A DNA stretch of 64,000 nucleotides from Pseudomonadota bacterium. GTDB taxonomy: Archaea; Thermoplasmatota; SW-10-69-26; JACQPN01; JAJPHT01. The notes beneath the pieces were generated by a model, which had not been told where the DNA came from, ran no database searches, and saw only the letters and a list, made by a program, of their open reading frames with translations. This document shows, in pieces, positions 1 through 64,000 of the stretch. Made by a program: the position numbers and the translations under genes. The first letter of the stretch is position 1, and every line of letters begins with the position of its first letter. The stretch spans positions 168,144-232,143 of the forward strand of contig JAJPHT010000029.1 in assembly GCA_021325135.1 (NCBI GenBank). The letters are read 5' to 3'.

Positions 1-1279
<1,279 letters not shown>

Positions 1280-1329
1280 CCCCGCCTTCGGGCAAGCTCC
1301 AAGAGGGAGGCGCGCCTGGGAGCGGAGCG

Positions 1330-2520
1330 ATGGCCGGCGCCGCCGCGGTGGGCGAGGAGAAACAGGCGACCCCGCCCGCCCCCAGCCGCTTCCTCCTGCG
1401 CGTCGCGCTGGTCTTCCTCGCGTGGTCCGCGCTGCACGTGGGCGTCGTGGGCGCGGTCTTCTGGACGGCCCTCCCCTGGTGGGCCGCGCCCCTGGCGTTC
1501 CTCGTCGCGGTGGCGCCCATCCCCGCGCTCCTCTCCAGCTTCCGCGAGGACGCGTATCCCGGCGCCCTCACGCGCGTCCTGGTGATGCGCCCCTTCTGGT
1601 ACGTGCAGCTGGGGCTGCCGCTGCTGAGCCTCGCCGCCGCGCTGGGCCTCCTCGCGGGCCTTCCCTTCGGCCACGCCCTCCTCTGGGGGCGCGCCGCGGT
1701 GGCGGGCACGGCCCTCCTCCTGGTGGCGCTCTACGTCGCGGGCTACCTGGGCTCGCGCCGCCTGGTGGTGCGCCGCGTCTCGTTCGCGTACCCCGACCTG
1801 CCCGAGGGGCTCGACGGGACGGTGGTCGCGCAGCTGTCGGACCTGCACGTGGGCCCGCACACGTCGCGCCGCTTCCTGAGGCGCATCGCCGCGGCGGTGG
1901 AGGCCGCGAAGCCCGACCTCATCGCGTACACCGGCGACCAGGTGGACGACTACGACCGCGACGTCGCGCGCTTCGCCCAGGTCTTCGGACCGCTGAAGGC
2001 GCCCCTGGGCGTCTTCGCCATCGCGGGCAACCACGACGTGTACGCCGGGTGGCCCGGCGTCAAGGCGGGCATGGAGGGCGCGGGCATGCGCGTGCTGGTC
2101 AACGACGCGGAGCCCGTGCGCCGCGGCGGCTCGGAGATGTGGATCGTGGGCACCGGCGACCCCGCCGGCGCGCAGGGGTTCGGCGGGCTGGCGCCCGAGG
2201 CCGCGCCCGACGTGCCCCTCGCGCTCTCCCGCGTGCCGCCCGGCGCGTTCACCCTGGCGTTGGCGCACAACCCCGCGCTCTGGCCCGCACTTGCGCAGCG
2301 CGGCGTCCACCTCACCCTCAGCGGCCACACGCACCACGGCCAATTCAGCATCCCCGCGCTGGGCTGGTCGCTGGCCTCGCCCTTCCTGGACCTGGCCATG
2401 GGGACCTACGAGCGCGCGGGCTCGCGGCTGCACATCCACCCGGGGACGAACTACTGGGGCATCCCCTTCCGGTTGGGCGCCTGGCCCGAGGTCACGCTGG
2501 TCACGCTGCGGCGCGCGTGA
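1330..2520 (+). CDS. Membrane-anchored metallophosphoesterase (YkuE-like)
   Basis: N-terminal TM helices; DLH, GDQVD, GNHD, HNP and GHTHHGQ motifs. Confidence 0.9.
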   Translation: MAGAAAVGEEKQATPPAPSRFLLRVALVFLAWSALHVGVVGAVFWTALPWWAAPLAFLVAVAPIPALLSSFREDAYPGALTRVLVMRPFWYVQLGLPLLSLAAALGLLAGLPFGHALLWGRAAVAGTALLLVALYVAGYLGSRRLVVRRVSFAYPDLPEGLDGTVVAQLSDLHVGPHTSRRFLRRIAAAVEAAKPDLIAYTGDQVDDYDRDVARFAQVFGPLKAPLGVFAIAGNHDVYAGWPGVKAGMEGAGMRVLVNDAEPVRRGGSEMWIVGTGDPAGAQGFGGLAPEAAPDVPLALSRVPPGAFTLALAHNPALWPALAQRGVHLTLSGHTHHGQFSIPALGWSLASPFLDLAMGTYERAGSRLHIHPGTNYWGIPFRLGAWPEVTLVTLRRA

Positions 2521-3053
2521 TCGCCCATCATGGCGCGCACCGGCCGCCGCACCGTCTCCGCCACCGCGCCGAAGAGGAGGTGCATGCCCAGGTTCCGCGC
2601 GACGGCCTTCGGCGGCTGCTGCGTCACCGGCGGCGCGAGGTCCAGCGCGGGCAGCGTCGCGGCGGGGAGCGCGGCCCACACGGCGGCGCCGAAGGGGAGG
2701 CCCCACCCCCACGTCGCGGCGGGCGTGGCCTCCGCGGCCATGCCGTAAAGCGCGCCGGTCACCGCGCCCGTGGCGTAGTGGACCACCTGGCCCGCGAGCT
2801 TCTTCTGCGTCTCGGGGACCTCCTCGCCCGTCAGGGGCTCCACGACGGCGTTGGCGACGGCGAGCTTGGGGTCCTCGCCCCCGCCCTTCCTCGCGCGCCG
2901 CTTGTCCATGCGCTTCATGGCGTAGCCCATCACACCCGCCGCGGCCACGCCCGCGATCGCGCCAGCCAACGCACCCTTCGCCAGGTCGGTGGGCGGCGGG
3001 ACGTGGGGCGCCCAGCGGGCAAGGCCCTGCTCCTTGGGAAGCTCCGGTTCCAT
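2451..3053 (-). CDS. Membrane protein, DUF1440-like
   Basis: GALAGAIAG ... VHYATG ... HLLFG pattern; start set at ATG 3053. Confidence 0.65.
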   Translation of the reverse strand: MEPELPKEQGLARWAPHVPPPTDLAKGALAGAIAGVAAAGVMGYAMKRMDKRRARKGGGEDPKLAVANAVVEPLTGEEVPETQKKLAGQVVHYATGAVTGALYGMAAEATPAATWGWGLPFGAAVWAALPAATLPALDLAPPVTQQPPKAVARNLGMHLLFGAVAETVRRPVRAMMGDHARRSVTSVTSGQAPNRKGMPQ

Positions 3054-3095
3054 GGGGCCCCTTTTCACGGCCAACGTGCAAGTCTCCTTCCGACC

Positions 3096-3131
3096 GAAAC
3101 CCAAATACGTAACCATAGGGTTACGGGTTTC
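3096..3131. promoter_or_regulatory. Palindromic operator upstream of the SRPBCC-ArsR operon
   Basis: CGTAACC-ATAG-GGTTACG at 3108-3125, nested in GAAACCC/GGGTTTC arms, ending just before ATG 3133. Confidence 0.75.
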
Positions 3132-3132
3132 C

Positions 3133-3570
3133 ATGGCGCGAAGCATCGTCCACGAGGTCGACTACCCGCACCCGCCCGAGCGCGTCTGGCGCGCGCTCAC
3201 CGACCCGCAGCAGATCGGCCAGTGGCTCATGGCCACCGACTTCAAGGCCGTCGTCGGAGCGAAGTACGAGATGCGCGCGAAGCCCATGCCCGGCTGGCGG
3301 GGCCTCGTCGAGGGGGAGGTCCTGGAGGTCGTCCCGCAGCGCAAGCTCGTCTACACCTGGCTGGGCAACGAGAAGGGGCCCCTCACCACCGTCACGTGGG
3401 AGCTGACGCCCACCGCCACCGGCACGCGCCTCAAGCTCACCCACAGCGGGTTCGCGGGCCTGCGCGGCTTCATCGCGTACAACGCGCTCAAGGGGGGCTG
3501 GGGGAAGAAGATCCTCCGCGAAGGGCTGCCCAGCGTGCTCGCGGGCAAGCCGGTGCCGAGCGTGCACTGA
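3133..3570 (+). CDS. SRPBCC/AHSA1 domain protein
   Basis: PPERVWRALTDP...QWLM...LVYTW...GTRLKLTHSGF. Confidence 0.9.
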   Translation: MARSIVHEVDYPHPPERVWRALTDPQQIGQWLMATDFKAVVGAKYEMRAKPMPGWRGLVEGEVLEVVPQRKLVYTWLGNEKGPLTTVTWELTPTATGTRLKLTHSGFAGLRGFIAYNALKGGWGKKILREGLPSVLAGKPVPSVH

Positions 3571-3932
3571 TGCAGAAGGCCCGCGGGAAGGGCAAGTCCG
3601 CGCGGCGCGAGGAGGCCGTCTACCGCGCCCTCGCGGACCCCACGCGGCGCCGCATCCTCGCGCTCCTCGCCGAGGCGCCCCGCTCCGTGGGCGCCCTGGC
3701 CGCGGAGTTCCCCTCCATCAGCCGCCCCGCCGTGTCGAAGCACCTGGCGCTCCTCGTGGAGGCGGGCCTCGCCGTGGCGGAGGCGCAGGGGCGCGAGCGC
3801 GTCTACTCGCTGGAGCCCTCGCCCCTCTCGGAGGTCGTCTCGTACGTCGCCACGCTGGACGCCTTCTGGGCCGAGCGCCTCGGCGGCCTGGGCGCGCACC
3901 TGGACCGCATGGCGCGCGAGGAAAAAGCCTGA
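3570..3932 (+). CDS. ArsR family transcriptional regulator
   Basis: ALADPTRRRIL...ISRPAVSKHL...GRERVY; TGATG coupling to the SRPBCC gene. Confidence 0.92.
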   Translation: MQKARGKGKSARREEAVYRALADPTRRRILALLAEAPRSVGALAAEFPSISRPAVSKHLALLVEAGLAVAEAQGRERVYSLEPSPLSEVVSYVATLDAFWAERLGGLGAHLDRMAREEKA

Positions 3933-3958
3933 AGCCCGGACGCCCCCTCGCGCGACGC

Positions 3959-4963
3959 ATGGACAAGCCCGCCCCCATCGGCGTCGAGATCACCCGCGGC
4001 GGCACCGTCGAGAGCGCCCACCGCGTGCACCTGGCCGTCGTCGACGGCGCGGGGCACCTCGTCGCGCACGCGGGCGACCCCTCGCGGGTCGCGTTCCTGC
4101 GCAGCGCTGCGAAGCCCTTCCAGGCCGTGCCCCTCGTGGCCTCGGGCGCCGCGGACGCCTTCGGCCTCGCGCCGCAGGAGCTTGCCCTCTGCTGCGGGAG
4201 CCACGGCGGCGAGCCCATGCACGTGCGCGTCGTCGAAGGCATGTTCGCCAAGGCCGGCATCAGCCCCGACCTCCTGCAGTGCGGCACGCACCCCTTGTGG
4301 AGCAAGGCCGCCAAGGAGGGGCTCGCGGGGGGCAAGCCCACGCCGAAGAACCACAACTGCAGCGGCAAGCACGCGGGCATGATGATCCTCCAGAAGCACC
4401 TGGGCGCGAATCCCGCGGACTACCTCGATCCGCAGAGCCCCGCGCAGCGCGCGATCCTCCGGGCCGTCGCGGAGTGCGCGGGCGTTCCCGAGGCCGAGGT
4501 GCGCGTCGGCACGGACGGGTGCAGCGTGCCCAACTTCGCGCTGAGCGTCGCCGCGGGGGCGCGCATGTTCGCGCGGCTCGCGATGCCCTCGGGCCCGCAC
4601 GCCGCGGCGCTCACGCGCCTTCGCGACGCCATGACCGCGCACCCCGAGATGGTGGGCGGCAGCGAGCGCTTCGACACCGCGCTCATGGGCGCCTCCGAGG
4701 ACCGCCTCGTGAGCAAGGCCGGCGCCGAGGGCGTGCAGGGCGTCGGCGACCTCGCCACGGGCCTGGGCCTGCTGCTCAAGGTCGAGGACGGGACCAGCCG
4801 CGCCGTGGCGCCCGCCACGGTGGAGGCGCTGCGGCAGCTGGCGTGGCTGGAGGGGCGCGCCTTCGAGGTGCTGGGCGACTGGTGGCGGCCCGCCATCACC
4901 AACTGGAGCGGCCGCGTCGTGGGGGAGACGAGGCCGGTTCTCACGCTGGAACGCACAGAATAG
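3959..4963 (+). CDS. L-asparaginase II family protein
   Basis: RSAAKPFQ, HNCSGKH, DGCSVP and KAGAEG motifs. Confidence 0.88.
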   Translation: MDKPAPIGVEITRGGTVESAHRVHLAVVDGAGHLVAHAGDPSRVAFLRSAAKPFQAVPLVASGAADAFGLAPQELALCCGSHGGEPMHVRVVEGMFAKAGISPDLLQCGTHPLWSKAAKEGLAGGKPTPKNHNCSGKHAGMMILQKHLGANPADYLDPQSPAQRAILRAVAECAGVPEAEVRVGTDGCSVPNFALSVAAGARMFARLAMPSGPHAAALTRLRDAMTAHPEMVGGSERFDTALMGASEDRLVSKAGAEGVQGVGDLATGLGLLLKVEDGTSRAVAPATVEALRQLAWLEGRAFEVLGDWWRPAITNWSGRVVGETRPVLTLERTE

Positions 4964-4971
4964 ACTCAGTT

Positions 4972-5088
4972 CGTCGCGCGCGCCGCAGCGCGCGTACCCA
5001 TGGGGGTTTCAGGGGGCGAAGCCCCCTGACGTGAAGGGAAAGAAGCAGACGCTCAAAACTTCAGGGGGCTGCGCTCCCCGAACCCCCC
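4972..5088. repeat. REP/MITE-like palindromic repeat, copy 1
   Basis: 4972-5036 is nearly identical to 50420-50485; hairpin TCAGGGGGCGAAGCCCCCTGA. Confidence 0.8.
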
Positions 5089-5603
5089 GCCTGCCGTCGC
5101 ACGAGCCACGCCCACGCCACGAGGCCCACGAAGGCCAAGGCGAGGCCCACGGTCAGCGCAAGGAAGAGGGGGTCGTGCTGGACGGGCGGGGTTTCTGTGG
5201 GGGTGGCGAGGCTCTTGGCGAAGCCGGTGGGCGCGGCCTCCGTGGCGTTGGCGACGCCGCTGCGCAGCCACATCCAGGCCGCCAGCGCGGCGGTGACCAG
5301 CGTGCCCAGGGCGGTGCTGAGGATGAGGGCCAGCGTGATGGTCTCGGGGTGGAGGAGGCGGCGGCCGGTCCACGAGAGCTGCCAGTAGACCCACTTGCGC
5401 TCCACGTCCTCCTCGATCTTCTGGATGAGTCCCACCTCGGCGAGCTTCTCCAGGTGCTCGAAGACCGTGGCCTTGTTGAGGTCCAGCTCGCGCGCCAGCT
5501 CGGTCACCGTCTTCTGGCGCTCGTCGAGCGCCTTGAGGATGTCCAGCCGCGTGTCCGAGGCGAGGGCCTTGAACACGGCGCGGTCCAGGGTGATCTTGTC
5601 CAC
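5061..5603 (-). CDS. ArsR-type wHTH regulator with two C-terminal TM helices
   Basis: FKALASDTRLDILKAL...KATVFEHLEKL...KWVYW followed by hydrophobic segments. Confidence 0.85.
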   Translation of the reverse strand: MDKITLDRAVFKALASDTRLDILKALDERQKTVTELARELDLNKATVFEHLEKLAEVGLIQKIEEDVERKWVYWQLSWTGRRLLHPETITLALILSTALGTLVTAALAAWMWLRSGVANATEAAPTGFAKSLATPTETPPVQHDPLFLALTVGLALAFVGLVAWAWLVRRQAGGSGSAAP

Positions 5604-5731
5604 GGCGTCCTATGCTGGGGCCGCGCGCTTCACGGTTGCGGAACCGGCGGGGAGGCGCCCAACGCCTTCCCTCCGTGGATCGTCCCGGTGGGCGAGCAAG
5701 GACTATGGGAGCGGGAAGCGCTCGGGAGGCG

Positions 5732-6220
5732 ATGACGGAAGAGCCTTTCCTCACCGTGGGACGCGCCGTGGCCATGGTGCTGATCCTGGCCGGCATCGCC
5801 GTCGTGATCACCGCGCCCTGGGATGACAGGCTCCAGAAGGCAGACTGCGACCAGGAGCCGCACGTGCTCTGCGACTCGTTTAGCCCGGTCCCTCCCGACC
5901 TGGCCGGTGTCCTCGCTGCGCTCCCGGGAGCGGTGGGTCTCGTGGGCTCGGCGTGGCTGCGCTCGGCGGCGGCTCCGAAGCTTGACGCGGGAGAGCGCCG
6001 GATCGCCCGCCTCGCGTGGGGCACCGCGCTGGTGGGCCTGGGCGGGTGGGCAACTGTCTCGGCACTGCTGGGAATCGTGGCCTCCGTCTGTGCCAACAAC
6101 CTCTGCACGCACCACGTGCTTCCCCGGGACGTCGTCGGGCTGGTGTGGTCCTCTGCCCTTCTTGTCGGAGGTCTTGTCTTCCTCGCCCGCGGGCTCCTGA
6201 AGAGCGCCGCGCCGACGTAG
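5732..6220 (+). CDS. Hypothetical membrane protein
   Basis: About four hydrophobic segments; GGAGG upstream; atypical codon usage. Confidence 0.55.
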   Translation: MTEEPFLTVGRAVAMVLILAGIAVVITAPWDDRLQKADCDQEPHVLCDSFSPVPPDLAGVLAALPGAVGLVGSAWLRSAAAPKLDAGERRIARLAWGTALVGLGGWATVSALLGIVASVCANNLCTHHVLPRDVVGLVWSSALLVGGLVFLARGLLKSAAPT

Positions 6221-6275
6221 CTCCACCGGAACGCATCCCCAAACGCACGTATCCCAAGAGCGACACTCCCTGCGT

Positions 6276-7241
6276 GTGGACGCCGCCTCCGCCGACGCGC
6301 TTCTCGCCCGCGTGCGCGGGGGGCGGACGCTCTGGGTGCTTCACGCCAACGCGGACGCGGACTGCGTGGGCTCCGCCGCCGCGCTCCAGCGCGCCTTCGG
6401 CGGCACCCTGGGAGCTCCCGACGGCCTCTCGCGCGAAGGGCGCGCGCTGGCGGAGCGGCTGGGGCTGGAGGTCGACCCGTGGCCCCACCCCGAGGCGTTC
6501 GACGTCCACGTCGCGGTGGACACCTCGTCGCGTGCCCAGTTGGGCCGCCTGGGGCCGCTCCTCGCCGCGCCCCTCCTGGTGGACCACCACGCGTATGGCG
6601 ATCTCCAGGCGGGCGCGCCCGCCAAGGCGTGGGACCCCGCGCGCGCCTCGTGCTGCGAGGTCGCGCTGGCGCTGCTGGACCGCGCGGGCGCCGCGCTGCA
6701 CGCGGACGTCGCCTTCGCGCTCCTCGTGGGGCTCCTCACCGACACGGCGCGCTTCCGCCACGCGGACCCCGCCGCCCTGCGCGCCGCCGCGCGGCTCGCC
6801 GAGGCCGCGGGCGCCACGATGGAGGACGCCTACGCCTTCCTGGAGCGCGTGGACGAGGAGATGGACGATCTCTCGGCGCGCAAGGCGACGCTCGTCGCCG
6901 CCTCCCGCGCGCAGGTGGACCAGTGGGGCCCCTGGCTCGTGGCCACGAGCGAAGTGGGCGCCTTCGACGGCGCGGCCGCCGCGGCGCTGGTGCGCGCGGG
7001 CGCCGACCTCGCGTTGGTGGCGCAGGAGAAGAGCGCCTCGGCGCGCATGTCGCTGCGCGCCAGCGTGCGCGCGAAGGAGGCGGGGCTTCACCTGGGCGAG
7101 GTCGCCAACGCGGCGGCGCGCGACGTGGGCTGGAGCGGCGGCGGGCACGAGGCCGCCGCGGGCCTCCAGGGGAAGCCGCCCCTGGCGCCCGCGCGCTCCG
7201 CGGTGCTGCGCCTGGCGCGGGCGAAGCTGGAGGCCGCCTGA
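6276..7241 (+). CDS. DHH/DHHA1 family phosphoesterase
   Basis: HANADADCVGS, VD, DHH, TDT and GGGHEAAAG motifs. Confidence 0.9.
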   Translation: MDAASADALLARVRGGRTLWVLHANADADCVGSAAALQRAFGGTLGAPDGLSREGRALAERLGLEVDPWPHPEAFDVHVAVDTSSRAQLGRLGPLLAAPLLVDHHAYGDLQAGAPAKAWDPARASCCEVALALLDRAGAALHADVAFALLVGLLTDTARFRHADPAALRAAARLAEAAGATMEDAYAFLERVDEEMDDLSARKATLVAASRAQVDQWGPWLVATSEVGAFDGAAAAALVRAGADLALVAQEKSASARMSLRASVRAKEAGLHLGEVANAAARDVGWSGGGHEAAAGLQGKPPLAPARSAVLRLARAKLEAA

Positions 7242-7726
7242 TGGCGAAGCGCAAGCGCCCGAAGTACGCCTACGAGGTCGCGCCCGACGTGCAGGCCATG
7301 CTGGAGGAGATCGTGCGCCTCCTCCCCGACGAGTTCCCCCACGTGGACGTGCGGCGCGTCGTGTGCTATCGTTCCCGCGGCTCCACCGCGCGCATCTACG
7401 CGCGCATCTGGAGCCTCCCGGGCATCTGGCAGGCCGCGCTGGGCGTCGAGGCGCACTACGTCGTCGAGGTCGTGGAGCGCTTCGACCGCGAGAGCCGCGA
7501 GGAGCAGGAGAAGACGATCCTCCACGAGCTTCTCCACATCCCCAAGACGTTCAGCGGCGCGCTGGTGCCGCACAACTGCTTCGGCAAGAAGATCAACTGT
7601 GAGGCGGAAGGGCGCCTGCACGCCAAGCTGGAGCGGGCCCGCGCGCTGGAGGCCCGGGCGCAGGCGGACGCGCAGCGCATCCTGGAGTCCTACGACCTGG
7701 GCCGCACGACGACGTCGGCGAAGTAG
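7241..7726 (+). CDS. Putative metallopeptidase (archaeal HEXXH family)
   Basis: RSRGSTAR.YARIW...TILHELLHIP..FSGAL; coupled to the DHH gene. Confidence 0.8.
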   Translation: MAKRKRPKYAYEVAPDVQAMLEEIVRLLPDEFPHVDVRRVVCYRSRGSTARIYARIWSLPGIWQAALGVEAHYVVEVVERFDRESREEQEKTILHELLHIPKTFSGALVPHNCFGKKINCEAEGRLHAKLERARALEARAQADAQRILESYDLGRTTTSAK

Positions 7727-8295
7727 GCGTCGGTCCCCGTCCCGATCCAGAGGGCGACGCCGCCCCGCGCGTGCCCCATCTTGAGGTCCTTGACCAGGAG
7801 CGCGGGCTGCGACGAGGCGCCCACGAAGAGCTCCGCGCGCTCGCCGCGCACGACGACGCGCAGGCGCGTCCACGCGCCGGGCTCCATGTCGGCGTAGGAC
7901 TCGTAGACGCCCGGCGACTCGCCGCGCAGGCGATGCCAGGGCCAGTCGGGGAGCGAGGCGTACTGCGTCGTATGGTTGCGCCGAAGCTGGTCGTCCGCGC
8001 GGGCGTTGGTGGGGCGCACGAAGAGCAACTCGAACCGGGCGGAGCCCTCCTGCACGCGGAACGCGAGCCCCGCGAAGCCGCGCATGTCGGGGTCCGCGTC
8101 AGGGCGCCGGTCGGCCGCCAGCCAGCACTCGATCTCGCCGTCCTCGAAGAGACCCGGAAGGTGGGCCAGGGGCTCGACGCCGGGCGCGCCCATCTGCGAC
8201 TCGACCACGTGGACGGCACGCCGGCCGCGGTGCGTCGCGTCCGCGAGGTCCACGCCGCGGGGCGTCAGAGTGGCGGCCGAGAAGGCGGGCGGCAT
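7690..8295 (-). CDS. Hypothetical protein, concanavalin/DUF1080-like beta-sandwich
   Basis: RGFAGLAFR...RPTNARADDQLRRNH..QY...YESYAD...W..LRV. Confidence 0.65.
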   Translation of the reverse strand: MPPAFSAATLTPRGVDLADATHRGRRAVHVVESQMGAPGVEPLAHLPGLFEDGEIECWLAADRRPDADPDMRGFAGLAFRVQEGSARFELLFVRPTNARADDQLRRNHTTQYASLPDWPWHRLRGESPGVYESYADMEPGAWTRLRVVVRGERAELFVGASSQPALLVKDLKMGHARGGVALWIGTGTDAYFADVVVRPRS

Positions 8296-8502
8296 CGGAC
8301 CGGGCGGGCAGCGGCGCGGCCGTCTTTCAACGTATGCGGGCCCGGTCGGAGCCGGCCAGCCGGGAACCGGCAAGTGGCGAATCCCGCTTCTGGGATCGTC
8401 GTTTGTCCGGCGGGAAGGACGGTCGCTTGGACGGCGCCTACCCAAACGGGGGTAAATTACTTACCCTGTCATGGCCCATGGATTCGCGCCGAGGTGCGAC
8501 GC

Positions 8503-8787
8503 GTGCAGTCCGAAGGTTTCGTCTTCGAAGAGAAGCCCGTGTACGACTGGAACCACGTCCCCGTGGGGACCGTGAGCGGCGCCGTGCGCGATCCCAAGAC
8601 CCGCGCCGCCCGGCAGCTGGTCCTGCGCTTGACCCCGGAGGCCCAGACCGAGCTTGGGGCCGAGCAGCCCACCGTCGAGCTTCCCGCGTCCTTCGTCTTC
8701 GGCGTCCGCCGCGACAGCGTCACCCTGGACCGCTCGCTCAGCGAGCTCAAGAAGATCGATTTCTTCGCCTCGGTCATCAAGAAGTAG
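8503..8787 (+). CDS. Small PRC-barrel-like protein
   Basis: KPVYD...VGTV...; GAGGTG SD before the GTG start; host-like codon usage. Confidence 0.65.
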   Translation: MQSEGFVFEEKPVYDWNHVPVGTVSGAVRDPKTRAARQLVLRLTPEAQTELGAEQPTVELPASFVFGVRRDSVTLDRSLSELKKIDFFASVIKK

Positions 8788-8816
8788 GTGCCCGGCCTCC
8801 TTCTTCTTTTCAAGGG

Positions 8817-9563
8817 CTACTTCCCGTAGCGCCGCTGCCGAAGCTGGTAGGTGCGGATCGCGCGCAGGAAGTCCACGCGGCGGAAGCCGGGCCAGAAGAC
8901 GTCGGTGAAGTAGAGCTCGCTGTACGCCATCTGCCAGAGCAGGAAGTTGCTGATGCGCTCCTCGCCGCTGGTGCGCAGGATGAGGTCGGGGTCGGGGAGG
9001 TGCGCCGTGTAGAGGTGCTTCGCGACGAGGGACTCGTCGATGTCCGAAGGCTTGACGCGGCCCGCCTTCACGTCCTCGGCGATGCCGCGGATGGCGTCGA
9101 GGATCTCCTGCCGGCCGCCGTAGGCGACGGCGATGGTGTAGAAGTAGGACGCGTAGTCGCGGGTGCGCTCCTCGGCGACGCGGATGGCCTCGCGGACGCG
9201 CTTGGGGAGGCGGTCCAATTGGCCGATGGCGCGGATGTGGATGCGGTTGCGGTGGACGCGCTCGTCGGCCGCCATCCGGAGGAAGTTCTCCTCGAAGAGC
9301 TCCATGAGGCGCTTGACCTCCATGGGGTTGCGGTTGAAGTTCTCGCTGGAGAACGCGTACACCGTGAGGTGCTTCACGTCCAGCTCCAGGCACCAGTCCA
9401 GCACGCTCTCCAGCGTGTCGCGGCCGTACTCGTGCCCCTTGAGGGCGGGCTCGCCCAGCGCCTCGGCGAAGCGGCGGTTGCCGTCCATGATGATGCCGAT
9501 GTGGCGGGGGACGGGCTCGCCCCTCACTTCCTTGAGGAGCGCGGCCTCGACGGTCTTGGCCAC
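8817..9563 (-). CDS. uppS: Polyprenyl (undecaprenyl) diphosphate synthase
   Basis: HIGIIMDGNRR, YAFSSENFNR, YGGRQEI, RTSGEERISNFLLWQ; the true start may be upstream at 9596. Confidence 0.96.
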   Translation of the reverse strand: MAKTVEAALLKEVRGEPVPRHIGIIMDGNRRFAEALGEPALKGHEYGRDTLESVLDWCLELDVKHLTVYAFSSENFNRNPMEVKRLMELFEENFLRMAADERVHRNRIHIRAIGQLDRLPKRVREAIRVAEERTRDYASYFYTIAVAYGGRQEILDAIRGIAEDVKAGRVKPSDIDESLVAKHLYTAHLPDPDLILRTSGEERISNFLLWQMAYSELYFTDVFWPGFRRVDFLRAIRTYQLRQRRYGK

Positions 9564-9654
9564 CGCGTCGCCGACGCGGTCCTTGATCTCGTGGATCGGC
9601 GCTCCTCCTGGTCCGGGCTGACCCGCTGCCGGATGAAATAGATTGCTCCCGCGA

Positions 9655-10368
9655 TCAGGGCGCCAGCGTCTTGCCCAGCTTGGGGCCGTGCATCTCGAAG
9701 CCGCCGTCCACGGGGGGCACGACGACCTTGGCCGCGGTGCCCACGCGCTTCTCGAACTCGTGCGGGTCCGCGTGGATGGGCGGGAAGGTGTTGTAGTGCA
9801 TGGGCACCGCGACGTTGACGCCCAGCCACTCCACGGCGCGCGCCGCGTGCTCGGCGCCCATGGTGTAGAAGTCGCCGATGGGCACGGCCGCGACGTGGGG
9901 CTGGAGGAGGTCGCGGATCACCGTGCGCATGTCGCCGAAGAGGCCCGTGTCGCCCGCGTGGTAGAAGCGCGTCTCGCCGTCGTCCACCACGAAGCCGCAC
10001 GCCACGCCGCCGTACCCCTGGAAGTGGTCCCCCTCGCGGTGGAAGCCGCTGGTGTGCAGGGCGGGCGCGCACCAGACGCGCAGCTTGCCCTTGCGCCAGA
10101 AGCCGCCCACGTTCATGCCGACGCTCCCCCGCGCGCCGCGCGCCTCCAGGATGCCCGCAAGCTCGTAGGTCGCGACGCAGGGCACGCCGAACTCAGGCGC
10201 GCTCCCCACGTGGTCCGCGTGGGCGTGCGTCACCAGGATGATGTCGGGGTGGAAGTCGGCGACGCGCTTCGCGGTCATGCCGTTCTCGACGAACGGATCC
10301 ACGAGGACCTTCGTGCCGTCCTTGCACGCGAGCGAGAAGAACGAATGGCCGTGCCAGCGGATCTCCAT
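9655..10368 (-). CDS. Metal-dependent hydrolase, metallo-beta-lactamase fold (UPF0173)
   Basis: WHGHS, DPF, THAHADH, YHAGDT and PMHYNTFP motifs. Confidence 0.92.
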   Translation of the reverse strand: MEIRWHGHSFFSLACKDGTKVLVDPFVENGMTAKRVADFHPDIILVTHAHADHVGSAPEFGVPCVATYELAGILEARGARGSVGMNVGGFWRKGKLRVWCAPALHTSGFHREGDHFQGYGGVACGFVVDDGETRFYHAGDTGLFGDMRTVIRDLLQPHVAAVPIGDFYTMGAEHAARAVEWLGVNVAVPMHYNTFPPIHADPHEFEKRVGTAAKVVVPPVDGGFEMHGPKLGKTLAP

Positions 10369-10414
10369 GCCGGCGCGAAGAGCGCGCCCAAGGAAAAGAC
10401 GTTCGGGTACGGGC

Positions 10415-10516
10415 TCAGAAGTGGAAGGCGGCGCCGCACTCGGTGCAGTTCCCGGGGGCCATGAACTCGGTGCCGCACGACTTGCACAGCGTCAGGAACG
10501 TCGTCTCCTCTTGCAT
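10415..10516 (-). CDS. 33-aa zinc-finger microprotein (absent from the ORF track)
   Basis: MQEETTFLTLCKSCGTEFMAPGNCTECGAAFHF*; two CxxCG motifs; TTAA box about 20 nt upstream. Confidence 0.7.
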   Translation of the reverse strand: MQEETTFLTLCKSCGTEFMAPGNCTECGAAFHF

Positions 10517-10655
10517 CCGAGCCCATCCGTCAGCGCCCGGGTAGTTAAGAGTTGTTGGTTCGGCCGGCGAACGTTCCGGGCCCTTCCCCGGCGCCCCCAG
10601 GCCTCAGAAAGTTCTTAGGAGGGAAGCCTTGTGGCCCCATCGCCAGCGACGCATT

Positions 10656-10728
10656 GCGGCGTTCGCGTAGCGGTTAGCGCAGCAGCTTCCCAAGCTGCCC
10701 TCCGGGGGTTCGAATCCCCCACGCCGCA
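10656..10728 (+). tRNA. tRNA-Gly (anticodon CCC), no intron, CCA not encoded
   Basis: Acceptor GCGGCGT/ACGCCGC-A; anticodon arm GCAGC-TTCCCAA-GCTGC; T arm GGGGG-TTCGAAT-CCCCC. Confidence 0.93.
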
Positions 10729-10744
10729 TTTCAGCGGGCACTCC

Positions 10745-10960
10745 GTCGCACGCGCTTTCGCGCGTGCGGACTCCGTGGCAGAGGGGGTGACTTCCCCCTC
10801 TGCGCTCCCCCTGCCGGGGGGACTTCGTCCCCCACGGACCCCCCTGCGGCGCTGCGCGCCGCGGGGGCTTCGCCCCCTTTCCCCCGAGGGAAATGAGGGA
10901 CCCTTTCTGGAGGGTCGTGAAAGGGGGATCTTCGGCGCGCGCGGGGGCCCCGCCGCGGGG
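10745..10960. repeat. Cluster of GC-rich hairpins related to the REP-like family
   Basis: Successive hairpins; GGGGGCTTCGCCCCC (10863-10877) is the exact reverse complement of 5012-5026; 10863-10893 resembles 52257-52287. Confidence 0.7.
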
Positions 10961-10965
10961 TGATA

Positions 10966-13900
10966 TCACGCCTCGCGGTGGGCCTCGTGCTTGGCTGCGC
11001 GCTGCGCGTCCACGTCCTCCACGGGGACGCGGCGGGGCGGGCGGCGGTGCTCGCGGCGGAAGCGGAGCGCGGCGAAGGCGTAGCCGGACGCGCCCACGAC
11101 GCCCACGCCCACGAGGACGGCCTGCGGGAGGAGGGCCATCTCGTAGGTGACGTAGAGGGCCATGGCCGCGGCGGCCGCCGCGAGGGAGACGGGCTTGCTC
11201 CAGCGCCAGACCTCGCCGCCGGGGAGGGGGCCGAAGGGCATGGCGGCGGTGGCGAGGGCCGAGACGGCCATGGCGACGCCCACGCTCTCCAGCGTGTAGA
11301 AGCCCAGGCGGCCCGCCACGAGGAAGACGAGGCTCCACGCGCTGGTGATGCCCAGGATCGCCAGGGCGCGGTGGCCGGCGAGGCGCTTCTCGCCCTCGGT
11401 CTCCTCGACGCCGTTGTCCACGTAGCCCGGGTAGCCGAAGGGCGAGCGGAAGGCGATGGTGGAGACGAGGAGCGACGCGACGCCCGCGACCCAGATGCGG
11501 AAGCGGACGCGCGCGCCCGAGAGGTGGGCGATGAGCGACTCGCTGCCGTACTTCTGGAGGGCGAGGAGGACGGCCGCGACGCCCACGAAGGGCAGCGTCG
11601 CGACGAAGGCCGCCCAGGTGTAGGCGCCCGCCTCGGCGATGGTGTAGAACACCGCGATGAGGGAGACGGTGAGGACCAGCGCGATGGCGCTGGCGATGCG
11701 GCGGCGTCGCTCGATCGAAGCGAGGTCCTTGGTCCGGTCGCGCAGCGCGTCGCTGCCCGCGTCGGTGAAGAGGTCCTTGAGGTACTGCGTGAAGCTGAAG
11801 CCGGAGCTTCCGCCGCCGCTGGTGACCGCGCTGCCCGCCGCGCTGCTGACGGAGCTGGAGGCGGTCGCGGTGGCCGCGCCCATGGCGCTGGTGGTGAGGG
11901 TGTTGGTGGCCACGGTGGCGAGCGCCGCCGCGCCGACGCCCAGGGCCGCGCCGCCGTCCGCCGCGGCCGCGGTGTAGGCCGAGTTGCGCACGAGGACGCT
12001 CGTGCTGGCGAGGACGACCTCGTGGCCGTCGGGCTGGCGCTCGCGGGCCTCCACGGTGTAGTGGCCGTCGTCCTGCTGCGTGGTGTCCCAGGTGGCGTCG
12101 CTGCCGCCGCCCAGGGTGGTCTCGTGCCCCTGCTCGTCGATGACGACGAAGCGCACGCGGTCCGGGTGCGGCGCGTTGCGGAGGCTCACATGGACCTGCC
12201 CGCGGGCGCCCGCGTCCAGGCTCGCCGTGGCGTTGGCGTCCTGCGTGACCACCAGCTGCGGAGCCGGAGGGGGCGAGGAGGGGGATGCAGACGCGGGCGT
12301 GGGCGTGACGCTGGCCTGCTCCAGGGGCTGGCCGCCGCCGGAGGAGGGCGAGCCGCTGTTGCCTGAGGGCGCGGGCGTCGAGGGAGGGCGCGCGGTGGGC
12401 GAGGTGGGCGCCGTGGCGTTGTCGTTCTGCGCGGTGGCGAGGGGCGCGTCCATGCGGAAGCTGCCGCCGGAGCCCGAGGTCTCGTGGCCCGCGTGGTCGC
12501 GCGCGACGAGGCTCACCGAGTAGGAGCCGGCCGCGCGGGGGGAGAGCGTGCCCACGAAGGAGCCGCCGGCGGGCGAGAGGTCGACGCTCGTGCCGTCGGA
12601 GAGCAGCGCGCGGACGGAGGCGACGCCCGAGGCGTCGTCGTGGGCGCGCACCGTGAGCGTGACGCCGTGGCCCACCGTGGCGTTGGGCGCGGAGAGCGAG
12701 GCGCCGTCCAGCGAGGGAGGCGCGAGGTCCACCTGGAAGTCCTGCGCGTGCTCGGCCTCGTCGGGCGCGCCCGTCTGCGTGGCGTGCCAGTGGAGCGTAT
12801 GGCGTCCCGCGGGGATCGCGATGGGACCCGAGTAGGCCTGGTCCGAGCCGCCGTCGAGGCGCCAGAGCAGCGAGGCGCCGGAGGAGGCGTTCAGCGCCAC
12901 GCTGGGCGAGGAGACGTACCACCCTTCGCCGCCGTCGGGCGACGCGGGGGAGATTGTGGCGTGGCTCGTGGGCGAGGGGAGCGCCGGGAGCGTGGCGGTG
13001 GACTCGGGGCTCGACGAGCCTTCGCCCACGTCGTTGACTGCCGCGACGGAGTACGCGTAGGTGCCGCCGGGGCGCGCCGTGGCGTCGTCGAAGGACGTGC
13101 CCGACACGGTGGCGAGGAGCGCGCGCCCTTCGCTGGCGCGGCGGTAGAGGTGATAGCTCGTGAGGGGCGGTGAGCCCGCGTCGCCGGGCGGGGCCCACGC
13201 GACGAGGACGTGGCCATCCGCGACGGTGACCGAGGGCGCGCCGGGGGCGCCGGGCGCGTGGCGCGCGGGCGTCGGCGGGGGAGGCCGCGGCGGGGGCGGG
13301 GCGGGCGGGCTCTGCACGTCCACCGTGCCGGCGTCCGCGTCGCGCGCGTTGCCCGCGGCGTCCACGGCGTGGGCGCGCAGCGTGAGCGCGCCGGCCGGAG
13401 CGGCGTGGAGCGTGGCGTTGGCGAAGCGGCCGTCGAACGTCGTGGGCAGCGCCGCGTCGCCGACGCGCAGCGAGACGCCCGCGACGCCCGAGAGCGGATC
13501 GCTCACGGGCAGGCTGAAGGCGATGTCATCGCCAGGGCGCGGGAGCGCGGGGCTCACCGAGAGGTTGCCCAGGATGGGCGCCTGGTCGTCGACGCGGATC
13601 TCCACCGCGTGGGGCGTCTCGTCGGGGAGGCCGTCGGCGGTGGCGTTGTACGTCAGCTCGTGGACGCCCGCGGGGATGGCAAAAGGCCCGTCGTAGATGA
13701 TATCATCGCTGCCGTCGAGGCGGTAGGTGATGCGCGCGTTGTCGGGCGTCGCCGTGAGCGTCGCGTTGGGCGCGTGGACGTACCAACCGGCGGCGCCGTC
13801 GGGCGCGGGGAGCGAGAGCGTCGTCTGCACCGCGGGGCCCAGCGGCGTGAACGCGAAGGGCGCGGCGAGGCGGTTGCCCGCGAGGTCCGAGGCCCCGGTG

Positions 13901-16900
13901 CCCACGACGACGGGCGGGGGGGTCGTCCAGCCGTCGCGGCGCTCCAGCGCGAGGTAGCCCTCGTCGTACCAGACGAGGTGCCAGCCGTCGAGCCCGCGCA
14001 GCGCGGAGCCCACGGCGTACTCGCTCATGCCCTCGGAGAACTCAAGGTCGACCTCGTAGGAGACGGCCTCGGCGCGGACGGAGGCGTCCTTGGCGCGCGC
14101 GTGCGCGAGGGCCGCGTCCTCGAAGCCGCCCTGGTCGAAGCGGTCGAGACGGACCGTGGGGCGCGTGAGGTCGATGCGCACGCTGCGCTCGGCGACAGGG
14201 CTCTGGGTGCCGTTCTCGTCCAAGACCACGGCCTCCACGTCGTGCCAGCCCTCGGGGAGGGTGAGGTTGTCGCCCTGGACCCAGTCGCCGTCGTCCACGC
14301 GGTAGGCCAGCGTGGAGAGGTTGAGGGCGCCCGTGCCGGCGACGGGGGCGAGCGTCACGTGGACGGGGCTCGTGTAGACGCCTTCGTGGCCGTCGGGCGT
14401 CGCGGGGTCGAGGTCGAGGCGGACGCATGGCGGGACCGTCGCGTCGGGGGAGGGCTCGTAGGCGAGGGAGGCACGCGGGCCTTCGCCCGCGGCGTTGCGC
14501 GCGGCCACGGAGTACGTGGCGGGGAGCGACGCGTCGAAGGCGGGGTCGGACGCGCCCGGCTTGCCCACCTGCGCGACGAGGACGTCGCCTTCGCAGGGCG
14601 TCGAGCGGAAGAGGTCGTAGCCGAGGATGGCCGCGCCGCCGTCGCCCTCAGGCGCGCTCCACGAGAGGGAGGCGCCGCCCTGCTCGGAGGGCGTGAGCGA
14701 GAGGCCCGTGGGGGCGTCGGGGGGCGTGGCGTTGGGGGGCGTGAAGAGGATGCCCGCGTCGGCGAGGCCGAAGAGGCCGTGGCGGTAGCTCAGCCCGATG
14801 GCGCCGCTGGGGTCCTCGATGCCCACCGTCCGGAGGTGGCTGCCGTCGCTGGGCACGTCGGCGCTCTGCACCTCGACCTGGTTGGTGCCCTCGTGGAGGA
14901 TGATCTCGAACGTGACGGGCTCGCGGTGGTAGAACTGCGAGACGCCCTCCCACGAGACGACGAAGGAGCGCTCGGGGGCCTGGCCCAGGGTGGCGACGTG
15001 GATCGTGCCTTCGCCGGGGGCGTAGAGGTCCTCCCAGTCGCCCGCGATGACGTCGTGGAGGTAGGAGCCGGGGATCGCCTGGCCGTTGCAGCACCCCTGG
15101 CTCGTGCCGGGGTCGAAGGCGAGGAAGCCGTTGCTGCCCACGTAGAGGGAGTCGTGGGTCTGGCCGTAGAAGGTGAAGTTGAACCCGATGGGGACGAGGG
15201 TGCTCAGCACGTCGTCCTCCAAGGGGAGGGGCACGCCGCCGGTGGCGTCGACCCAGCGGAAGTCCGTGGTGGCGCACGAGTAGCCCGCGGCGTCGGTGGC
15301 CGTCTCGCAGGGGGCGAGGTCGCCGGCGCTCAGCGAGGCCGCGAGCGCGCCGGGGGCGTCGCCCGGCTCGCCGTAGGCCACGAGGCGATAATGATAGCGC
15401 GCGTGGGCGTCGAGGCCCTCGTCCTGGTAGCCCGTGGCGTCGGCGCCGAGGCTCGCGACGTACCGGTTCTCGTAGCCCTCCGCGGTGCCGCGGTAGAGGC
15501 GGTAGCCCGCGAGGCCTTCGCCCAGCGTGCGCGGCGCGGTCCAGTTGAGCTGCACGCTGCCGGGCTCGCTCCCAGGAACGGCGGTGAGGTTCTGCGCCTC
15601 GCTGAGGTGGTCGCCGGGGAGGAAGAGCGTGGCGGCGTGGTGCAGCGCGTCCGCGCCGTAGAGCGCGCGCAGGCCCGAGGAGCCCTCGGGGCTCTCGATG
15701 CCCGTGACGTGGACGCGGCCGTCGGAGGGGGCGTCCACGACCTGCGTCTCGATGATATCAGACGACTCGTGGAGGATGACCTGGAAGGTGGAGGGGGCGG
15801 CGCCGTCGGGGTTGGGGACTCCGCTCCACTCGGCGACGAACTCGCGCTCGGGGGCCGAGCCCAGCGTGGCGTAGCGCACGGCGCCGGCGAGGCCGGGGTC
15901 GAGGTCGCCCCAGTGGCCCGCGACGAGGTCGTTGGGCGCGTTGGCGTCGGGGACCTCCTGGCCCGCGCAGCAGCCGGCCGTCTCGTCGTCCTGGAACGTG
16001 AGGTAGCCGTTGGGCGAGAGGTAGGCGTGGTCGTGGGCCTCGCCGTAGAAGGAGAACGAGAAGCCCAGGGGGATGGGCTCCGAGAGCCCCTCGTCGCCCA
16101 GGTGGACGAGGGTGGCGTTGGAGGGCAGCGCGCGCGGCGCGAAGGGCGTCTCCTCGCACGCGTAGCCGAAGGTGTCGTTGACCATGCCGCAGGCGGGCTG
16201 GAAGGGGGCGTCGCCGCAGGGCGCGGCGTCGCGCACGAGGCAGTCGGCGTCCAGGACGCCGGCTCCGGTGGCGTCGTCGTGGCCCCGCGCGCCCACGTCG
16301 CGGGCGGTGGCGAGGAGGCGCGCGCGAAGCTGCGCGGCGGTGAGGTCGGGGTTGGCGCTCCACGCGAGGGCCAGGGAGCCGCTCACGAAGGCGGTGCTCA
16401 TGCTGGTGCCCGAGAGGGAGGCGTACGACGAGTCGTCGCCGTCCCACGTCGAGAGCACGCCCTCGCCGGGCGCCGCGATGGCGACCTGCGGGCCCTTGGA
16501 GGAGAAGGAGCAGGGGAGGTCCGAGCCGTCGACGCACGAGACGGCGATGACGTCGGGGAGGCGGGCGGGGAAGAGGACGCAGTCGTTGCAGCCCTCGTTG
16601 CCGCTGGCGGCGACCACGAGCTTGCCGTGCGCAGCCGCGTAGGCGACGGCGTCGTCCAGGGCGGAGGAGTCGGCCTCGCCGCCCAGCGACATGGAGATCA
16701 CCGTGCGCGGCGGCGTGTGGCCGACGCACCAGGTGACGCCCTGCGCGATGACGTCCATGCTGCCCATGCCGGCGAAGTCCAGGACCTTGACGCCGTAGAG
16801 GCTGACGTTGGCGACGCCCGCGATGCCCAGGCCGTTGTCCACGGTGGCCGCGGCGATGCCCGAGACGTGCGTGCCGTGGCCGTTGTCGTCCATCGGGTCG

Positions 16901-17427
16901 TCGTCGCCGTTGACGAAGTCGTGCCCGCCCATCCAGCGCGTGCCGTTGAGGTCCTCGTGGGTGTAACGGACGCCAGTGTCCACGACGCAGAGGGAGGCGT
17001 TGGCCGCGTCGCCGAAGCCGGCGGTGGCCCACGCGAGGCCCGCGTGGATCTGCGCGAGGCCCTCCTGGTCTGCGAAGGAGGGGTCGTTGGGCGCGACGGG
17101 TGTGGCGGCCTCGTCCAGAAGGAGCGTGAGGGTGGGGGCGGCCTCGACGGACTCGACGCGCGGGTCCGCGGCGGCGCGCTGCGGGAAGGAGGGGTCGGTG
17201 GAGACGACCGAGACGCGCTGGATGGGCGCGTTCACGGCGACGACGCGCGCGCCGTCAAAGGAGCTGCCCACGTCCGCGGAGGGCTCGCCCCGCAGGTGGA
17301 GGACGTAGCGCGTCTCGGCGGCGCGGGCGGTGGCGCCGAAGGAGGGGGCGAGGACGAGAAGGGCCAGCGCGAGGCACGCGGCGCGGGTCGTGGTCGTGGA
17401 GCGGGATGAATGAATGCGGGTCGCCAA
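10966..17427 (-). CDS. Giant secreted S8 subtilase with nidogen-like, FN3 and Ig-like repeats and a polytopic membrane C-terminus
   Basis: Signal peptide; catalytic triad VVDTG / NGHGTHVSG / SGTSM; duplicated GFxFxFYG-SxNG-GCC modules; start codon uncertain. Confidence 0.9.
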   Translation of the reverse strand: MATRIHSSRSTTTTRAACLALALLVLAPSFGATARAAETRYVLHLRGEPSADVGSSFDGARVVAVNAPIQRVSVVSTDPSFPQRAAADPRVESVEAAPTLTLLLDEAATPVAPNDPSFADQEGLAQIHAGLAWATAGFGDAANASLCVVDTGVRYTHEDLNGTRWMGGHDFVNGDDDPMDDNGHGTHVSGIAAATVDNGLGIAGVANVSLYGVKVLDFAGMGSMDVIAQGVTWCVGHTPPRTVISMSLGGEADSSALDDAVAYAAAHGKLVVAASGNEGCNDCVLFPARLPDVIAVSCVDGSDLPCSFSSKGPQVAIAAPGEGVLSTWDGDDSSYASLSGTSMSTAFVSGSLALAWSANPDLTAAQLRARLLATARDVGARGHDDATGAGVLDADCLVRDAAPCGDAPFQPACGMVNDTFGYACEETPFAPRALPSNATLVHLGDEGLSEPIPLGFSFSFYGEAHDHAYLSPNGYLTFQDDETAGCCAGQEVPDANAPNDLVAGHWGDLDPGLAGAVRYATLGSAPEREFVAEWSGVPNPDGAAPSTFQVILHESSDIIETQVVDAPSDGRVHVTGIESPEGSSGLRALYGADALHHAATLFLPGDHLSEAQNLTAVPGSEPGSVQLNWTAPRTLGEGLAGYRLYRGTAEGYENRYVASLGADATGYQDEGLDAHARYHYRLVAYGEPGDAPGALAASLSAGDLAPCETATDAAGYSCATTDFRWVDATGGVPLPLEDDVLSTLVPIGFNFTFYGQTHDSLYVGSNGFLAFDPGTSQGCCNGQAIPGSYLHDVIAGDWEDLYAPGEGTIHVATLGQAPERSFVVSWEGVSQFYHREPVTFEIILHEGTNQVEVQSADVPSDGSHLRTVGIEDPSGAIGLSYRHGLFGLADAGILFTPPNATPPDAPTGLSLTPSEQGGASLSWSAPEGDGGAAILGYDLFRSTPCEGDVLVAQVGKPGASDPAFDASLPATYSVAARNAAGEGPRASLAYEPSPDATVPPCVRLDLDPATPDGHEGVYTSPVHVTLAPVAGTGALNLSTLAYRVDDGDWVQGDNLTLPEGWHDVEAVVLDENGTQSPVAERSVRIDLTRPTVRLDRFDQGGFEDAALAHARAKDASVRAEAVSYEVDLEFSEGMSEYAVGSALRGLDGWHLVWYDEGYLALERRDGWTTPPPVVVGTGASDLAGNRLAAPFAFTPLGPAVQTTLSLPAPDGAAGWYVHAPNATLTATPDNARITYRLDGSDDIIYDGPFAIPAGVHELTYNATADGLPDETPHAVEIRVDDQAPILGNLSVSPALPRPGDDIAFSLPVSDPLSGVAGVSLRVGDAALPTTFDGRFANATLHAAPAGALTLRAHAVDAAGNARDADAGTVDVQSPPAPPPPRPPPPTPARHAPGAPGAPSVTVADGHVLVAWAPPGDAGSPPLTSYHLYRRASEGRALLATVSGTSFDDATARPGGTYAYSVAAVNDVGEGSSSPESTATLPALPSPTSHATISPASPDGGEGWYVSSPSVALNASSGASLLWRLDGGSDQAYSGPIAIPAGRHTLHWHATQTGAPDEAEHAQDFQVDLAPPSLDGASLSAPNATVGHGVTLTVRAHDDASGVASVRALLSDGTSVDLSPAGGSFVGTLSPRAAGSYSVSLVARDHAGHETSGSGGSFRMDAPLATAQNDNATAPTSPTARPPSTPAPSGNSGSPSSGGGQPLEQASVTPTPASASPSSPPPAPQLVVTQDANATASLDAGARGQVHVSLRNAPHPDRVRFVVIDEQGHETTLGGGSDATWDTTQQDDGHYTVEARERQPDGHEVVLASTSVLVRNSAYTAAAADGGAALGVGAAALATVATNTLTTSAMGAATATASSSVSSAAGSAVTSGGGSSGFSFTQYLKDLFTDAGSDALRDRTKDLASIERRRRIASAIALVLTVSLIAVFYTIAEAGAYTWAAFVATLPFVGVAAVLLALQKYGSESLIAHLSGARVRFRIWVAGVASLLVSTIAFRSPFGYPGYVDNGVEETEGEKRLAGHRALAILGITSAWSLVFLVAGRLGFYTLESVGVAMAVSALATAAMPFGPLPGGEVWRWSKPVSLAAAAAAMALYVTYEMALLPQAVLVGVGVVGASGYAFAALRFRREHRRPPRRVPVEDVDAQRAAKHEAHREA

Positions 17428-17507
17428 GCGGCCGCCTCCCGCGCGGCCGTAGGTGCTCGCCTTGAAAGCCTTTTCCGTGCCCGGATTCGCCGGGGTGGAG
17501 GACTCCT

Positions 17508-17885
17508 CTATCCGAGAACTCCACCGCCGCCGTTGGAGGCGGCGCAGCGCGCGGCGGCGCCGAGGTTGCTCTGGCCGGTGGCGGAGTCGTAGACCAGCGC
17601 GCCCGACTTGTCGAAGACGCGGTAGGCCTGCGTGTTCACGTGGAACTGGACCTGATAGCCCACGCAGACGAAGTCCGCGACGTTGGAGGGGATCGTCTTC
17701 TGGACGTGGACGCCGGGGAGGAGCTTGGGCGTCACGACGACGTAGGGGTTGCCCGAGGAGTCGGTGCCCTTGCCGGTGATGGTGGCCTGCGCGGCGTAGT
17801 CGGTGAAGTAGAGGTAGGCGGCGATGCCCACCAGCGCGAGGACGAGGACGCCCAAGACGGTGAAGACGCCCTTGAGGAGGCCCAT
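17508..17885 (-). CDS. Hypothetical membrane-anchored protein
   Basis: N-terminal TM helix; host-like codon usage. Confidence 0.7.
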   Translation of the reverse strand: MGLLKGVFTVLGVLVLALVGIAAYLYFTDYAAQATITGKGTDSSGNPYVVVTPKLLPGVHVQKTIPSNVADFVCVGYQVQFHVNTQAYRVFDKSGALVYDSATGQSNLGAAARCAASNGGGGVLG

Positions 17886-17937
17886 GGGGCGCGCATGGCG
17901 GGGGGTTCGGAAAAAGGCGAGCCTTGACGGCGCATGC

Positions 17938-18543
17938 TCAGAGCGTCAGGCTGCATCGCATGGAGGGGCCTGAGGGGAGGGGTGCGATGGCGCAGGTGGC
18001 GAGGAAGGGGGCGCGCGTGGCGACGACGAGGCCGTATCCTTGCGCCTCGGGGTGGACCACCTGCTCGAGGGTCCAGCCTGCGTCCTGGAATCTGCTGGCG
18101 GTGTCGTTCACCACGGCTGAGGCGTTGGCGTCCGCGGGGTAGGCCACGGAGAGGAACGCGAGGGGGTGGCCCGCCGCGGCGACGGGGCCCGAGGAGGCGG
18201 AGGCGGAGGATTCGCCCGGCGCGCGGGGGAGGTGCGCCGCCATGTCGCGGAGCATGAACGGGAGCGGCGCGTTGACCACGAGCACCAGCGCGACGCCCAC
18301 GGCGGGGGCGGCGGCCGCCAGCGACAGGGGCGAGAGGCGTAGCGCGAGGCCCACCGTGAGGGTGAGGGCCACGAGGAGCGCCAGCGCGCCGACGTAGGAC
18401 CACGGGGCGCGGGTCGCGAAGGCCGCGAGGCCGCGGTCCAGCGCCACCACGAGGAGGACCACCAGCAGGACCGCGGACGCCAGGTAGGCCGGGAGGGCCC
18501 AGGGGCGGCGGCGACGAGGGGCTAGGTTCAAGGGAATGCCCAC
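17938..18543 (-). CDS. Hypothetical membrane protein (start uncertain)
   Basis: Three hydrophobic helices followed by a soluble domain. Confidence 0.5.
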
Positions 18544-18598
18544 GTTCGGAGGCGTCAACGGCCCGGGAACGGGCTCCTTCCGCTTCAGGTGCGCGGCG

Positions 18599-19714
18599 AT
18601 GGCGACCAAGGCCGACTACTACGAGCTGCTGGGCGTCCCCCGCGACGCCAGCGCCGAGGACGTGAAGAAGGCGTACCGCAGGCTGGCGCTCCAGTACCAC
18701 CCCGACCGCAACCGGGAGCCGGGGGCCGAGGAGCGCTTCAAGGAGATCAGCGAGGCCTACGCGGTCCTCAGCGACGCCGAGAAGCGGAAGACCTACGACC
18801 AGTTCGGGCACGCCGGGTTCGACGAGCGCTACACCCAGGAGGACATCTTCCGCGGGGCGGACTTCGGCGACATGGGCTTCGACATGGGGAGCATATTCCG
18901 CACCATCTTCGGGGCCGGCTTCGGCGGCGGGCCGCAGGGCGGGCGCAACCTCGAGACCTCCCTGGAGATCACCCTGGAGGACGTGGCCAACGGGGGCGAG
19001 AAGGAGGTGCGCGTGACGCGGCTGGAGCGGTGCGAGTCGTGCGGCGGCTCGGGCGCCAAGCCCGGCACGCGGCCCACGCGCTGCCCGACGTGCCGCGGCC
19101 ACGGCCAGGTGGCGCGCCAGATGCGCACGCCCTTCGGCCTGGTGCAGACCGCGGGCCCCTGCCCCCAGTGCGGCGGCCGCGGCGAGGTCGTCGCGACGCC
19201 CGACCCCGCGTGCAAGGGCGAAGGGCGCATCCAGCGCACGCGCACGCTCAACATCCGCATCCCAGAAGGCGTTCCCGACGGGGGCACGCTGCGCCTGCGC
19301 GGCGAGGGCGAGGCCGGCCCTGACGGATTCCCCGACGGCGACCTCTACGTGCACGTCCGCGTGAAGCCGCACGCGGTCTTCCAGCGCGACGGCGACGACC
19401 TGCACGTCCCCGTGCCGCTCACCTTCAGCCAGGCGGCGCTGGGCGACGAGGTGGACGTGCCGCTGCTGGAGGGCAAGCAGGACCGCATCATCATCCCGGC
19501 GGGCACGCAGGGGGGCGAGGTCTTCCGCCTGCGCGGCAAGGGGCTCCCCAGCCTCAACGGCAGCCGCCGCGGCGACCTCCTGGCCCACGCCCGCGTCTAC
19601 ACGCCCGTGAAGCTGAGCGCGGAGGAGCGGAAGCTCTTCGAGGAGCTTGCGCGGCTCGAAGGGCGCGAGCCGAGGAAGGGGTTCTTCTCCGACCTCAAGA
19701 AGAAGCTGGGATGA
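18599..19714 (+). CDS. dnaJ: Chaperone DnaJ
   Basis: J domain with HPD; G/F region; CxxCxGxG repeats; C-terminal domain. Confidence 0.96.
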
Positions 19715-19868
19715 GGAGCGCCGGGCGCGCCAGGATACGAGGTCGAGCCGCCAGCGCGATGGCCTCCAGCGCGAGGTCCACGTCCATCTCCAGCGCGCAG
19801 CCGACGCCCGCCTCGAAGTGCTCGCACGAGCGGCATCTCGCGGGGGACTTGCACGACATCGACTCCAT
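19695..19868 (-). CDS. Possible 57-aa Cys-rich small protein
   Basis: [29 protein letters not shown]...; fills the gap between dnaJ and the next gene. Confidence 0.35.
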
Positions 19869-20000
19869 GGGCCACGCGCCATGCGTCCAGTGGACACGAG
19901 GGGTCATGGGGGTGCCCATGGGGGAGGGGGCGCCGAAAGTGGAGGCGGGCGGGCGTTCCTCCGGCGTCACCCTTAAGGAGCGCGCCCCGTCTGGGACCCT

Positions 20001-20435
20001 GTGCCCGTCACGCGCCTGGAGCTCACCGGCATCGAGGCCAAGCGGTACTCGAAGACCAACGAGCGGCTCCCGCAGATCCGGATCGACCACTCCTCCACCG
20101 TGACGCTGGTGAAGGAGCTGACGCCCCAGGAGGTCAACGTGGAGTTCCGCTACACGGCCGCCTACGGCGCCGTGGGCGTCATCCGCATCGAGGGGAACAT
20201 GAACTTCACCTGCGACGCGAAGGCCTTCGAGACGCAATGGCGCACCACGAGCCAGATGCCCCACGAGGCCGCGACCGAGATCCACAGCACCGTCATGCGC
20301 GCGTGCGTGCCCCAGGCCGTGGGCATCGCGAAGGACCTCCAGCTCCCTCCCCCCATCCCGCTCCCGCAGGTGAACTTCGGCCCCCAGCAGCAGGCGCAGA
20401 AGGCCGGCGCGGTGCACGGGCCCGAAGTGATGTGA
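20001..20435 (+). CDS. Conserved archaeal hypothetical protein
   Basis: IEAKR...FRYTAAY...IRIEG...AKDLQLPPPIPLP; CTTAAG box about 25 nt upstream. Confidence 0.8.
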   Translation: MPVTRLELTGIEAKRYSKTNERLPQIRIDHSSTVTLVKELTPQEVNVEFRYTAAYGAVGVIRIEGNMNFTCDAKAFETQWRTTSQMPHEAATEIHSTVMRACVPQAVGIAKDLQLPPPIPLPQVNFGPQQQAQKAGAVHGPEVM

Positions 20436-20494
20436 TATCACGGCTCGCGATAGCAGAATGAGAAGCCATCAAGCTATCAAAATGGATTGATAGC

Positions 20495-21118
20495 ATGCGC
20501 TTGCGCGACCTCGAACGGATGCTATCACGCGTCCCGCCGCACCCTTCCCCCAAGCTGGAGCTGGAGCAGTACGCGACGCCCGCCGACCTGGCGGGGCCGC
20601 TCCTGCACGAGGCGCTCGCGCTGGGCGACGTCGAGGGGAAGCGCGTCGTCGACCTGGGGTGCGGCACGGGCGTCTTCGCCCTGGGCGCCTCGATCTTGGG
20701 CGCGGCCGAGGTCGCGGGCGTCGACGTGGACGCCAGCGCGCTGGCCGTCGCGCGGCGCGAGGCCGATCGCCTGGGCGCGCGCGTCGAGTGGGTCGAGGCC
20801 GACGTGCGCGCGTGGCGCGGCGCGGCCGACACCGTGCTCATGAACCCGCCCTTCGGCGCGCAGGCGCGCGGCGCGGACCGCGCCTTCCTGGACGCCGCGT
20901 TCCGCGCGGCGCCGGTCGTCTACTCGCTGCACAACGCGGGGACGCGCGCGTTCGTGGAGGAATACGCCGCGGCGGCCGGCTTCCGCGCCACGCACGCGTG
21001 GGCCATGCGCTTCGCCCTTCGGCACACCTACCGCCACCACGAGAAGGCCGTCCAGGAGATCGACGTCGTCGCGCTCCGGCTTTGCCGTGATTCCGTCACC
21101 GAAGCCCGGGATGAGTAG
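20495..21118 (+). CDS. METTL5-family (rRNA m6A) methyltransferase
   Basis: PKLELEQYATP, DLGCGTG, MNPPFG, YSLH. Confidence 0.92.
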   Translation: MRLRDLERMLSRVPPHPSPKLELEQYATPADLAGPLLHEALALGDVEGKRVVDLGCGTGVFALGASILGAAEVAGVDVDASALAVARREADRLGARVEWVEADVRAWRGAADTVLMNPPFGAQARGADRAFLDAAFRAAPVVYSLHNAGTRAFVEEYAAAAGFRATHAWAMRFALRHTYRHHEKAVQEIDVVALRLCRDSVTEARDE

Positions 21119-21234
21119 GACTTTGTCACGGCGCCACCACAGGTGCCGCCGAGATTCGACAATCTGTCACTGAAGAACCGTACTTCAAGAACTCGATCAG
21201 CCAAACAGCAGCCGCGACGGTCGCCCGATGCGGC

Positions 21235-21242
21235 TTTATATG
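21235..21242 (+). promoter_or_regulatory. Archaeal TATA box of csl4-rpoL
   Basis: TTTATAT about 30 nt upstream of ATG 21271. Confidence 0.65.
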
Positions 21243-21270
21243 AGCGCCCCTTTGCCCGCTCCGGGTTTTC

Positions 21271-21840
21271 ATGGCGGACCGGCGTCTCGTGTATCCCGGG
21301 GACTCCGTCGGCGTGGCCGAGGAGTTCGTCGCAGGGCCGGGCACCTACGAGGAGAATGGCGAGGTCTTCGCCGCGACCGTGGGCATGCTCACGCTGGACA
21401 CCACGGACTTCGTGGCGCGCGTCGAGCCCTTCCCCAGCCAGCCGGCCGTCGTCAAGCCCGGCGACATCGTGCTGGGCGTCGTGCAGGCCACGCGCCCCAG
21501 CATGGCCATCGTCGAGGTCAAGGCCATCGCGAGCAGGCCCAACCGCGGCATCGGCGGCGACACCAACGGCACGCTGCACGTCTCCAAGAGCAGCGACCAG
21601 TACGTCGACAGCATGGAGAGCGCCTTCCGCGTGCGCGACATCGTGCGCGCCAAGGTGCTCGAGTCCGACCCCGCCATCCAGCTCACCACCAAGGGCCCCG
21701 ACCTCGGGGTCCTCAAGTCCTACTGCCCGCGCTGCGGCAGCCCCATGGCCCGCAAGGGCCGCGGCGTCGTGTGCCCCGAGTGCGACTGGAAGGACACCAA
21801 GAAGCTCGCCGCGGACTACGGCGAGGGCTACATCCTCTGA
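21271..21840 (+). CDS. csl4: Exosome RNA-binding protein Csl4
   Basis: VYPGD..EEFVAGPGTY; S1 domain; C-terminal CPRC/CPEC zinc ribbon. Confidence 0.93.
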   Translation: MADRRLVYPGDSVGVAEEFVAGPGTYEENGEVFAATVGMLTLDTTDFVARVEPFPSQPAVVKPGDIVLGVVQATRPSMAIVEVKAIASRPNRGIGGDTNGTLHVSKSSDQYVDSMESAFRVRDIVRAKVLESDPAIQLTTKGPDLGVLKSYCPRCGSPMARKGRGVVCPECDWKDTKKLAADYGEGYIL

Positions 21841-21849
21841 GGTCTCCCC

Positions 21850-22128
21850 ATGGAACTGCGCCTTCGAAACAAGACGAACAACAAGCTGGAGCTCGAGGTC
21901 ATCGGGGAGAACGACACGCTCCTCAACCTCCTCAAGCAGAAGCTCCTCGAGGACCCCGGCGTCGAGACGGCCACCTACGTCATGGGCCACCCGTACCTCG
22001 ACAACCCCCTCTTCGTCGTGGAGACCAAGAGCGGCAAGCCCGAGCAGTCGCTGAAGAACGCGGCCAAGGAGCTGCGCCAGCAGTTCGACGAGTTCGAGAC
22101 GCTGCTCGTCCGCGCAACGGGGGCGTAA
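21850..22128 (+). CDS. rpoL: DNA-directed RNA polymerase subunit L (Rpo11)
   Basis: GENDTLLNLL...ATY.MGHP; conserved position after csl4. Confidence 0.92.
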   Translation: MELRLRNKTNNKLELEVIGENDTLLNLLKQKLLEDPGVETATYVMGHPYLDNPLFVVETKSGKPEQSLKNAAKELRQQFDEFETLLVRATGA

Positions 22129-22181
22129 GCCACCGTGCGCCGACGAACCGAAGGATCGTCGAGCGCCACGGGCCAGTGAGC

Positions 22182-23501
22182 ATGATCGAGCCCCAGGCGT
22201 TCGAGAAGGCGCTGGGGCTCGAACGATATCTCACCGCGGACCTCCCCGGCACGGGCGGCCGCCTCAAGGCGCGCCCCGAGGACTTTGTCGTCGAGGAGGT
22301 GCCCCTCGCCTTCCCACCCCCCGTCGCGGAGGGCAAGTACACCGTCGCCGCGCTGCGCGTGCGCAACTGGGAGACCAACCGCCTCGTGGGCGAATTGGCC
22401 CGCCGCCTGGACCTGCCGCGGGAGAGCGTCTTCTTCGCCGGCACCAAGGACAAGCGCGCCGTAACGACGCAGTACGTGAGCCTCCGCGCGCCCGAGGAGC
22501 GCGTGCGCGCCCTGGACCTCAAGGACGTGGAGGTGCTGGAGACGCGCCGCGTGGACCGCGCGCCCAAGATCGGCGAGCTGGTGGGCAACCGCTTCGCCAT
22601 CATCGTGCGCTCCATGGACGCGCCGCTGCGCGAGGCCGCCGCGCGCGCCTCCGCGATCCTCGCCCGCGTCGAGCGCGAAGGGGGCTTCCCCAACTACTTC
22701 GGCGTGCAGCGCTTCGGCGTCGTGCGCCCCGTGACGCACCTCGTGGGCGAGCAGATCGTCCGCGGCGACCTGGAGGAGGCCGTGCGCCTCTACGTGGGCA
22801 ACCCGCAGCCCGACGAGCCCGCCGAGACGCGCGAGGCGCGGGCCCGCTACGACGCGACGCGCGACCCCGCCTCGTCCCTCCCCCTCTTCCCGCGCTACGC
22901 GGGCTTCGAGCGCCAGATGCTCGACCACCTCGCGCGCCACCCGGGCGACTTCGAAGGCGCCCTGCTCTCCCTCCCCGCGAACCTGCGCACCATGTTCGTC
23001 TACGCGGCGCAGAGCCTCCTCTTCAACCGCATCGTGAGCCGCCGCATGGCCGCGGGCCTGGGCCTCAACGACCCCACCGTGGGCGACCTCGTCGCGGCCG
23101 TGGACGCCGAGGGCCGCCCCGAGAAGGAGCGCCTCCACCGCGTCACCCCCACGAACCTGGAGCGCGTCCGGAGGCTGTGCCGCAAGGGCGGCGCGCTGGT
23201 CACGGGCGGCATCCTGGGCAGCGACGCGCCCTTCGCGGAGGGCCCCATGGGCGAGATCGAGCGCGCCGTCCTCGCCGAGGCAGGCTATCGCCAGGAGGAC
23301 TTCCGCATCCCGCACCTCCCCGAGGTCGCGAGCTTCGGCACGCGCCGCGAGCTTCTCGCCCCCTTGGGCCCCGTGACGTGGGACGCGGGCGAGGACGACG
23401 CCGGCGAGCGCATCGCGCTGCGCTTCTTCCTCCTCAAGGGGAGCTACGCCACCTGCCTCCTCCGGGAGGTCCTCAAGAGCCCCGCCGCAGCCTTCGGCTG
23501 A
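22182..23501 (+). CDS. truD: tRNA pseudouridine(13) synthase TruD
   Basis: PEDFVVEE, AGTKDKRAVTTQ, GNRF, PNYFGVQRFG, KGSYAT. Confidence 0.95.
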   Translation: MIEPQAFEKALGLERYLTADLPGTGGRLKARPEDFVVEEVPLAFPPPVAEGKYTVAALRVRNWETNRLVGELARRLDLPRESVFFAGTKDKRAVTTQYVSLRAPEERVRALDLKDVEVLETRRVDRAPKIGELVGNRFAIIVRSMDAPLREAAARASAILARVEREGGFPNYFGVQRFGVVRPVTHLVGEQIVRGDLEEAVRLYVGNPQPDEPAETREARARYDATRDPASSLPLFPRYAGFERQMLDHLARHPGDFEGALLSLPANLRTMFVYAAQSLLFNRIVSRRMAAGLGLNDPTVGDLVAAVDAEGRPEKERLHRVTPTNLERVRRLCRKGGALVTGGILGSDAPFAEGPMGEIERAVLAEAGYRQEDFRIPHLPEVASFGTRRELLAPLGPVTWDAGEDDAGERIALRFFLLKGSYATCLLREVLKSPAAAFG

Positions 23502-23568
23502 GCCTCGGCCGGGCCGCACCCCGGCAGATTCCGGTTGGCTTAAGCGTGGCGGGAGGAGGATACCCCCC

Positions 23569-24087
23569 ATGCGCTCGGGGCTCCTCACGGCCATCGCCCT
23601 CGCCCTTGCCGGCGTCGGCGAGGTCCAGTGGGCCATCGCGTTCTTCACCCATGGGAACCAGCTCTTCGACGCGCTGATGACGCTCATCGCCGGCATCGGC
23701 CTGGGAATCGCGGCCTTCGGGTTCTACGCCGACGCCGAAGGGCGCCACGTCGCCGCCCCCGTGGGCCTCGCCGTCGCGGCCGCCGCGCAGGTGGGCTACG
23801 TCGCCGCCTACGCCGGGCACGCGGCGCTCACCCCCGTGGGCCCCATCACGCTCGCCACGCTGGGCAGCGCGCTGGGCCTCGTGCTGGCCGCCTTCGGCGC
23901 GCGCCGCGGCGCCGCCACGCTGACCCTCGCCCGCGCGGGCCTCGCCATCGCCTGCGTGAGCGGCATCCTCTGGATCGTCGGCGACGCCAGCGCGGGCGAG
24001 TTCAGCTTCATGTTCGGCAACGTCATGGCGCCCCTGGGCTGGGGGCTCGCCGCCCTTTTCGCCGGGCGCGCGGACGCCGAGGCGTGA
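23569..24087 (+). CDS. Hypothetical membrane protein
   Basis: About six hydrophobic helices; CTTAAG box upstream. Confidence 0.7.
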   Translation: MRSGLLTAIALALAGVGEVQWAIAFFTHGNQLFDALMTLIAGIGLGIAAFGFYADAEGRHVAAPVGLAVAAAAQVGYVAAYAGHAALTPVGPITLATLGSALGLVLAAFGARRGAATLTLARAGLAIACVSGILWIVGDASAGEFSFMFGNVMAPLGWGLAALFAGRADAEA

Positions 24088-24142
24088 ACGCGCGTTTCAG
24101 GATCGGTGCCTTCTTAATCGCGCGCCGAGTCTAAGCCATCGG

Positions 24143-25156
24143 ATGCACACCTTGGACGCGTTTCTTGCGGAGGTCGACCGGCGCCTCAAGGACGCCGACG
24201 ACCGGGAGCCGCGCGTGATCGACCTGCTTCGCCCCGAAGAGACCGCCGCCCTGCGCGCCCGCGGCTCCAAGGTGTTCCGCGTCCTCGTGCGCATCAGCGA
24301 CGACAAGCTCCTCTCCATCCCCCAGCAGGTCAAGGAGTGCGTCCGCTACGCGTGGGGCGACGCCGTCGCGGGCGCGCGCCGCGCCGACGCCGACGAGGTC
24401 GGCGGGGTCGTCGACCGCGTCTACAGCCTGGGCGAGCACAGCGGCTTCAAGATCGACCAGAGCCCCGTGATGGCGCGGGTCCTCCGCGAGGCCGAAGAGG
24501 GCGGGTTCGACGCGCTGGTGTGCCGCGACGGCTCGCGCCTGGGGCGCGACTACTGGGAGAAGATGGGCACCATCCGCGACCTGCGCCGCGCCGACGTCGA
24601 GCTGCACATCCTGGAGGACGGCGGCTTCTTCGACTACGAGGACAGCATGAGCAAGGTCCGCAGCTTCGCCAACACATGGGGCGACGAGGGCAAGAAGCTG
24701 GAGGAGATCCGCAAGTCCATGCGCGCCACGGAGGCCATCCGCGAGGCGCGCTTCCCCACCACGAGCCTCCCCTACGGCTACGAGCCCGCGCTGGACCCCG
24801 TGAGCCGGCGGAAGGTGTGGCGCCAGACGCCCGACGCGGCCAAGGTGCGCGCGATCTTCCAGAGCCTCACCGAGGAGCCCTACGAGGAGTTCAGCAGCCT
24901 CTCGCGCCGCTTCGGCGTGAGCCGGCAACTCCTCCGCAAGATCCTGCGCAACCGCGCCTACACGGGCGGGTTCAACTGGAAGGGCGAGTTCGTCCACGCC
25001 GAGCCGCACGTCATCCCGCCCGTGATCGACGAGGCGCTCTTCGAGGCGGTCCAGAAGATCCTGGAGCGCCGCGAGATGACGGCCCGCATCCGCAGCCCGG
25101 ACCTCATGGACGTGCTGCTGGGCTTCCAGGGGAGCCCCCAGAAGCCGGCGCCGTAA
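24143..25156 (+). CDS. Serine recombinase A (resolvase catalytic domain plus recombinase domain)
   Basis: VRISDD..SIPQQ (catalytic Ser), DGSRLGRD, PYGY, ILRNRAYTG, PPVIDEALFEAVQ. Confidence 0.88.
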   Translation: MHTLDAFLAEVDRRLKDADDREPRVIDLLRPEETAALRARGSKVFRVLVRISDDKLLSIPQQVKECVRYAWGDAVAGARRADADEVGGVVDRVYSLGEHSGFKIDQSPVMARVLREAEEGGFDALVCRDGSRLGRDYWEKMGTIRDLRRADVELHILEDGGFFDYEDSMSKVRSFANTWGDEGKKLEEIRKSMRATEAIREARFPTTSLPYGYEPALDPVSRRKVWRQTPDAAKVRAIFQSLTEEPYEEFSSLSRRFGVSRQLLRKILRNRAYTGGFNWKGEFVHAEPHVIPPVIDEALFEAVQKILERREMTARIRSPDLMDVLLGFQGSPQKPAP

Positions 25157-25242
25157 GGACCGGGTTTCTCGTACCGTTCGTACGAGTCCTACGGTTAGTA
25201 ATTTAGGAATCACCCTGAACAAGTCAACGATTTTTCCAGGTC

Positions 25243-26139
25243 CTACTTGGGGCTTCTCCGGTCATCACCCTTGGAAGCCCCTCGGCGCTGCCCCCGGATC
25301 TCCTGGACCGCCCCAAACGCCTCGGCGGTCACCAGGGGCGGGACCACCTCGGCGGAGCAGGCCCGGAAGGCCCCCTCCCAGGTGTAGCCACCCGTGTACG
25401 CCCGGTTCGACAGGATGCGGTCGACCTGCGAGGGCGTGAGCCCCCGGTCGCGCCCCAAGGCGCTGAGGTTCGCGTCGGGCTCGCGCAGCAGCGCGTCGAA
25501 GAGGCTCCGGACGTTGGCGCCCTCCGCCTCGTGGACGCGCCACACGCGGCGCCCCAGCCTGGGGTCCTTCACGCTGCGGTAGCCGTAGGGGGGCCGCGTC
25601 GTGGGCAGGCCCATGTCGCGCAGCGCGGCGGTGGCGCGGGTGGCCTTGCGGATCTCCTCGCGCTTCTTCTCCTCGTCGGCCCACGTGCTGGCCCACGACT
25701 TGACCTTGTGGAGGCGGTCCTCGAAGTCGAAGGCGCCGCCGTCCTCGACGACGTGGAACTCGATCTTGGCGGCGCGCAGGTCGCGCAGCGTGCCCATCTT
25801 CTCCCAGTAGTCGCGCCCCAGGCGGCTGGAGTCGCGCACCACCAGGGCATGGAACCGCCCTTGGCGCGCGTCGTCGAGGAGCTGCTGGTAGACGGGGCTC
25901 GCCGTCATGCTGAAGCCGCTGTGCTCGCCGACGTTGTAGATGCCGTCGAGGAACGCCGGGGCGCCCAAGGCGGCCACGTAGGCGGCGCAGTCGTGGACCT
26001 GCTGCGGGATGCTGCGGAGCTTGTCGTCGCTCACGCGCGTCAGCACCCGGTAGCGCTTGGCCCCGTCCGGCGCCTCCAGCGTGACGACGGCGGGCTTGGT
26101 GTCGGGGCGCGGGAGGAGGTCCTCAAGCCTTGCGGACAT
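25243..26139 (-). CDS. Serine recombinase B, paralogue of A
   Basis: TRVSDD..SIPQQ, DSSRLGRD, PYGY, ILSNRAYTG, PPLVTAEAFGAVQ. Confidence 0.88.
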   Translation of the reverse strand: MSARLEDLLPRPDTKPAVVTLEAPDGAKRYRVLTRVSDDKLRSIPQQVHDCAAYVAALGAPAFLDGIYNVGEHSGFSMTASPVYQQLLDDARQGRFHALVVRDSSRLGRDYWEKMGTLRDLRAAKIEFHVVEDGGAFDFEDRLHKVKSWASTWADEEKKREEIRKATRATAALRDMGLPTTRPPYGYRSVKDPRLGRRVWRVHEAEGANVRSLFDALLREPDANLSALGRDRGLTPSQVDRILSNRAYTGGYTWEGAFRACSAEVVPPLVTAEAFGAVQEIRGQRRGASKGDDRRSPK

Positions 26140-26440
26140 GGGCGGCGGTCCCTTGGAGCTCCCAGTCGACGCGGGAGCGGTCGTTCATGCGAAGCTGCTC
26201 CACCACGGCGGCGGGCAGCGCGGTGTAGAGGCTGTTGCCGCGGGTCTGCTTGTAGAGCCGGTACGTCGCCGCCTCGCCCTCCTCGCTCCCGGCCTTGGTG
26301 ACCCGGGCATACCCCCCCTCCACGTTCCAGCGCAGCCGGTCCGACGGGACCAGCCCCAGCTGGTCGCGGACCGCCTTGGGCACGGTCGTGAGCAGGTTGG
26401 ATTCGTATCCGGTGCGCCAGACGCGCGTTTCCAGCCCCAT
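26123..26440 (-). CDS. Tandem AbrB/MazE-like DNA-binding protein
   Basis: Two repeats (SNLLTTVPKAVRDQLGL..SDRLRW and NSLYTALPAAVVEQLRM...SRVDW); overlaps the start of recombinase B. Confidence 0.8.
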   Translation of the reverse strand: MGLETRVWRTGYESNLLTTVPKAVRDQLGLVPSDRLRWNVEGGYARVTKAGSEEGEAATYRLYKQTRGNSLYTALPAAVVEQLRMNDRSRVDWELQGTAAHVRKA

Positions 26441-26488
26441 CTAGTGACTCACCTAGTTTGACATCTAGTGAAAGGTCTAGTTAAATTC
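26441..26488 (-). promoter_or_regulatory. Four CTAGT motifs at 12-bp period spanning the TATA-like box to the start codon
   Basis: CTAG at 26441, 26453, 26465 and 26477; TTTAA on the minus strand at 26481-26485. Confidence 0.75.
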
Positions 26489-26776
26489 CCGCGGTTTTGA
26501 TTTCGCGGTGGACGGGGCCTCGTTTCACCCCTCCAGGCGCCCGAGGGCCATCGCTTCAGCCATGGGCGACAGGCCACTCAGGCACCCAACAAGCCCGATT
26601 CGCATTTCTCGGTTGCTTCCAGAATTAATGCCTCAAGATCGCCAGCTTGTGAGATAGAATCACGGAAAACGCGAACACAAAAAAAGAATCACGCTTCTTC
26701 CGTACAAGGCAGGTGAACCCCCCGGTGACACGCGAAACCGTATGCCCGCGGGGGTGGGCTTGGCGGTCCGGAGGCC

Positions 26777-27274
26777 GTGATGCGAGTGCGAGCCAGGTGG
26801 ATCGCCGTTGCGCTGGCCTTGCTCCTTCTCTTCCCGCTGGCGGGGGGCGAGTCCGGCTCGCACCTGACGCGGCGGGTCACGCAGCTGGTGGCCAGTCCGA
26901 CGCCCGTCGCGGGCGTGACGCTCCTGGACGACGCCCATGCGTGGCGCGTCGACCTGCCCGTGGGCGTGTGCGTCATGGTGGTCGCGCACGAGGCGGGCTT
27001 GGCCCCCTTCGTGCTGCGCGCGGCGAACGGGGATGACGCGGTGGACACCCCCAACCCCGGGTTCGACCAGTCGCTGGTCCTCCCGGCGCCCGTGAGCGCG
27101 CCCGGGTCGTGGACCGTGACGCTGGACCCCGTGGCCGGCGGGCCCGTGGACGTGATGCTCTCGTTCGACGGGCGCTACGTGGACTGCGCCGCCAGCGCCC
27201 CCGCCTCGTTCTCCCTGTGGGACGTGTCCCGCGCGCCCCCGTGCGTGGACGGCGCCGGAGCGTGCCTTCCTTGA
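26777..27274 (+). CDS. Hypothetical secreted protein
   Basis: Signal-peptide-like N-terminus; GGAGG upstream. Confidence 0.65.
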   Translation: MMRVRARWIAVALALLLLFPLAGGESGSHLTRRVTQLVASPTPVAGVTLLDDAHAWRVDLPVGVCVMVVAHEAGLAPFVLRAANGDDAVDTPNPGFDQSLVLPAPVSAPGSWTVTLDPVAGGPVDVMLSFDGRYVDCAASAPASFSLWDVSRAPPCVDGAGACLP

Positions 27275-30200
27275 CGCGCCGCGGCTGGATGGCCCTCGCC
27301 TTCGCGGGGCTGCTCCTCGCCGCGTCGCTGCCCCTGGTCCTGGGCGGCGCGGGGTCGCGCCTCGCGGCGTTCCTCGTGGACCCCGCGGCGCCCGGCGCGC
27401 TGCCCGCCCCGCCGACCATCCGCCTCGACGCGCCCGCGCCGGGCGAGGGCGTCGGCCCCGCGGTGACGCTGGCCGGCGAGGCGCGCGCGACGCCCGGCGG
27501 CGCGGTGCAGGATATCGAACTGCGCGTGGACGGCGGCCGCTGGGCCAGCCTGCCCGACGCGCCGCGCGGCGCGCCCGCGGTGCCCTTCCGCGCGGACCTG
27601 GACCTCGACCCGGGCGACCATCTTCTCGAAGTGCGCGCCTGGGACGGCGCCTCCTTCTCCCTGCCCGCCCGATCTCTCGTCCGCGCGGGCGCGACGCCCG
27701 CCCCCACCGTCGCCATCGTGACGCCCGCGGACGGCTCGGGCCTCGCCTCGGGCGACGCCACGGTGACGGGCACGCTGCGCAACGGCCCCGCCCGCGTCGT
27801 CGTCGAGGCGGCGGGCGCCACCACGGACGCCACCGTCGAGGGCTCCGTGTGGCGCGCGAAGGTCGCCCTGCCCCCCGGCGTCTCCTCCATCGTCGCGCGC
27901 GCCATCGCGTCCCAGGAGAGCCTCCCCGCCCGCGCTACGGTCTCCGTGGGCGGCCCCACCCTCGCGGTGGTCGCGCCCCAGGAGGGGGACGCGTTCGGCT
28001 CGGCGGGCGATCCCACCTGTTCGTGCGTGCTCGTGGCGGGCGCCGTCTCCCCCGACGCGGCGCGCGTCGAGGCCTCGCTGGACGGCGAGCCCGCCGCCAA
28101 CGCCACCCTGGAGGGCGCCTCCTTCTCGTGGCGCATCCCCATGGATTCCCTCGTCTCGGGGCCCCACCGCGTCGCGCTGATGCCCGTCTCCGCCGCGGGC
28201 GCGCCGGGGGCCCCGCGCGAGGTCCGCTTCCTGGCGCGCACGCCTCGCGTCGTGGCCGTGACGGGCGACGAAGCCCCGCGCCTCACGGGCACGCCCCTCT
28301 CCTTCTCCCTCGCGGGCAACGCCACCGCGCGCTGGACGCTGGACGGCGCGCCCGCGGGCGAGGGCCCCTCGGTTGATATCACCCTCGCGTCGCCCGGCCC
28401 GCACGCGCTGAGCGCCGCGACGGAGGACGGTCGGGGGCGCCCCGCCACCGCGGAGGTCCCGCTTCTCGCCCTCAACCGCCCTCCCATCGCGGCGCTCCAC
28501 GCCCAGGCGGGCCTCGCGGTGGCGGACACGCCGTTCCGCGCCGAGGCCTCCGACCCGGACGGCTCCGTGGCGCGCTACGCGTGGGAGTTCGGCGACGGAT
28601 CGGCCACCACCACCACCTCGGGCCCTGAGACGATGCACCGCTACGCCTCCGAGGGGCTTTACCGGGCGAACCTCACCATCTTCGACGACCTTGGCGCCGC
28701 GAGCCCCGTCGCCACGCTCCTCGTCGCCATCGCCAACGCGCCCCCCGTCGCGTCCTTCTGGCACGAGCCCGACGCGCCCACCGTCTTCGACGACGCGCAG
28801 TTCACCGACGCGTCGCAGGACCCCGAGGGCGCGCTGGTGGCCCGCCACTGGGACTTCGGCGACGGCGCCACCGCCGAGGGCGCGTTCGCGACGCACCGCT
28901 TCGCGACGCGGGGCGATCACACCGTCACGCTGCGCGTGGAGGACGCCGCGGGCGCCGCGGCCATCGCCACGCAGGTCGTCCACGTGCAGGACGTCGCGCC
29001 GCAGCCCGCCTTCACGTGGTCGCCCCTGGCGCCCCGCGCCGGCGAGGAGGTGGCCTTCGCCGACGCCTCGCGCAAGCCCGACGGCGCCATCGTCGACTGG
29101 AGCTGGAGCTTCGGCGGCCGCGGCCCCCTGGCGACGCACGCGTTCCCCGCCCCTGGCGCTTATGATATCACGCTGAACGTCACCGATGACTTCGGCCAGC
29201 GCGCGTCGGCCACGAGGACGATCCGCGTCGGCGACGCCGCGCCCGAGGTGCGCGCCATCCTGGCCGACCCCGCGCGCCCCCTTGCGCGGCAGCCCGTCGC
29301 GTTCCGCGCGCTGGCCAACGACGCCCTGGGCGCCATCGCGTCGCTCCGCTGGGACTTCGGCGACGGCAACGCGTCCGACGCGATGGCGCCCACGCACGCC
29401 TACGCCCGCAGCGGGTCCTACCGGGTCGCGGTCCTCGCCACGAGCCCCGCCAACGTCACCGCGCTCGCCAACGTGACGATCGCGGTGGAGGACGCTCCGC
29501 CCGTCGCGCGGCTCGACGCGCCCGGCGGCGAGGCCGGCGATCCGCTGGTCCTGGACGGCTCGGGAAGCGCGGACCCGGACGGCCGCGTCGCGCGCTACGT
29601 GTTCGATGCCGATGGCGACGGCCTCCCCGACTGCGACGGCCCCTCGCCGCGCTGCTCCTTCGCCTACCCCGCCGCGGGGCTCTACCTGGCGAACCTCACC
29701 GTGCAGGACGACGAGGGCGCCACCGCCAGCGACACGCTCGCGGTGGCGATCCTCGCCGCGCCCCCCGAGAAGGCGCCGCCCCAGGTCGTCGTCCAGAAGC
29801 CCCTTCCCGGCTCCGCGCTCTCGGGGCCGACGGTCCTCTCGGGCGTCGCCACGGGCAACCGCAGCGTCGTGTCCGTCGACGCGCAGCTTCGAACCGGCTC
29901 GCGGGCCCTCGCGCTGGGCGTCGCGCCCTGGATGCCCGCGCAGGGGATCGCGCCCTGGCGGCTCGCGCTGGACACCGCGGCATTCCCCGACGGGCCCTAC
30001 ACGCTGGTCGTGCGCGCGACCGACTCCGCGGGCGTGCAGGGCTTCGCCTTCGTGCCGGTAGAGATCCGCAACGGCCCGCAGGAGACGCCCCTCGCGCTGC
30101 GCATCGCCAACGCGCCCCTGGACCCGGTGGGCCCCGACTACGACCTCGAAGGGAGCGCGTACCACCCGCAGGGCGTGAGCGCGGTGCGCTGGCGCATGGA

Positions 30201-30771
30201 CGAGGGCCCCTGGAGCGACCCCGACGGGCCGCCCCAGGCGTTCACGCTCCCGCTGCGCGGCCTCCTTCCGGGCCTCCACGTCGTGGTCGTGGACGCCTAC
30301 CACGGCGTCTCCGAGAAGCGCGAGGCCACGGTGGAGGTGCGCGTCGCCTCGCCGCCCCCCGCGCTGGCGGTGGACGAGCCGCCGGGCCCCCTGGCGTATG
30401 GCCTCCTGCACGCCGCGGGGCGCACGGTGGGCAACGGCTCGGTGGAGTGGCGCCTGGACAGCGGCGTCTGGCGGAGGGTCGACGCGACGGGCCCCGAGTG
30501 GCGCCTCGACGCGCCCACGGGCGACCTGCCCGCCGGCCGGCACGCCCTCTCGCTGCGCGCCGTGGGGCCCGAGGGCGCCGCGGGCGACGCGAGGACGTGG
30601 AGCGTCAAGGTCGTGCGCGCCGTGGGCGACTCGCGCTTCGCCGGCTGGGGCGCCGAGGAGATCGACGGTCCGGCTCCTGCGCCCGAGCGCCGCGCGCCCC
30701 TGGACCTCATGGCACCCCTCGCGGCGCTGGCGCTGGCGGCCGCGTTCGGCGCCGCCCGGAGAAGGCTTTAG
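27271..30771 (+). CDS. PKD/Ig-like repeat surface protein with a C-terminal sorting-like tail
   Basis: Repeated WxFGDG and DPDG PKD motifs; C-terminal hydrophobic helix followed by RRR; TTGA overlap with the upstream gene. Confidence 0.88.
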   Translation: MTRRGWMALAFAGLLLAASLPLVLGGAGSRLAAFLVDPAAPGALPAPPTIRLDAPAPGEGVGPAVTLAGEARATPGGAVQDIELRVDGGRWASLPDAPRGAPAVPFRADLDLDPGDHLLEVRAWDGASFSLPARSLVRAGATPAPTVAIVTPADGSGLASGDATVTGTLRNGPARVVVEAAGATTDATVEGSVWRAKVALPPGVSSIVARAIASQESLPARATVSVGGPTLAVVAPQEGDAFGSAGDPTCSCVLVAGAVSPDAARVEASLDGEPAANATLEGASFSWRIPMDSLVSGPHRVALMPVSAAGAPGAPREVRFLARTPRVVAVTGDEAPRLTGTPLSFSLAGNATARWTLDGAPAGEGPSVDITLASPGPHALSAATEDGRGRPATAEVPLLALNRPPIAALHAQAGLAVADTPFRAEASDPDGSVARYAWEFGDGSATTTTSGPETMHRYASEGLYRANLTIFDDLGAASPVATLLVAIANAPPVASFWHEPDAPTVFDDAQFTDASQDPEGALVARHWDFGDGATAEGAFATHRFATRGDHTVTLRVEDAAGAAAIATQVVHVQDVAPQPAFTWSPLAPRAGEEVAFADASRKPDGAIVDWSWSFGGRGPLATHAFPAPGAYDITLNVTDDFGQRASATRTIRVGDAAPEVRAILADPARPLARQPVAFRALANDALGAIASLRWDFGDGNASDAMAPTHAYARSGSYRVAVLATSPANVTALANVTIAVEDAPPVARLDAPGGEAGDPLVLDGSGSADPDGRVARYVFDADGDGLPDCDGPSPRCSFAYPAAGLYLANLTVQDDEGATASDTLAVAILAAPPEKAPPQVVVQKPLPGSALSGPTVLSGVATGNRSVVSVDAQLRTGSRALALGVAPWMPAQGIAPWRLALDTAAFPDGPYTLVVRATDSAGVQGFAFVPVEIRNGPQETPLALRIANAPLDPVGPDYDLEGSAYHPQGVSAVRWRMDEGPWSDPDGPPQAFTLPLRGLLPGLHVVVVDAYHGVSEKREATVEVRVASPPPALAVDEPPGPLAYGLLHAAGRTVGNGSVEWRLDSGVWRRVDATGPEWRLDAPTGDLPAGRHALSLRAVGPEGAAGDARTWSVKVVRAVGDSRFAGWGAEEIDGPAPAPERRAPLDLMAPLAALALAAAFGAARRRL

Positions 30772-30794
30772 CCGAGGCCGCGCGTCGTGCACGC

Positions 30795-33365
30795 GTGGAC
30801 GGCGATCCCCTCGCGCTCCTCCACCCGCCCCTCGCGCGGTGGTTCCGCGAGACGCTGGGCGCCCCCACCCCCGCCCAGGCGCAGGCCATCCCCGCCCTCG
30901 CGCGCGGCGAGCACGTCCTCGTCTCCAGCCCCACCGGCAGCGGCAAGACGCTGGCGGGCTTCCTCGTCCTTCTCAGCGACCTCGCGCGCCTCGCGCAGGA
31001 GGGCGCGCTGGAGCCGCGCCCCCACGCCGTGTACGTCTCGCCGCTGAAGGCCCTCGCGCACGACGTGGCGCGCAACCTCCAGCGCCCCCTGGAAGGCATG
31101 GCCGCGGAGCACGCGCGCCTGGGGCTTCCCGACCCGGGCATCCGCGTCGCGATCCGCACCGGCGACACGCCCCCCTCCGAGCGCGCCCGGCAGCTTCGCG
31201 CGCCGCCGCACGTCGTCGTCACGACCCCCGAGTCGCTGGCCCTTCTGCTATCGTCCGAAGGCTGGAGGCGCCACCTGCGGAGCGTGCGCTGGGTCGTCGT
31301 GGACGAGATCCACGACCTGGCGGCCTCCAAGCGCGGCGCGCACCTCTCGCTCCTGCTGGAGCGCCTCGACGCGCTGGCCTCGTCGCCGCCCGTCCGCGTA
31401 GGCCTTTCCGCCACGGCGTCGCCCCTGGACGAGGTGGCGCGCTTCCTGGCGGGCGGCCGCCCCGCGCGCGTCGTGGAGGTCCCGCCACAGGGCCCCATGG
31501 AGATCGCCCTCGAGCTTGCGATGGAGGACCCGGTGCGGGCGCGCTTCGACCAGGTGGAGGCCGCGCTGGTGGAGCGCATCCGCGGCATCGTCGAGGCGCA
31601 CCGCACGACGCTGGTCTTCGTCAACACGCGCCAGCGCGCCGAGTCGCTGGCGCTCAAGCTCCACGCCGCCATGGGAGACGCCGAGGCGCCCAGCGAGGCG
31701 AGCGCGGACCCCGAGTTCCCCGACGAGGAGCCGGCGCCCTCCGTCGCGACGCACCACGGCAGCATGAGCCGCGAGGCGCGCCTCGTGGTGGAGGAGCGCC
31801 TGAAGCGCCAGCAGGTTCGCTGCGTCGTCGCCAGCAGCAGCCTGGAGCTGGGCATCGACGTCGCGGGCGTCGACCACGTCGTGCTGCTGGGCAGCCCCAA
31901 GGGCGTCGCGCGCACGCTCCAGCGGGTGGGCCGCAGCGGCCACTTCGTGGGGGGCGTGCCGCGCGCCACGCTCCTGCTGCGCGACCCCGCCGACGTGCCC
32001 GAGGCCGTCGCGCTGCGCGCCCTCGCGCTGGCCCGCGCCCCCGAGCCGCTCTCCCTCCCCGATGCGCCCCTGGACGTGCTCTCCCAGCACGTCGCGGCCG
32101 TCGCGCTGGAGGGCCCGCAGCGCGTGGACGACGCGTGGGCCCTCGCGCGCCGCTCGTGGTGCTATCGAAACGTCTCCCGGGACGAGTTCGCGCGCCTCGT
32201 CGCCCGGCAGCCGTGGGTCCGCCTTGAGGGCGACGCCTTCCACGCCCGCCGCGGCGCGCGCCAGGTCGTGCTCACGCACACGGGGACGATCCCGGACGCG
32301 GGCCGCGTGCGCGTGCTGGAGGAGGGGCGCTTCGTGGGCGAGGTCGAGGAGGCGTTCGTCGAGACGCTGGAGCCCGGCGACGTCTTCCGCCTGGGCGGCT
32401 CCACCTGGCGCGCGCTGCGCGCCGCGGGCATGGCGCTCCACGTCGAGGCCGCCCGCGGGAAGGACGCCACCGTGCCCGACTGGCGCGGCGAGGGGCTTGG
32501 CATGACGCCCCTCCTGGCCCGCGCCACGCGCGACCTCCTCCAGACGCCAGAAGCCATTCAAAATCATCTAAAGAACGATTCTTCCGTGACTCAGAATGGC
32601 TTCCAGCGTTGGAGCGCCCAGCCGGGATTCGACGCCCAGGAGGGCGACGTGGAGGCCTTCCTGGACGACGACGGGCGCCGCGCGCTGGTGGTCCACCTGG
32701 TGGCGGGCCGGCGCGTGAACGAGGCGCTGGCCCGCGCGCTGGCCGCCCGCCTGGAGCTGCGCCTTGTGGAGCGCGTCGACGCGCAGGCCAGCGACCTGGG
32801 CTTCGCGCTCCTCGCGCCGCGCCGCTGGAAGCCGACACCGCGCGCGCTGGCCGACCTGCTGCGCGACCCCCTGGAGCCCTCGCTGCGCGCCGCGCTGGCG
32901 GGCTCCGAGCTTCTGCGGCGCCGCTTCCGCCACGTCGCGACGCGCATGCTCCTCGTCCTGCGCCGCGAGGGCGTCCCCCTGGGCCAGCGGCAGCGCGAGG
33001 CCAACGGCCTGCTGGCGCGCCTCCAGGAGGAGGAGCCCGACCACCCGGCCCCGGTGGAGGCGTGGCGCGAGACGCTGCGCCACGCGCTGGACCTTGACGG
33101 CGCCGAGCGGGCGCGCGAAGGGCTCGCGGCGCGGCTCTCCTGGGTGCCCGAAGGCCCCGCGAGCCCGCGCGCCATCCGCGTGCTCGCGCAGATGACCGAC
33201 CCCGAAGGGCACGCGCGCATCCGCGACGCGGAGGAGACGGCGCGCGCGTTTCCGAGAGAAGGAGGCAAGGGCGTCCCGCGGCGGTTTGGGGAGGCTGTGG
33301 AAAATGGACCGCAGGACGCCTCGCGCCCGGAGGGCGCGACCTCGATCGACCCTACGTCCTCCTGA
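30795..33365 (+). CDS. lhr: Lhr-family ATP-dependent helicase
   Basis: SPTGSGKT, YVSPLKAL, RTGDT, TTPESL, DEIH, LSAT, HHGS, SSLELGID, QRVGRSGH. Confidence 0.92.
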   Translation: MDGDPLALLHPPLARWFRETLGAPTPAQAQAIPALARGEHVLVSSPTGSGKTLAGFLVLLSDLARLAQEGALEPRPHAVYVSPLKALAHDVARNLQRPLEGMAAEHARLGLPDPGIRVAIRTGDTPPSERARQLRAPPHVVVTTPESLALLLSSEGWRRHLRSVRWVVVDEIHDLAASKRGAHLSLLLERLDALASSPPVRVGLSATASPLDEVARFLAGGRPARVVEVPPQGPMEIALELAMEDPVRARFDQVEAALVERIRGIVEAHRTTLVFVNTRQRAESLALKLHAAMGDAEAPSEASADPEFPDEEPAPSVATHHGSMSREARLVVEERLKRQQVRCVVASSSLELGIDVAGVDHVVLLGSPKGVARTLQRVGRSGHFVGGVPRATLLLRDPADVPEAVALRALALARAPEPLSLPDAPLDVLSQHVAAVALEGPQRVDDAWALARRSWCYRNVSRDEFARLVARQPWVRLEGDAFHARRGARQVVLTHTGTIPDAGRVRVLEEGRFVGEVEEAFVETLEPGDVFRLGGSTWRALRAAGMALHVEAARGKDATVPDWRGEGLGMTPLLARATRDLLQTPEAIQNHLKNDSSVTQNGFQRWSAQPGFDAQEGDVEAFLDDDGRRALVVHLVAGRRVNEALARALAARLELRLVERVDAQASDLGFALLAPRRWKPTPRALADLLRDPLEPSLRAALAGSELLRRRFRHVATRMLLVLRREGVPLGQRQREANGLLARLQEEEPDHPAPVEAWRETLRHALDLDGAERAREGLAARLSWVPEGPASPRAIRVLAQMTDPEGHARIRDAEETARAFPREGGKGVPRRFGEAVENGPQDASRPEGATSIDPTSS
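32538..32614. repeat. AT-rich palindromic segment in frame within lhr
   Basis: GAAGCCATTC (32550-32559) and GAATGGCTTC (32594-32603) with imperfect outer arms. Confidence 0.65.
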
Positions 33366-33447
33366 GGATAAACCTTCGCGGCGGGAGGCCTCGCAGGCAA
33401 GCGCGACGCGTCGGGACCTTTAAGGGGCGGAGGCCGTACCCGATTTC

Positions 33448-33759
33448 GTGCAGGCCGAAGGCCACCCCTTCCGGATGCGGGTCCACCGCCAGGGGCGCGA
33501 GGTGCTCGTGGCGGTGAGCGACGCGACACTCGTGGGGAAGGAGTTCCGCGAGGGCAACATGCGCCTCCTCGTGAGCGAGCACTTCTACGGCACGGAGCAC
33601 GCCGACGCCATGGAGGTGCTCCGCCAGCTGGCCGGCTGCACCATCGCCAACCTCGTGGGCGTCGGCGCCGTGACGCTGGCGATCCAGCACGGCTACGTGG
33701 ACCCGGAGAACGTGCTGGACATCGACGGCGTGCCCCACGCCCAGATGTGCACAGCGTGA
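33448..33759 (+). CDS. DUF424 family protein
   Basis: VLVAVSD..LVGK.F.EG...VSEHFYG...TIANLVG...GVPHAQ. Confidence 0.88.
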   Translation: MQAEGHPFRMRVHRQGREVLVAVSDATLVGKEFREGNMRLLVSEHFYGTEHADAMEVLRQLAGCTIANLVGVGAVTLAIQHGYVDPENVLDIDGVPHAQMCTA

Positions 33760-33837
33760 TAGCAGCTATCAAAAAGAAACGATAGCAAAATGAAAAGATA
33801 GCAAATCAAACTCGATATCAGATATCAAACGGTCGTT

Positions 33838-34884
33838 ATGTTCTGCGTCGTCTGCGGGAAGGAGAAGCCCATGGAGGAGCTGCGCGGAGGCGTCTGCGCG
33901 GCGTGCTACCTCGAGAAGAACGTCCTCGCCTCCGTGCGCGAGAACGTCGACCTGGAGGTGTGCGTCCACTGCCACGCCCGCAAGCGCGGCGAGGTCTGGG
34001 TGGAGGGGCACGGCGGCATGGAGCCCATCGTGGAGGACGCCGTGCGCGAGGCCGTCCAGTGGGCCAAGGTCGTCGAGCGCCCCCGCGCGCAGATCGAGAT
34101 CGTGCCCGAGGACGAGCGCAACTTCACCGTCCACGTGCGCGCCACCGGCGTCGCGGAGGGCGTCCCCTTCGACTCCGCGCTCAGGACGCGCGCCCGCGTC
34201 AAGAACGGCACCTGCCTGCGATGCAGCCGCGTCCAGGGGGGCTACTACGAGGCCATCGTGCAGATCCGCCGCACGAAGCGCGCCATCGGCAAGGAGGAGA
34301 TGCGCGCGCTCAAGTCGCTGGCCAGCCGCTTCATCGAGCGCGTCGTGAGCGAGGGCGACCGCAACGCGTTCGTGCTGCGCGACGAGGAGGTGGACCGCGG
34401 CCTGGACGTCTACATGGGCACGACCAACTCGGGCCGCATGCTCGCCAAGCAGATCGCGCAGGAGTTCGGCGGCAAGACCACCGAGCACGCCAAGACCGTG
34501 GGCCAGAAGGACGGCCTCGACCTCGTGCGCATGACCTTCGCCGTCCGCCTCCCCGAGTACCAGGCCGGCGACGTCGTCGTGGTCAAGGAGGAGCCCGCGC
34601 AGATCACCAGCGTCGGCGCCAAGACCGTGCAGGCCCTCGACCTGCGCACCGGCCGCCTGAAGCACATCGACCGCGACGCGGTGGACAAGGCCCTCGTGCT
34701 GCGCCGCGAGGACGCCCTGGACGCCGTCGTCGTCGCGGACCTGGGCGCCGAGCTTCAGCTCCTCGACCCCGTCACCTACGCCACCGTCAACGTGATCCGC
34801 CCCGAGGGGACGGACTCCGTGGGCGAGACGGTGAAGGTGCTGCGCCACGAGGGCGAGCTTCTCGTGCTGAGGCCGACGCGCTGA
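33838..34884 (+). CDS. nmd3: NMD3 family ribosome-associated protein
   Basis: FCVVCG, CAAC, CVHC, CLRCSR..GGYYEAIVQIR; C-terminal eIF5A-like region. Confidence 0.92.
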   Translation: MFCVVCGKEKPMEELRGGVCAACYLEKNVLASVRENVDLEVCVHCHARKRGEVWVEGHGGMEPIVEDAVREAVQWAKVVERPRAQIEIVPEDERNFTVHVRATGVAEGVPFDSALRTRARVKNGTCLRCSRVQGGYYEAIVQIRRTKRAIGKEEMRALKSLASRFIERVVSEGDRNAFVLRDEEVDRGLDVYMGTTNSGRMLAKQIAQEFGGKTTEHAKTVGQKDGLDLVRMTFAVRLPEYQAGDVVVVKEEPAQITSVGAKTVQALDLRTGRLKHIDRDAVDKALVLRREDALDAVVVADLGAELQLLDPVTYATVNVIRPEGTDSVGETVKVLRHEGELLVLRPTR

Positions 34885-34936
34885 GCGCACGCCCGTGCAC
34901 GGGCGTGCACGGGTGCGCCCGGGCGTGCACGCCCGG
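34885..34936. repeat. 10-bp periodic palindromic repeat between convergent genes
   Basis: GCCCGTGCAC GGGCGTGCAC GGGTGCGCCC GGGCGTGCAC. Confidence 0.7.
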
Positions 34937-34957
34937 CCCCGCCCGTCTCCGCCCGCC

Positions 34958-35680
34958 CTACCCCTCCCGCAGCGCCTTCGCCAGCCGCTCGACGATCCAC
35001 GCGTTCGCGGCCTTGCCCAGCGCTTCGGACGCGAGCGTGGGGTCGCCCATGACGCCCTCGGGAAAGTGGCGCTCCGCGTGGGCCTCCACGAGGAAGTCCG
35101 GGAACTCGACGCGGTGCGTGCGGCCGCGGCCGTGCACGAGGTCGGGCCGGATGGCCAGCAGGCGCGAGGTCTCCAGCGCCCCGGCGTGGCCGTCCCAGCG
35201 CGGGACGTCGACGCCGGCCGCGGCGCGCGCGTCGAAGTCGTCCAGCAGCTCGTAGTCCGAGAGGACCCAGACGCGCATCGCGGGGTCCGTCTCCAGGTGC
35301 TCCTCGGCGGCGAGCTTGAGCGCGCGCATGTGCGCGCCCCCCGCGTGCCCGCTCACGAATGCGACCCGCTTGATGCCGTGGCGTTGGCAGTCCGCGAGGA
35401 TGTCCCGCGCGATGGCGCGCAGCGTGTCGAAGCGGAGGCTGAAGCTGCCGGGGAAGTTCCGGGTGGAGGAGCAGTTCCCGTAGGCGAGGAGCGGCGCCAC
35501 GAGCGCGCCCACGCGCTCGGCCACGAGGTCGCACGTGTGCTGCGCCTGGATGCTGTCCGCGTCCAGGGGCAGGTGCGGGCCGTGTTCCTCCACGATGCCC
35601 ACGGGCACGAGGAGCGGGGGCTTGGGGGCGAGGGCGGCGAACGCGGGGCTCGTCAGGTCGCCCAGGCGCACGGGAGGCAT
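34958..35680 (-). CDS. Creatininase/creatinine amidohydrolase family protein
   Basis: PVG..EEHGPHLPLDAD, SGHAG, HAGALETS, GVMGDP. Confidence 0.9.
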   Translation of the reverse strand: MPPVRLGDLTSPAFAALAPKPPLLVPVGIVEEHGPHLPLDADSIQAQHTCDLVAERVGALVAPLLAYGNCSSTRNFPGSFSLRFDTLRAIARDILADCQRHGIKRVAFVSGHAGGAHMRALKLAAEEHLETDPAMRVWVLSDYELLDDFDARAAAGVDVPRWDGHAGALETSRLLAIRPDLVHGRGRTHRVEFPDFLVEAHAERHFPEGVMGDPTLASEALGKAANAWIVERLAKALREG

Positions 35681-35738
35681 GGGGGCGCACTCCCGCGGGC
35701 GCGCAAACCCTTTGTGGCCCCCGCGCGCTGGCCGCGCC

Positions 35739-36281
35739 GTGGAGCGGCGCGACGTCGTCATCGTGCTCATCGGCGCCCTGCTGGTCGCGGGCGCCACGGC
35801 CTACGCGGCGGTGGGCGGAGCGCCGGCGCCCGCGACGACGCGGGCGATCGTCCCGGCGAGCGTGACCCTGCCCCCGCCCTTCCCCGGGCCGCCCCAGGCC
35901 GTGCCCACCGGGTACAGCGCTTCGCCCTCGATGTCGGTCCCCGCCAACGCCAGCGCGCTGCACCTGCGCGTCTGGATCAACGCCACGCCCGCGATGGCGC
36001 CCGGCGCGTCGGCGCGCCTGGAGGCCCTCGCGCCCAACGGCACGCGGTACGAGACGGAGGCCACCGCGCAGCAGGGGGACCCGGGCCTCGCGCTCGCCCT
36101 TGATATCGCGGTGGCGACGCCCGCGCTCGACGTCTCGGTCCCCGCGGGCTCGTGGAACCTGAGCCTCGCCTTCTCGCCCGGCCTCGCCCCGGCCCCCGCG
36201 GGCACGCCCTACGCGCTGGAGAGCCGCGCGGCCGCGGAGGTCTGGACCGTGGTCGAGGTCCCGGCGCCCTCGGGCAAGTAG
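35739..36281 (+). CDS. Hypothetical membrane-anchored protein
   Basis: N-terminal TM helix; N-x-S/T sequons. Confidence 0.6.
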   Translation: MERRDVVIVLIGALLVAGATAYAAVGGAPAPATTRAIVPASVTLPPPFPGPPQAVPTGYSASPSMSVPANASALHLRVWINATPAMAPGASARLEALAPNGTRYETEATAQQGDPGLALALDIAVATPALDVSVPAGSWNLSLAFSPGLAPAPAGTPYALESRAAAEVWTVVEVPAPSGK

Positions 36282-36326
36282 GACCGCTGGGGAAACCCTA
36301 AGAACCCCCGCCCCGCTGCGCGCAGC

Positions 36327-36815
36327 ATGGCCCAGCCTCCGAAGGTCGCCATCATCATGGGCAGCAAGTCGGACTGGGAGACGATGCGCGCCGCGGCCGA
36401 GACGCTGGAGCAGCTTGGCGTGCCCTACGAGCGGCGCGTCGTGAGCGCGCACCGCACGCCCGACCTCCTCTTCGAGTTCGTGGCGGGCTGCGAGGCGCGC
36501 GGCATCCAGGTGATCATCGCCGGCGCCGGCGGCGCGGCGCACCTGCCCGGCATGGCGGCGAGCAAGACGACGCTGCCCGTCTTCGGCGTCCCCGTGCAGA
36601 GCAAGGCGCTCAACGGCATGGACTCGCTCCTCTCCATCGTGCAGATGCCCAAGGGCGTCCCGGTGGGCACGCTGGCCATCGGCACGGCGGGCGCGGCCAA
36701 CGCGGCGCTCCTCGCGGCGCAGGTGCTCGCCCTCCAGGACGCGAAGCTCCGCGAGTCGCTCAAGGCCCTGCGCGCCGCGGAGCGCGACCGCGTGCTGGGG
36801 GAGAGGCTCGATTGA
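36327..36815 (+). CDS. purE: N5-CAIR mutase
   Basis: [39 protein letters not shown]. Confidence 0.97.
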
Positions 36816-37954
36816 GGCCCCTCCTCCCCGGCTCCACCGTGGGCGTCCTGGGCGGCGGCCAGCTTGGCCGCATGCTCGCCTTCGAGGCCCACCGGATGGG
36901 CTATCGCGTCGTCGTGCTCGACCCCGCCGAGGACGGCCCCGCGGGCCTCGTCGCGGATGATATCGTCGTCGGGAAGTGGACCGACGCCAAGGCGGCGCTG
37001 GAATTGGCCAAGCGAGCCGACGTCGTGACGCTGGAGACGGAGCACATCCCCTTCGAGGTGCTCGCCGAGCTGGAGAAGGCAGGCGTCGCGCTGCGCCCCG
37101 CGGCGGAGGTGCTGCGCGTCGTGCAGAACCGCCTTCGCCAGAAGCAGTTCCTCCACGAGAACGGCTTCCCCCAGCCCGCCTTCGCGCACGTGCACGACGC
37201 GGCGAGCCTCGCGGACGCCGTCTCCGTCATCGGCGCGCCCGCCGTCCTCAAGAGCCTCACCGGAGGCTACGACGGAAAGGGCCAGAGCCGCGCGCTCAGC
37301 GCGGAGGGCGCGGACGAGGCCTGGTCGCGCATCGGCCGCCAGCCGTGCATCTACGAGGCGTTCGTCCCCTTCCGCGCCGAGGTGAGCGTCGTGCTGGCCC
37401 GCGGAGCGGAGGGCGCCATCGCTTACTATCCCCTCGCCGAGAACGTGCACCGCCACGGCGTGCTGCACACGACGCGCGCGCCCGCCCGCGTGGACCTGGC
37501 GGTGGCGCGCGAGGCGCAGGAGATCGCCTCCGGCATCGCGACCGCGCTGGGCCACGTGGGCGTCATGGCCGTCGAGATGTTCCTCCTGGAGGACGACTCG
37601 CTCCTCGTCAACGAGATCGCGCCGCGCGTCCACAACTCGGGCCACTACACCTTCGGCGCGTGCGCCACCTCCCAGTTCGAGCAGCACCTCCGCGCCGTCT
37701 GCGGGCTCCCCCTGGGCGACCCCGCGCAGATGCGCCCCGCCGCCATGCTCAACCTCCTGGGCGACTCGTGGGCCCGCGGTGAGCCCGACTGGTCGGCCGT
37801 CTTCGCGACGCCCGGCGCCGCGCTGCATCTCTACGGCAAGGCCGACGCGCGCCCCGGCCGCAAGATGGGCCACGTCACCGTCACGGCGGAGAGCGCCGAC
37901 GAGGCCCTCGCGCGCTGCGAGGCGATCCACGCGCGGCTTCAGCCTCCGGGCTGA
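36812..37954 (+). CDS. purK: N5-CAIR synthetase
   Basis: [38 protein letters not shown]. Confidence 0.96.
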
Positions 37955-38015
37955 GCGTCGGCGCCAGGGTGCCGCGGCAGGCAACGTTAAGGCGGGCCGC
38001 GCGGGTGGCGACGCG

Positions 38016-39458
38016 ATGGCCGCCGGCCTGCGACGCGACCTGGGCCTCTGGTCCGCCGCCAGCGTCGTCGTGGGCAGCATGATCGGCGTGGGCATCTTCC
38101 TGGGCCCGCGCGTCGTCGCGCAGCAGCTCCCCACGCCCGCCCTCATGCTCCTCGCCTGGGCGCTGGGCGGCCTCTTCGTCCTCTGCGGCGCCATGACCTA
38201 CGCCGAGATGGGCGCCGCGTTCCCGCGCTCGGGCGGCTCGTACAACTTCATCCGCGAGGCCTACGGCCCGCTCCCCGCCTTCCTCAACGGCTGGAGCGGC
38301 GTCGCCATCGGCAAGGCCGCCAACGTCAGCGCGCTCGCGGTGGGCTTCGGCGAGACGCTATCGTTCCTCCTCTCCGCGCTGACCCCGCAGCACCTCGCCC
38401 TCACGCCCCTCGCCAAGGGCGCCTTGGCCGTCGCGCTCATCCTCGCCCTGGCGCTCGTCAACGTGCTGGGCGTGCGCCACGCGGGGCGCCTCAGCCTCGC
38501 GGCCGCCCTGGTCAAGATGGGCGCCCTCCTCCTCCTCGTGGTCGCGGGCCTCCTCGTCCTCGCGCCGCGCCTCCCCGCCCTCGCCGCGCAACCCGCCGCC
38601 ATCCCCGGCGCGAGCCTGGGCGGCGCGCTCTCCGCCTTCGGCCTCGCCCTCATCCCGATCTTCTTTGCCTACGACGGCTGGGAGAACAGCACGCAGGTCG
38701 CCGAGGAGGTGCGCGACCCCGCGCGCAACGTGCCGCGCAGCCTCGTCCTGGGCACGCTGGCCGTGCTGGCCGTCTACGTCGCCGCGAACCTCGTCTACCT
38801 CCTCGCCCTGGGCCCCGCCTCGGTGGGCGCCAGCACCGCCGCCGCGGGCCAGACCGCCAGCGTCATCGTCTCGGGCAACGCGGACGCCTCCGCCAGCGCC
38901 GCGGGCGCCATCGCGGCCGCGCTCGTGGGCGTCGCCATCGTCCTCTCCATCCTGGGCACCGTGAACAACATCGTCCTCACCGGCCCGCGCATCGCGTTCG
39001 CCATGAGCCGCGACGGCCTCTTCCCCGCCGGCATCGCGAAGCTCACACGCTGGGGCACGCCCGCGCGCGCCATCGCCCTCCAGTGCGCCATCAGCCTCGC
39101 CCTTGTCCTGATCCCGCCCGTGGGCGGCGCGCCCCTCTTCGACACGCTGCTCACCTACATCATCGTCGACTCGTTCATCTTCTACGCCCTCGCCACCAGC
39201 GCGGTCTTCGTCCTGCGCCGCAAGCATCCCGACCTCCCGCGCCCCTTCCGCGTGCCCCTCTACCCCTGGGTCCCGCTCCTTTTCGTCGTGGGCAGCGCCG
39301 CGTTCGTCCTCAACGCCTTCCTGCGCACGCCCCTGGAGGCCAGCGTCGGCGTGCTCATCGTCCTCGCGGGCCTCCCGCTCTACGCGCTCCTGCGCCGCGC
39401 CGCCAAGCCGCGCCTCGTGCGCGACGCGACCTACGAGGTCGTGGAGACGCCGAGGTAG
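38016..39458 (+). CDS. APC-family amino acid permease
   Basis: GSMIGVGIF, YAEMGAAFPRSGG, AYDGW, EEVRDP.RN.P, RPFRVPLYP. Confidence 0.92.
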   Translation: MAAGLRRDLGLWSAASVVVGSMIGVGIFLGPRVVAQQLPTPALMLLAWALGGLFVLCGAMTYAEMGAAFPRSGGSYNFIREAYGPLPAFLNGWSGVAIGKAANVSALAVGFGETLSFLLSALTPQHLALTPLAKGALAVALILALALVNVLGVRHAGRLSLAAALVKMGALLLLVVAGLLVLAPRLPALAAQPAAIPGASLGGALSAFGLALIPIFFAYDGWENSTQVAEEVRDPARNVPRSLVLGTLAVLAVYVAANLVYLLALGPASVGASTAAAGQTASVIVSGNADASASAAGAIAAALVGVAIVLSILGTVNNIVLTGPRIAFAMSRDGLFPAGIAKLTRWGTPARAIALQCAISLALVLIPPVGGAPLFDTLLTYIIVDSFIFYALATSAVFVLRRKHPDLPRPFRVPLYPWVPLLFVVGSAAFVLNAFLRTPLEASVGVLIVLAGLPLYALLRRAAKPRLVRDATYEVVETPR

Positions 39459-39526
39459 CGCCCTTGGGCCCACCGCTGCGATGGCAAGCATAGGCTTTAT
39501 TCTGGGTCAGACCTGACGGCCCCTTC

Positions 39527-39895
39527 GTGAGTGCACCCTCCGGCCCCTCCCGTCCCCCCGCCTATGGCAGCGCGCCCCGTGGGCCCCCGCCCCAGCGCCG
39601 CGGCTTCGAAGGGGACGAGCGGCGCGGCGGCGGCACGCCCCGCAAGCGCATGATGGCCCAGGGGCGCAAGGGCCACTTCATGCACGACGCCAAGGCGCTG
39701 CTCGCGCGCACGCAGGGCGGCATGGACGACCAGCACGTGCGCGCGTTCCTGGAGGGCCTCTTCGCCCGCGGCGCGCGCCACAGCACGGCCGACGCGCAGC
39801 AGTTCCTCGACGAGAAGCTCCAGGCCCAGACCATCACGCCGGAGCAGCGCCAGGGGCTTGGACGCCTCGTCGAGCAGTACTCGTTCTGGCGATAG
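39527..39895 (+). CDS. Conserved hypothetical protein
   Basis: TTTATT box about 30 nt upstream; helical C-terminal domain ending LVEQYSFWR. Confidence 0.7.
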   Translation: MSAPSGPSRPPAYGSAPRGPPPQRRGFEGDERRGGGTPRKRMMAQGRKGHFMHDAKALLARTQGGMDDQHVRAFLEGLFARGARHSTADAQQFLDEKLQAQTITPEQRQGLGRLVEQYSFWR

Positions 39896-39901
39896 GTCCG
39901 G

Positions 39902-40774
39902 CTAGATGGGCAGGACGTACTTCGTCGAGGGGCGCACGATGTCCCAGAAGACCATGCGGGGCTCCGAGCCGCCGGGAAGCACCGACGCCGACACGACGAA
40001 CTCCCGCTCCTGGGAGCCCCACCCGAGCCGCCACGGAAGATCGCGCACCAGGTCGACGTAGCGGCGCAGGAGAGACTCCGGAAGGGGCGCGTAGGCCTCC
40101 TGGTCAAGAAGGAGGGTCCGGTCGATCTTCCGCAGGTGCTCCTCTCCCGCGCCCGCCAAATCGCCTGGAGACAGAGGAGCCCCCGTGGTGAGGCTCCGGC
40201 CGATCTTCTCCAGCCGCAGCCGCTTCGAGATGGCGTAGTCCTCAGGCGTGACCAAGTGGCGGCTCAGCACGGCGGGAAGGACTCGGTCGGCGTAGCAGAG
40301 CAGGCGGATGCGCTCGTGAGGCGTCACGTCTCCACGGTTGATGTCGCTCACGTCGAAGCCGGGGCCCACGATCTCCAGGATCGCCTCCGCCTTGCCGTTG
40401 GGGAGAAGGAGGTTGATGCCGTACAGGTTTTCATGGCGGTCCGAAGGCTCCAGGAGGGAGACGATGCGGCCCATGGCGAGAATCTCCGGGACCCTGGCAT
40501 CGACTTCGCGCGCCTCGATCTGGAAACCCCCCCGCATGTACGAGCCCCGCTCCTCGCTGGAGTCCGTGCGCACGAGGACCTTCTTCCACCCCTTCTGCCG
40601 GATGGCCTCTCCAAGCCACGAGGCGATCCCTTCGCTCCAGCGGGTCACGACGAAACCCTCTCTTGCAGGCAGGCCCAGCCGCCACGTCTCGTACGTGGAC
40701 GCTGTCTTGGCGTAGGCCCTTAGGGGCGCGGGGGTCGCCTCGGCTCCAAGCACGAACGCGCCCTCCGGGATCAC
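39902..40774 (-). CDS. Hypothetical protein with a PPDK/PEP-synthase nucleotide-binding (ATP-grasp)-like N-terminus
   Basis: AKTAS...LGLP..EGFVVT and VLVRTDSSEE resemble GKxANL...GLPVPxGFVVT and VAVRSS..ED; GGAGG SD and GTGA overlap; family call is tentative. Confidence 0.6.
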   Translation of the reverse strand: MIPEGAFVLGAEATPAPLRAYAKTASTYETWRLGLPAREGFVVTRWSEGIASWLGEAIRQKGWKKVLVRTDSSEERGSYMRGGFQIEAREVDARVPEILAMGRIVSLLEPSDRHENLYGINLLLPNGKAEAILEIVGPGFDVSDINRGDVTPHERIRLLCYADRVLPAVLSRHLVTPEDYAISKRLRLEKIGRSLTTGAPLSPGDLAGAGEEHLRKIDRTLLLDQEAYAPLPESLLRRYVDLVRDLPWRLGWGSQEREFVVSASVLPGGSEPRMVFWDIVRPSTKYVLPI

Positions 40775-41841
40775 GATGGCTTCCTCCCAAGGACGGCGAC
40801 GGGATCTCTGGCCAGGGGGTGGGCCTGGAATCCGCGGGACCGGACCAGCTCCAGGAGCTCCTCCGGGCTGAATCCCTTCTGGAACGTCCGAGACGTGGTC
40901 AACCAACCGTCGGCGCACGCCTGCCACGCGGGGGTCCGGAGCCGGTCGATCTCTGTCGCCGAACGGACTGCGATGGCCAAGTGCCCGCCGGGGGGGAGGA
41001 AGGCGAAGATGTCGTCAAGCACGCGCGCCCGCTCGCGCGGATCGGCGAGGGTGTTGAGGACGAATGCGCAGTGGACCCAGGTGAACCTCCCGCCAGGGTA
41101 GGCCGAGGGGGGCGGGTGAGGCCGGTGGGCCGGGTCCCAGCCTTCGGCTTCGAGGCCGGAGGCTCGGAAGTGCTCGATGTCCTTGCCCTTTCCGCACCCC
41201 CAGTCGAACACGGGCCCGTCGATGAGGCCCTGGCCCACCACCAGCTGGGCCAGCGAGGAGGGGCCGCGGCGCGACATGGTGGTGCGGCCCGACAGGCGCA
41301 GGGTCGCGCGCGCGTCGGGGGCCTCGGGATCGCCCAGCGTCGCCTGGCGCGGCGTGGCGCGGGGGGCTGACCCTTGGAGAAGCCGATGGCCCTCGATGCG
41401 GACCCCGGCCTGCCGGAGGAATCCTTCCCACGCGAGCTTGCGGCCGATGACACGCAGCTTCTCCGGGGCGTAGAGGCCTGCGGCCTCCTCCTGACGCGTG
41501 AGGGCCGCGTACTCCGCGCGCCGAGGGTGGGCGTCGGCCACGAACGCCTCCTTCCGGTGAAGGATCGAGGGGTTCGAGCGCGACTCCTTCCGGGTGCGCG
41601 CCTGGCGGGCGTCGAGGTCCACCGTCACGTACTCCCTCAGCTCGGGGTGGGCCTCCTCCTCGAACCCGGGGTACCAGGAGAACGTGACGCGCCGGAGACC
41701 GCGGTCGACCTTGACGAGGTTCCAGGGGGCATCGGGCGGGACGAGGCGACGAGCCTCCTCAAGGGTCGCCAGGGCCTCGGAGGGCAAGGCCCGGAGGTTG
41801 TCGCGGTGGACGTACCAATTGCCGTGCACGATCTTAGGCAA
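40771..41841 (-). CDS. DNA phosphorothioation-associated-type putative SAM methyltransferase (short form)
   Basis: YP.F.EEAHP.L, NPSILHRKE, FDWGCGKGKD, GWDP.H.P, FVLNTL.DP.ER, TFQK; TTG start with GGAGG SD. Confidence 0.8.
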   Translation of the reverse strand: MPKIVHGNWYVHRDNLRALPSEALATLEEARRLVPPDAPWNLVKVDRGLRRVTFSWYPGFEEEAHPELREYVTVDLDARQARTRKESRSNPSILHRKEAFVADAHPRRAEYAALTRQEEAAGLYAPEKLRVIGRKLAWEGFLRQAGVRIEGHRLLQGSAPRATPRQATLGDPEAPDARATLRLSGRTTMSRRGPSSLAQLVVGQGLIDGPVFDWGCGKGKDIEHFRASGLEAEGWDPAHRPHPPPSAYPGGRFTWVHCAFVLNTLADPRERARVLDDIFAFLPPGGHLAIAVRSATEIDRLRTPAWQACADGWLTTSRTFQKGFSPEELLELVRSRGFQAHPLARDPVAVLGRKPS

Positions 41842-42520
41842 GCGCCTTCCTCCCTGAGCCCGGGATGCCCGGCGCCAGGCGGCGCACCGTCGCGACGAGG
41901 TCCCCCGTCTTCGGAGCCACGTTCCAGTCGTATTCGTCCCCGCGGCCCAGCGCGTGGGCGATGCGGCGCCTCATGAACTGGCTCTGGAAGCCCTCCGCGT
42001 CCACGACCAGCAAGCCCCGCTTGAGGCCATACGCGCGGACGTACAGATAGGGCTTCCCGGCGGCCAGCAGGCGCCGAGCCTCGGGGACGTACCCGCCCCG
42101 AGGGGCCCAGGTCAAGCCCTGGACAGCCTCCTGCGCGACGCGCGCAGGGAGGGGCACGAGGTGGAGATGCGCGTGATCCACGCACCCGCCTCCCCGGCAC
42201 GATTCCGTGGCCATGCCATGCTCGAACGCCAGGACGCAGCCTCCGTACGTGGCCCGAAGCGTGCGGACCAGGCCAGCGACGAATGGGCTGAACGCGGCCG
42301 CCTCGGCATGCTCCAGGTGCCCCACGGACAGGGCATGCCGGATCGGCGAGACCAGCAGGTGCCCTTCGACGAGGGGTCCGACGGAGGGGAACGCGACGAG
42401 GCCGGGAGCCGTCCGGACGACGCGCGAGGAGAGCCCGGGCGCGAGCTCGCGCAAGATGGAGGGCATGGTGGGCGCCAGGGGGTCGAGCTCGGCGCAGAGC
42501 TCGCAGGCCGTCTCGGTCAT
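41834..42520 (-). CDS. HIT-family nucleotide hydrolase
   Basis: CELC, GPLVEGHLLV.P..H, FEHG, GCVDHAHLHLVP (HxHxH); ATGA overlap with the upstream gene. Confidence 0.85.
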   Translation of the reverse strand: MTETACELCAELDPLAPTMPSILRELAPGLSSRVVRTAPGLVAFPSVGPLVEGHLLVSPIRHALSVGHLEHAEAAAFSPFVAGLVRTLRATYGGCVLAFEHGMATESCRGGGCVDHAHLHLVPLPARVAQEAVQGLTWAPRGGYVPEARRLLAAGKPYLYVRAYGLKRGLLVVDAEGFQSQFMRRRIAHALGRGDEYDWNVAPKTGDLVATVRRLAPGIPGSGRKALA

Positions 42521-43089
42521 GGGCGGCCCTCCGGGGAAGCCAGTTCGGTCGAGATCAGGGAGGGGGCGAGCCCTTCCGTCCCGTCGTACGTTCCCAGGAT
42601 GGGGTGCGATCCCCGGATCTCGGCCAGCGCCAGGTGGCAGATGGGCATCATGGGACGCAGCGTGAGGGGCGTGGGATTGCGGCTGCTGACCTCCAGCGTG
42701 AGGGGCGTGGGCCGCGTGCTTCCGAACCCCGCCTGGACAAACGTGGACCCGAGGTGGACGTCGAGGCCCAGGCGCGCCAGGTGGGAGAGATTGGAGAGGA
42801 CGCCCGCCAGGTCTGCGGGCAGGCGGAGCCGCTCGTGGGTGCGCAGGAGCAGGAAGTCCCCCGGCCTGACCTCCAGGCGGGAGAACTCGAACTCGGGGCC
42901 GGCGTTCCTCTCGGCCTCGCGCGGGTCCGTCAGGTCCAGCGGATCCTCGGACTCCAGGAGGCGCCGGCCGCGGTTCCCCAGGTGGAGCACGAGGGACGTG
43001 CTGCGGACGGGGTGGACGGGCCACGGGTCCACGACGAGGCGTCCGGAGAGGGCGAGGCGGAGCATGCCGCGAGGGCCGATGAGACTCAA
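42517..43089 (-). CDS. dCTP deaminase-like protein (divergent)
   Basis: G.L.VDP, SLVLHLG, PGDFLL.RT.E.L.LP, S.LARLGL.VH, GF, LTLEV, ICHL, Y.G; probable TTG start at 43089. Confidence 0.82.
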   Translation of the reverse strand: MSLIGPRGMLRLALSGRLVVDPWPVHPVRSTSLVLHLGNRGRRLLESEDPLDLTDPREAERNAGPEFEFSRLEVRPGDFLLLRTHERLRLPADLAGVLSNLSHLARLGLDVHLGSTFVQAGFGSTRPTPLTLEVSSRNPTPLTLRPMMPICHLALAEIRGSHPILGTYDGTEGLAPSLISTELASPEGRP

Positions 43090-43148
43090 GGTTGTCCCCG
43101 TCGCCTCGGCGCCTGACCAAGGCTTAAGTCTGTTACACGGCATGTGGG

Positions 43149-43184
43149 AAGTGCGTCAAGTCTGTCAAGTCAGGCAAGTCCAGG
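43149..43184. promoter_or_regulatory. Four 9-bp direct repeats in the divergent promoter region
   Basis: AAGTGCGTC AAGTCTGTC AAGTCAGGC AAGTCCAGG, plus AAGTCTGTT at 43126 overlapping the CTTAAG box. Confidence 0.65.
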
Positions 43185-43194
43185 AGGCTTCCCA

Positions 43195-44004
43195 ATGAAG
43201 GAGACCGTGAACATCGTGCCCGTGGGCTGGGAGGTGGACAGGGTGATCGAGGCCGCCAAGATGCGGAAGGCAGACCGCGTCATCCTGCTGCGGCGCGACA
43301 CGGGAACCGAGAGCGCGCGCTTCTTCCAGAAGATCGCCAAAGGCCTGGAAGCCAGCCGGATCGAGTGGGAGGACGAGGTCGTGGGGCTCGACAACGAGTT
43401 CCAGGACACGCTGCGGGCGGTGGCACACTGCGTCCGCCGGGAGCACCACAAGAAGCACCGCGTGGAGGTGAACATCAGCGCGGGGGGCAAGACCGCGGCC
43501 GTCGCCGCGAGCCTCGCCGCCATGTACCACCAGGGGCGGTGCACGCTCTTCCAGGCGATCCCGGAGAGCTACACGGCCTCGAAGCTGGAGCAGGGGGCCG
43601 AGGCGGCCGCGAAGCTCTACGAGAACCACGGCCTCACCATCGGGGTCAAGGACGTGCCCGATCTGACGCACTACCATCTCACGGCGCTTCCCCTGGAGCA
43701 GGAGATCGTGCTGGCCGCCTGCACGACCAAGCAGCAGACCCTGGACGATCTGCTCAATCTCCTTCGCAAGCACGGGTCCACTTCGTTCCGTCTCAAGCTG
43801 GGGAAGGACAGGGACGCGGCCGTGAAGGTCCTGGAGCGCTGGGTCCTTCAGGACCTCGAGGAGAAGAAGTACGTCGAGCGCGACCAGCACCTCGGGAGCA
43901 AGGGGAACAGGAAGAGCTTCCTCGTGACGGACGTGGGACTGGATGCCGCGCTCATCACGGGCCTCCTCAACAAGGAGAGGACGCCTCAATTCGACCTGGC
44001 CTGA
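43195..44004 (+). CDS. DUF6293/HFX_2341-like regulator (CARF-like N-terminus plus C-terminal wHTH)
   Basis: VNIVPVGWEVDRV, ADRVILL, VEVNISAGGK, PESY; C-terminal helix-wing ending LVTDVG; GGAGG SD. Confidence 0.78.
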   Translation: MKETVNIVPVGWEVDRVIEAAKMRKADRVILLRRDTGTESARFFQKIAKGLEASRIEWEDEVVGLDNEFQDTLRAVAHCVRREHHKKHRVEVNISAGGKTAAVAASLAAMYHQGRCTLFQAIPESYTASKLEQGAEAAAKLYENHGLTIGVKDVPDLTHYHLTALPLEQEIVLAACTTKQQTLDDLLNLLRKHGSTSFRLKLGKDRDAAVKVLERWVLQDLEEKKYVERDQHLGSKGNRKSFLVTDVGLDAALITGLLNKERTPQFDLA

Positions 44005-44135
44005 CGTGCCAGGGGCCCCGCCAAAGCATATAAATCGTGCCGAGGATCGGCTCGGGGCTTGCCCGCGACCGAGAAAGGACAACCTTCAAGTCCGCGCCGC
44101 TGGCATGGGCTCGGCGTGGGAGTCGTAGCTCCCCC

Positions 44136-44960
44136 GTGGTTTCGGAGGGCTTCGCACTGAAGGAACTCCCCGTCGACGAGTTCACCACGGACAAGGCGTT
44201 CTTCGCGGCGCTGAAGCTCCACGTCTACGGCACCGTCCACGACTCCTTCCTGGCGACGCTGGTGAAGGGCCGCAGCCTCGTGCTCGACCAGGCCTTGAAG
44301 CTGGAGGTGGGGCGCTTCACGAGCCGCAAGGCGAACCACCTCTTCGTCTCCGAGAACGGCAGCCGCGGCGGGTGCAGCGCGGAGTTCTACGGCTTCACGT
44401 CCCACAAGGTGCGCGAGAAGCTGGCGCAACTGCACGACCTGGGCGTCGTCGAGCTTCTGGGCAAGGGGCTGCGCGATGCGTACACGTACCGCTGGAAGGT
44501 GCCGGTGAAGCACTGGGAGGTGTGCAGCTTCATGCGCTTCCGCAGGCTCACGGCGGAGGACCTCTCGCTGAACCTGGAGCTCTTCCGCGTCTTCCACGCC
44601 CGCGGCACGGCGCCCTTCACGGCGCGCGAGTTCGTGGAGCTCTACGGGCGCGCGCACGGCGCGGAGTACACCAGCACGCGCTGGGGCGCGCGCAAGTGGG
44701 AGAAGATCGCGTCCTCCTTCGCCTACGGCGAGTTCGTCAAGGACCGCCTCGACCTCCTGGTGAAGCACGGCCTCGTCGCGCAGCAGGGGGACTCCTACCA
44801 GCTTCCCGCGCCTGTGCTGGACGCGGTGAACCACTTCGACCTCTTCCTCAACGGCGTGCCCTACCGCGCCTCGCGCGCCATGTGCGACGCCTGCCCCCTG
44901 GACGCGCTCTGCCAGACCGGCAGCACGCAGCGGCTCATCGTGTCGCTCAACCAGGCGTGA
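44136..44960 (+). CDS. Hypothetical protein with two wHTH-like regions and a C-terminal CxxCPxxxxC motif
   Basis: VREKLAQLHDLGVVE and VKDRLDLLVKHGLV...SYQL; CDACPLDALC; CATATAAA box near 44027. Confidence 0.7.
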   Translation: MVSEGFALKELPVDEFTTDKAFFAALKLHVYGTVHDSFLATLVKGRSLVLDQALKLEVGRFTSRKANHLFVSENGSRGGCSAEFYGFTSHKVREKLAQLHDLGVVELLGKGLRDAYTYRWKVPVKHWEVCSFMRFRRLTAEDLSLNLELFRVFHARGTAPFTAREFVELYGRAHGAEYTSTRWGARKWEKIASSFAYGEFVKDRLDLLVKHGLVAQQGDSYQLPAPVLDAVNHFDLFLNGVPYRASRAMCDACPLDALCQTGSTQRLIVSLNQA

Positions 44961-45097
44961 GCCGCTTCGACACGTCCGGCCCATCTCTCGGGGGCCCGCC
45001 AAGGGTCCGCGCGCTGGGCCAGGCCTGCTGAAGAACGCTTATATGGGCCCCTCTCCAGTCACGGCCGCTCCCCGCCCCCGGGGGCTGAGGCTCTCCC

Positions 45098-48000
45098 ATG
45101 CGCATCTCCCAGCGCAGTGCCCGCGTCGTGGCCGTGGCCCTCGTCCTCGTGTCGCTGGCGCCCAGCGTGCAGGTGGCGTCCGCGGGCTACACCGTGACCT
45201 TCCCGCGCCCCGGCACCAACGACACCGTCGAGCGCTACAACGACACCGTGTTCGTGGGCCTCGCCCCCGTCAACGCGGTGGCCTTCGCGGAGAACGGCGA
45301 CGTGTGGTACGCGGCCTTCGGCGGCGTCGTCCACGAGCGGCTGGGCACCGGCACGCGCCAGCTCTTCACCCGCGACGACGGCCTCCCGGAGAGCGTCGCC
45401 CTGGACCTCAGCGTCGCCCACGGCAAGGTCTACGTGGGGACGGACCTGGGGCTCGCCATCATCGACGAGGCCTCGGGCGCGGTGACGGCGAAGACGCCGG
45501 ACAACAGCCCGCTCCCCGACCCCTACGCGGGCGCGGTGGCCACGCTGGGCGACCAGGTGTGGGTCGGCACGGGCGCGCACGGCATCGCCGTGTGGAACAC
45601 CACCACCGACCAGTGGTTCGTGAAGAACACCAGCACGTCGCTCTACCGCCCCGAGCCGGTCATGCACTTCAACGTCGAGCCGCGCTACCTGTGGGCCGCG
45701 ACGGACGGCGACGGCGGCTGGCGCTTCGACCGCGCCAACGGCGTCCTGGACGACCGCAACGCGTGGATGAACGTCACGACGCTCAACAGCCGCATCTTCA
45801 ACGACCACGTCCTCTCCGTGCAGGACCTGGGCGGCGACACGTACTTCGCGACGCGCTTCGGCATCGCGCGCTGGCGCCCCTCGGCGAACGGCACCACGGA
45901 GGAATGGTCGAAGCTCAACGCGACCAACGGCCTGCCCAACAACCAGGTGGACATGCTCCACGTCGTGCCCAACGCCGACGGCATCCCCTTCCTCGTGGCG
46001 GACACGAGGGACGGCGTGTGGCGCTACGAGCCCCAGAGCGGCTCCAACTCCACCCTCGCGCAGCCCGAGGGGCTCTTCGGCTCCTACGTGGCCAACGACG
46101 CCTGGAGCCCCGACTGGGGCTGGGCGTTCGCGACCTCGCGGGGCGTCTCGCTGCTGCGCGGCGACGCCTGGACCTACTTCACCACGGGCCCCGGCACGGG
46201 CGCCTCCAACGGCCCCGACAGCTATCGTTTCACCTCTGGCGGCACGGGCGACTCGGGGAGCTTCCTCTGGTTCGGGCGCCCCGACGGCCTCACCGCCTAC
46301 AAGCTGCCCAAGCCGGGCTCTCCCGGGCGCTTCTGGAACTTCGGCGCGTTCGACCGCGTGCCCGGCGGGCCCGTCACCTGGATCTCCACCGACGGGACGA
46401 TCACCTGGTTCGCCACCATGAACGGCGCCTACGGCTACGACCAGACGCGCAACGCGTGGATCGGGACGCCGTGGACCACGGGCATCTCCTACGGCGTCGA
46501 CGCGCAGGGCGGCGAATTGTGGATCGCGGCCTTCGGCGACGGCGTCTACAAGGTCAACGAGACGACGCATGCCTTCGTCGCGTGGAACCACACGACGGCG
46601 CCCACCTTCCCCGACCTCTACACGACCGACGTGCGCCTGACGCCCAGCGAGGTCTGGCTGGGCGCGTCCACGGGCCTCATCCGGCTCAACCGCGTGACCG
46701 GCACCGTGCTGCACTCCTACGGCAAGGCCGACGGGCTGCCCGGCGACGGGTTCGTCTACCGCACGCTCCCCGACGGCGCGTCCGTCTACGCGGGCCTGCG
46801 CTCGGGCGGCGTCGCGCGTCTCGACGTGGCCAGCGGCAAGGTCACCAAGGTCTGGAACGCGACCACGACGCCCGGCTTCCCCGACAGCGAGGTGGACGCG
46901 ATGCTGCGCGACGGGCGCTACCTGTGGGTCGGCACGCACCAGGGGCTCGCGCGCATCGACGTGCTCACCTCCGAGGTGAAGCTCTTCGACGCGACCAACG
47001 GCCTCGTGCAGGAGTTCGTGAGCGGCATCTCCGAGGCCGACGGCATCCTCTACCTCTCCACGTACAGCGGCATCGCGCGCCTGGACCTCGCCACCATGAC
47101 GTTCCTCCCCATGCAGGACGGCGCGGGCGTCGTGCGCGTGGGCGCGGGCGCCACCGGCACGGCCTCCGGCGGCGGCCCCTCCGCGGGCGGGCTCTCGGCG
47201 CGCTTCGACGCGCCCCGCGACGGCAGCGCCGTGACGGGCCTCGTGCAGCTTCGCGGCACGGCCGTCGACTTCGGCGGCAGCGTCGACCGCGTCGAGGTGC
47301 GCATCGGAGAAAACGGCCCGTGGCAGCCCGCGCGCGGCACCGGATCGTGGACCTACTCGTGGGACACGACCCAGGGCCCGCTGGACTCGCCCATCCCCGT
47401 CTACGCGCGCGCCGTCTCCGGCAACGACACCAGCGCCCCCGCCGAGATCCTCCTCACCCCCGTCGCGCCGCCCACGATCCCGCTCACGGCGAAGCCGACC
47501 ATGCCCGACGCGTGGACCGCCGGGCGCGACCTGCCCGTCACCGTGTACGCCACCGGGGACGAGCCCCTGGGCGCCACGCTCTACTACAAGCCCGAAGGCG
47601 CGGACACCTACACGCCCCTCGCCCTTGCGCGCTCCGGCTCGTACTTCTCGGGCACGATCCCGGGCCGCGACGTGCTCGTGGGCAACCTCACGTGGTACGC
47701 CGAGGCGAGGAGCGGCCTCCTCACCGCCACGAGCCCCGACGACCCCACGCAGCCCGCGCTGCTGCCCATCGGTCCCGCGCCGCGCCTGGGCGTCGCGCTC
47801 TCCGCGCCCGCGAGCCTGCGCGCCAACGCCGGCGCCTCGACGCCCCTCGCGCTCACGCTGAGCAACGTCGGCACCGACGCCGTCACCGTGCGCCTCGCCG
47901 CCACGGGGCTGCGCTCCTCGTGGGCCCGCGTCCCCGCCGACGCCATCACCCTCGCGGGGGGCGAGACGCGCCAGGTGAACGCCACGCTGGAGGTCCCCGC

Positions 48001-48217
48001 CGCCGCGTTCGCCGACAACACGACCCTCGTGCTGGAGGCGCGCGACGTCAACGGCGTCGCGACGCCCGCCAGCGCCACGCTCCCCGTGCAGATCGTCCCC
48101 TCCGACGTGAAGCCCGCAGGCTCCGGCTCCGACGCGAAGCCCACGCCGGGCCCCGCGCTCCCCCTGGCGCTGGCCGCGGTCGCGGTGGCCCTCCTCGCGC
48201 GGAGGCGACGCCCATGA
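45098..48217 (+). CDS. Secreted beta-propeller (regulator-propeller-like repeats) surface protein with a PGP-type C-terminal sorting signal
   Basis: Signal peptide; repeated DGLP/NGLP and WVGT..GL motifs; tail PTPGP-hydrophobic-RRRP. Confidence 0.85.
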   Translation: MRISQRSARVVAVALVLVSLAPSVQVASAGYTVTFPRPGTNDTVERYNDTVFVGLAPVNAVAFAENGDVWYAAFGGVVHERLGTGTRQLFTRDDGLPESVALDLSVAHGKVYVGTDLGLAIIDEASGAVTAKTPDNSPLPDPYAGAVATLGDQVWVGTGAHGIAVWNTTTDQWFVKNTSTSLYRPEPVMHFNVEPRYLWAATDGDGGWRFDRANGVLDDRNAWMNVTTLNSRIFNDHVLSVQDLGGDTYFATRFGIARWRPSANGTTEEWSKLNATNGLPNNQVDMLHVVPNADGIPFLVADTRDGVWRYEPQSGSNSTLAQPEGLFGSYVANDAWSPDWGWAFATSRGVSLLRGDAWTYFTTGPGTGASNGPDSYRFTSGGTGDSGSFLWFGRPDGLTAYKLPKPGSPGRFWNFGAFDRVPGGPVTWISTDGTITWFATMNGAYGYDQTRNAWIGTPWTTGISYGVDAQGGELWIAAFGDGVYKVNETTHAFVAWNHTTAPTFPDLYTTDVRLTPSEVWLGASTGLIRLNRVTGTVLHSYGKADGLPGDGFVYRTLPDGASVYAGLRSGGVARLDVASGKVTKVWNATTTPGFPDSEVDAMLRDGRYLWVGTHQGLARIDVLTSEVKLFDATNGLVQEFVSGISEADGILYLSTYSGIARLDLATMTFLPMQDGAGVVRVGAGATGTASGGGPSAGGLSARFDAPRDGSAVTGLVQLRGTAVDFGGSVDRVEVRIGENGPWQPARGTGSWTYSWDTTQGPLDSPIPVYARAVSGNDTSAPAEILLTPVAPPTIPLTAKPTMPDAWTAGRDLPVTVYATGDEPLGATLYYKPEGADTYTPLALARSGSYFSGTIPGRDVLVGNLTWYAEARSGLLTATSPDDPTQPALLPIGPAPRLGVALSAPASLRANAGASTPLALTLSNVGTDAVTVRLAATGLRSSWARVPADAITLAGGETRQVNATLEVPAAAFADNTTLVLEARDVNGVATPASATLPVQIVPSDVKPAGSGSDAKPTPGPALPLALAAVAVALLARRRRP

Positions 48218-49413
48218 GGGCCCTCCTCGCCGTCGCCCTCGTGGCGCTGCTCCTGGCACCCGCCGCCGCGGCCCGCGCGCCGCTCCCCTACCCCGACCCC
48301 ATCGCGGCCCTCGCGCCCAAGGTCGTCGAGAAGGTGGCGCCCCTGGAGGCCAACGCCAGCCAGGCGCCCTGGTGGCCCGACGCGAAGCCCTGGCTGGAGC
48401 GCGCCCGCGCCGACGCCGCGGCCGGCCGCTTCCATGCGACGCTCTACGACGCCGAGACGTTCCAGGAGATCGTCTCCGCGCATACGCTCCAAGACAGCGT
48501 CAACGCCACCGCCGCCACCGCGGCGGACCGGCGCAACCTCGCCATCCAGGCCGCGACCGCGTGGCGCGCGGACGAGAACGCGACGTGGCTCGCCTTCCGC
48601 GCGCGCCTCCACCAGGCGGACGGCGCCATCCGCAGCCTGGGTGCCTTGGAGACCGCGCTCTTCGCCGCGGACCTCGCCGTGGAGGGCAAGGCCGTCGACG
48701 CGGACTTCCCCGGCTACGTCTCGCAGCTCTCCCGCGAGCCCGACCTCCCCTTCGACTACCTCCTGGTGCTCGCGCGCTCCACGAAGACGCCGCAGCTTGA
48801 CATCGAGATGGCGGGCGACGCGCTGGAGGCGGCCTTCGCGCAGGACGGCGTCCCGCCGCAGTTCCTGGCGGACCGCTGGGCCAACGACACGCGCGTCGCC
48901 CTCTCCGCCCCCAAGGGCGCGCCCGCCACCATGCAGCGCTTCGAGGACCTGGCCGCCCCCGCGCGCGAGGGCGGCGAAGGCATCCTCGGCGTGGCCATCA
49001 CACTGGCCGAGCAGCGCCAGAGCCGCCTCGTGGGCATGCAGACCATCTTCGGCGACGCCGCCACCCGCGGCAAGTCCGTCGTGGCCGACGCCGACCGCGG
49101 CTTCCTGCGCCAGCTCAACAACACCACGCTGGAGGCCTCGCGCGCGCACGGCCTCGCGGGCGTCTTCGTCGCCGACGCCTACGACCGTGCCGCCTACGCG
49201 CAGGACGTCGTCGACAACGGCACCGCCTCCCTGGGCGTCGTGCTCAACGCCTGGAGCGGCCTCGACCATGCGGGCTACGCCTACACGGTCCTCGCCGACG
49301 CGAGCCCCGTGCAGCCCCCCGCGCCCGCCAAGAAGTCGCCCGGCCCCGAGGCGGCGCTGCTCCTGGGCGGCGTCGCGCTCGTGGCGCTCGCCCTGGCCCG
49401 GCGCCGTCCGTGA
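48214..49413 (+). CDS. Secreted protein with a PGP-type C-terminal sorting signal
   Basis: Signal peptide; tail KSPGP-hydrophobic-RRRP; ATGA overlap. Confidence 0.82.
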   Translation: MRALLAVALVALLLAPAAAARAPLPYPDPIAALAPKVVEKVAPLEANASQAPWWPDAKPWLERARADAAAGRFHATLYDAETFQEIVSAHTLQDSVNATAATAADRRNLAIQAATAWRADENATWLAFRARLHQADGAIRSLGALETALFAADLAVEGKAVDADFPGYVSQLSREPDLPFDYLLVLARSTKTPQLDIEMAGDALEAAFAQDGVPPQFLADRWANDTRVALSAPKGAPATMQRFEDLAAPAREGGEGILGVAITLAEQRQSRLVGMQTIFGDAATRGKSVVADADRGFLRQLNNTTLEASRAHGLAGVFVADAYDRAAYAQDVVDNGTASLGVVLNAWSGLDHAGYAYTVLADASPVQPPAPAKKSPGPEAALLLGGVALVALALARRRP

Positions 49414-49429
49414 TGCGTCCCTTGCTGGC

Positions 49430-49532
49430 GGGTCCAAAGAACGCGACGAGCGCAAAGAGCGCCAAGGTCGCAAAGGTTCCTTTCGTCGTCGCGTCCTTCG
49501 CGCTCATGGCGCTCTTTGCGTTCTTTGGACCC
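49430..49532. repeat. 9-bp periodic inverted repeat between convergent genes
   Basis: GGGTCCAAAGAACGC / GCGTTCTTTGGACCC arms; CGCAAAGAG-like units. Confidence 0.8.
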
Positions 49533-49545
49533 TTGACCAGGAAGC

Positions 49546-49848
49546 CTAGCCAAGCTCGCGCAGCCGGGCGCGCCCCAGCGCCACAAGCGTTTCGCGCAGC
49601 ACGTCGGGCTCGCCGCCGGCCTGGGCGTAGTACGCGAAGCGCCGCGCCAGGGGCTCGTCCCCCACCACGTCGCGCAGCCACGGGACGAAGTGCTCGCGGT
49701 GGTAGCCGACGACAGTGGGCGTCGCGCGGGAGAGGGCCTCCACGAGGCCCGCGAGGCTGGAGGCCGTCTGGCCGTCGGAGAAGCGGAACGCCTCGGCGTC
49801 GGGCGCGTCGTCGCGCACGTGGCGGGGCGGGGGCTCGGGGATGCGCAT
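49546..49848 (-). CDS. DUF5752-like small protein
   Basis: AFRFSDG..ASSL..L..AL...YH..HF..WLRDV.GD..LA. Confidence 0.65.
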   Translation of the reverse strand: MRIPEPPPRHVRDDAPDAEAFRFSDGQTASSLAGLVEALSRATPTVVGYHREHFVPWLRDVVGDEPLARRFAYYAQAGGEPDVLRETLVALGRARLRELG

Positions 49849-49918
49849 GGGCGCGGAACCGGCGAGGCGCGGATAAGCGCGTCGCCACCTTTTAGGGGGA
49901 GGGGGCGTTGCGGTCGCG

Positions 49919-50404
49919 ATGCGCGTCCTTCTGCCCATCCTCCTCGTCTCCGCGGCCGTCCTCGCGGGCTGCGCCAGCAACAGCGCCACGCCGCCCACCG
50001 CGGCCAACAACAGCACCGACATGACGCCCGCGCCCATGGCGATGGTCGCCACCATCGAGCTTGGCGAGAGCCCCACCGCGCCCGGCGGCCCCGCCGTGGG
50101 CCCCGGCAGCATGTACCTCACCCCCAAGGGGTTCGACGGCCTCACCGCGGGCATGACCATCACCATCAACATCACCAACAAGGGGAGCGAGACGCACGAC
50201 GTCGTCATCGACGGCACCGACTTCAAGAGCGGCGACATCGCGGCTGGCAAGTCGGTGACCAAGACGTGGACGCCCACCAAGGACGGCACGTACACGGCCT
50301 ACTGCGACAAGGGCGCGGGCGTTCCCGACCCCTCGGGGCAGAACCTCGGCACGCACCGCGGCAACGGCATGCAGGCGACGATCACGGTCAAGAAGGCGGC
50401 GTAA
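49919..50404 (+). CDS. Cupredoxin (type-1 Cu) lipoprotein
   Basis: LAGC lipobox; ligands H (THDV), C (YC), H and M (HRGNGM). Confidence 0.85.
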   Translation: MRVLLPILLVSAAVLAGCASNSATPPTAANNSTDMTPAPMAMVATIELGESPTAPGGPAVGPGSMYLTPKGFDGLTAGMTITINITNKGSETHDVVIDGTDFKSGDIAAGKSVTKTWTPTKDGTYTAYCDKGAGVPDPSGQNLGTHRGNGMQATITVKKAA

Positions 50405-50419
50405 AAAAAAAAACCTCAC

Positions 50420-50535
50420 CGTCGCGCGCGCCGCAGCGCGCGCAAAATGGGGGGTTTCAGGGGGGCTCGCCCCCCTGACGTGAAGTCCCGTTCCATTCGA
50501 TGATGAGCCCTCAGGGGGTGGCTCCCCCAGAGCCC
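50420..50535. repeat. REP/MITE-like palindromic repeat, copy 2
   Basis: Matches 4972-5036, plus a second TCAGGGGG...CTCCCC block. Confidence 0.8.
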
Positions 50536-51203
50536 TTTGTCCTGGCGCGGTGGAGGAGCGATTCCACCATGTCCACGAGCGCCCAGCCCACCACGGGGTC
50601 GTGGGTCTCCTGGGCCAGCGCGCTCTCCAGCGTGGCGCGTTCTTCGGGGCTCGCGGCCCAGGCCACGCTGCGGAAGGGGCGGCGCAGGGCGGGCGCCACG
50701 GCTTCGGGGGCGCCGGCGAGGAGGGCTTCGCGCGCGGCGCGGAGGCCTGCCCAGGCGGGGGCCGGCGGCGAGGCCGCAGGAGCGCCCTCTATGGCGTCGG
50801 CCCACTGGGCGAGCGCCTGCTCCAGGCCGCGCAGCACGGTTCGCGCCGCGGTGATGAGCGCGACCAGGCGGAACGCGTCCCCGTGGCCCGACTCCAGGTT
50901 GCGCAGCGCCAGTTGAAGCTGGAGGAGGATGCCTTCGCTCTCCGCCATGCGCTTCGCGAGCGACGCGTGCGCCCACGCTTCGCGTTGCACGGCCGACGGG
51001 TGGGCCAGGGCCGCGAGGTCGGGCGCTTCGCCTGCGCCTTGGCGCGCGGCGGCGATCTCGGCGGGCAGCGTCTCGCCCAGCGCGGCGAGCAGGCCGTCCA
51101 CGGCCTCCAGCGTGCGCGCGCCCTCGCCACTGGAGAGCGCCTCGGCGTGCCGGTCCAGGAAGAGGCGCGTCGCGGCGGCGAGCTCCGAGGCGGGGCTGGT
51201 CAT
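50511..51203 (-). CDS. Hypothetical protein
   Basis: Helical Ala/Leu-rich ORF that fills the gap. Confidence 0.55.
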   Translation of the reverse strand: MTSPASELAAATRLFLDRHAEALSSGEGARTLEAVDGLLAALGETLPAEIAAARQGAGEAPDLAALAHPSAVQREAWAHASLAKRMAESEGILLQLQLALRNLESGHGDAFRLVALITAARTVLRGLEQALAQWADAIEGAPAASPPAPAWAGLRAAREALLAGAPEAVAPALRRPFRSVAWAASPEERATLESALAQETHDPVVGWALVDMVESLLHRARTKGSGGATP

Positions 51204-51304
51204 CGGGGGCGCCAGGCCGGGAGGGGCGCTTGAGGGTTCGGGCCGCCTTCCCCCGGCGCAAGCATGATGAACCCCATCCCGGATGGCGCGCCCGAGGATT
51301 CCCC

Positions 51305-52240
51305 ATGACCAAGATCGGCTTCGTGGGCGCCGGCAAGATCGGCGCGAACGCTGTCTACTCCACCCTCCACCGCGTCAAGGGCGTCAGCGAGGTCGCCATC
51401 GTCGACATCGTCGAGAACCTCGCGGTGGGCGAGGCCATGGACCTCAACACGGCGGCGGCGGGCCTGGGCCTCTCCACCAAGGTCGTGGGCGGCAGCGACT
51501 ACGGCCTGCTGAAGGGCGCCGACGTGGTCGTCGTCTCCGCGGGCCTGGCGCGCAAGCCGGGCATGACGCGCGAGGACCTCCTCTCCAAGAACGCGGGCAT
51601 CATCAGCGACATCACGCGCAAGGTCTTCGCCGCGGCGCCCGACACGCAGATGCAGATCGTCTCGAACCCCGTGGACCCCCTCGTCTACAAGGCGTGGAAG
51701 GTCAGCGGCAAGGACCGCTCCAAGGTCTACGGCATGGGCGCGCTGCACGACAGCATGCGCCTCTGGGACGTGCTGCGCGACACGTACCACGCGCCCGTCT
51801 GGCACGACTCGTGGATCCTGGGCAACCACGGCGAGCAGATGTTCCCCGCCTCCTCGCTGGCCAACACCGGCGGCGCGCACGTGGACTGGAACGCCGCGAA
51901 GGAGGCCGTCCGCGGCCGCGCGGCCACCATCATCGAGAAGAAGGGCGCCACCTACTACGCGCCCGGCATCGCCATCAGCCAGATGGTGCTCGCCGCCCTG
52001 GGCCAGGGTCCCAAGCAGTGCATCCCCGTCGTCAGCGTCCTCCAGGGCGAGTACGGCCTCAAGGACGTGGCCCTCGGCGTGCCCGCGATCCTCGGCCAGC
52101 GCGGCCTGGAGAAGGTCGTCGAGATGAAGCTCAGCGGCCCCGACCAGGACTGGATGAACAGCGCCGCCAAGGCCATCCAGGACCAGATCGCGATGATCGA
52201 GCAGATGGAGAAGGCCGCCGCGTCGCAGCCCAAGGCGTGA
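51305..52240 (+). CDS. mdh: Malate dehydrogenase (LDH-like)
   Basis: GAGKIG; AGLARKPGMTREDL (Arg at the MDH specificity position); SNPVD; GNHG. Confidence 0.9.
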   Translation: MTKIGFVGAGKIGANAVYSTLHRVKGVSEVAIVDIVENLAVGEAMDLNTAAAGLGLSTKVVGGSDYGLLKGADVVVVSAGLARKPGMTREDLLSKNAGIISDITRKVFAAAPDTQMQIVSNPVDPLVYKAWKVSGKDRSKVYGMGALHDSMRLWDVLRDTYHAPVWHDSWILGNHGEQMFPASSLANTGGAHVDWNAAKEAVRGRAATIIEKKGATYYAPGIAISQMVLAALGQGPKQCIPVVSVLQGEYGLKDVALGVPAILGQRGLEKVVEMKLSGPDQDWMNSAAKAIQDQIAMIEQMEKAAASQPKA

Positions 52241-52256
52241 TCACTTTTTTTTCTCT

Positions 52257-52345
52257 GGGGGCTCCGCCCCCTTTCCCCCCGGGGAAACCCGAATCTCCGA
52301 ATCTCAGAATCACATCCTGAGATTCGGAGATTCGCGGGTTTTTCC
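52257..52345. repeat. REP-like hairpin plus an 18-bp perfect inverted repeat with 8-bp periodicity (possible terminator)
   Basis: CGAATCTCCGAATCTCAG (52290-52307) and CTGAGATTCGGAGATTCG (52317-52334); T-tract after the mdh stop. Confidence 0.8.
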
Positions 52346-52370
52346 GCCGGAGGCGGCGCGATCGGCGATA

Positions 52371-53810
52371 TCAATCCAGCTTCGCCCGCGCCATCCACAG
52401 GTGCGCGTTGGTGGAGTGGCCGCCGCGCACCTCGTCCCCGGGCTCCGTGGAGGGCTGCGGCGCCTTGATCGCGCTCACGGCGAACGCGACGTGGACCCAC
52501 CCGTCGCGCCATGCGATGCCAGGATAGTCCAGAAGCTCGCGGTCCTGGGGGCAGTCCGCGCCGCGGGGGCAGAAGGTGCCCACCTTCACGGGGAAGGGGC
52601 TCGCGCGCACGGGCTCGCCGGGGGTGGTGCCGTTGGTCGTGACGACGAGGGCCCAGGCGTCCCAGCGCGTGTCGGCGGGCGCCTGCTCGGGGCTCACGGC
52701 GGCGGGCGTGCCGTAGAATGCGATCACGGCGCGGCCGGGGCCCGCGGCGGCGATCCAGGGGAGGAGCGCGGTGCCGTTGGTCCAGCCCACCTGGCGCGGC
52801 GCGCTCCACGTGGCGGCGCCGTCGCGGCTCGCGCTGTACCAGAGCGTGCTGCCCCCGCCGGGCGTGCGCTGCATCCACGCGGCGTGGAGCGTGCCGTCGG
52901 GGCCGACGTCCATCTGCATGGGCCAGAGGCCGCCAACGCCCGTGGGGATCGTCGCGACGGTGTGCGGCGTGAAGGTCTGCCCGTGGTCGCGGCTCGCGGC
53001 GACGACGACCGTGGCGGTGCCGTTCCACGGGTCGGCGTTGGGCGACTCGACCCAGGGGTAATAGAACGTGCCGTCCGGCGCGACGCGGGGGCGCGCGATG
53101 AAGGAGCCGCTCTGCGCGCTGTTGGGGTGGACGGTGCCCAGGGGGACCCAGGTGCGTCCCGAGTCGGTGGTGCGCGAAAGGAGCAGCCCATCGTCGGGCG
53201 CGGAGACGGGAAGCCCCACCGGGAGGGGCAGCCCGCCGCGCGCGAAGGCCAGGTACGCCTCCCCAGGGTCGCGGCCCGCGACGATGTACTGCCGGTCGTT
53301 GGCGGCGGGGCGCGCGACGGTGACGAAGTTGCCCGGGTCCCACGAGGCGCCGCCATCGTGGCTCGCCTCGGTGACGAAGCCGTTGTGGCCGGGCACGACG
53401 CCCGTGCCCGTGGGGTCGGGCGCGCTGGTGACCCAGAAGTCGGTGATGTAGACCGTGCCGTCGGGCCCCACGTCCACGTCGGTGTCGCAGGAGCAGAAGC
53501 TCGCGTTCTTGTCCTGCCCCTGGGGCGCGCGCAGCGTCTTGTAGGAGGCGCCGGAGTCGTCGCTGCGCCAGAGGCTCAATTCGCCGTGGGCGTAGTTGGG
53601 CTGGCTCACGACGCTGCCCACCGCGATGACCCACACCTTGCCGCCGGCCGCGGTCGCGACGTTGGGCTCCGCAGCAAGCTGGTCCCCCGGGAGGCGCAGC
53701 GCGGGCTCGAAGGCGAGGCCCGATCCCGGGGTGGAGGAGGAGGGGCCGGGCGCGGCGGGCTGCGCGCAGCCGGCCAGGAGGAGGATCGCCGCGAAGGCGA
53801 GGACGCGCAT
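52371..53810 (-). CDS. BNR/Asp-box (sialidase-like) lipoprotein
   Basis: LAGC lipobox; five SxDxGxT/SW-like Asp boxes. Confidence 0.85.
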   Translation of the reverse strand: MRVLAFAAILLLAGCAQPAAPGPSSSTPGSGLAFEPALRLPGDQLAAEPNVATAAGGKVWVIAVGSVVSQPNYAHGELSLWRSDDSGASYKTLRAPQGQDKNASFCSCDTDVDVGPDGTVYITDFWVTSAPDPTGTGVVPGHNGFVTEASHDGGASWDPGNFVTVARPAANDRQYIVAGRDPGEAYLAFARGGLPLPVGLPVSAPDDGLLLSRTTDSGRTWVPLGTVHPNSAQSGSFIARPRVAPDGTFYYPWVESPNADPWNGTATVVVAASRDHGQTFTPHTVATIPTGVGGLWPMQMDVGPDGTLHAAWMQRTPGGGSTLWYSASRDGAATWSAPRQVGWTNGTALLPWIAAAGPGRAVIAFYGTPAAVSPEQAPADTRWDAWALVVTTNGTTPGEPVRASPFPVKVGTFCPRGADCPQDRELLDYPGIAWRDGWVHVAFAVSAIKAPQPSTEPGDEVRGGHSTNAHLWMARAKLD

Positions 53811-53836
53811 GGCGGGCGCAGCCGGGTCGCGGCGGA

Positions 53837-55234
53837 TCAGGCTTGCGCGGGAATGGGCACCCACGTCTCCTGGTCGCCCTTCCACGCGTAGCCGGAGTCG
53901 GGCTTGCGGGCCGCCAGCGCGCGCACGGCGTCGAGGAGCGCCTCCACGTCGGCGTCGTCGTTGTAGACGCCCAGGCTCGCGCGCACGGCGCCGGGCACCC
54001 CGGGCGCGGAGGTCGAGCCGCCGCGGCGGATCTCCTCGATGAAGGGGCCCGCGTGGACGCCCAGCAATTCCATGAGGTAGGGGTGCGCGCAGAAGCAGCC
54101 GTGGCGCACCGCGACGCCGTGCTCCGCGTTGAGGGCGGTCGCCATGGCGGCGGGGCTCCACCTCCCCAGGCTGAAGGAGACGACGCCCACGCGCTCCTTG
54201 GCCGTGTGCGGGCCCAGCATGCGGACCTCGGGGATCTCCGAGAGGCCGCGCAGGAGCTTGGCGAAGAGGCGCATTTCCCGGCGCTCCGCCTCCTCCATGC
54301 CGACGCGCTCCAGGAAGTCCAGCGCGGCGGCGAACGCGACGGCGCCGGGCACGTTGGGCGTGCCGCCCTCGTGCCGGTCGGGGCTGTCGGCCCAGAGGAT
54401 CTCCTCGTCGAGGACGAGCTTCACGGTCCCGCCGCCGGGCATCCACGGGGGCGCCTGGTCCAGGAGCGAGCGCTTGGCCACCAGCGCCGCGCTGCCCAGG
54501 GGCGCGTAGGCCTTGTGGCCCGCCGCGGCGAAGTAGTCGGGGCCGCCGCCGGGCAGGCGCGAGAAGTCCAGCTTCTCGTGGGCGAGGATCTGCGCGCCGT
54601 CCAGGAGCACGGGGACGCGGGCGTCCTGCGCATGCTCCAGCACCTCCTTGATGGGCGTCTTGACGCCCGTGACGTTGCTGGCGCAGGAGAGCGCCAGGAG
54701 GCGCGGCTTGGGGCGCTGGCGGAGGCGCTCCTCCAGCCGCTCCAGGTCGATGCGCCCCTCCTCGGTGACGCGGATCATCTCCACGCGGCCGTACCAGGGG
54801 GACGCCTCGCTGAACTGCACCTCGCCGCGGCTGCCGTGGCTCGCGTGGGGCAGGAGGTTGCTGTGGTGCTCCAGGCGCGTCGAGAGCACGGGCCCGTCGT
54901 GGAGCGAGCAGGCGACGTGGCTCGCCAGCGAGAGCGCCTGCGTCGTGTTCATGACGAAGACGGCCTCGCGGTCCGAGGGCGCGCCGACGAAGGACTTCAC
55001 GCGCTCGCGGGCGTGCTCGAAGCGGTCCGTCGCGCGCTCGCTGAGGTGGTGCGCGCCGCGGTGCACGTTGGCGTAGGACGTGGTGAGGAAGTCCACCAGG
55101 GCGCGCACGACGGGCTCGGGGGCGTGCGTGCTCGCGGCGTGGTCGAAGAAGCGCAGCGCGTGGTCCTTCCCGTCGCGGCCCGGGATGCGCTCGCGCAGGA
55201 TGGGGAACTCCCGGCGGATCGCCGCGACGTCCAT
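53837..55234 (-). CDS. Class V aminotransferase / SufS-like cysteine desulfurase
   Basis: DHAAST, YANVHRG, EHHSN, SNVTG, DGAQ, GHK, GGTPN, RHGCFCAHP. Confidence 0.9.
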   Translation of the reverse strand: MDVAAIRREFPILRERIPGRDGKDHALRFFDHAASTHAPEPVVRALVDFLTTSYANVHRGAHHLSERATDRFEHARERVKSFVGAPSDREAVFVMNTTQALSLASHVACSLHDGPVLSTRLEHHSNLLPHASHGSRGEVQFSEASPWYGRVEMIRVTEEGRIDLERLEERLRQRPKPRLLALSCASNVTGVKTPIKEVLEHAQDARVPVLLDGAQILAHEKLDFSRLPGGGPDYFAAAGHKAYAPLGSAALVAKRSLLDQAPPWMPGGGTVKLVLDEEILWADSPDRHEGGTPNVPGAVAFAAALDFLERVGMEEAERREMRLFAKLLRGLSEIPEVRMLGPHTAKERVGVVSFSLGRWSPAAMATALNAEHGVAVRHGCFCAHPYLMELLGVHAGPFIEEIRRGGSTSAPGVPGAVRASLGVYNDDADVEALLDAVRALAARKPDSGYAWKGDQETWVPIPAQA

Positions 55235-55339
55235 GCGTTGCCATGATCGATGGCTTGATTTGGACCTTCCGCTGGGGCGCGAGGCGCGGACGAAAGCCCG
55301 AACCCTTATCCCCGAGGCCGCCGAAGAGAGAGGCGTCCC

Positions 55340-55852
55340 ATGGACGAGCGCGCCCGCTTCGACGCCCTCCTGGTCCTCCTGGAGGACCTGGTCGAGGCCA
55401 ACGCGGAGACGCCCATCCTCGTCGAGGGGCAGCGCGACGTCGCGGCGCTGCGCGAGCTGGGCTGCCGGGGCGCGGTCATGACGATCCACTCGGGCGATCC
55501 CCTGCCCGACGTGGTGGAGCGCGTGGCGGAGCGGTGCCGCGCCGTGATCCTGCTCACTGACTGGGACCGCAAGGGGGACCGCTTCTTCGACGAGTTCTCC
55601 AGCGCCCTCGCGCACCGCGGCGTGCGCTGCGACCGATCCTTCCGCGACAAGATCCCCGCCTACGCCCGCGCGGCGTTCAAGGACGTGGAGTCGCTCCCTT
55701 CGTTCGTCGCGCGGGGCCTCGCCCGCTGGCACGGCAAGGCGCTGGAGGAGCATCGCGCCTCGCTGGCGGAGGACCTCTCCCACCTGGCGGCGCGCCTCGC
55801 GGAGGAGTTCCCGCACCAGCCCCTGCCTGAGAAGCGCCGGCGCCACCGGTGA
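55340..55852 (+). CDS. Small TOPRIM domain protein
   Basis: ILVEGQRD..AL..LG, LLTDWDRKG, KDVESL. Confidence 0.88.
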   Translation: MDERARFDALLVLLEDLVEANAETPILVEGQRDVAALRELGCRGAVMTIHSGDPLPDVVERVAERCRAVILLTDWDRKGDRFFDEFSSALAHRGVRCDRSFRDKIPAYARAAFKDVESLPSFVARGLARWHGKALEEHRASLAEDLSHLAARLAEEFPHQPLPEKRRRHR

Positions 55853-55883
55853 GGGCCTTTCCTGGCTCTTCCGTCACCCCTCA

Positions 55884-55941
55884 ACGCCACGGCGCCACGA
55901 CGCGACGCTTAGGGAATCGTCGCGTCGTGGCGTCGTCGCGT
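55884..55941. repeat. 8-bp periodic inverted repeat between convergent genes
   Basis: CGCCACGACGCGACG (55893-55907) and CGTCGCGTCGTGGCG (55918-55932). Confidence 0.8.
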
Positions 55942-55964
55942 CTAGTAGTGACGAAGGAGCAAGC

Positions 55965-56756
55965 TCACTCGCGCTGATACACCAGGAAGGTGTGGCCCAG
56001 GCCCACGACGTCCCCGACCTTCAGCGGCACGCGGCCGCCGCGGGGGATGCGGGAGAAGTTGAGGAACGTGCCGTTGGCGCTGAAGACGTCCACCAGCACG
56101 TGCCCGTGGGCGTCGGCCTGGATCTCGGCGTGGCGGCCGGAGATGAACGGGTCGTGGGCGAGGCGAAGCTGGCGGTCCTCGTCGCGGCCCACGGTCCAGC
56201 GGTTCGCGTCGGAGGTCAGCTCGTAGCGGCTGCCGGCGGCGGGGCCGTTGATGATGAGCATGTGCGCGTGGGGGCCCGTCTTGGGGTCCGAGCCGCGGGA
56301 CGCGCCGGGGCCCTCCATGACGACGGTGCGGTCGGCGGACTTCACCGCGGGGCCGCCCTCGGGCTCCAGGTTGCCCAGGTTGCCGATGGCGACGCCCGCC
56401 GCGAAGAGGCGCTGCGGGACCACGAGGAACTCGATGACCGGGCCCGTGGTGCGGCGGCCGTGGAGCGAGCGCACGAAGCCGCGCTCCTGGAGCTTCTCGA
56501 TGTGCTTCAGCGCGCTCTGGCGGCTCATGCCCAGGGCGTCCGCGATCTCCTCCGCGTAGCGGGGGCGCGTGAGCAGGTGGAGGAGCCGGAGGCGCTGGAG
56601 GTTGGAGAGGGCGTCAAGGTCCTCGGCGAGCGAATCCAGCGAGTCGGAGGCGGGCGTCGGGCCGGGAGCGCTCATGGTCGGTTCGGGCATCCGAGGTTCA
56701 CCTGGGGTCCTGAAGGCTTCGCCAACCTCGCTCGTCGGCGCAGGACGCTTGGTCAA
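55965..56756 (-). CDS. ArsR-type HTH plus FHA domain regulator (start may be 56690)
   Basis: ALSNLQRLRLL...MSRQSALKHIEKL; FHA motifs VGR, ISGRHA, SANGTFLN, GD.V.LG. Confidence 0.88.
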   Translation of the reverse strand: MTKRPAPTSEVGEAFRTPGEPRMPEPTMSAPGPTPASDSLDSLAEDLDALSNLQRLRLLHLLTRPRYAEEIADALGMSRQSALKHIEKLQERGFVRSLHGRRTTGPVIEFLVVPQRLFAAGVAIGNLGNLEPEGGPAVKSADRTVVMEGPGASRGSDPKTGPHAHMLIINGPAAGSRYELTSDANRWTVGRDEDRQLRLAHDPFISGRHAEIQADAHGHVLVDVFSANGTFLNFSRIPRGGRVPLKVGDVVGLGHTFLVYQRE

Positions 56757-56841
56757 GGGGGGTCCTCCACTTGGGCGGTTCTGCGGCGCACCCGCCAGGC
56801 TGCGATGCGTGCAACCCTTCGGTATCCGTGCGGAAGCCTAT

Positions 56842-57720
56842 ATGGCGGCTCGCGGCGTGGCGAGGCAGGTGCCCGTCACCCGGGATCGCGTCACGCGCCT
56901 GCGCGAGTTCGGCCTCTCGGAGTACGCCGCCCGCGCCTACATCGCGCTGCTCGACCTGGGGACCACCGAGGCGCGCGACGTGAGCAGCCTCAGCAAGGTG
57001 CCCGCGTCCAAGATCTACCACATCCTCGACCAGCTCCACGAGAAGGGGCTCGTCGAGATCCTTCCCGAGTTCCCGCGCAAGTACGCGCCCGTCCCCTTCT
57101 CCGAGTTCCTGGACAAGATCCAGGAGGAGCACGAGGAGACGTCGCGCCGCCTGCGCCTTGAGCGCGAAGAGCTTCTGGAGACGTTCGCCCTGGTGGGCGG
57201 CGCCTCGGGCAGCGACCGCGGCAGCCTCACCTTCCTCAGGGGCCGGCGCAACGCCTTCGAGCGCTACGACGAGCTGGTCCGCGGCGCGGCGGAGGAGATC
57301 GCCCTCGTCGCGACGAAGGGCATGCTGGCCAACCGCCGCGGCTGGATCGCCCCGCTGGAGGAGGCCGCCGCGCGCGGCGTGGGCCTGCGCGTCCTGGTCC
57401 CCGAAGGCGCGGCGCGCGCGAGCCTGGAGGACCTCCGCGGCCGGGCCGAGGTGCGGCTGCGCGAGGCGGGCGGGCGCGCGGAGACGGCGGCCATCCTCGT
57501 CGTCGACCAGCGCCGCGTGCTCCTCCTCCACTTCCTCCCCGACGACGGGCACGCCACCGACGGGAACGCGTCCGCCGTCTACGTCGACCAGGACGGCGTC
57601 GTCGCCCTCCTGGCGAACCTCGTGGAGGCCCCCTGGCGCCAGGCCAGCGAGGTGCCCATCGAGGCGCCCCCCGCGAGGGTCCCGCCGGAGGCCGGCGTCG
57701 AGGTCCCCCTTCGGGAATAG
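56842..57720 (+). CDS. TrmB family transcriptional regulator (start may be GTG 56869)
   Basis: FGLSEYAARAY..LL..G...VPASKIY.IL..L..KGLV....PRKY; C-terminal effector domain. Confidence 0.9.
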   Translation: MAARGVARQVPVTRDRVTRLREFGLSEYAARAYIALLDLGTTEARDVSSLSKVPASKIYHILDQLHEKGLVEILPEFPRKYAPVPFSEFLDKIQEEHEETSRRLRLEREELLETFALVGGASGSDRGSLTFLRGRRNAFERYDELVRGAAEEIALVATKGMLANRRGWIAPLEEAAARGVGLRVLVPEGAARASLEDLRGRAEVRLREAGGRAETAAILVVDQRRVLLLHFLPDDGHATDGNASAVYVDQDGVVALLANLVEAPWRQASEVPIEAPPARVPPEAGVEVPLRE

Positions 57721-57796
57721 ACCCCCCTGACGCCCCCCATCCCGCCCCGCCAGGAACGAAACGCTTGATGAGGAGGAGCGCATACGGGGTTCCGCT

Positions 57797-60478
57797 GTGA
57801 CCCTTCCGCCCAACGTCTCCAGGGCCGACCTTGAGCGCCTCTACGCCGCGCTCTTCCCCGCGGGCGGCGAGATCGACGAGCTGGCGCGCTACTCGCGCAA
57901 CTCCGGCTTCGTCGAGAAGGTCGTCGTAGGCGCCTCCGCCGCGCAGGGGCGCGTGCGCGGGCGCCGCCGCGACACGGGCTTCAACGTCCGCATCCACTAC
58001 TCGGGCACCTACACGTGCAAGTGCCCCCGCGCGCGCAAGCAGCCCTGCGAGCACGTGGGCGCGCTGCTCCTCCACGTCATCGCGCAGCTGGGCGAAGCGG
58101 CGGCCACGGGCCGCGCCATGACCGTCCTCGCGGCGGACAAGACCAAGGAGCCCGCCCCCGAGGTCTTCCAGTTCCTGCTGGACCTCTTCCCGGGGATCGG
58201 CCCCAAGCGCGCCAAGGAGGTCGCCCGCGTCTTCCGCACCGTGCCCGACCTCCTGCAGGCCACGCCGCGGCAGCTTCGCAACCTCCCCGAGATCGGCGTG
58301 TGGGCCGCCACCGTGCTCCACGAGCACCTGCAAAGCCACCAGCAGATCGGCCTCTCCGGCGCGCCCAAGAAGCCCGTGGGCGCCGAGGAAGACGAGCCGC
58401 GCGTCCACGTCGCCCCCGACACCGAGTGGATCACCGAGGGACCGCGCGTCCACGAGGTGGACACCAGCGGCGACATCCGCAACCGCCTCACCGGCTCCCT
58501 CATCCTCGTCCAGGGCACGCGCACGGGCAGCGTCTTCTTCCGCCCCGAGAACCCCAAGGATCCCCTCATGCGCCGCGCGCTGCGGCACATCCGCCACACG
58601 GACCCCGGCGCGTACCGCACCTCGCTGAAGCACCACATCTGGACCACCGACCAGGAGCGGTTCCCCCGCGTCATCGGCCGGCTGGAGGCCATGGGCGCGC
58701 GCCGCGAGCACGTGAAGCTCGTCGACCTCCCGCTGGACGGCCTCACGCTCTTCTTCGACGCCGCGGGCCGCCGCGCGCGCTTCCAGTTCGCCAGCGAGGC
58801 CCTGGAGGAAGGCTTCCCCCGCGCGCTGGAGATGCTCAAGGGCGCCGAGGGCTACAGCTACGACGAGGCCAGCGGCCAGCACCTCGTCCTCCCCAAGGCG
58901 TTCCCCATGCTCAAGTCGGAGCTCTCCGACCTGGGCGCCCTCCTCATCCGCAAGCGCCTCCGCCCCGTCCGCGAGATCGCGGAGTGGAAGGAGGAGGAGC
59001 CCGAGGACTTCGCCGAGGGCACGCCGCGCCTGCGCCCCTACCCCGAGATGGGCCCGTTCATGAACGAGCCGCTCCCCGCCTCGCTGAAGGCCCACGTGCA
59101 GCTGAGGCCCTACCAGCGCGCGGGCGTCGCGTTCATCCGCGCCACCGACTACCTCACCTACCTGGGCGACCCCCCCGGGCTGGGCAAGACGATCCAGGCC
59201 ATCACCGCCGCGCTCTACCTCCCCGGCCGCATCCTCGTCATCGCCCCCGCGGGCGCGCGCGACGTGTGGAAGCGCGAGATCGAGTCCATGACCACGGAGT
59301 CGGTCTTCGTCTTCCGCCCCACCAGCAAGAAGGTCCCCAGCAACGAGAAGTTCGTCGTCGCCAGCTACGACGCCCTGCTCTCCAGGCAGGACCAGCTTCT
59401 CGCGGTGAAGCCCGACCTCGTCATCCTCGACGAGGCGCACTACGTGAAGAACAAGGAGGCCGAGCGCACCAAGGCCGTGCACGACTGCCTCATCAGCATC
59501 CCGCGGCGCCTCCTCCTCTCGGGCACGCCGGCCATGAACCGCGTGGACGAGGTGCGCAAGCAGCTGGAGTTCATCCACCCCGGCGAGTGGGGCAACGAGC
59601 ACTGGTTCCGCCGCCGCTTCGTCGCTCCCCTGGAGCAGGGCACGCCCGAGGTCAAGATGCAGGTGCTCTCGCGCCTGCGCGAGTACTTCCAGGGCATCAT
59701 GCTGCGCCGCGTGAAGATGGACGTGCTCAAGGACCTCCCCCCCAAGCACGTCATCGTCAACCAGGTGAAGCTCCCGCCCCTCTGGCGCCAGGAGTACAAC
59801 GAAGAGGCCCAGAAGCTGCGCGATCACATCCAGAGCCACCGCGAGACGGCCTTCGGCGACGACTACGGCACGACGCGCGGCCACGTCATGACGCTGCGGC
59901 AGCTTGCGAGCAACGGCAAGGGCGAGGAAGCGGAGAAGTACGTCCGCAACATCCTCAAGGTGCCCGGCGAGAAGATCGTCGTCTTCGCCTACTACCTCCA
60001 GCACCTGGAGACGCTGGAGAAGTCGCTGGCCGAGTTCAACCCCGTCACGGTGCACGGCGGCGTCAACGACAAGGCGCGCGACCAGGCCGTGCAGTCGTTC
60101 ATGCACGACCCCAACTGCCGCGTCTTCCTGGGCCAGATCACGGCCGCAGGCACGGCGCTGACGCTCACCTCGGCGCGGCACGCCATCTTCATCGACCTGG
60201 ACTGGAACCCGGCCAACCACGAGCAGGCCGGCGACCGCATCCACCGCATCGGCCAGACGCGGGAGGTCTTCCTCCACTACCTCGTGGCGGGGAGCACCAT
60301 CGACGAGGAGATCGTGAAGATGCTCCAGGAGAAGTCCACCACCACGGCGGCGCTCCTGGACGCGGACGAGCAGAGCGCGGGCCTCCTTCAGCAGCGCCGC
60401 GAGAGCCGCAACATCGCCCGGCTCGCCCTCAAGGTCGCGCTGGGCGAGGCGCTTCCGGAGCCCGCGCCGCGGACGTGA
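57797..60478 (+). CDS. SWIM zinc finger + (HhH)2 + SNF2 helicase
   Basis: CKC..PCEH; PGIGPKRA and LPEIG; GLGKT, DEAH, LSGTP, DWNP...QAGDRIHRIGQ. Confidence 0.9.
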   Translation: MTLPPNVSRADLERLYAALFPAGGEIDELARYSRNSGFVEKVVVGASAAQGRVRGRRRDTGFNVRIHYSGTYTCKCPRARKQPCEHVGALLLHVIAQLGEAAATGRAMTVLAADKTKEPAPEVFQFLLDLFPGIGPKRAKEVARVFRTVPDLLQATPRQLRNLPEIGVWAATVLHEHLQSHQQIGLSGAPKKPVGAEEDEPRVHVAPDTEWITEGPRVHEVDTSGDIRNRLTGSLILVQGTRTGSVFFRPENPKDPLMRRALRHIRHTDPGAYRTSLKHHIWTTDQERFPRVIGRLEAMGARREHVKLVDLPLDGLTLFFDAAGRRARFQFASEALEEGFPRALEMLKGAEGYSYDEASGQHLVLPKAFPMLKSELSDLGALLIRKRLRPVREIAEWKEEEPEDFAEGTPRLRPYPEMGPFMNEPLPASLKAHVQLRPYQRAGVAFIRATDYLTYLGDPPGLGKTIQAITAALYLPGRILVIAPAGARDVWKREIESMTTESVFVFRPTSKKVPSNEKFVVASYDALLSRQDQLLAVKPDLVILDEAHYVKNKEAERTKAVHDCLISIPRRLLLSGTPAMNRVDEVRKQLEFIHPGEWGNEHWFRRRFVAPLEQGTPEVKMQVLSRLREYFQGIMLRRVKMDVLKDLPPKHVIVNQVKLPPLWRQEYNEEAQKLRDHIQSHRETAFGDDYGTTRGHVMTLRQLASNGKGEEAEKYVRNILKVPGEKIVVFAYYLQHLETLEKSLAEFNPVTVHGGVNDKARDQAVQSFMHDPNCRVFLGQITAAGTALTLTSARHAIFIDLDWNPANHEQAGDRIHRIGQTREVFLHYLVAGSTIDEEIVKMLQEKSTTTAALLDADEQSAGLLQQRRESRNIARLALKVALGEALPEPAPRT

Positions 60479-60585
60479 GGAGGCGGCGTCCGGCAAGCCC
60501 GGATGATAGCGGAGACGGCGCGCAACCTTCATGCATCTCCGGAGAGTGCCCGCGGCAGGAACCCCCAAGCGGGGAGGCCACGAAC

Positions 60586-61548
60586 ATGCAGAGAATCGCC
60601 ATCGTCCTCGGTCTTGCGCTCCTCGCGAGCGCGCTTGCCGGCTGCGCGAGCAACAACACGACCACCACGCCCACGACGAGCACGCCGGCCTCGTCGACGC
60701 CCGCCACGTCGACCCCGTCGGGCACGACGCCCACGACGCCGACGCCCGGCGCGACGCCCGTCAAGGACGTCTACTACAACGCCACGCAGTCCGGCCAGGG
60801 CGCCAACAGCACCTACGCCTTCACGGGCCCCAGCGACGTCAACCCCGGCTGGGTCACGTTCCACCTCACCAACATCGGCCAGGAGCCCCATCAGCTGGTG
60901 GTCGTCCGCCTCGCCGACGGCGAGACGTTCGACGAGCACATGGCCATGATGATGAACGGCTCCAACGCCACCATGGACAACGGCACCATGATGAACGCCA
61001 CCGAGTACAAGGACACCTACGTCGGCGGCATCGGCAACGTGCTCCCCGGCTCGACGGCCAACGCGACGGTCCACCTCGCGGCCGGCACGTACGTCATCGA
61101 GTGCGAGATCCCCGGCCCCGCGGGCCCCCACTTCATGCACGGCATGCTCCGCCAGCTCAACGTCACCGGCACGGACAACGGCGCGGCCGAGCCCACCGGC
61201 GACCTCACGCTGTCGCTGTTCAACTACGGCTTCGCGTGGAGCACGCCCCCCACGGCGGGCCACCACGTGATCAAGATCGTGAACAACGGCACCATGGACC
61301 ACGAGGCCCCCATGGAGCGCCTGGTGGGCAACAAGACCATGCAGGACTTCCTGGCGTGGGCGCAGAACCCCCAGGGCCCGCCCCCCGTGGACCAGGCCCT
61401 TGGCGCCGGCGGCATCTCGCCCGGCCAGGTGGAGTACGTGGACGTCGACTTCGAGGCGGGCCACTCCTACGGCGCGGCGTGCTTCTTCCTCGACGCCAAC
61501 GGCGTGCCCCACTTCGTGCACGGCATGGTCACGCAGTGGACCGTCTGA
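60586..61548 (+). CDS. Lipoprotein with two cupredoxin-like domains
   Basis: LAGC lipobox; Thr/Pro linker; two H...C-x-H-x-M sets (CEIPGPAGPHFMHGM and CFFLDANGVPHFVHGM). Confidence 0.85.
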   Translation: MQRIAIVLGLALLASALAGCASNNTTTTPTTSTPASSTPATSTPSGTTPTTPTPGATPVKDVYYNATQSGQGANSTYAFTGPSDVNPGWVTFHLTNIGQEPHQLVVVRLADGETFDEHMAMMMNGSNATMDNGTMMNATEYKDTYVGGIGNVLPGSTANATVHLAAGTYVIECEIPGPAGPHFMHGMLRQLNVTGTDNGAAEPTGDLTLSLFNYGFAWSTPPTAGHHVIKIVNNGTMDHEAPMERLVGNKTMQDFLAWAQNPQGPPPVDQALGAGGISPGQVEYVDVDFEAGHSYGAACFFLDANGVPHFVHGMVTQWTV

Positions 61549-61610
61549 GGACGCGCGCCCTCTTCTTTTTGATATCGCCTTGATTGCCTCAGCCTGGGGC
61601 CCGTCTCGGC

Positions 61611-62342
61611 TCAGAAGCCTGCGGCGCGCAGCAGGGCGGGGACCTCGGCCTCGACGGCGCCGCGCACGAGGGCGTCCGCGTGCGCGTCGTAGCGGGTGGG
61701 CGTCGCGTTGGCGATGACCAGCCGCGCGCCGCGCTCCAGGGCGAGGCCGGGCAGCAGCGCGACGGGTGTCACCTCCAGGCTGGAGCCCACCACCAGGAGG
61801 AGGTCGGCGTCGCGCGCCCACCGCTGGGCCTGCGCCCACGCGCCCGCGGGGAGCGGCTCGCCGAAGAGGACGCTGCCGGGCTTCAGCGGGCCGCCGCACT
61901 GGGGGCACGGAGGCGGCAGCGTCGCGCCCACCACCTCGTAGGGGAAGAAGCGGTCGCACGCGAGGCAGCGCACCTTGGCGGCGGTGCCGTGGATCTCCAC
62001 GAGGCGCTCCTCCTGGTGCCCCGCGCGCAGGAAGAGGCCGTCGATGTTCTGCGTGACGTGGCCCAGGAAGCGCGGCGACGCCGACGCGGAGGCCAGGGCC
62101 TCGTGCGCGGCGTTGGGCTTCGCGTGGGCGAGGTCCAGCTCCTCCATGAGCCGCATGCGCAGGCGCCAGAACCCCTCGGGGTCGGCGCGCCACCGCTCCA
62201 CGTGGAACTCGCGGGGGTCGAAGCGCGACCAGACGCCGGAAGCGCCGCGGAAGTCGGGGATGCCGCTGGCCGTGGAGGCGCCCGCGCCGCTGAGCACCAG
62301 CAGGCGGCGGCTCTCCTGCAGCGCGCGCACGGCCGCGTCCAC
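61611..62342 (-). CDS. cobB: NAD-dependent deacylase (Sir2/CobB)
   Basis: GAGASTASGIPDFR, TQNIDGL, HG, CxxC pairs, FGE, GSSL.V.P. Confidence 0.92.
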   Translation of the reverse strand: MDAAVRALQESRRLLVLSGAGASTASGIPDFRGASGVWSRFDPREFHVERWRADPEGFWRLRMRLMEELDLAHAKPNAAHEALASASASPRFLGHVTQNIDGLFLRAGHQEERLVEIHGTAAKVRCLACDRFFPYEVVGATLPPPCPQCGGPLKPGSVLFGEPLPAGAWAQAQRWARDADLLLVVGSSLEVTPVALLPGLALERGARLVIANATPTRYDAHADALVRGAVEAEVPALLRAAGF

Positions 62343-62367
62343 GCGGGGTGATGGCCGGCGGCGGGCT

Positions 62368-63012
62368 TCAGCCGTTGCCCTTGCCGGGGCGGCGGTCGCG
62401 TCGGCTCTGGATGCCCGCGCGGATGCCCTCGTCCAGGAGGGCCCACACCTCGGGGCGCGAGCGGCGCGTCGCGTCCAGCAGGTCCAGCGCGTCGTCGGGC
62501 GGGGCCGCGCGGGCGAGGCGCAGCGTGTCCTCGGGCGCCGAGTAGGGGCGCGGCCGTCGCAGCGCGAACGGGCTCCCCTCGTCCGCCGCCAGGAGGCCGC
62601 GCCGCGCGAGCCCCTCCTCCACCTTGCCCACGACGGCCTCGAAGGGCTTGTCCGCGTCCTTGGCGAGGTACGCGCGCACGACGCTCTCCACGTCGGGCGT
62701 GGCCACCTTCGCCGCCGCCTCGCGCACCTTCGCCTCGGGGCTCCCCGCGGGGAAGACGCTGCCCTGCGCGGGGCGCAGGAAGAGCGCGTCCTTCCGCTCG
62801 CCCGGCTCCAGCCGCAGCGCGCCCGCGCGCTCGTCGGCCAGGATCGCGGCCGCCAAGAGCGTCACGGCGAGGTCGGTCGCGCGCACCTTCTCGTCGGAGG
62901 CCGCCACCTCCACCGCGTCGGGCGTCACCGCGTCGCGGGCGAAGTCGGGCGCGTGGAAGTAGACCGTCTCGCTGGGCGTGAGCGGCGGCTTGGCGGGCGG
63001 CTTCGGGGCCAT
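62368..63012 (-). CDS. Hypothetical protein
   Basis: ATG 63012, co-oriented between TetR and the sirtuin. Confidence 0.6.
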   Translation of the reverse strand: MAPKPPAKPPLTPSETVYFHAPDFARDAVTPDAVEVAASDEKVRATDLAVTLLAAAILADERAGALRLEPGERKDALFLRPAQGSVFPAGSPEAKVREAAAKVATPDVESVVRAYLAKDADKPFEAVVGKVEEGLARRGLLAADEGSPFALRRPRPYSAPEDTLRLARAAPPDDALDLLDATRRSRPEVWALLDEGIRAGIQSRRDRRPGKGNG

Positions 63013-63038
63013 CCCGCTCGCAACGCCCCGCAGGGGCA

Positions 63039-63617
63039 TCACGGCGCAGGCTGACGGGCGACCAGGGCGACGACCTCCTCGGCGAGCCGGTCCGCCTCGG
63101 CGTCGAAGTCCACGGCGCGGCCCGCCGCGTGGAGCGCCGTGAGGCCGTGCCAGCGCGCGAGGATCGCCGTCGCGAGCGCCGCGGAATCGAGGCCGCCGCG
63201 CGTGGCGCCCGTCGCCGCGCCCTCGCGCGCCGTCTGCTCCACGAAGTCCGCCACGAGCGCGTCGCGCAGCGCCGCGCGGGGGCGCCCCTGCGCGTCCTCC
63301 GAGAGCCAGAAGAGCATGACGCGACGCGCCTCCACCGGCTCGGGCTGCGCGGGGGCTGATAGCAGCGTCCGCGCAAGCGCGCCCAGCCGCTCGCGGGGGT
63401 TGGGGTAGTCCGCCGCGAGCCGCGCGAGCCCCTCCTGCGTCTCGTCGAGGACGCGCGCGGCCATGGCGTCGCGCAGCCCCTCGCGGTCGCCGAAGTGGTG
63501 GAACACCAGCGCCTTGCTGACCCCCGCGCGCCGCGCGAGGGCCGAGGCGGGCAGGTCGGGCCCCTCCTCCACCAGCGTCTCGAAGGCCGCGTCCAGCAGC
63601 GCCTCGCGCCCCTGCAT
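63039..63617 (-). CDS. TetR family transcriptional regulator
   Basis: REALLDAA...LARRAGVSKALVFHHF; TTTATAA box about 25 nt upstream. Confidence 0.9.
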   Translation of the reverse strand: MQGREALLDAAFETLVEEGPDLPASALARRAGVSKALVFHHFGDREGLRDAMAARVLDETQEGLARLAADYPNPRERLGALARTLLSAPAQPEPVEARRVMLFWLSEDAQGRPRAALRDALVADFVEQTAREGAATGATRGGLDSAALATAILARWHGLTALHAAGRAVDFDAEADRLAEEVVALVARQPAP

Positions 63618-63731
63618 GGCTGACCTTGAGGTCAGCCCACCTTATAAAGAAAAGGCCTCGTGGGTCCTTTTTCTTGGGTCCAGCCACCCCAACGTCTTTA
63701 TAGTGCAGCGGGCTTGGCGCGGCCGGTCAAC

Positions 63732-64000
63732 ATGGCGAAGGGACTGTTCGCGGCCCGGAAGCTCACTTCCGACCGCCAGGCGTTCCGCTGGAGCGACCGC
63801 TACTACAAGCGGCGCACCCTGCGGCTGAAGGAGAAGGCCGACCCCCTTGAGGGCGTGCCCCAGGCGCGCGGCATCGTGATCGAGAAGGTGGGCATCGAGG
63901 CCAAGCAGCCCAACTCGGCCATCCGCAAGTGCGTCAAGATCCAGCTCATCAAGAACGGCCGCCAGGTCACCGCGTTCGCGGTGGGCGACGGCGCGATCAA
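63732..64000 (+). CDS. rps12: 30S ribosomal protein uS12, archaeal type (3' truncated; absent from the ORF track)
   Basis: [11 protein letters not shown]...RWSD...[26 protein letters not shown]; TTTATA at 63697. Confidence 0.96.

Follow-up and report, generated by a model that had tools for sequence, protein, structure and literature searches.

Serine recombinases are almost always the genes of mobile elements. The large serine integrases (phiC31, Bxb1, A118/LI, TP901-1) combine a catalytic domain, helix E and a recombinase domain with a zinc ribbon and a coiled coil. The Ccr recombinases of SCC elements occur as a pair of paralogues (CcrA/CcrB) or singly (CcrC), are of full length (their profile spans 542 aa) and mobilize an island with cargo. 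The small serine resolvases (Tn3/gamma-delta, Sin) use a small helix-turn-helix and have a site by their own promoter, with possible accessory sites, and B. subtilis YneB is a chromosomal resolvase-like protein. The Xer/dif systems are vertically inherited, act on a single-copy site with a 6-bp spacer and exist in forms with one paralogue (XerA, XerS, XerH) or two (XerC-XerD), but Xer proteins are tyrosine recombinases, whose fold is unrelated to that of serine recombinases. No chromosome segregation by serine resolvases was known to a review of 2022 (PMC8987985).

The window analyzed here, a stretch of 64,000 nucleotides from a Thermoplasmatota archaeon with a draft genome of 51 contigs, contains two serine recombinase genes lying tail to tail, for whose family we found no description in the literature. 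Recombinase A (24143–25156, forward strand, 337 aa) and recombinase B (25243–26139, reverse strand, 298 aa) share one architecture of catalytic domain, helix E and recombinase domain, are 48% identical and both score above the cut-off of the Pfam family Resolvase (PF00239) and match the family Recombinase (PF07508); they are the only genes with a Resolvase domain in their genome. A single-copy AbrB-like gene (26123–26440, reverse strand, 105 aa) overlaps the start of B by 17 nt and encodes two homologous repeats (33% identity between the halves, E 6e-8), the first of which is above the PF04014 cut-off; the AbrB-type domain of the AbrB/MazE swapped-hairpin family is present twice. All three are genuine genes, as first described: the original prediction of convergent recombinases of these lengths, with an RxS catalytic serine and a recombinase domain, next to a double-AbrB regulator, is borne out by coordinates and Pfam matches. 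Tandem AbrB regulators of the MraZ type likewise have two AbrB-type repeats per chain and short direct repeats before the gene; repeat and context differ here, and the family-profile search gave no MraZ match. The single-sequence model of the AbrB-like protein (pLDDT 55) was too poor to inform, as was the fold search made from it. A toxin-antitoxin reading of this gene was rejected, there being no adjoining toxin gene.

In sharing the catalytic domain, helix E, the recombinase domain, the RxS motif and the equivalents of R68 and R71, A and B resemble the large serine integrases, and a fold search with the AlphaFold model of B (pLDDT 90) gave the serine integrases phiC31, SPbeta-type and Bxb1 as best matches. 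The model ends after a single helix that follows the recombinase domain. That both proteins would stop before the zinc-ribbon and coiled-coil regions had been predicted, and this is confirmed by the model and the Pfam matches: neither region is present in A or B, and no homologue found exceeds 356 aa in a search that admitted lengths up to 522 aa. The layout of A and B corresponds to the first two-thirds of a large serine integrase, yet they are not members of that group, lacking zinc ribbon, coiled coil and element; Y6, D36 and R45 are replaced, there is no attL/attR, and the genes are chromosomally fixed. The occurrence of paralogous serine recombinases as a pair or singly is shared with the Ccr proteins, but A and B are not of full length and move no cargo island, and the CcrB profile hit is weak (16.8 bits against a cut-off of 900), as is the match to the YneB profile (21.7 bits against 175). 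With the small serine resolvases they share a candidate site by their own promoter and possible accessory sites, whereas their DNA-binding part is an integrase-type recombinase domain. The nearest relatives in sequence are short serine recombinases from archaeal mobile islands (P0106, P0107–P0114 and proteins in islands of the genome G008). P0106 and the G008 proteins likewise stop once the recombinase domain is complete, and the short architecture by itself therefore does not set A and B apart; unlike A and B, these recombinases keep Tyr6 and Asp/Glu36, and they are located in provirus-like or integrase islands.

The active site was mapped via alignments with TP901-1 and TnpX. A retains R50, S52, Q62, R132 and R135, and B retains R35, S37, Q47, R106 and R109; the equivalents of R8, S10, Q19, R68 and R71 do not vary among the roughly 100 homologues whose sequences include them. 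At the positions of Y6, D36 and R45, A has L48, L96 and S107 and B has L33, V70 and S81, and every member of the family has Leu or Ile, a hydrophobic residue, and Ser or Asn, respectively, where 145 outgroup proteins have Y in 117, D or E in 112 and R in 122 cases. This family-wide loss of three active-site residues, like the conserved upstream site described below, goes beyond what the original prediction had noticed. The Y6 and D36 residues of Tn3 resolvase, joined by a hydrogen bond, are crucial, mutants in either losing about 1000-fold or more of cleavage, while Bxb1 is active with Val at Y6, and R45 mutants retain some activity (PMC2794168). As the whole family has lost the equivalents of Y6, D36 and R45, we regard activity as uncertain; the joint loss of the first two may mean rewired chemistry or reduced activity, and the enzyme could be slow or dependent on an activator. 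If the proteins are active without Y6 and D36, they are of interest for the general-base problem of serine-recombinase catalysis, which is still unsettled (PMC2794168), and offer a compact recombinase of 300 aa with specificity set by a heterodimer. If they are inactive, they exemplify the exaptation of a recombinase for DNA binding, maintained by selection at housekeeping level.

The locus lies among host genes, the identified neighbors being dnaJ, csl4, rpoL, truD, a PKD-repeat protein gene, lhr and nmd3. The fixed marker of the left flank is truD (22185–23501, forward strand), which adjoins the locus in 14 two-gene loci; the fixed right flank is a 165-aa gene followed by the PKD-repeat surface protein gene (26777–30771, forward strand), divergent from abrB. 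Two-gene loci accordingly read PKD gene, 165-aa gene, then the divergent abrB-B, A and truD. The absence of cargo noted in the original prediction holds at this locus save for a 172-aa membrane gene; in relatives, variable genes flank A: an EarA-like regulator gene, which sometimes lies between B and A and occurs in both orientations, and genes for PhzF, a family-B polymerase and a membrane protein.

Among the comparative genomes, which are draft MAGs, the pair is found at the identical chromosomal place in all four of the same genus, and two further genera of the family have one gene only; at E 1e-15 no member of the family was detected in 12 genomes from other families of the class. Matches among 185,579 GTDB species are confined to Thermoplasmatota, the titles of the relatives are those of Thermoplasmatota archaea, and against 1.8 billion representatives E-values fall from 1e-128 for the family to 1e-29 for the first outsider, P0106. 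Genus-wide identity to the window is 79–92% for A, 78–91% for AbrB and 62–79% for B, compared to 68–84% for TruD, 75–89% for RpoL and 41–60% for the PKD protein; A and AbrB are conserved as much as, or more than, TruD, RpoL and Csl4. Nei-Gojobori dN/dS values (A 0.33, B 0.38, AbrB 0.13, TruD 0.32) are distorted by extreme GC3 and are read solely as similar to TruD. GC content and GC3 of the locus match those of host genes, and the genome holds no second copy. A comparison with related genomes for an empty site, as the original prediction had proposed, yielded no precise empty junction: G005 has an assembly gap exactly at the locus, G008, G009 and G010 have unrelated DNA past truD (the locus being absent at truD in G008, a genome of the same family that is 87% complete), and no genome was found with truD joined directly to the PKD gene. 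These comparisons argue for a fixed host locus and not a mobile element. An attachment site of tRNA type was discarded, the only tRNA of the window sitting 13 kb off. A replication origin at the locus was likewise discarded; ORB-like boxes adjoin cdc6 on a different contig, the cdc6 genes all lie on contigs other than that of the locus, and GC skew of the contig (C33) is uninformative with regard to the terminus.

In the phylogeny, which had been suggested together with co-occurrence as a test of the pair, A and B fall into separate clades with full support; the two are jointly present throughout the genus. The proteins of single-gene loci are closer to A, which evolves slowly, and B is long-branched and faster-evolving. 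The recombinase has been duplicated and AbrB has not. In the single-gene genome G007, abrB is followed by one recombinase facing truD, which is the ancestral arrangement. The comparison shows that a two-domain serine recombinase was established, together with abrB, next to truD in a single Thermoplasmatota family and was afterwards duplicated into A and B.

The DNA upstream of abrB appears to have changed along with this duplication. In the single-recombinase relatives it contains a palindrome, AACGAGG-N6-CCTCGTT, in five out of five loci, with arms of 7 bp and a spacer of 6 bp. Symmetry is 7/7 in four of these loci and 6/7 in one (9–10/12 for longer arms), the chance of 7/7 at a given position being about 1e-4; in G006 both arms carry an identical symmetric change, and the palindrome occurs once in the G007 genome. 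Of the two arms, the two-gene loci (10/10) preserve only the promoter-distal one; the other retains a weak pattern, and symmetry is down to 1–4/7. The corresponding candidate recombinase site in the window (26503–26526, reverse strand) consists of a conserved arm (26518–26526), a 6-bp spacer and a degenerate arm, and the asymmetric pattern has two matches in the genome, one of them at the locus. The distance from the site to the abrB ATG is 84–85 nt in 14 of 15 loci. As the compared loci are kin, the loss of symmetry counts as one event, and the site pattern is a lead rather than statistical proof. The candidate site is not known to resemble the dif consensus; XerS, too, adjoins its own site. 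Co-variation among related genomes points to the recombinase as the protein that binds the palindrome. The predicted length of the site is 24–30 bp, which fits the contact area of a recombinase domain, 13 bp per half-site (PMC3783163).

Several further elements surround the candidate site. Four ACTAG repeats with a 12-bp period (26441–26481, reverse strand), the last of which abuts the abrB ATG, make up an array that occurs nowhere else in the genome and are likely the AbrB operator. A second imperfect palindrome with a 7-bp spacer (26604–26625) is conserved in position in most two-gene loci. Two further conserved motifs between 26688 and 26737 (26688–26706 and 26725–26737) are essentially unique to the locus and are candidates for accessory sites or for promoter elements of the divergent gene. 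On the other side of the locus, an alignment of 13 loci points to a putative promoter of A (24090–24142, forward strand) with a conserved TATA-like box at 24111–24118, preceded by a decayed half-site (24090–24098) that is intact in most tandem relatives and decayed in loci where A is flipped. A sigma-70 promoter scan was set aside as not applicable to an archaeon.

The recognition helices differ between the paralogues. Their identity is 93% within A and 54% within B, and compared with the single-gene proteins it is 75% for A and 30% for B; A has retained the ancestral helix, and that of B has diverged. As the symmetry of the site was lost in the two-gene loci, the simplest reading suggests a change from a homodimer on a palindrome to an A-B heterodimer on an asymmetric site. 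The single-gene homologues with their palindrome and the A/B pairs with their asymmetric site constitute a natural control series. A prediction of the A-B complex, also proposed initially, gave a score of 0.47 versus 0.01 for the best control, with contact agreement between runs of at least 69% and partner pLDDT of at least 73; the mark was reached by 51 of 78 solved and 2 of 108 mismatched pairs, and scores up to 0.60 are more often wrong than right. This lends the heterodimer weak support, and the pass may merely reflect likeness to solved serine-recombinase dimers. The original idea of a domesticated heteromeric recombinase fits the comparative data in respect of the fixed locus, the conservation and the asymmetric site that accompanies duplication, and the heteromer itself is suggested by the sequence comparison.

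We tentatively favor the explanation that the locus encodes a domesticated, vertically inherited recombinase module that acts at its own site, perhaps in chromosome-dimer resolution. The single ancestral protein would have sat as a homodimer on the palindrome ahead of abrB, and after duplication an A-B heterodimer would occupy the asymmetric site, with A on the conserved and B on the degenerate arm, comparable to XerC and XerD sharing dif. AbrB, bound to the four ACTAG repeats, could serve as autoregulator or accessory factor. As the site is single-copy and the proteins have no coiled coil to enforce attP x attB pairing, we speculate that the natural substrate could be two identical sites on sister chromosomes. 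Dimer resolution of this kind, in which a heterodimer on an asymmetric site would repeat the history of XerC/XerD, is rather unlikely, and the likeness to Xer in role is a proposal; if true, it would be the first such system built from a serine recombinase, here an integrase-derived one whose active site is rewired, in a class where XerA is not found. XerA was above the archaeal cut-off in none of 21 genomes of the class and in 13 of 40 elsewhere in the phylum, and in G001 and G007 (86% and 97% complete) not one tyrosine recombinase was hit. In the genome studied here, an Xer-like gene was rejected as a true XerA: it is below the cut-off, shares only 42–48% identity with the hits of its genus and, the hit in G002 lying at another locus, does not qualify as a positional orthologue. 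Judging from these genomes the locus cannot be a universal replacement of XerA, because neither XerA nor the locus is found in other families of the class, and G008 lacks the locus as well.

The position of the candidate site just upstream of a promoter counts against recombination, as an operator would sit likewise. In the main alternative, which is possible if somewhat unlikely, A and B are exapted DNA-binding regulators or architectural proteins. Their fold would be kept for dimerizing and contacting DNA, strand exchange being slight or absent, and together with AbrB they would regulate A, the operon of abrB and B, and the surface-protein operon that diverges from it. The concerted family-wide loss of Y6, D36 and R45 equivalents speaks for this, given the role of these residues (PMC2794168), as does the arrangement of sites, where a full site precedes the abrB promoter, and A or the single recombinase genes are preceded by half or full sites; the PKD operon runs divergently from the same intergenic region as abrB, and a regulator gene, the EarA-like one, sometimes intervenes between B and A. 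However, three subfamilies with 40–65% identity all retain the serine nucleophile, the three arginines and Q19 without exception, and a motif scan of the genome revealed no regulon for any upstream motif, since both the site and the other motifs are confined to the locus.

The conserved catalytic core, combined with the lack of a second chromosomal site, would also be expected of a host recombinase whose substrate lies off the chromosome or off the locus, acting for example in trapping or excision of mobile elements with a matching site or in a cut-and-rejoin change of topology. Genes with these two domains only do occur in archaeal provirus-like or integrase islands, but we consider this clearly unlikely, as IMG/VR and INPHARED contain no member of the family and PLSDB gave just one hit of 27%.

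A role as a local invertase or cassette shuffler, with phase variation through flipping of A or its neighbors, is very unlikely. The orientation of A has changed, with 8 tandem and 5 convergent loci on the tree and at least two origins of the convergent state (a single origin was rejected, p-AU 0.0002), and the variable genes on either side of A, among them the EarA-like gene in its two orientations, could likewise be taken as signs of shuffling. But the orientation of A tracks the clades, and abrB-B and the PKD gene never flipped within the two-gene lineage; the decay of the half-site before A in flipped loci also speaks against a switch. Since no conserved inverted repeats bound the flipped unit in the locus alignment, the flips of A look like rare lineage events, not a switch. 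A rearrangement of neighboring surface-protein genes, as originally envisaged, is contradicted by the PKD gene, which keeps its place and orientation in every two-gene locus. Convergent orientation as an essential feature was discarded, as most relatives are tandem and convergence arose at least twice.

Inverted identical blocks within A and B had also been reported. The 35-bp block (24536–24570, forward strand) is indeed exactly identical to 25790–25824 on the reverse strand, whereas the 19-bp block at 24431–24449 pairs with 25911–25929 and not, as first given, with 25910–25928. Both blocks begin in frame and encode the conserved motif peptides RLGRD and GEHSG, the longer one comprising the codons around the R68/R71 equivalents. 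GC3 of the two genes is 0.96–0.98, identical codons are used at 75% of the residues identical in A and B, 11 identical codons in a row have P of about 0.04, and relatives show 1–6 mismatches in the same block. As in-frame conserved codons that are mismatched in relatives, the blocks were ruled out as recombination sites, and they reflect paralogy plus codon bias. The suggested inversion of the central segment via the 35-bp block is not borne out either: the block is coding, A/B chimaeras were not seen and most relatives are tandem. Inverted sites flanking a segment, the hallmark of DNA invertases of the Hin/Gin type, are therefore not found here, the inverted blocks being coding and conserved flanking repeats being absent.

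A minimal mobile element, that is, a self-excising cassette with attachment sites on the truD and PKD sides, was also suggested at first and would suit the integrase-type ancestry of the fold and the paired large serine recombinases CcrA/CcrB of SCCmec, but it is extremely improbable in view of the constant, single-copy locus in all four same-genus genomes, its host-like GC and GC3, its housekeeping-level conservation, the lack of viral, phage and plasmid members in IMG/VR, INPHARED and PLSDB and the lack of any truD-PKD junction in the genomes compared. Mobile DNA is nevertheless a plausible source of the short architecture, because P0106, which sits in a provirus-like region, and similar short proteins in the integrase islands of G008 share it; the family described here would then be a domesticated offshoot.

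The serine recombinase gene A (window 24143-25156, + strand) and its paralogue B (window 25243-26139, - strand) were compared over two segments, window 24440-24620 against 25740-25920, together with the equivalent segments of the relatives. B was marginally closer to its own A than to other A genes in all five convergent loci and mostly not in the tandem ones, and this likeness, coming from loci that are not independent of each other, gives a hint that gene conversion may occasionally take place between the inverted copies. The 86 bp between the two stop codons (window 25157-25242) are AT-rich and contain a hairpin with 7-bp arms at 25170-25188, which is not conserved in the relatives; this region is probably a terminator.

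Further genes are found around A. Several relatives carry an EarA-like winged-helix gene between B and A, in either orientation (L027:4659-5075; L048:1960-2355; L-numbers denote stretches from relatives), and a remnant of such a gene with short repeats on both sides is found in the same position at L035:5912-6218. In one genome (G001) three genes are inserted 3' of A (L027:6290-9410), the last of which encodes a family-B DNA polymerase, and we take this insert to resemble an error-prone polymerase cassette.

Further copies were seen of the palindrome AACGAGG-N6-CCTCGTT, the candidate recombinase site upstream of the double-AbrB gene abrB in single-recombinase relatives. One such relative, G007, carries a second copy, in which the spacer measures 5 bp, between abrB and its recombinase gene (L031, about 9425-9450), so that two near-sites flank abrB there. 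A single exact, intergenic copy is present in G010, a genome of another family that lacks the recombinase (L076, about 1500-1520; G010:C97:36651), and could reflect either chance or another protein reading the palindrome. Directly 3' of the left-flank marker truD, where relatives have the recombinase locus, G008 has a perfect 6-7-6 palindrome (L098:2945-2970), similar to a motif at window 26688-26706; beyond this palindrome comes a low-GC stretch containing an integrase fragment.

G008 also contains two separate islands (L032:5400-10535 on contig C166; L033:1988-5789 on C377) with a common layout: a small regulator, a tyrosine recombinase, a short serine recombinase of canonical type, consisting of catalytic and recombinase domains, and a gene in convergent orientation for a second serine recombinase, which is highly diverged and has a Cys-rich C-terminus. 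The islands look like an undescribed archaeal element with three recombinases. Among 21 genomes from this Thermoplasmatota class, some of them 95-100% complete, canonical XerA was found in none. The window's own genome encodes two divergent tyrosine recombinases (C19:31481-32626; C26:13885-15051), 56% identical to each other and unrelated to XerA. Elsewhere in the window, positions 10966-17427 encode a secreted subtilisin-like protease of 2153 aa that has numerous repeat domains and, at its C-terminus, a membrane region.

Follow-up and report, generated by a model that had tools for sequence, protein, structure and literature searches.

The evidence supports the horizontal acquisition of a five-gene block within the 64,000 nucleotide stretch of DNA analysed here (the window), in which a divergent regulator gene arrived together with four enzyme genes, and the enzymes belong to what is apparently a rare family of cassettes without an earlier description, built on a swivel-less ATP-grasp protein and a CwfJ-type HIT protein. 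Our best reading, to which we give a probability of about 0.45, is that the block is a horizontally spread, inducible accessory cassette whose nucleotide chemistry would serve antiviral or other conflict defence.

An insertion of five genes

All five open reading frames are present: four translationally coupled minus-strand genes that encode, in order from the regulator, a dCTP-deaminase-like protein, a CwfJ-type HIT protein, a SAM methyltransferase and a PPDK-type ATP-grasp protein, and the divergent regulator gene. The overlapping stop and start codons described in an earlier sequence-only reading of this DNA were confirmed by their coordinates (ATGA at 42,517–42,520, 8 nt at 41,834–41,841 and GTGA at 40,771–40,774). 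That reading also counted two GGAGG SD sites; the motif is present, but upstream of three enzyme genes (HIT, methyltransferase and ATP-grasp) and of the regulator. A genome of the same genus (G002) has an empty site, where a homologue of the gene at ~44,136–44,960 comes immediately after the 122-aa upstream gene, and this comparison delimits an inserted segment of ~4.18 kb (39,898–44,079) that holds exactly the five genes. The sole sequence common to both junctions is AGG, which is present at each end, and a repeat scan revealed neither terminal repeats nor an integrase there. Codon adaptation indices of the four enzyme genes, 0.56–0.62, fall at about the 4th to 12th percentile of a crude set of host genes; the regulator has 0.69 and the flanking genes 0.71–0.87, in agreement with the less host-like codon usage first noticed by eye. 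Since there is an empty site in a same-genus genome, the codons are atypical and the cassette was not found in any of 400 further genomes from the host phylum (0/400; it occurs in 1/400 Chloroflexota and 0/400 Acidobacteriota genomes), the proposed horizontal acquisition holds; and because the insertion is clean relative to G002 and unrelated genomes share the gene combination (below), the grouping is more than chance.

The four enzymes

Profile searches confirmed the families behind the nucleotide-centred gene set that had been proposed, except that the ATP-grasp fold was borne out by predicted structure. The ATP-grasp protein (39,902–40,774, minus strand, 290 aa, GTG start) was identified from an AF2 model, structure comparison and conservation, as it has zero matches to Pfam (PF01326 included), NCBIfam, PADLOC or PHROG profiles. 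Structure comparison places its model (pLDDT 94) nearest to rifampin phosphotransferase 5hv1, in the ATP-binding domain (VIA Z 14.7, rmsd 3.8, 227 residues aligned), followed by HpeI (Z 13.7) and PPDK (Z 10.0), and Foldseek pairs it with 9goj (E = 1e-6); this predicted structure confirms a PPDK-type ATP-grasp fold for the orphan protein, which had earlier been called PPDK-like. Across 143 sequences the conserved residues are K23, R69 (in 99%), G82-G83, E134, G137-x-G-F-D, R147-G148, H153-E154, R187 and W277-D278. K23 aligns with the Lys of PEP synthases, and profile-profile alignment to PEP synthases recovers that N-terminal Lys motif alone; from a reading of the secondary structure, the C-terminal Glu/Gln/Arg metal/phosphate residues appear to be replaced and the ATP site remodelled. 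Dikinases of the PPDK, PEP synthase and RPH types convert ATP to AMP and Pi with phosphotransfer to a substrate. The phospho-His swivel domain is absent from the window cassette, and the only PF00391 match in the host genome is a housekeeping PEP synthase on another contig; among the relatives a swivel is fused in 4 of 170 proteins and adjacent in ~5 of 98 loci. Because structural neighbours share less than 20% identity with the ATP-grasp protein and with the methyltransferase, fold alone assigns neither a function.

The methyltransferase (40,771–41,841, minus strand, 356 aa, TTG start) was recognised by PF13489 and TIGR04096 matches and structure comparison, and has an N-terminal NPxILHRKE domain (residues 1–158; Atlas TM 0.91) and a SAM-binding class I methyltransferase domain (185–356). 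Both TIGR04096 domains are thus represented by homologues, as the NPxILHRKE family assignment had it, at a score of 144.9 bits that lies under the cut-off of 150, and their order is swapped: residues 8–155 match profile positions 330–476, and the C-terminal domain matches positions 6–146. The latter is nearest to small-molecule/heterocycle N-methyltransferases (Rv0560c, 7bgg; Z 17.0, rmsd 2.6, 154 aligned) and also near tRNA N-methyltransferases (METTL6, Z 16.2), resembling METTL6/Trm9. In three loci (L124, L189, L191) the protein is split into two genes. A phage cluster and a contig of virus-like character also contain its N-terminal domain.

A functional association with phosphorothioation, the usual setting described for this family, is not supported. 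A search of the whole host genome (94% complete) with dndC and dndD profiles found zero TIGR03183 (dndC) matches and a single 24.8-bit TIGR03185 fragment that is not a real dndD, and a lone PAPS-reductase-like ORF lies in an unrelated mobile-looking region without recognisable Dnd/Ssp neighbours. Since the genome search turned up no dnd cluster and the domain order is swapped, we rejected the tie; the link to phosphorothioation is one of family name only.

The HIT protein (41,834–42,520, minus strand, 228 aa; PF01230 HIT and PF04677 CwfJ_C_1) retains the H116-x-H118-x-H120 triad that placed it among the HxHxH hydrolases, as well as an N-terminal CxxC and an FEHG motif. The three histidines are invariant among 30 HIT sequences, and in a set of 63 each is conserved to at least 94%; the triad is followed by hydrophobic residues, as in HIT hydrolases. 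Its best solved relative is CWF19L1 (E = 6e-13), over most of the protein length, and its match to PADLOC ThsC is marginal (E = 0.05; 6e-4 for one relative).

The deaminase-like protein (42,517–43,089, minus strand) most likely starts at TTG 43,089, which gives 190 aa, a length identical to that of the database gene call. The assignment to the trimeric dCTP deaminase/dUTPase fold stands on a PF22769 DCD match (E = 1e-19), which places it in the superfamily; against the TIGR02274 equivalog it scores 75.8 bits, under the 92.8 cut-off. The catalytic Ser/Arg/Glu, Ser111/Arg115/Glu138 in the E. coli enzyme, are kept (in alignment to 1xs1 and across the subfamily), and positions equal to E. coli R110, S112 and D128 are changed. 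The protein belongs to a cassette-specific DCD subfamily; the host genome carries two further, housekeeping DCD-family genes.

The regulator and a candidate operator

The divergent gene (43,195–44,004, plus strand; start corrected to ATG 43,195, 269 aa) lies within the insertion and encodes, as previously proposed, a CARF-like DUF6293/HFX_2341-type protein. Matches to PF19810 (E = 1e-23), PF22665 (E = 9e-5) and PADLOC CARF3 (E = 1e-30) give a CARF-like Rossmann domain and a C-terminal winged helix, with a score far under the HFX_2341 equivalog cut-off. The divergent promoter region (43,090–43,194) contains a candidate operator, recognised post hoc: two copies of AAGTCTGT at 43,126 and 43,158, 32 bp apart, with further AAGTC repeats at 9-bp spacing. 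The window holds 2 copies of AAGTCTGT where 0.37 are expected, and the 3.77-Mb genome only 6. In locus L191 a CARF3 gene is likewise divergent from a HIT/ATP-grasp/MazG/methyltransferase operon. The host genome (94% complete) has no TIGR02577 or TIGR02578 match to Cas10, a source of cyclic oligoadenylate, so the cassette itself may make the regulator's ligand.

Distribution and partners of the cassette family

Relatives of the ATP-grasp protein in GTDB were found by an alignment-based search (a single-sequence search found none). The family comprises 465 clusters at 50% identity, spread patchily over bacteria and archaea. None of its members was found in viral contigs, which does not favour a phage DNA-modification pathway. 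ATP-grasp and HIT form the core in 40 of 47 well-flanked loci; the commonest form has four genes, the core plus NUDIX and a membrane DUF5919 protein, and in the window's clade the methyltransferase, deaminase, MazG, radical SAM, ThiF or NDT takes the place of NUDIX/DUF5919. Partner type tracks ATP-grasp clades. The exchanged partners (NUDIX, MazG, dCTP deaminase, NDT, PRTase, radical SAM, ThiF, cysteine desulfurase and the membrane DUF5919 protein) are, the DUF5919 protein apart, mostly enzymes that work on nucleotides or cofactors, and the deaminase and methyltransferase are themselves exchangeable; the sequence-only reading had neither this exchangeability nor the core pair nor the commonest form. 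The neighbourhood comparison it called for showed that the four-enzyme composition recurs: deaminase, HIT, methyltransferase and ATP-grasp occur together in four other unrelated loci, Streptomyces plasmids among them, and a CARF regulator stands alongside cassette enzymes once more. Plasmid pSMg1-2 of the cultured Streptomyces sp. Mg1 bears all four enzyme types, so the family is directly testable.

Ligand-responsive regulators of several unrelated families stand upstream of cassettes. A type II CBASS lies 1.6 kb from one cassette (L002), ubiquitin/E2/E1 genes are part of another's operon behind a CARF3 regulator (L191), a DpdB-like gene is upstream of a third (L041), and some loci are on plasmids or in integrase regions. 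At one locus (L003) the extra genes encode cysteine desulfurase, an ABC transporter, UDP-glucose pyrophosphorylase and a PPDK_N/swivel kinase; desulfurase is present in three of the four other complete four-enzyme loci (L003, L123, L154/155), and L003 and the Streptomyces loci, with LysR or HTH-TPR regulators among their neighbours, resemble small-molecule clusters. A related HIT gene in Rhizobium clusters with PRPP synthetase-, ribokinase-, desulfurase- and dioxygenase-like ORFs (read from translations). Loci of the NUDIX/membrane type, judged by eye, mostly lie between housekeeping genes, outside defence islands.

Possible functions

Antiviral defence or detoxification is probably the putative role of the family. 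For defence in particular argue the empty site, the atypical codons and an extreme patchiness despite 465 clusters; a core with swappable partners that follow ATP-grasp clades; the conflict or mobile contexts of some loci (above); and a host that already owns housekeeping dcd-family genes and a PEP synthase. Among other anti-phage systems there are known cases of dCTP deamination, of NDT, MazG-type or PRTase effectors and of membrane proteins as effectors. The CARF-wHTH regulator would sit on the AAGTCTGT repeats, and nucleotide ligand binding would shift operon expression. The ATP-grasp protein, lacking a swivel, might transfer phosphate, pyrophosphate or adenylate from ATP to a nucleotide, possibly via its own conserved His153. 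A deaminase of altered specificity and the methyltransferase could start from a cytosine-derived (d)NTP and give a non-canonical nucleotide, which would act by draining dCTP, by poisoning viral replication or as a signal. The HIT hydrolase, joined elsewhere by NUDIX or MazG, would trim or clear the product, protecting the host, and in the main clade the DUF5919 membrane protein may be the effector. On the other side, of the four enzymes only the HIT protein has any match in the PADLOC 2.0 (2023) library, and a marginal one; most NUDIX/membrane loci lie beside housekeeping genes, L003 and the Streptomyces loci have features of small-molecule clusters, and the ATP site is apparently remodelled. 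The defence reading is also weakened because known defensive dCTP deaminases differ in fold from trimeric Dcd. We consider it doubtful that the family forms a new class of immune system in which the ATP-grasp protein makes a novel nucleotide (a signal or antiviral analogue, here also the CARF3 ligand), HIT turns it over, and DUF5919 or enzymatic effectors read it out.

A compact biosynthetic cluster is a somewhat unlikely alternative; its product would be a small molecule of nucleoside type that may contain sulfur or be methylated and that the cell would export or use against its competitors, with HIT and MazG/NUDIX releasing the nucleoside or giving self-immunity. The additional genes of L003, the recurrent desulfurase, the Rhizobium cluster and the small-molecule N-methyltransferases nearest to the methyltransferase domain all fit it, but the window cassette and most relatives lack an exporter, desulfurase and scaffold enzymes, the dominant form is just four genes including a membrane protein, and partner swapping is too free for a single product to be likely. 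We think it less probable again that the cassette detoxifies nucleoside analogues or damaged nucleotides sensed by the regulator, the RPH-like enzyme phosphorylating them, the methyltransferase methylating them, and deaminase, HIT, NUDIX or MazG destroying them. NUDIX, MazG and DCD/dUTPase folds serve to sanitise nucleotide pools, microcin C immunity is conferred by some HIT phosphoramidases, the closest solved structures belong to enzymes that inactivate their substrates (rifampin phosphotransferase and Rv0560c, which methylates heterocyclic toxins), and ligand-responsive regulators precede cassettes; yet those neighbours are below 20% identity, the DUF5919 partner is left unexplained, and the swivel and substrate domains that RPH-type inactivation requires (PMC12167813) are missing. 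Nucleic-acid end-processing or base modification (RNA/DNA repair, capping or PT-linked methylation), in which the HIT protein would strip off an adenylate or cap, the ATP-grasp protein activate the end anew and the methyltransferase mark the polymer, seems very unlikely. The spliceosome-associated CWF19L1, the METTL6/Trm9 resemblance, the dnd-derived family name and the viral occurrences of the methyltransferase N-domain speak for it; against these stand the negative dndC, dndD and Dnd/Ssp neighbour results, the lack of a conserved nuclease, ligase or nucleic-acid-binding partner, and the fact that dCTP deaminase, NUDIX, MazG and NDT work on free nucleotides.

Relation to known systems

To our knowledge, no nucleotide-based anti-phage system has a PPDK-type ATP-grasp or CwfJ-type HIT protein as its core. 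The core genes matched no PADLOC anti-phage system, and literature on the domain combination, DUF5919, CwfJ and the PT-associated methyltransferase gave no description of the cassette; earlier computational mention in nucleotide-conflict surveys is possible. The view that no system of such composition had been described thus agrees with PADLOC 2.0 (2023) and the literature searched. The core pair defines several hundred sequence clusters whose central enzyme has no Pfam model; if the defence reading is true they hold a new enzyme class for nucleotide-based immunity, and if biosynthesis or detoxification is true, new nucleoside chemistry.

dCTP deaminase/AvcD, Kongming, CBASS, Thoeris with the ThsC HIT protein, and PUA-Cal-HAD (10.64898/2026.01.15.699771) are likewise patchy nucleotide-enzyme cassettes with swappable effectors, membrane proteins among them, but the deaminase here has the trimeric Dcd fold and the ThsC match is weak. 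RPH, HpeHI/CreHI/PpsAB (PMC12167813), PPDK and PEP synthase share the PPDK-type fold of the ATP-grasp protein, HpeI is a free-standing ATP-grasp subunit like it, and in a minority of the family a His-swivel domain is fused or encoded next door; in contrast to the dikinases, our cassette and most relatives lack a swivel or substrate-binding subunit, identity is ~11–17%, and the constant partner is HIT. HFX_2341/Csa3a CARF-wHTH regulators, of which HFX_2341 represses cas genes (PMC11434293), have the same PF19810 + PF22665 architecture, whereas the regulator described here is mobile and cassette-linked rather than vertically inherited, in a host genome with no Cas10 found; the cassette offers such regulators a candidate ligand source and a candidate operator. 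The TIGR04096 methyltransferase is homologous in both domains but is 478 aa long against 356, with the opposite order, and some relatives of the window protein are split into two genes; this uncharacterised family gains a context other than dnd. The CWF19L1/CwfJ HIT domain, finally, gains prokaryotic relatives that differ from it in being stand-alone, in keeping the full HxHxH triad and in lying in operons of nucleotide enzymes.

Locus Layout and Insertion of the Cassette

The window is archaeal (it carries NMD3-like and Csl4-like genes) and belongs probably to a Thermoplasmatota genome of high GC content; its sequence bears out the proposed arrangement of four overlapping minus-strand genes (ATGA, 8 nt and GTGA) with a fifth, divergent gene. 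The GGAGG ribosome-binding sites described in the sequence-only reading exist, but not in the number given, since they precede three of the four operon genes and the regulator gene. The deaminase gene probably starts at TTG 43089, and ATG 43195 is the probable regulator start. Family searches of the five genes returned DCD, HIT/CwfJ, Methyltransf_23/TIGR04096 (slightly under cut-off) and HFX_2341/CARF3; the fourth enzyme gene, encoding the ATP-grasp protein, had zero matches.

In a genome of the same genus (G002), the homologue of the ~44136 gene lies directly after the gene corresponding to the one ending at 39895, and the window has ~4.18 kb extra (39898–44079) between these two. The cassette block is an insertion; its ends have only AGG in common, and it contains the five genes and no others, which means that the regulator arrived together with the operon. 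Horizontal acquisition, suggested earlier, is upheld by this insertion, by the low codon adaptation of the four enzymes (0.56–0.62 versus 0.71–0.87 for the flanks, with a crude gene set as reference) and by the failure to detect the ATP-grasp gene in any of 100 relatives or of 400 further genomes from the host phylum. The left flank (39527–39895) is a 122-aa ORF of no known family with several paralogues per genome, and the right flank (~44136–44960) encodes a ~275-aa protein, also of no known family, that has a C-terminal CxxCxxxxxC and is conserved in 14 of 14 relatives searched. A tRNA-Gly(CCC) gene (10655–10729) is distant from the cassette and is not its insertion site.

The 105-bp spacer between the deaminase and regulator genes holds two of the genome's six copies of AAGTCTGT, 32 bp apart, which we regard post hoc as a candidate operator. 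A CARF3 gene with 24% identity in the CARF domain is likewise transcribed divergently from a probably archaeal operon (L191:1450–8009) in which multi-ubiquitin, Prok-E2_E and ThiF/E1 genes are joined to HIT, ATP-grasp, MazG-like and split methyltransferase genes; regulators at other loci are XRE, LysR, MarR or HTH-TPR.

The Enzymes

Structural matches to the predicted ATP-grasp model (pLDDT 94) include the ATP-binding domain of rifampin phosphotransferase (Z 14.7; 227 positions aligned at rmsd 3.8), HpeI (Z 13.7) and PPDK (Z 10.0). K23 lines up with the PEP synthase lysine, and among 143 sequences R69, E134, G139, F140, R147 and R187 are ~99% conserved and H153, W277 and D278 94–97%. Dikinases of the PPDK-type fold relay phosphate via a His-swivel domain (PMC12167813). 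This domain is absent from the window's cassette and most relatives; its fusion to ATP-grasp in 4 of 170 relatives, and presence in an adjacent gene at ~5 loci, tie the family to phosphotransfer. Relatives P0050, P0070, P0087 and P0095 have a C-terminal phospho-His swivel, and P0060, P0080, L071 and L072 an N-terminal MazG/PRA-PH-like domain.

The HIT protein, whose nearest solved relative is CWF19L1, has an intact triad. Related HIT genes with no recognised ATP-grasp occur in a nucleoside-biosynthesis-like cluster (Rhizobium pRL1, L187:2847–10344) and a ThyX/ATP-binding/HIT operon (Parabacteroides, L188:3349–8054). The deaminase retains the catalytic Ser/Arg/Glu; nearby ligand positions carry the same changes throughout the cassette homologues, in contrast to the host's housekeeping dcd, a pattern that suggests a shifted substrate. 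Separately from the cassette, the host has dcd-family genes and a PEP synthase of its own.

The methyltransferase joins an NPxILHRKE domain to a class I fold in reversed order relative to TIGR04096, is split into separate genes at some loci, and has small-molecule and tRNA N-methyltransferases as nearest structures. The tie to phosphorothioation implied by its family name was not sustained: in the 94%-complete host genome we found no dndC and no real dndD. Cas10 was not found in this genome either. A low-GC3, mobile-looking host region (L193:1391–5655, contig C29) has a PAPS-reductase-like ORF adjoining a gp88-like ORF. Elsewhere (L120–L122:10001–11017; L151–L153), the same two-domain methyltransferase lies near an N6/N4 DNA methylase on a virus-like contig, where no cassette gene was recognised among called neighbours, and N-domains related to its own turn up in viral contigs, in a 485-kb phage and in a Uroviricota cluster.

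Distribution and Partner Genes

The ATP-grasp family comprises 465 clusters at 50% identity and is rare per genome. Partner counts come from 98 dereplicated loci found by motif-seeded scans, often on short contigs, and are indicative only: HIT (72; 40 of the 47 loci flanked by 1.5 kb or more on each side), membrane DUF5919 protein (50), NUDIX (48), methyltransferase (9), MazG-like (8), deaminase (7) and radical SAM (5), with cysteine desulfurase, PRTase-like, ThiF and NDT genes less frequent. Partner genes in the 15-member clade of the window's ATP-grasp (support 0.99) encode enzymes; the NUDIX/membrane pair, hallmark of the largest clade, never occurs there. That the gene combination is conserved elsewhere was confirmed by neighbourhood search: all four enzyme types recur together in L003/L004, L042 and L123 (where the contig end truncates the ATP-grasp), as well as on two Streptomyces plasmids (L154/L155, with just the methyltransferase domain), and identities are mostly 24–45%. 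The plasmid loci (L155 and L154:4586–10898, Streptomyces sp. Mg1 pSMg1-2) are from cultured strains and carry deaminase, HIT, ATP-grasp and cysteine desulfurase genes divergent from LysR, an EEP-nuclease/methyltransferase fusion and a MazG-like gene.

The dominant form is a four-gene NUDIX, membrane DUF5919, HIT and ATP-grasp cassette (L009, L011–L013, L015, L018–L022, L025–L028, L030 and ~30 metagenome loci; for example L013:5734–8873) found in Acidobacteria, Actinomycetota and Verrucomicrobia from soil, where an XRE gene or another HTH gene often precedes it; it is a candidate signal/membrane-effector system. The membrane protein is fused to HIT in L016, L078 and L097.

Possible Function

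We give a probability of about 45% to an inducible, nucleotide-centred defence cassette, because the family is rare, the window's cassette was inserted as a unit, the core stays constant while its partners (nucleotide enzymes or a membrane protein) are exchanged, and some neighbours are of conflict type (CBASS in L002, ubiquitin-like genes in L191, a DpdB-like gene in L041). The ATP-grasp enzyme would activate a nucleotide, the deaminase and methyltransferase would convert it to a non-canonical one, HIT may trim or remove this, and the CARF protein would link expression to a nucleotide ligand. The defence or modified-nucleotide module proposed earlier stays the leading candidate; against it, most loci sit among housekeeping genes. 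Synthesis of a nucleoside product has to be weighed because L003, the Streptomyces loci and the Rhizobium HIT cluster look biosynthetic, and we consider it possible if rather unlikely; detoxification of nucleoside analogues seems less probable still, and nucleic-acid end or base processing quite improbable. That the ATP-grasp enzyme makes a new immune nucleotide is likewise possible if rather unlikely; if it does, the cassette is categorically new.

Comparison with Known Systems

The sequence-only reading knew of no described system with this composition, and this held: no PADLOC system matched, and our literature search, whose coverage of computational conflict-system surveys is incomplete, found no paper on the combination. 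This is a real and apparently undescribed family of cassettes whose central enzyme lacks annotation. The window's ATP-grasp, without a swivel, does not qualify as one of the dikinases, the deaminase falls outside the Dcd equivalog, and the cassette belongs to neither TIGR04096/Dnd nor the PADLOC systems; while outside all of these, by analogy it would work like a nucleotide-centred conflict module.
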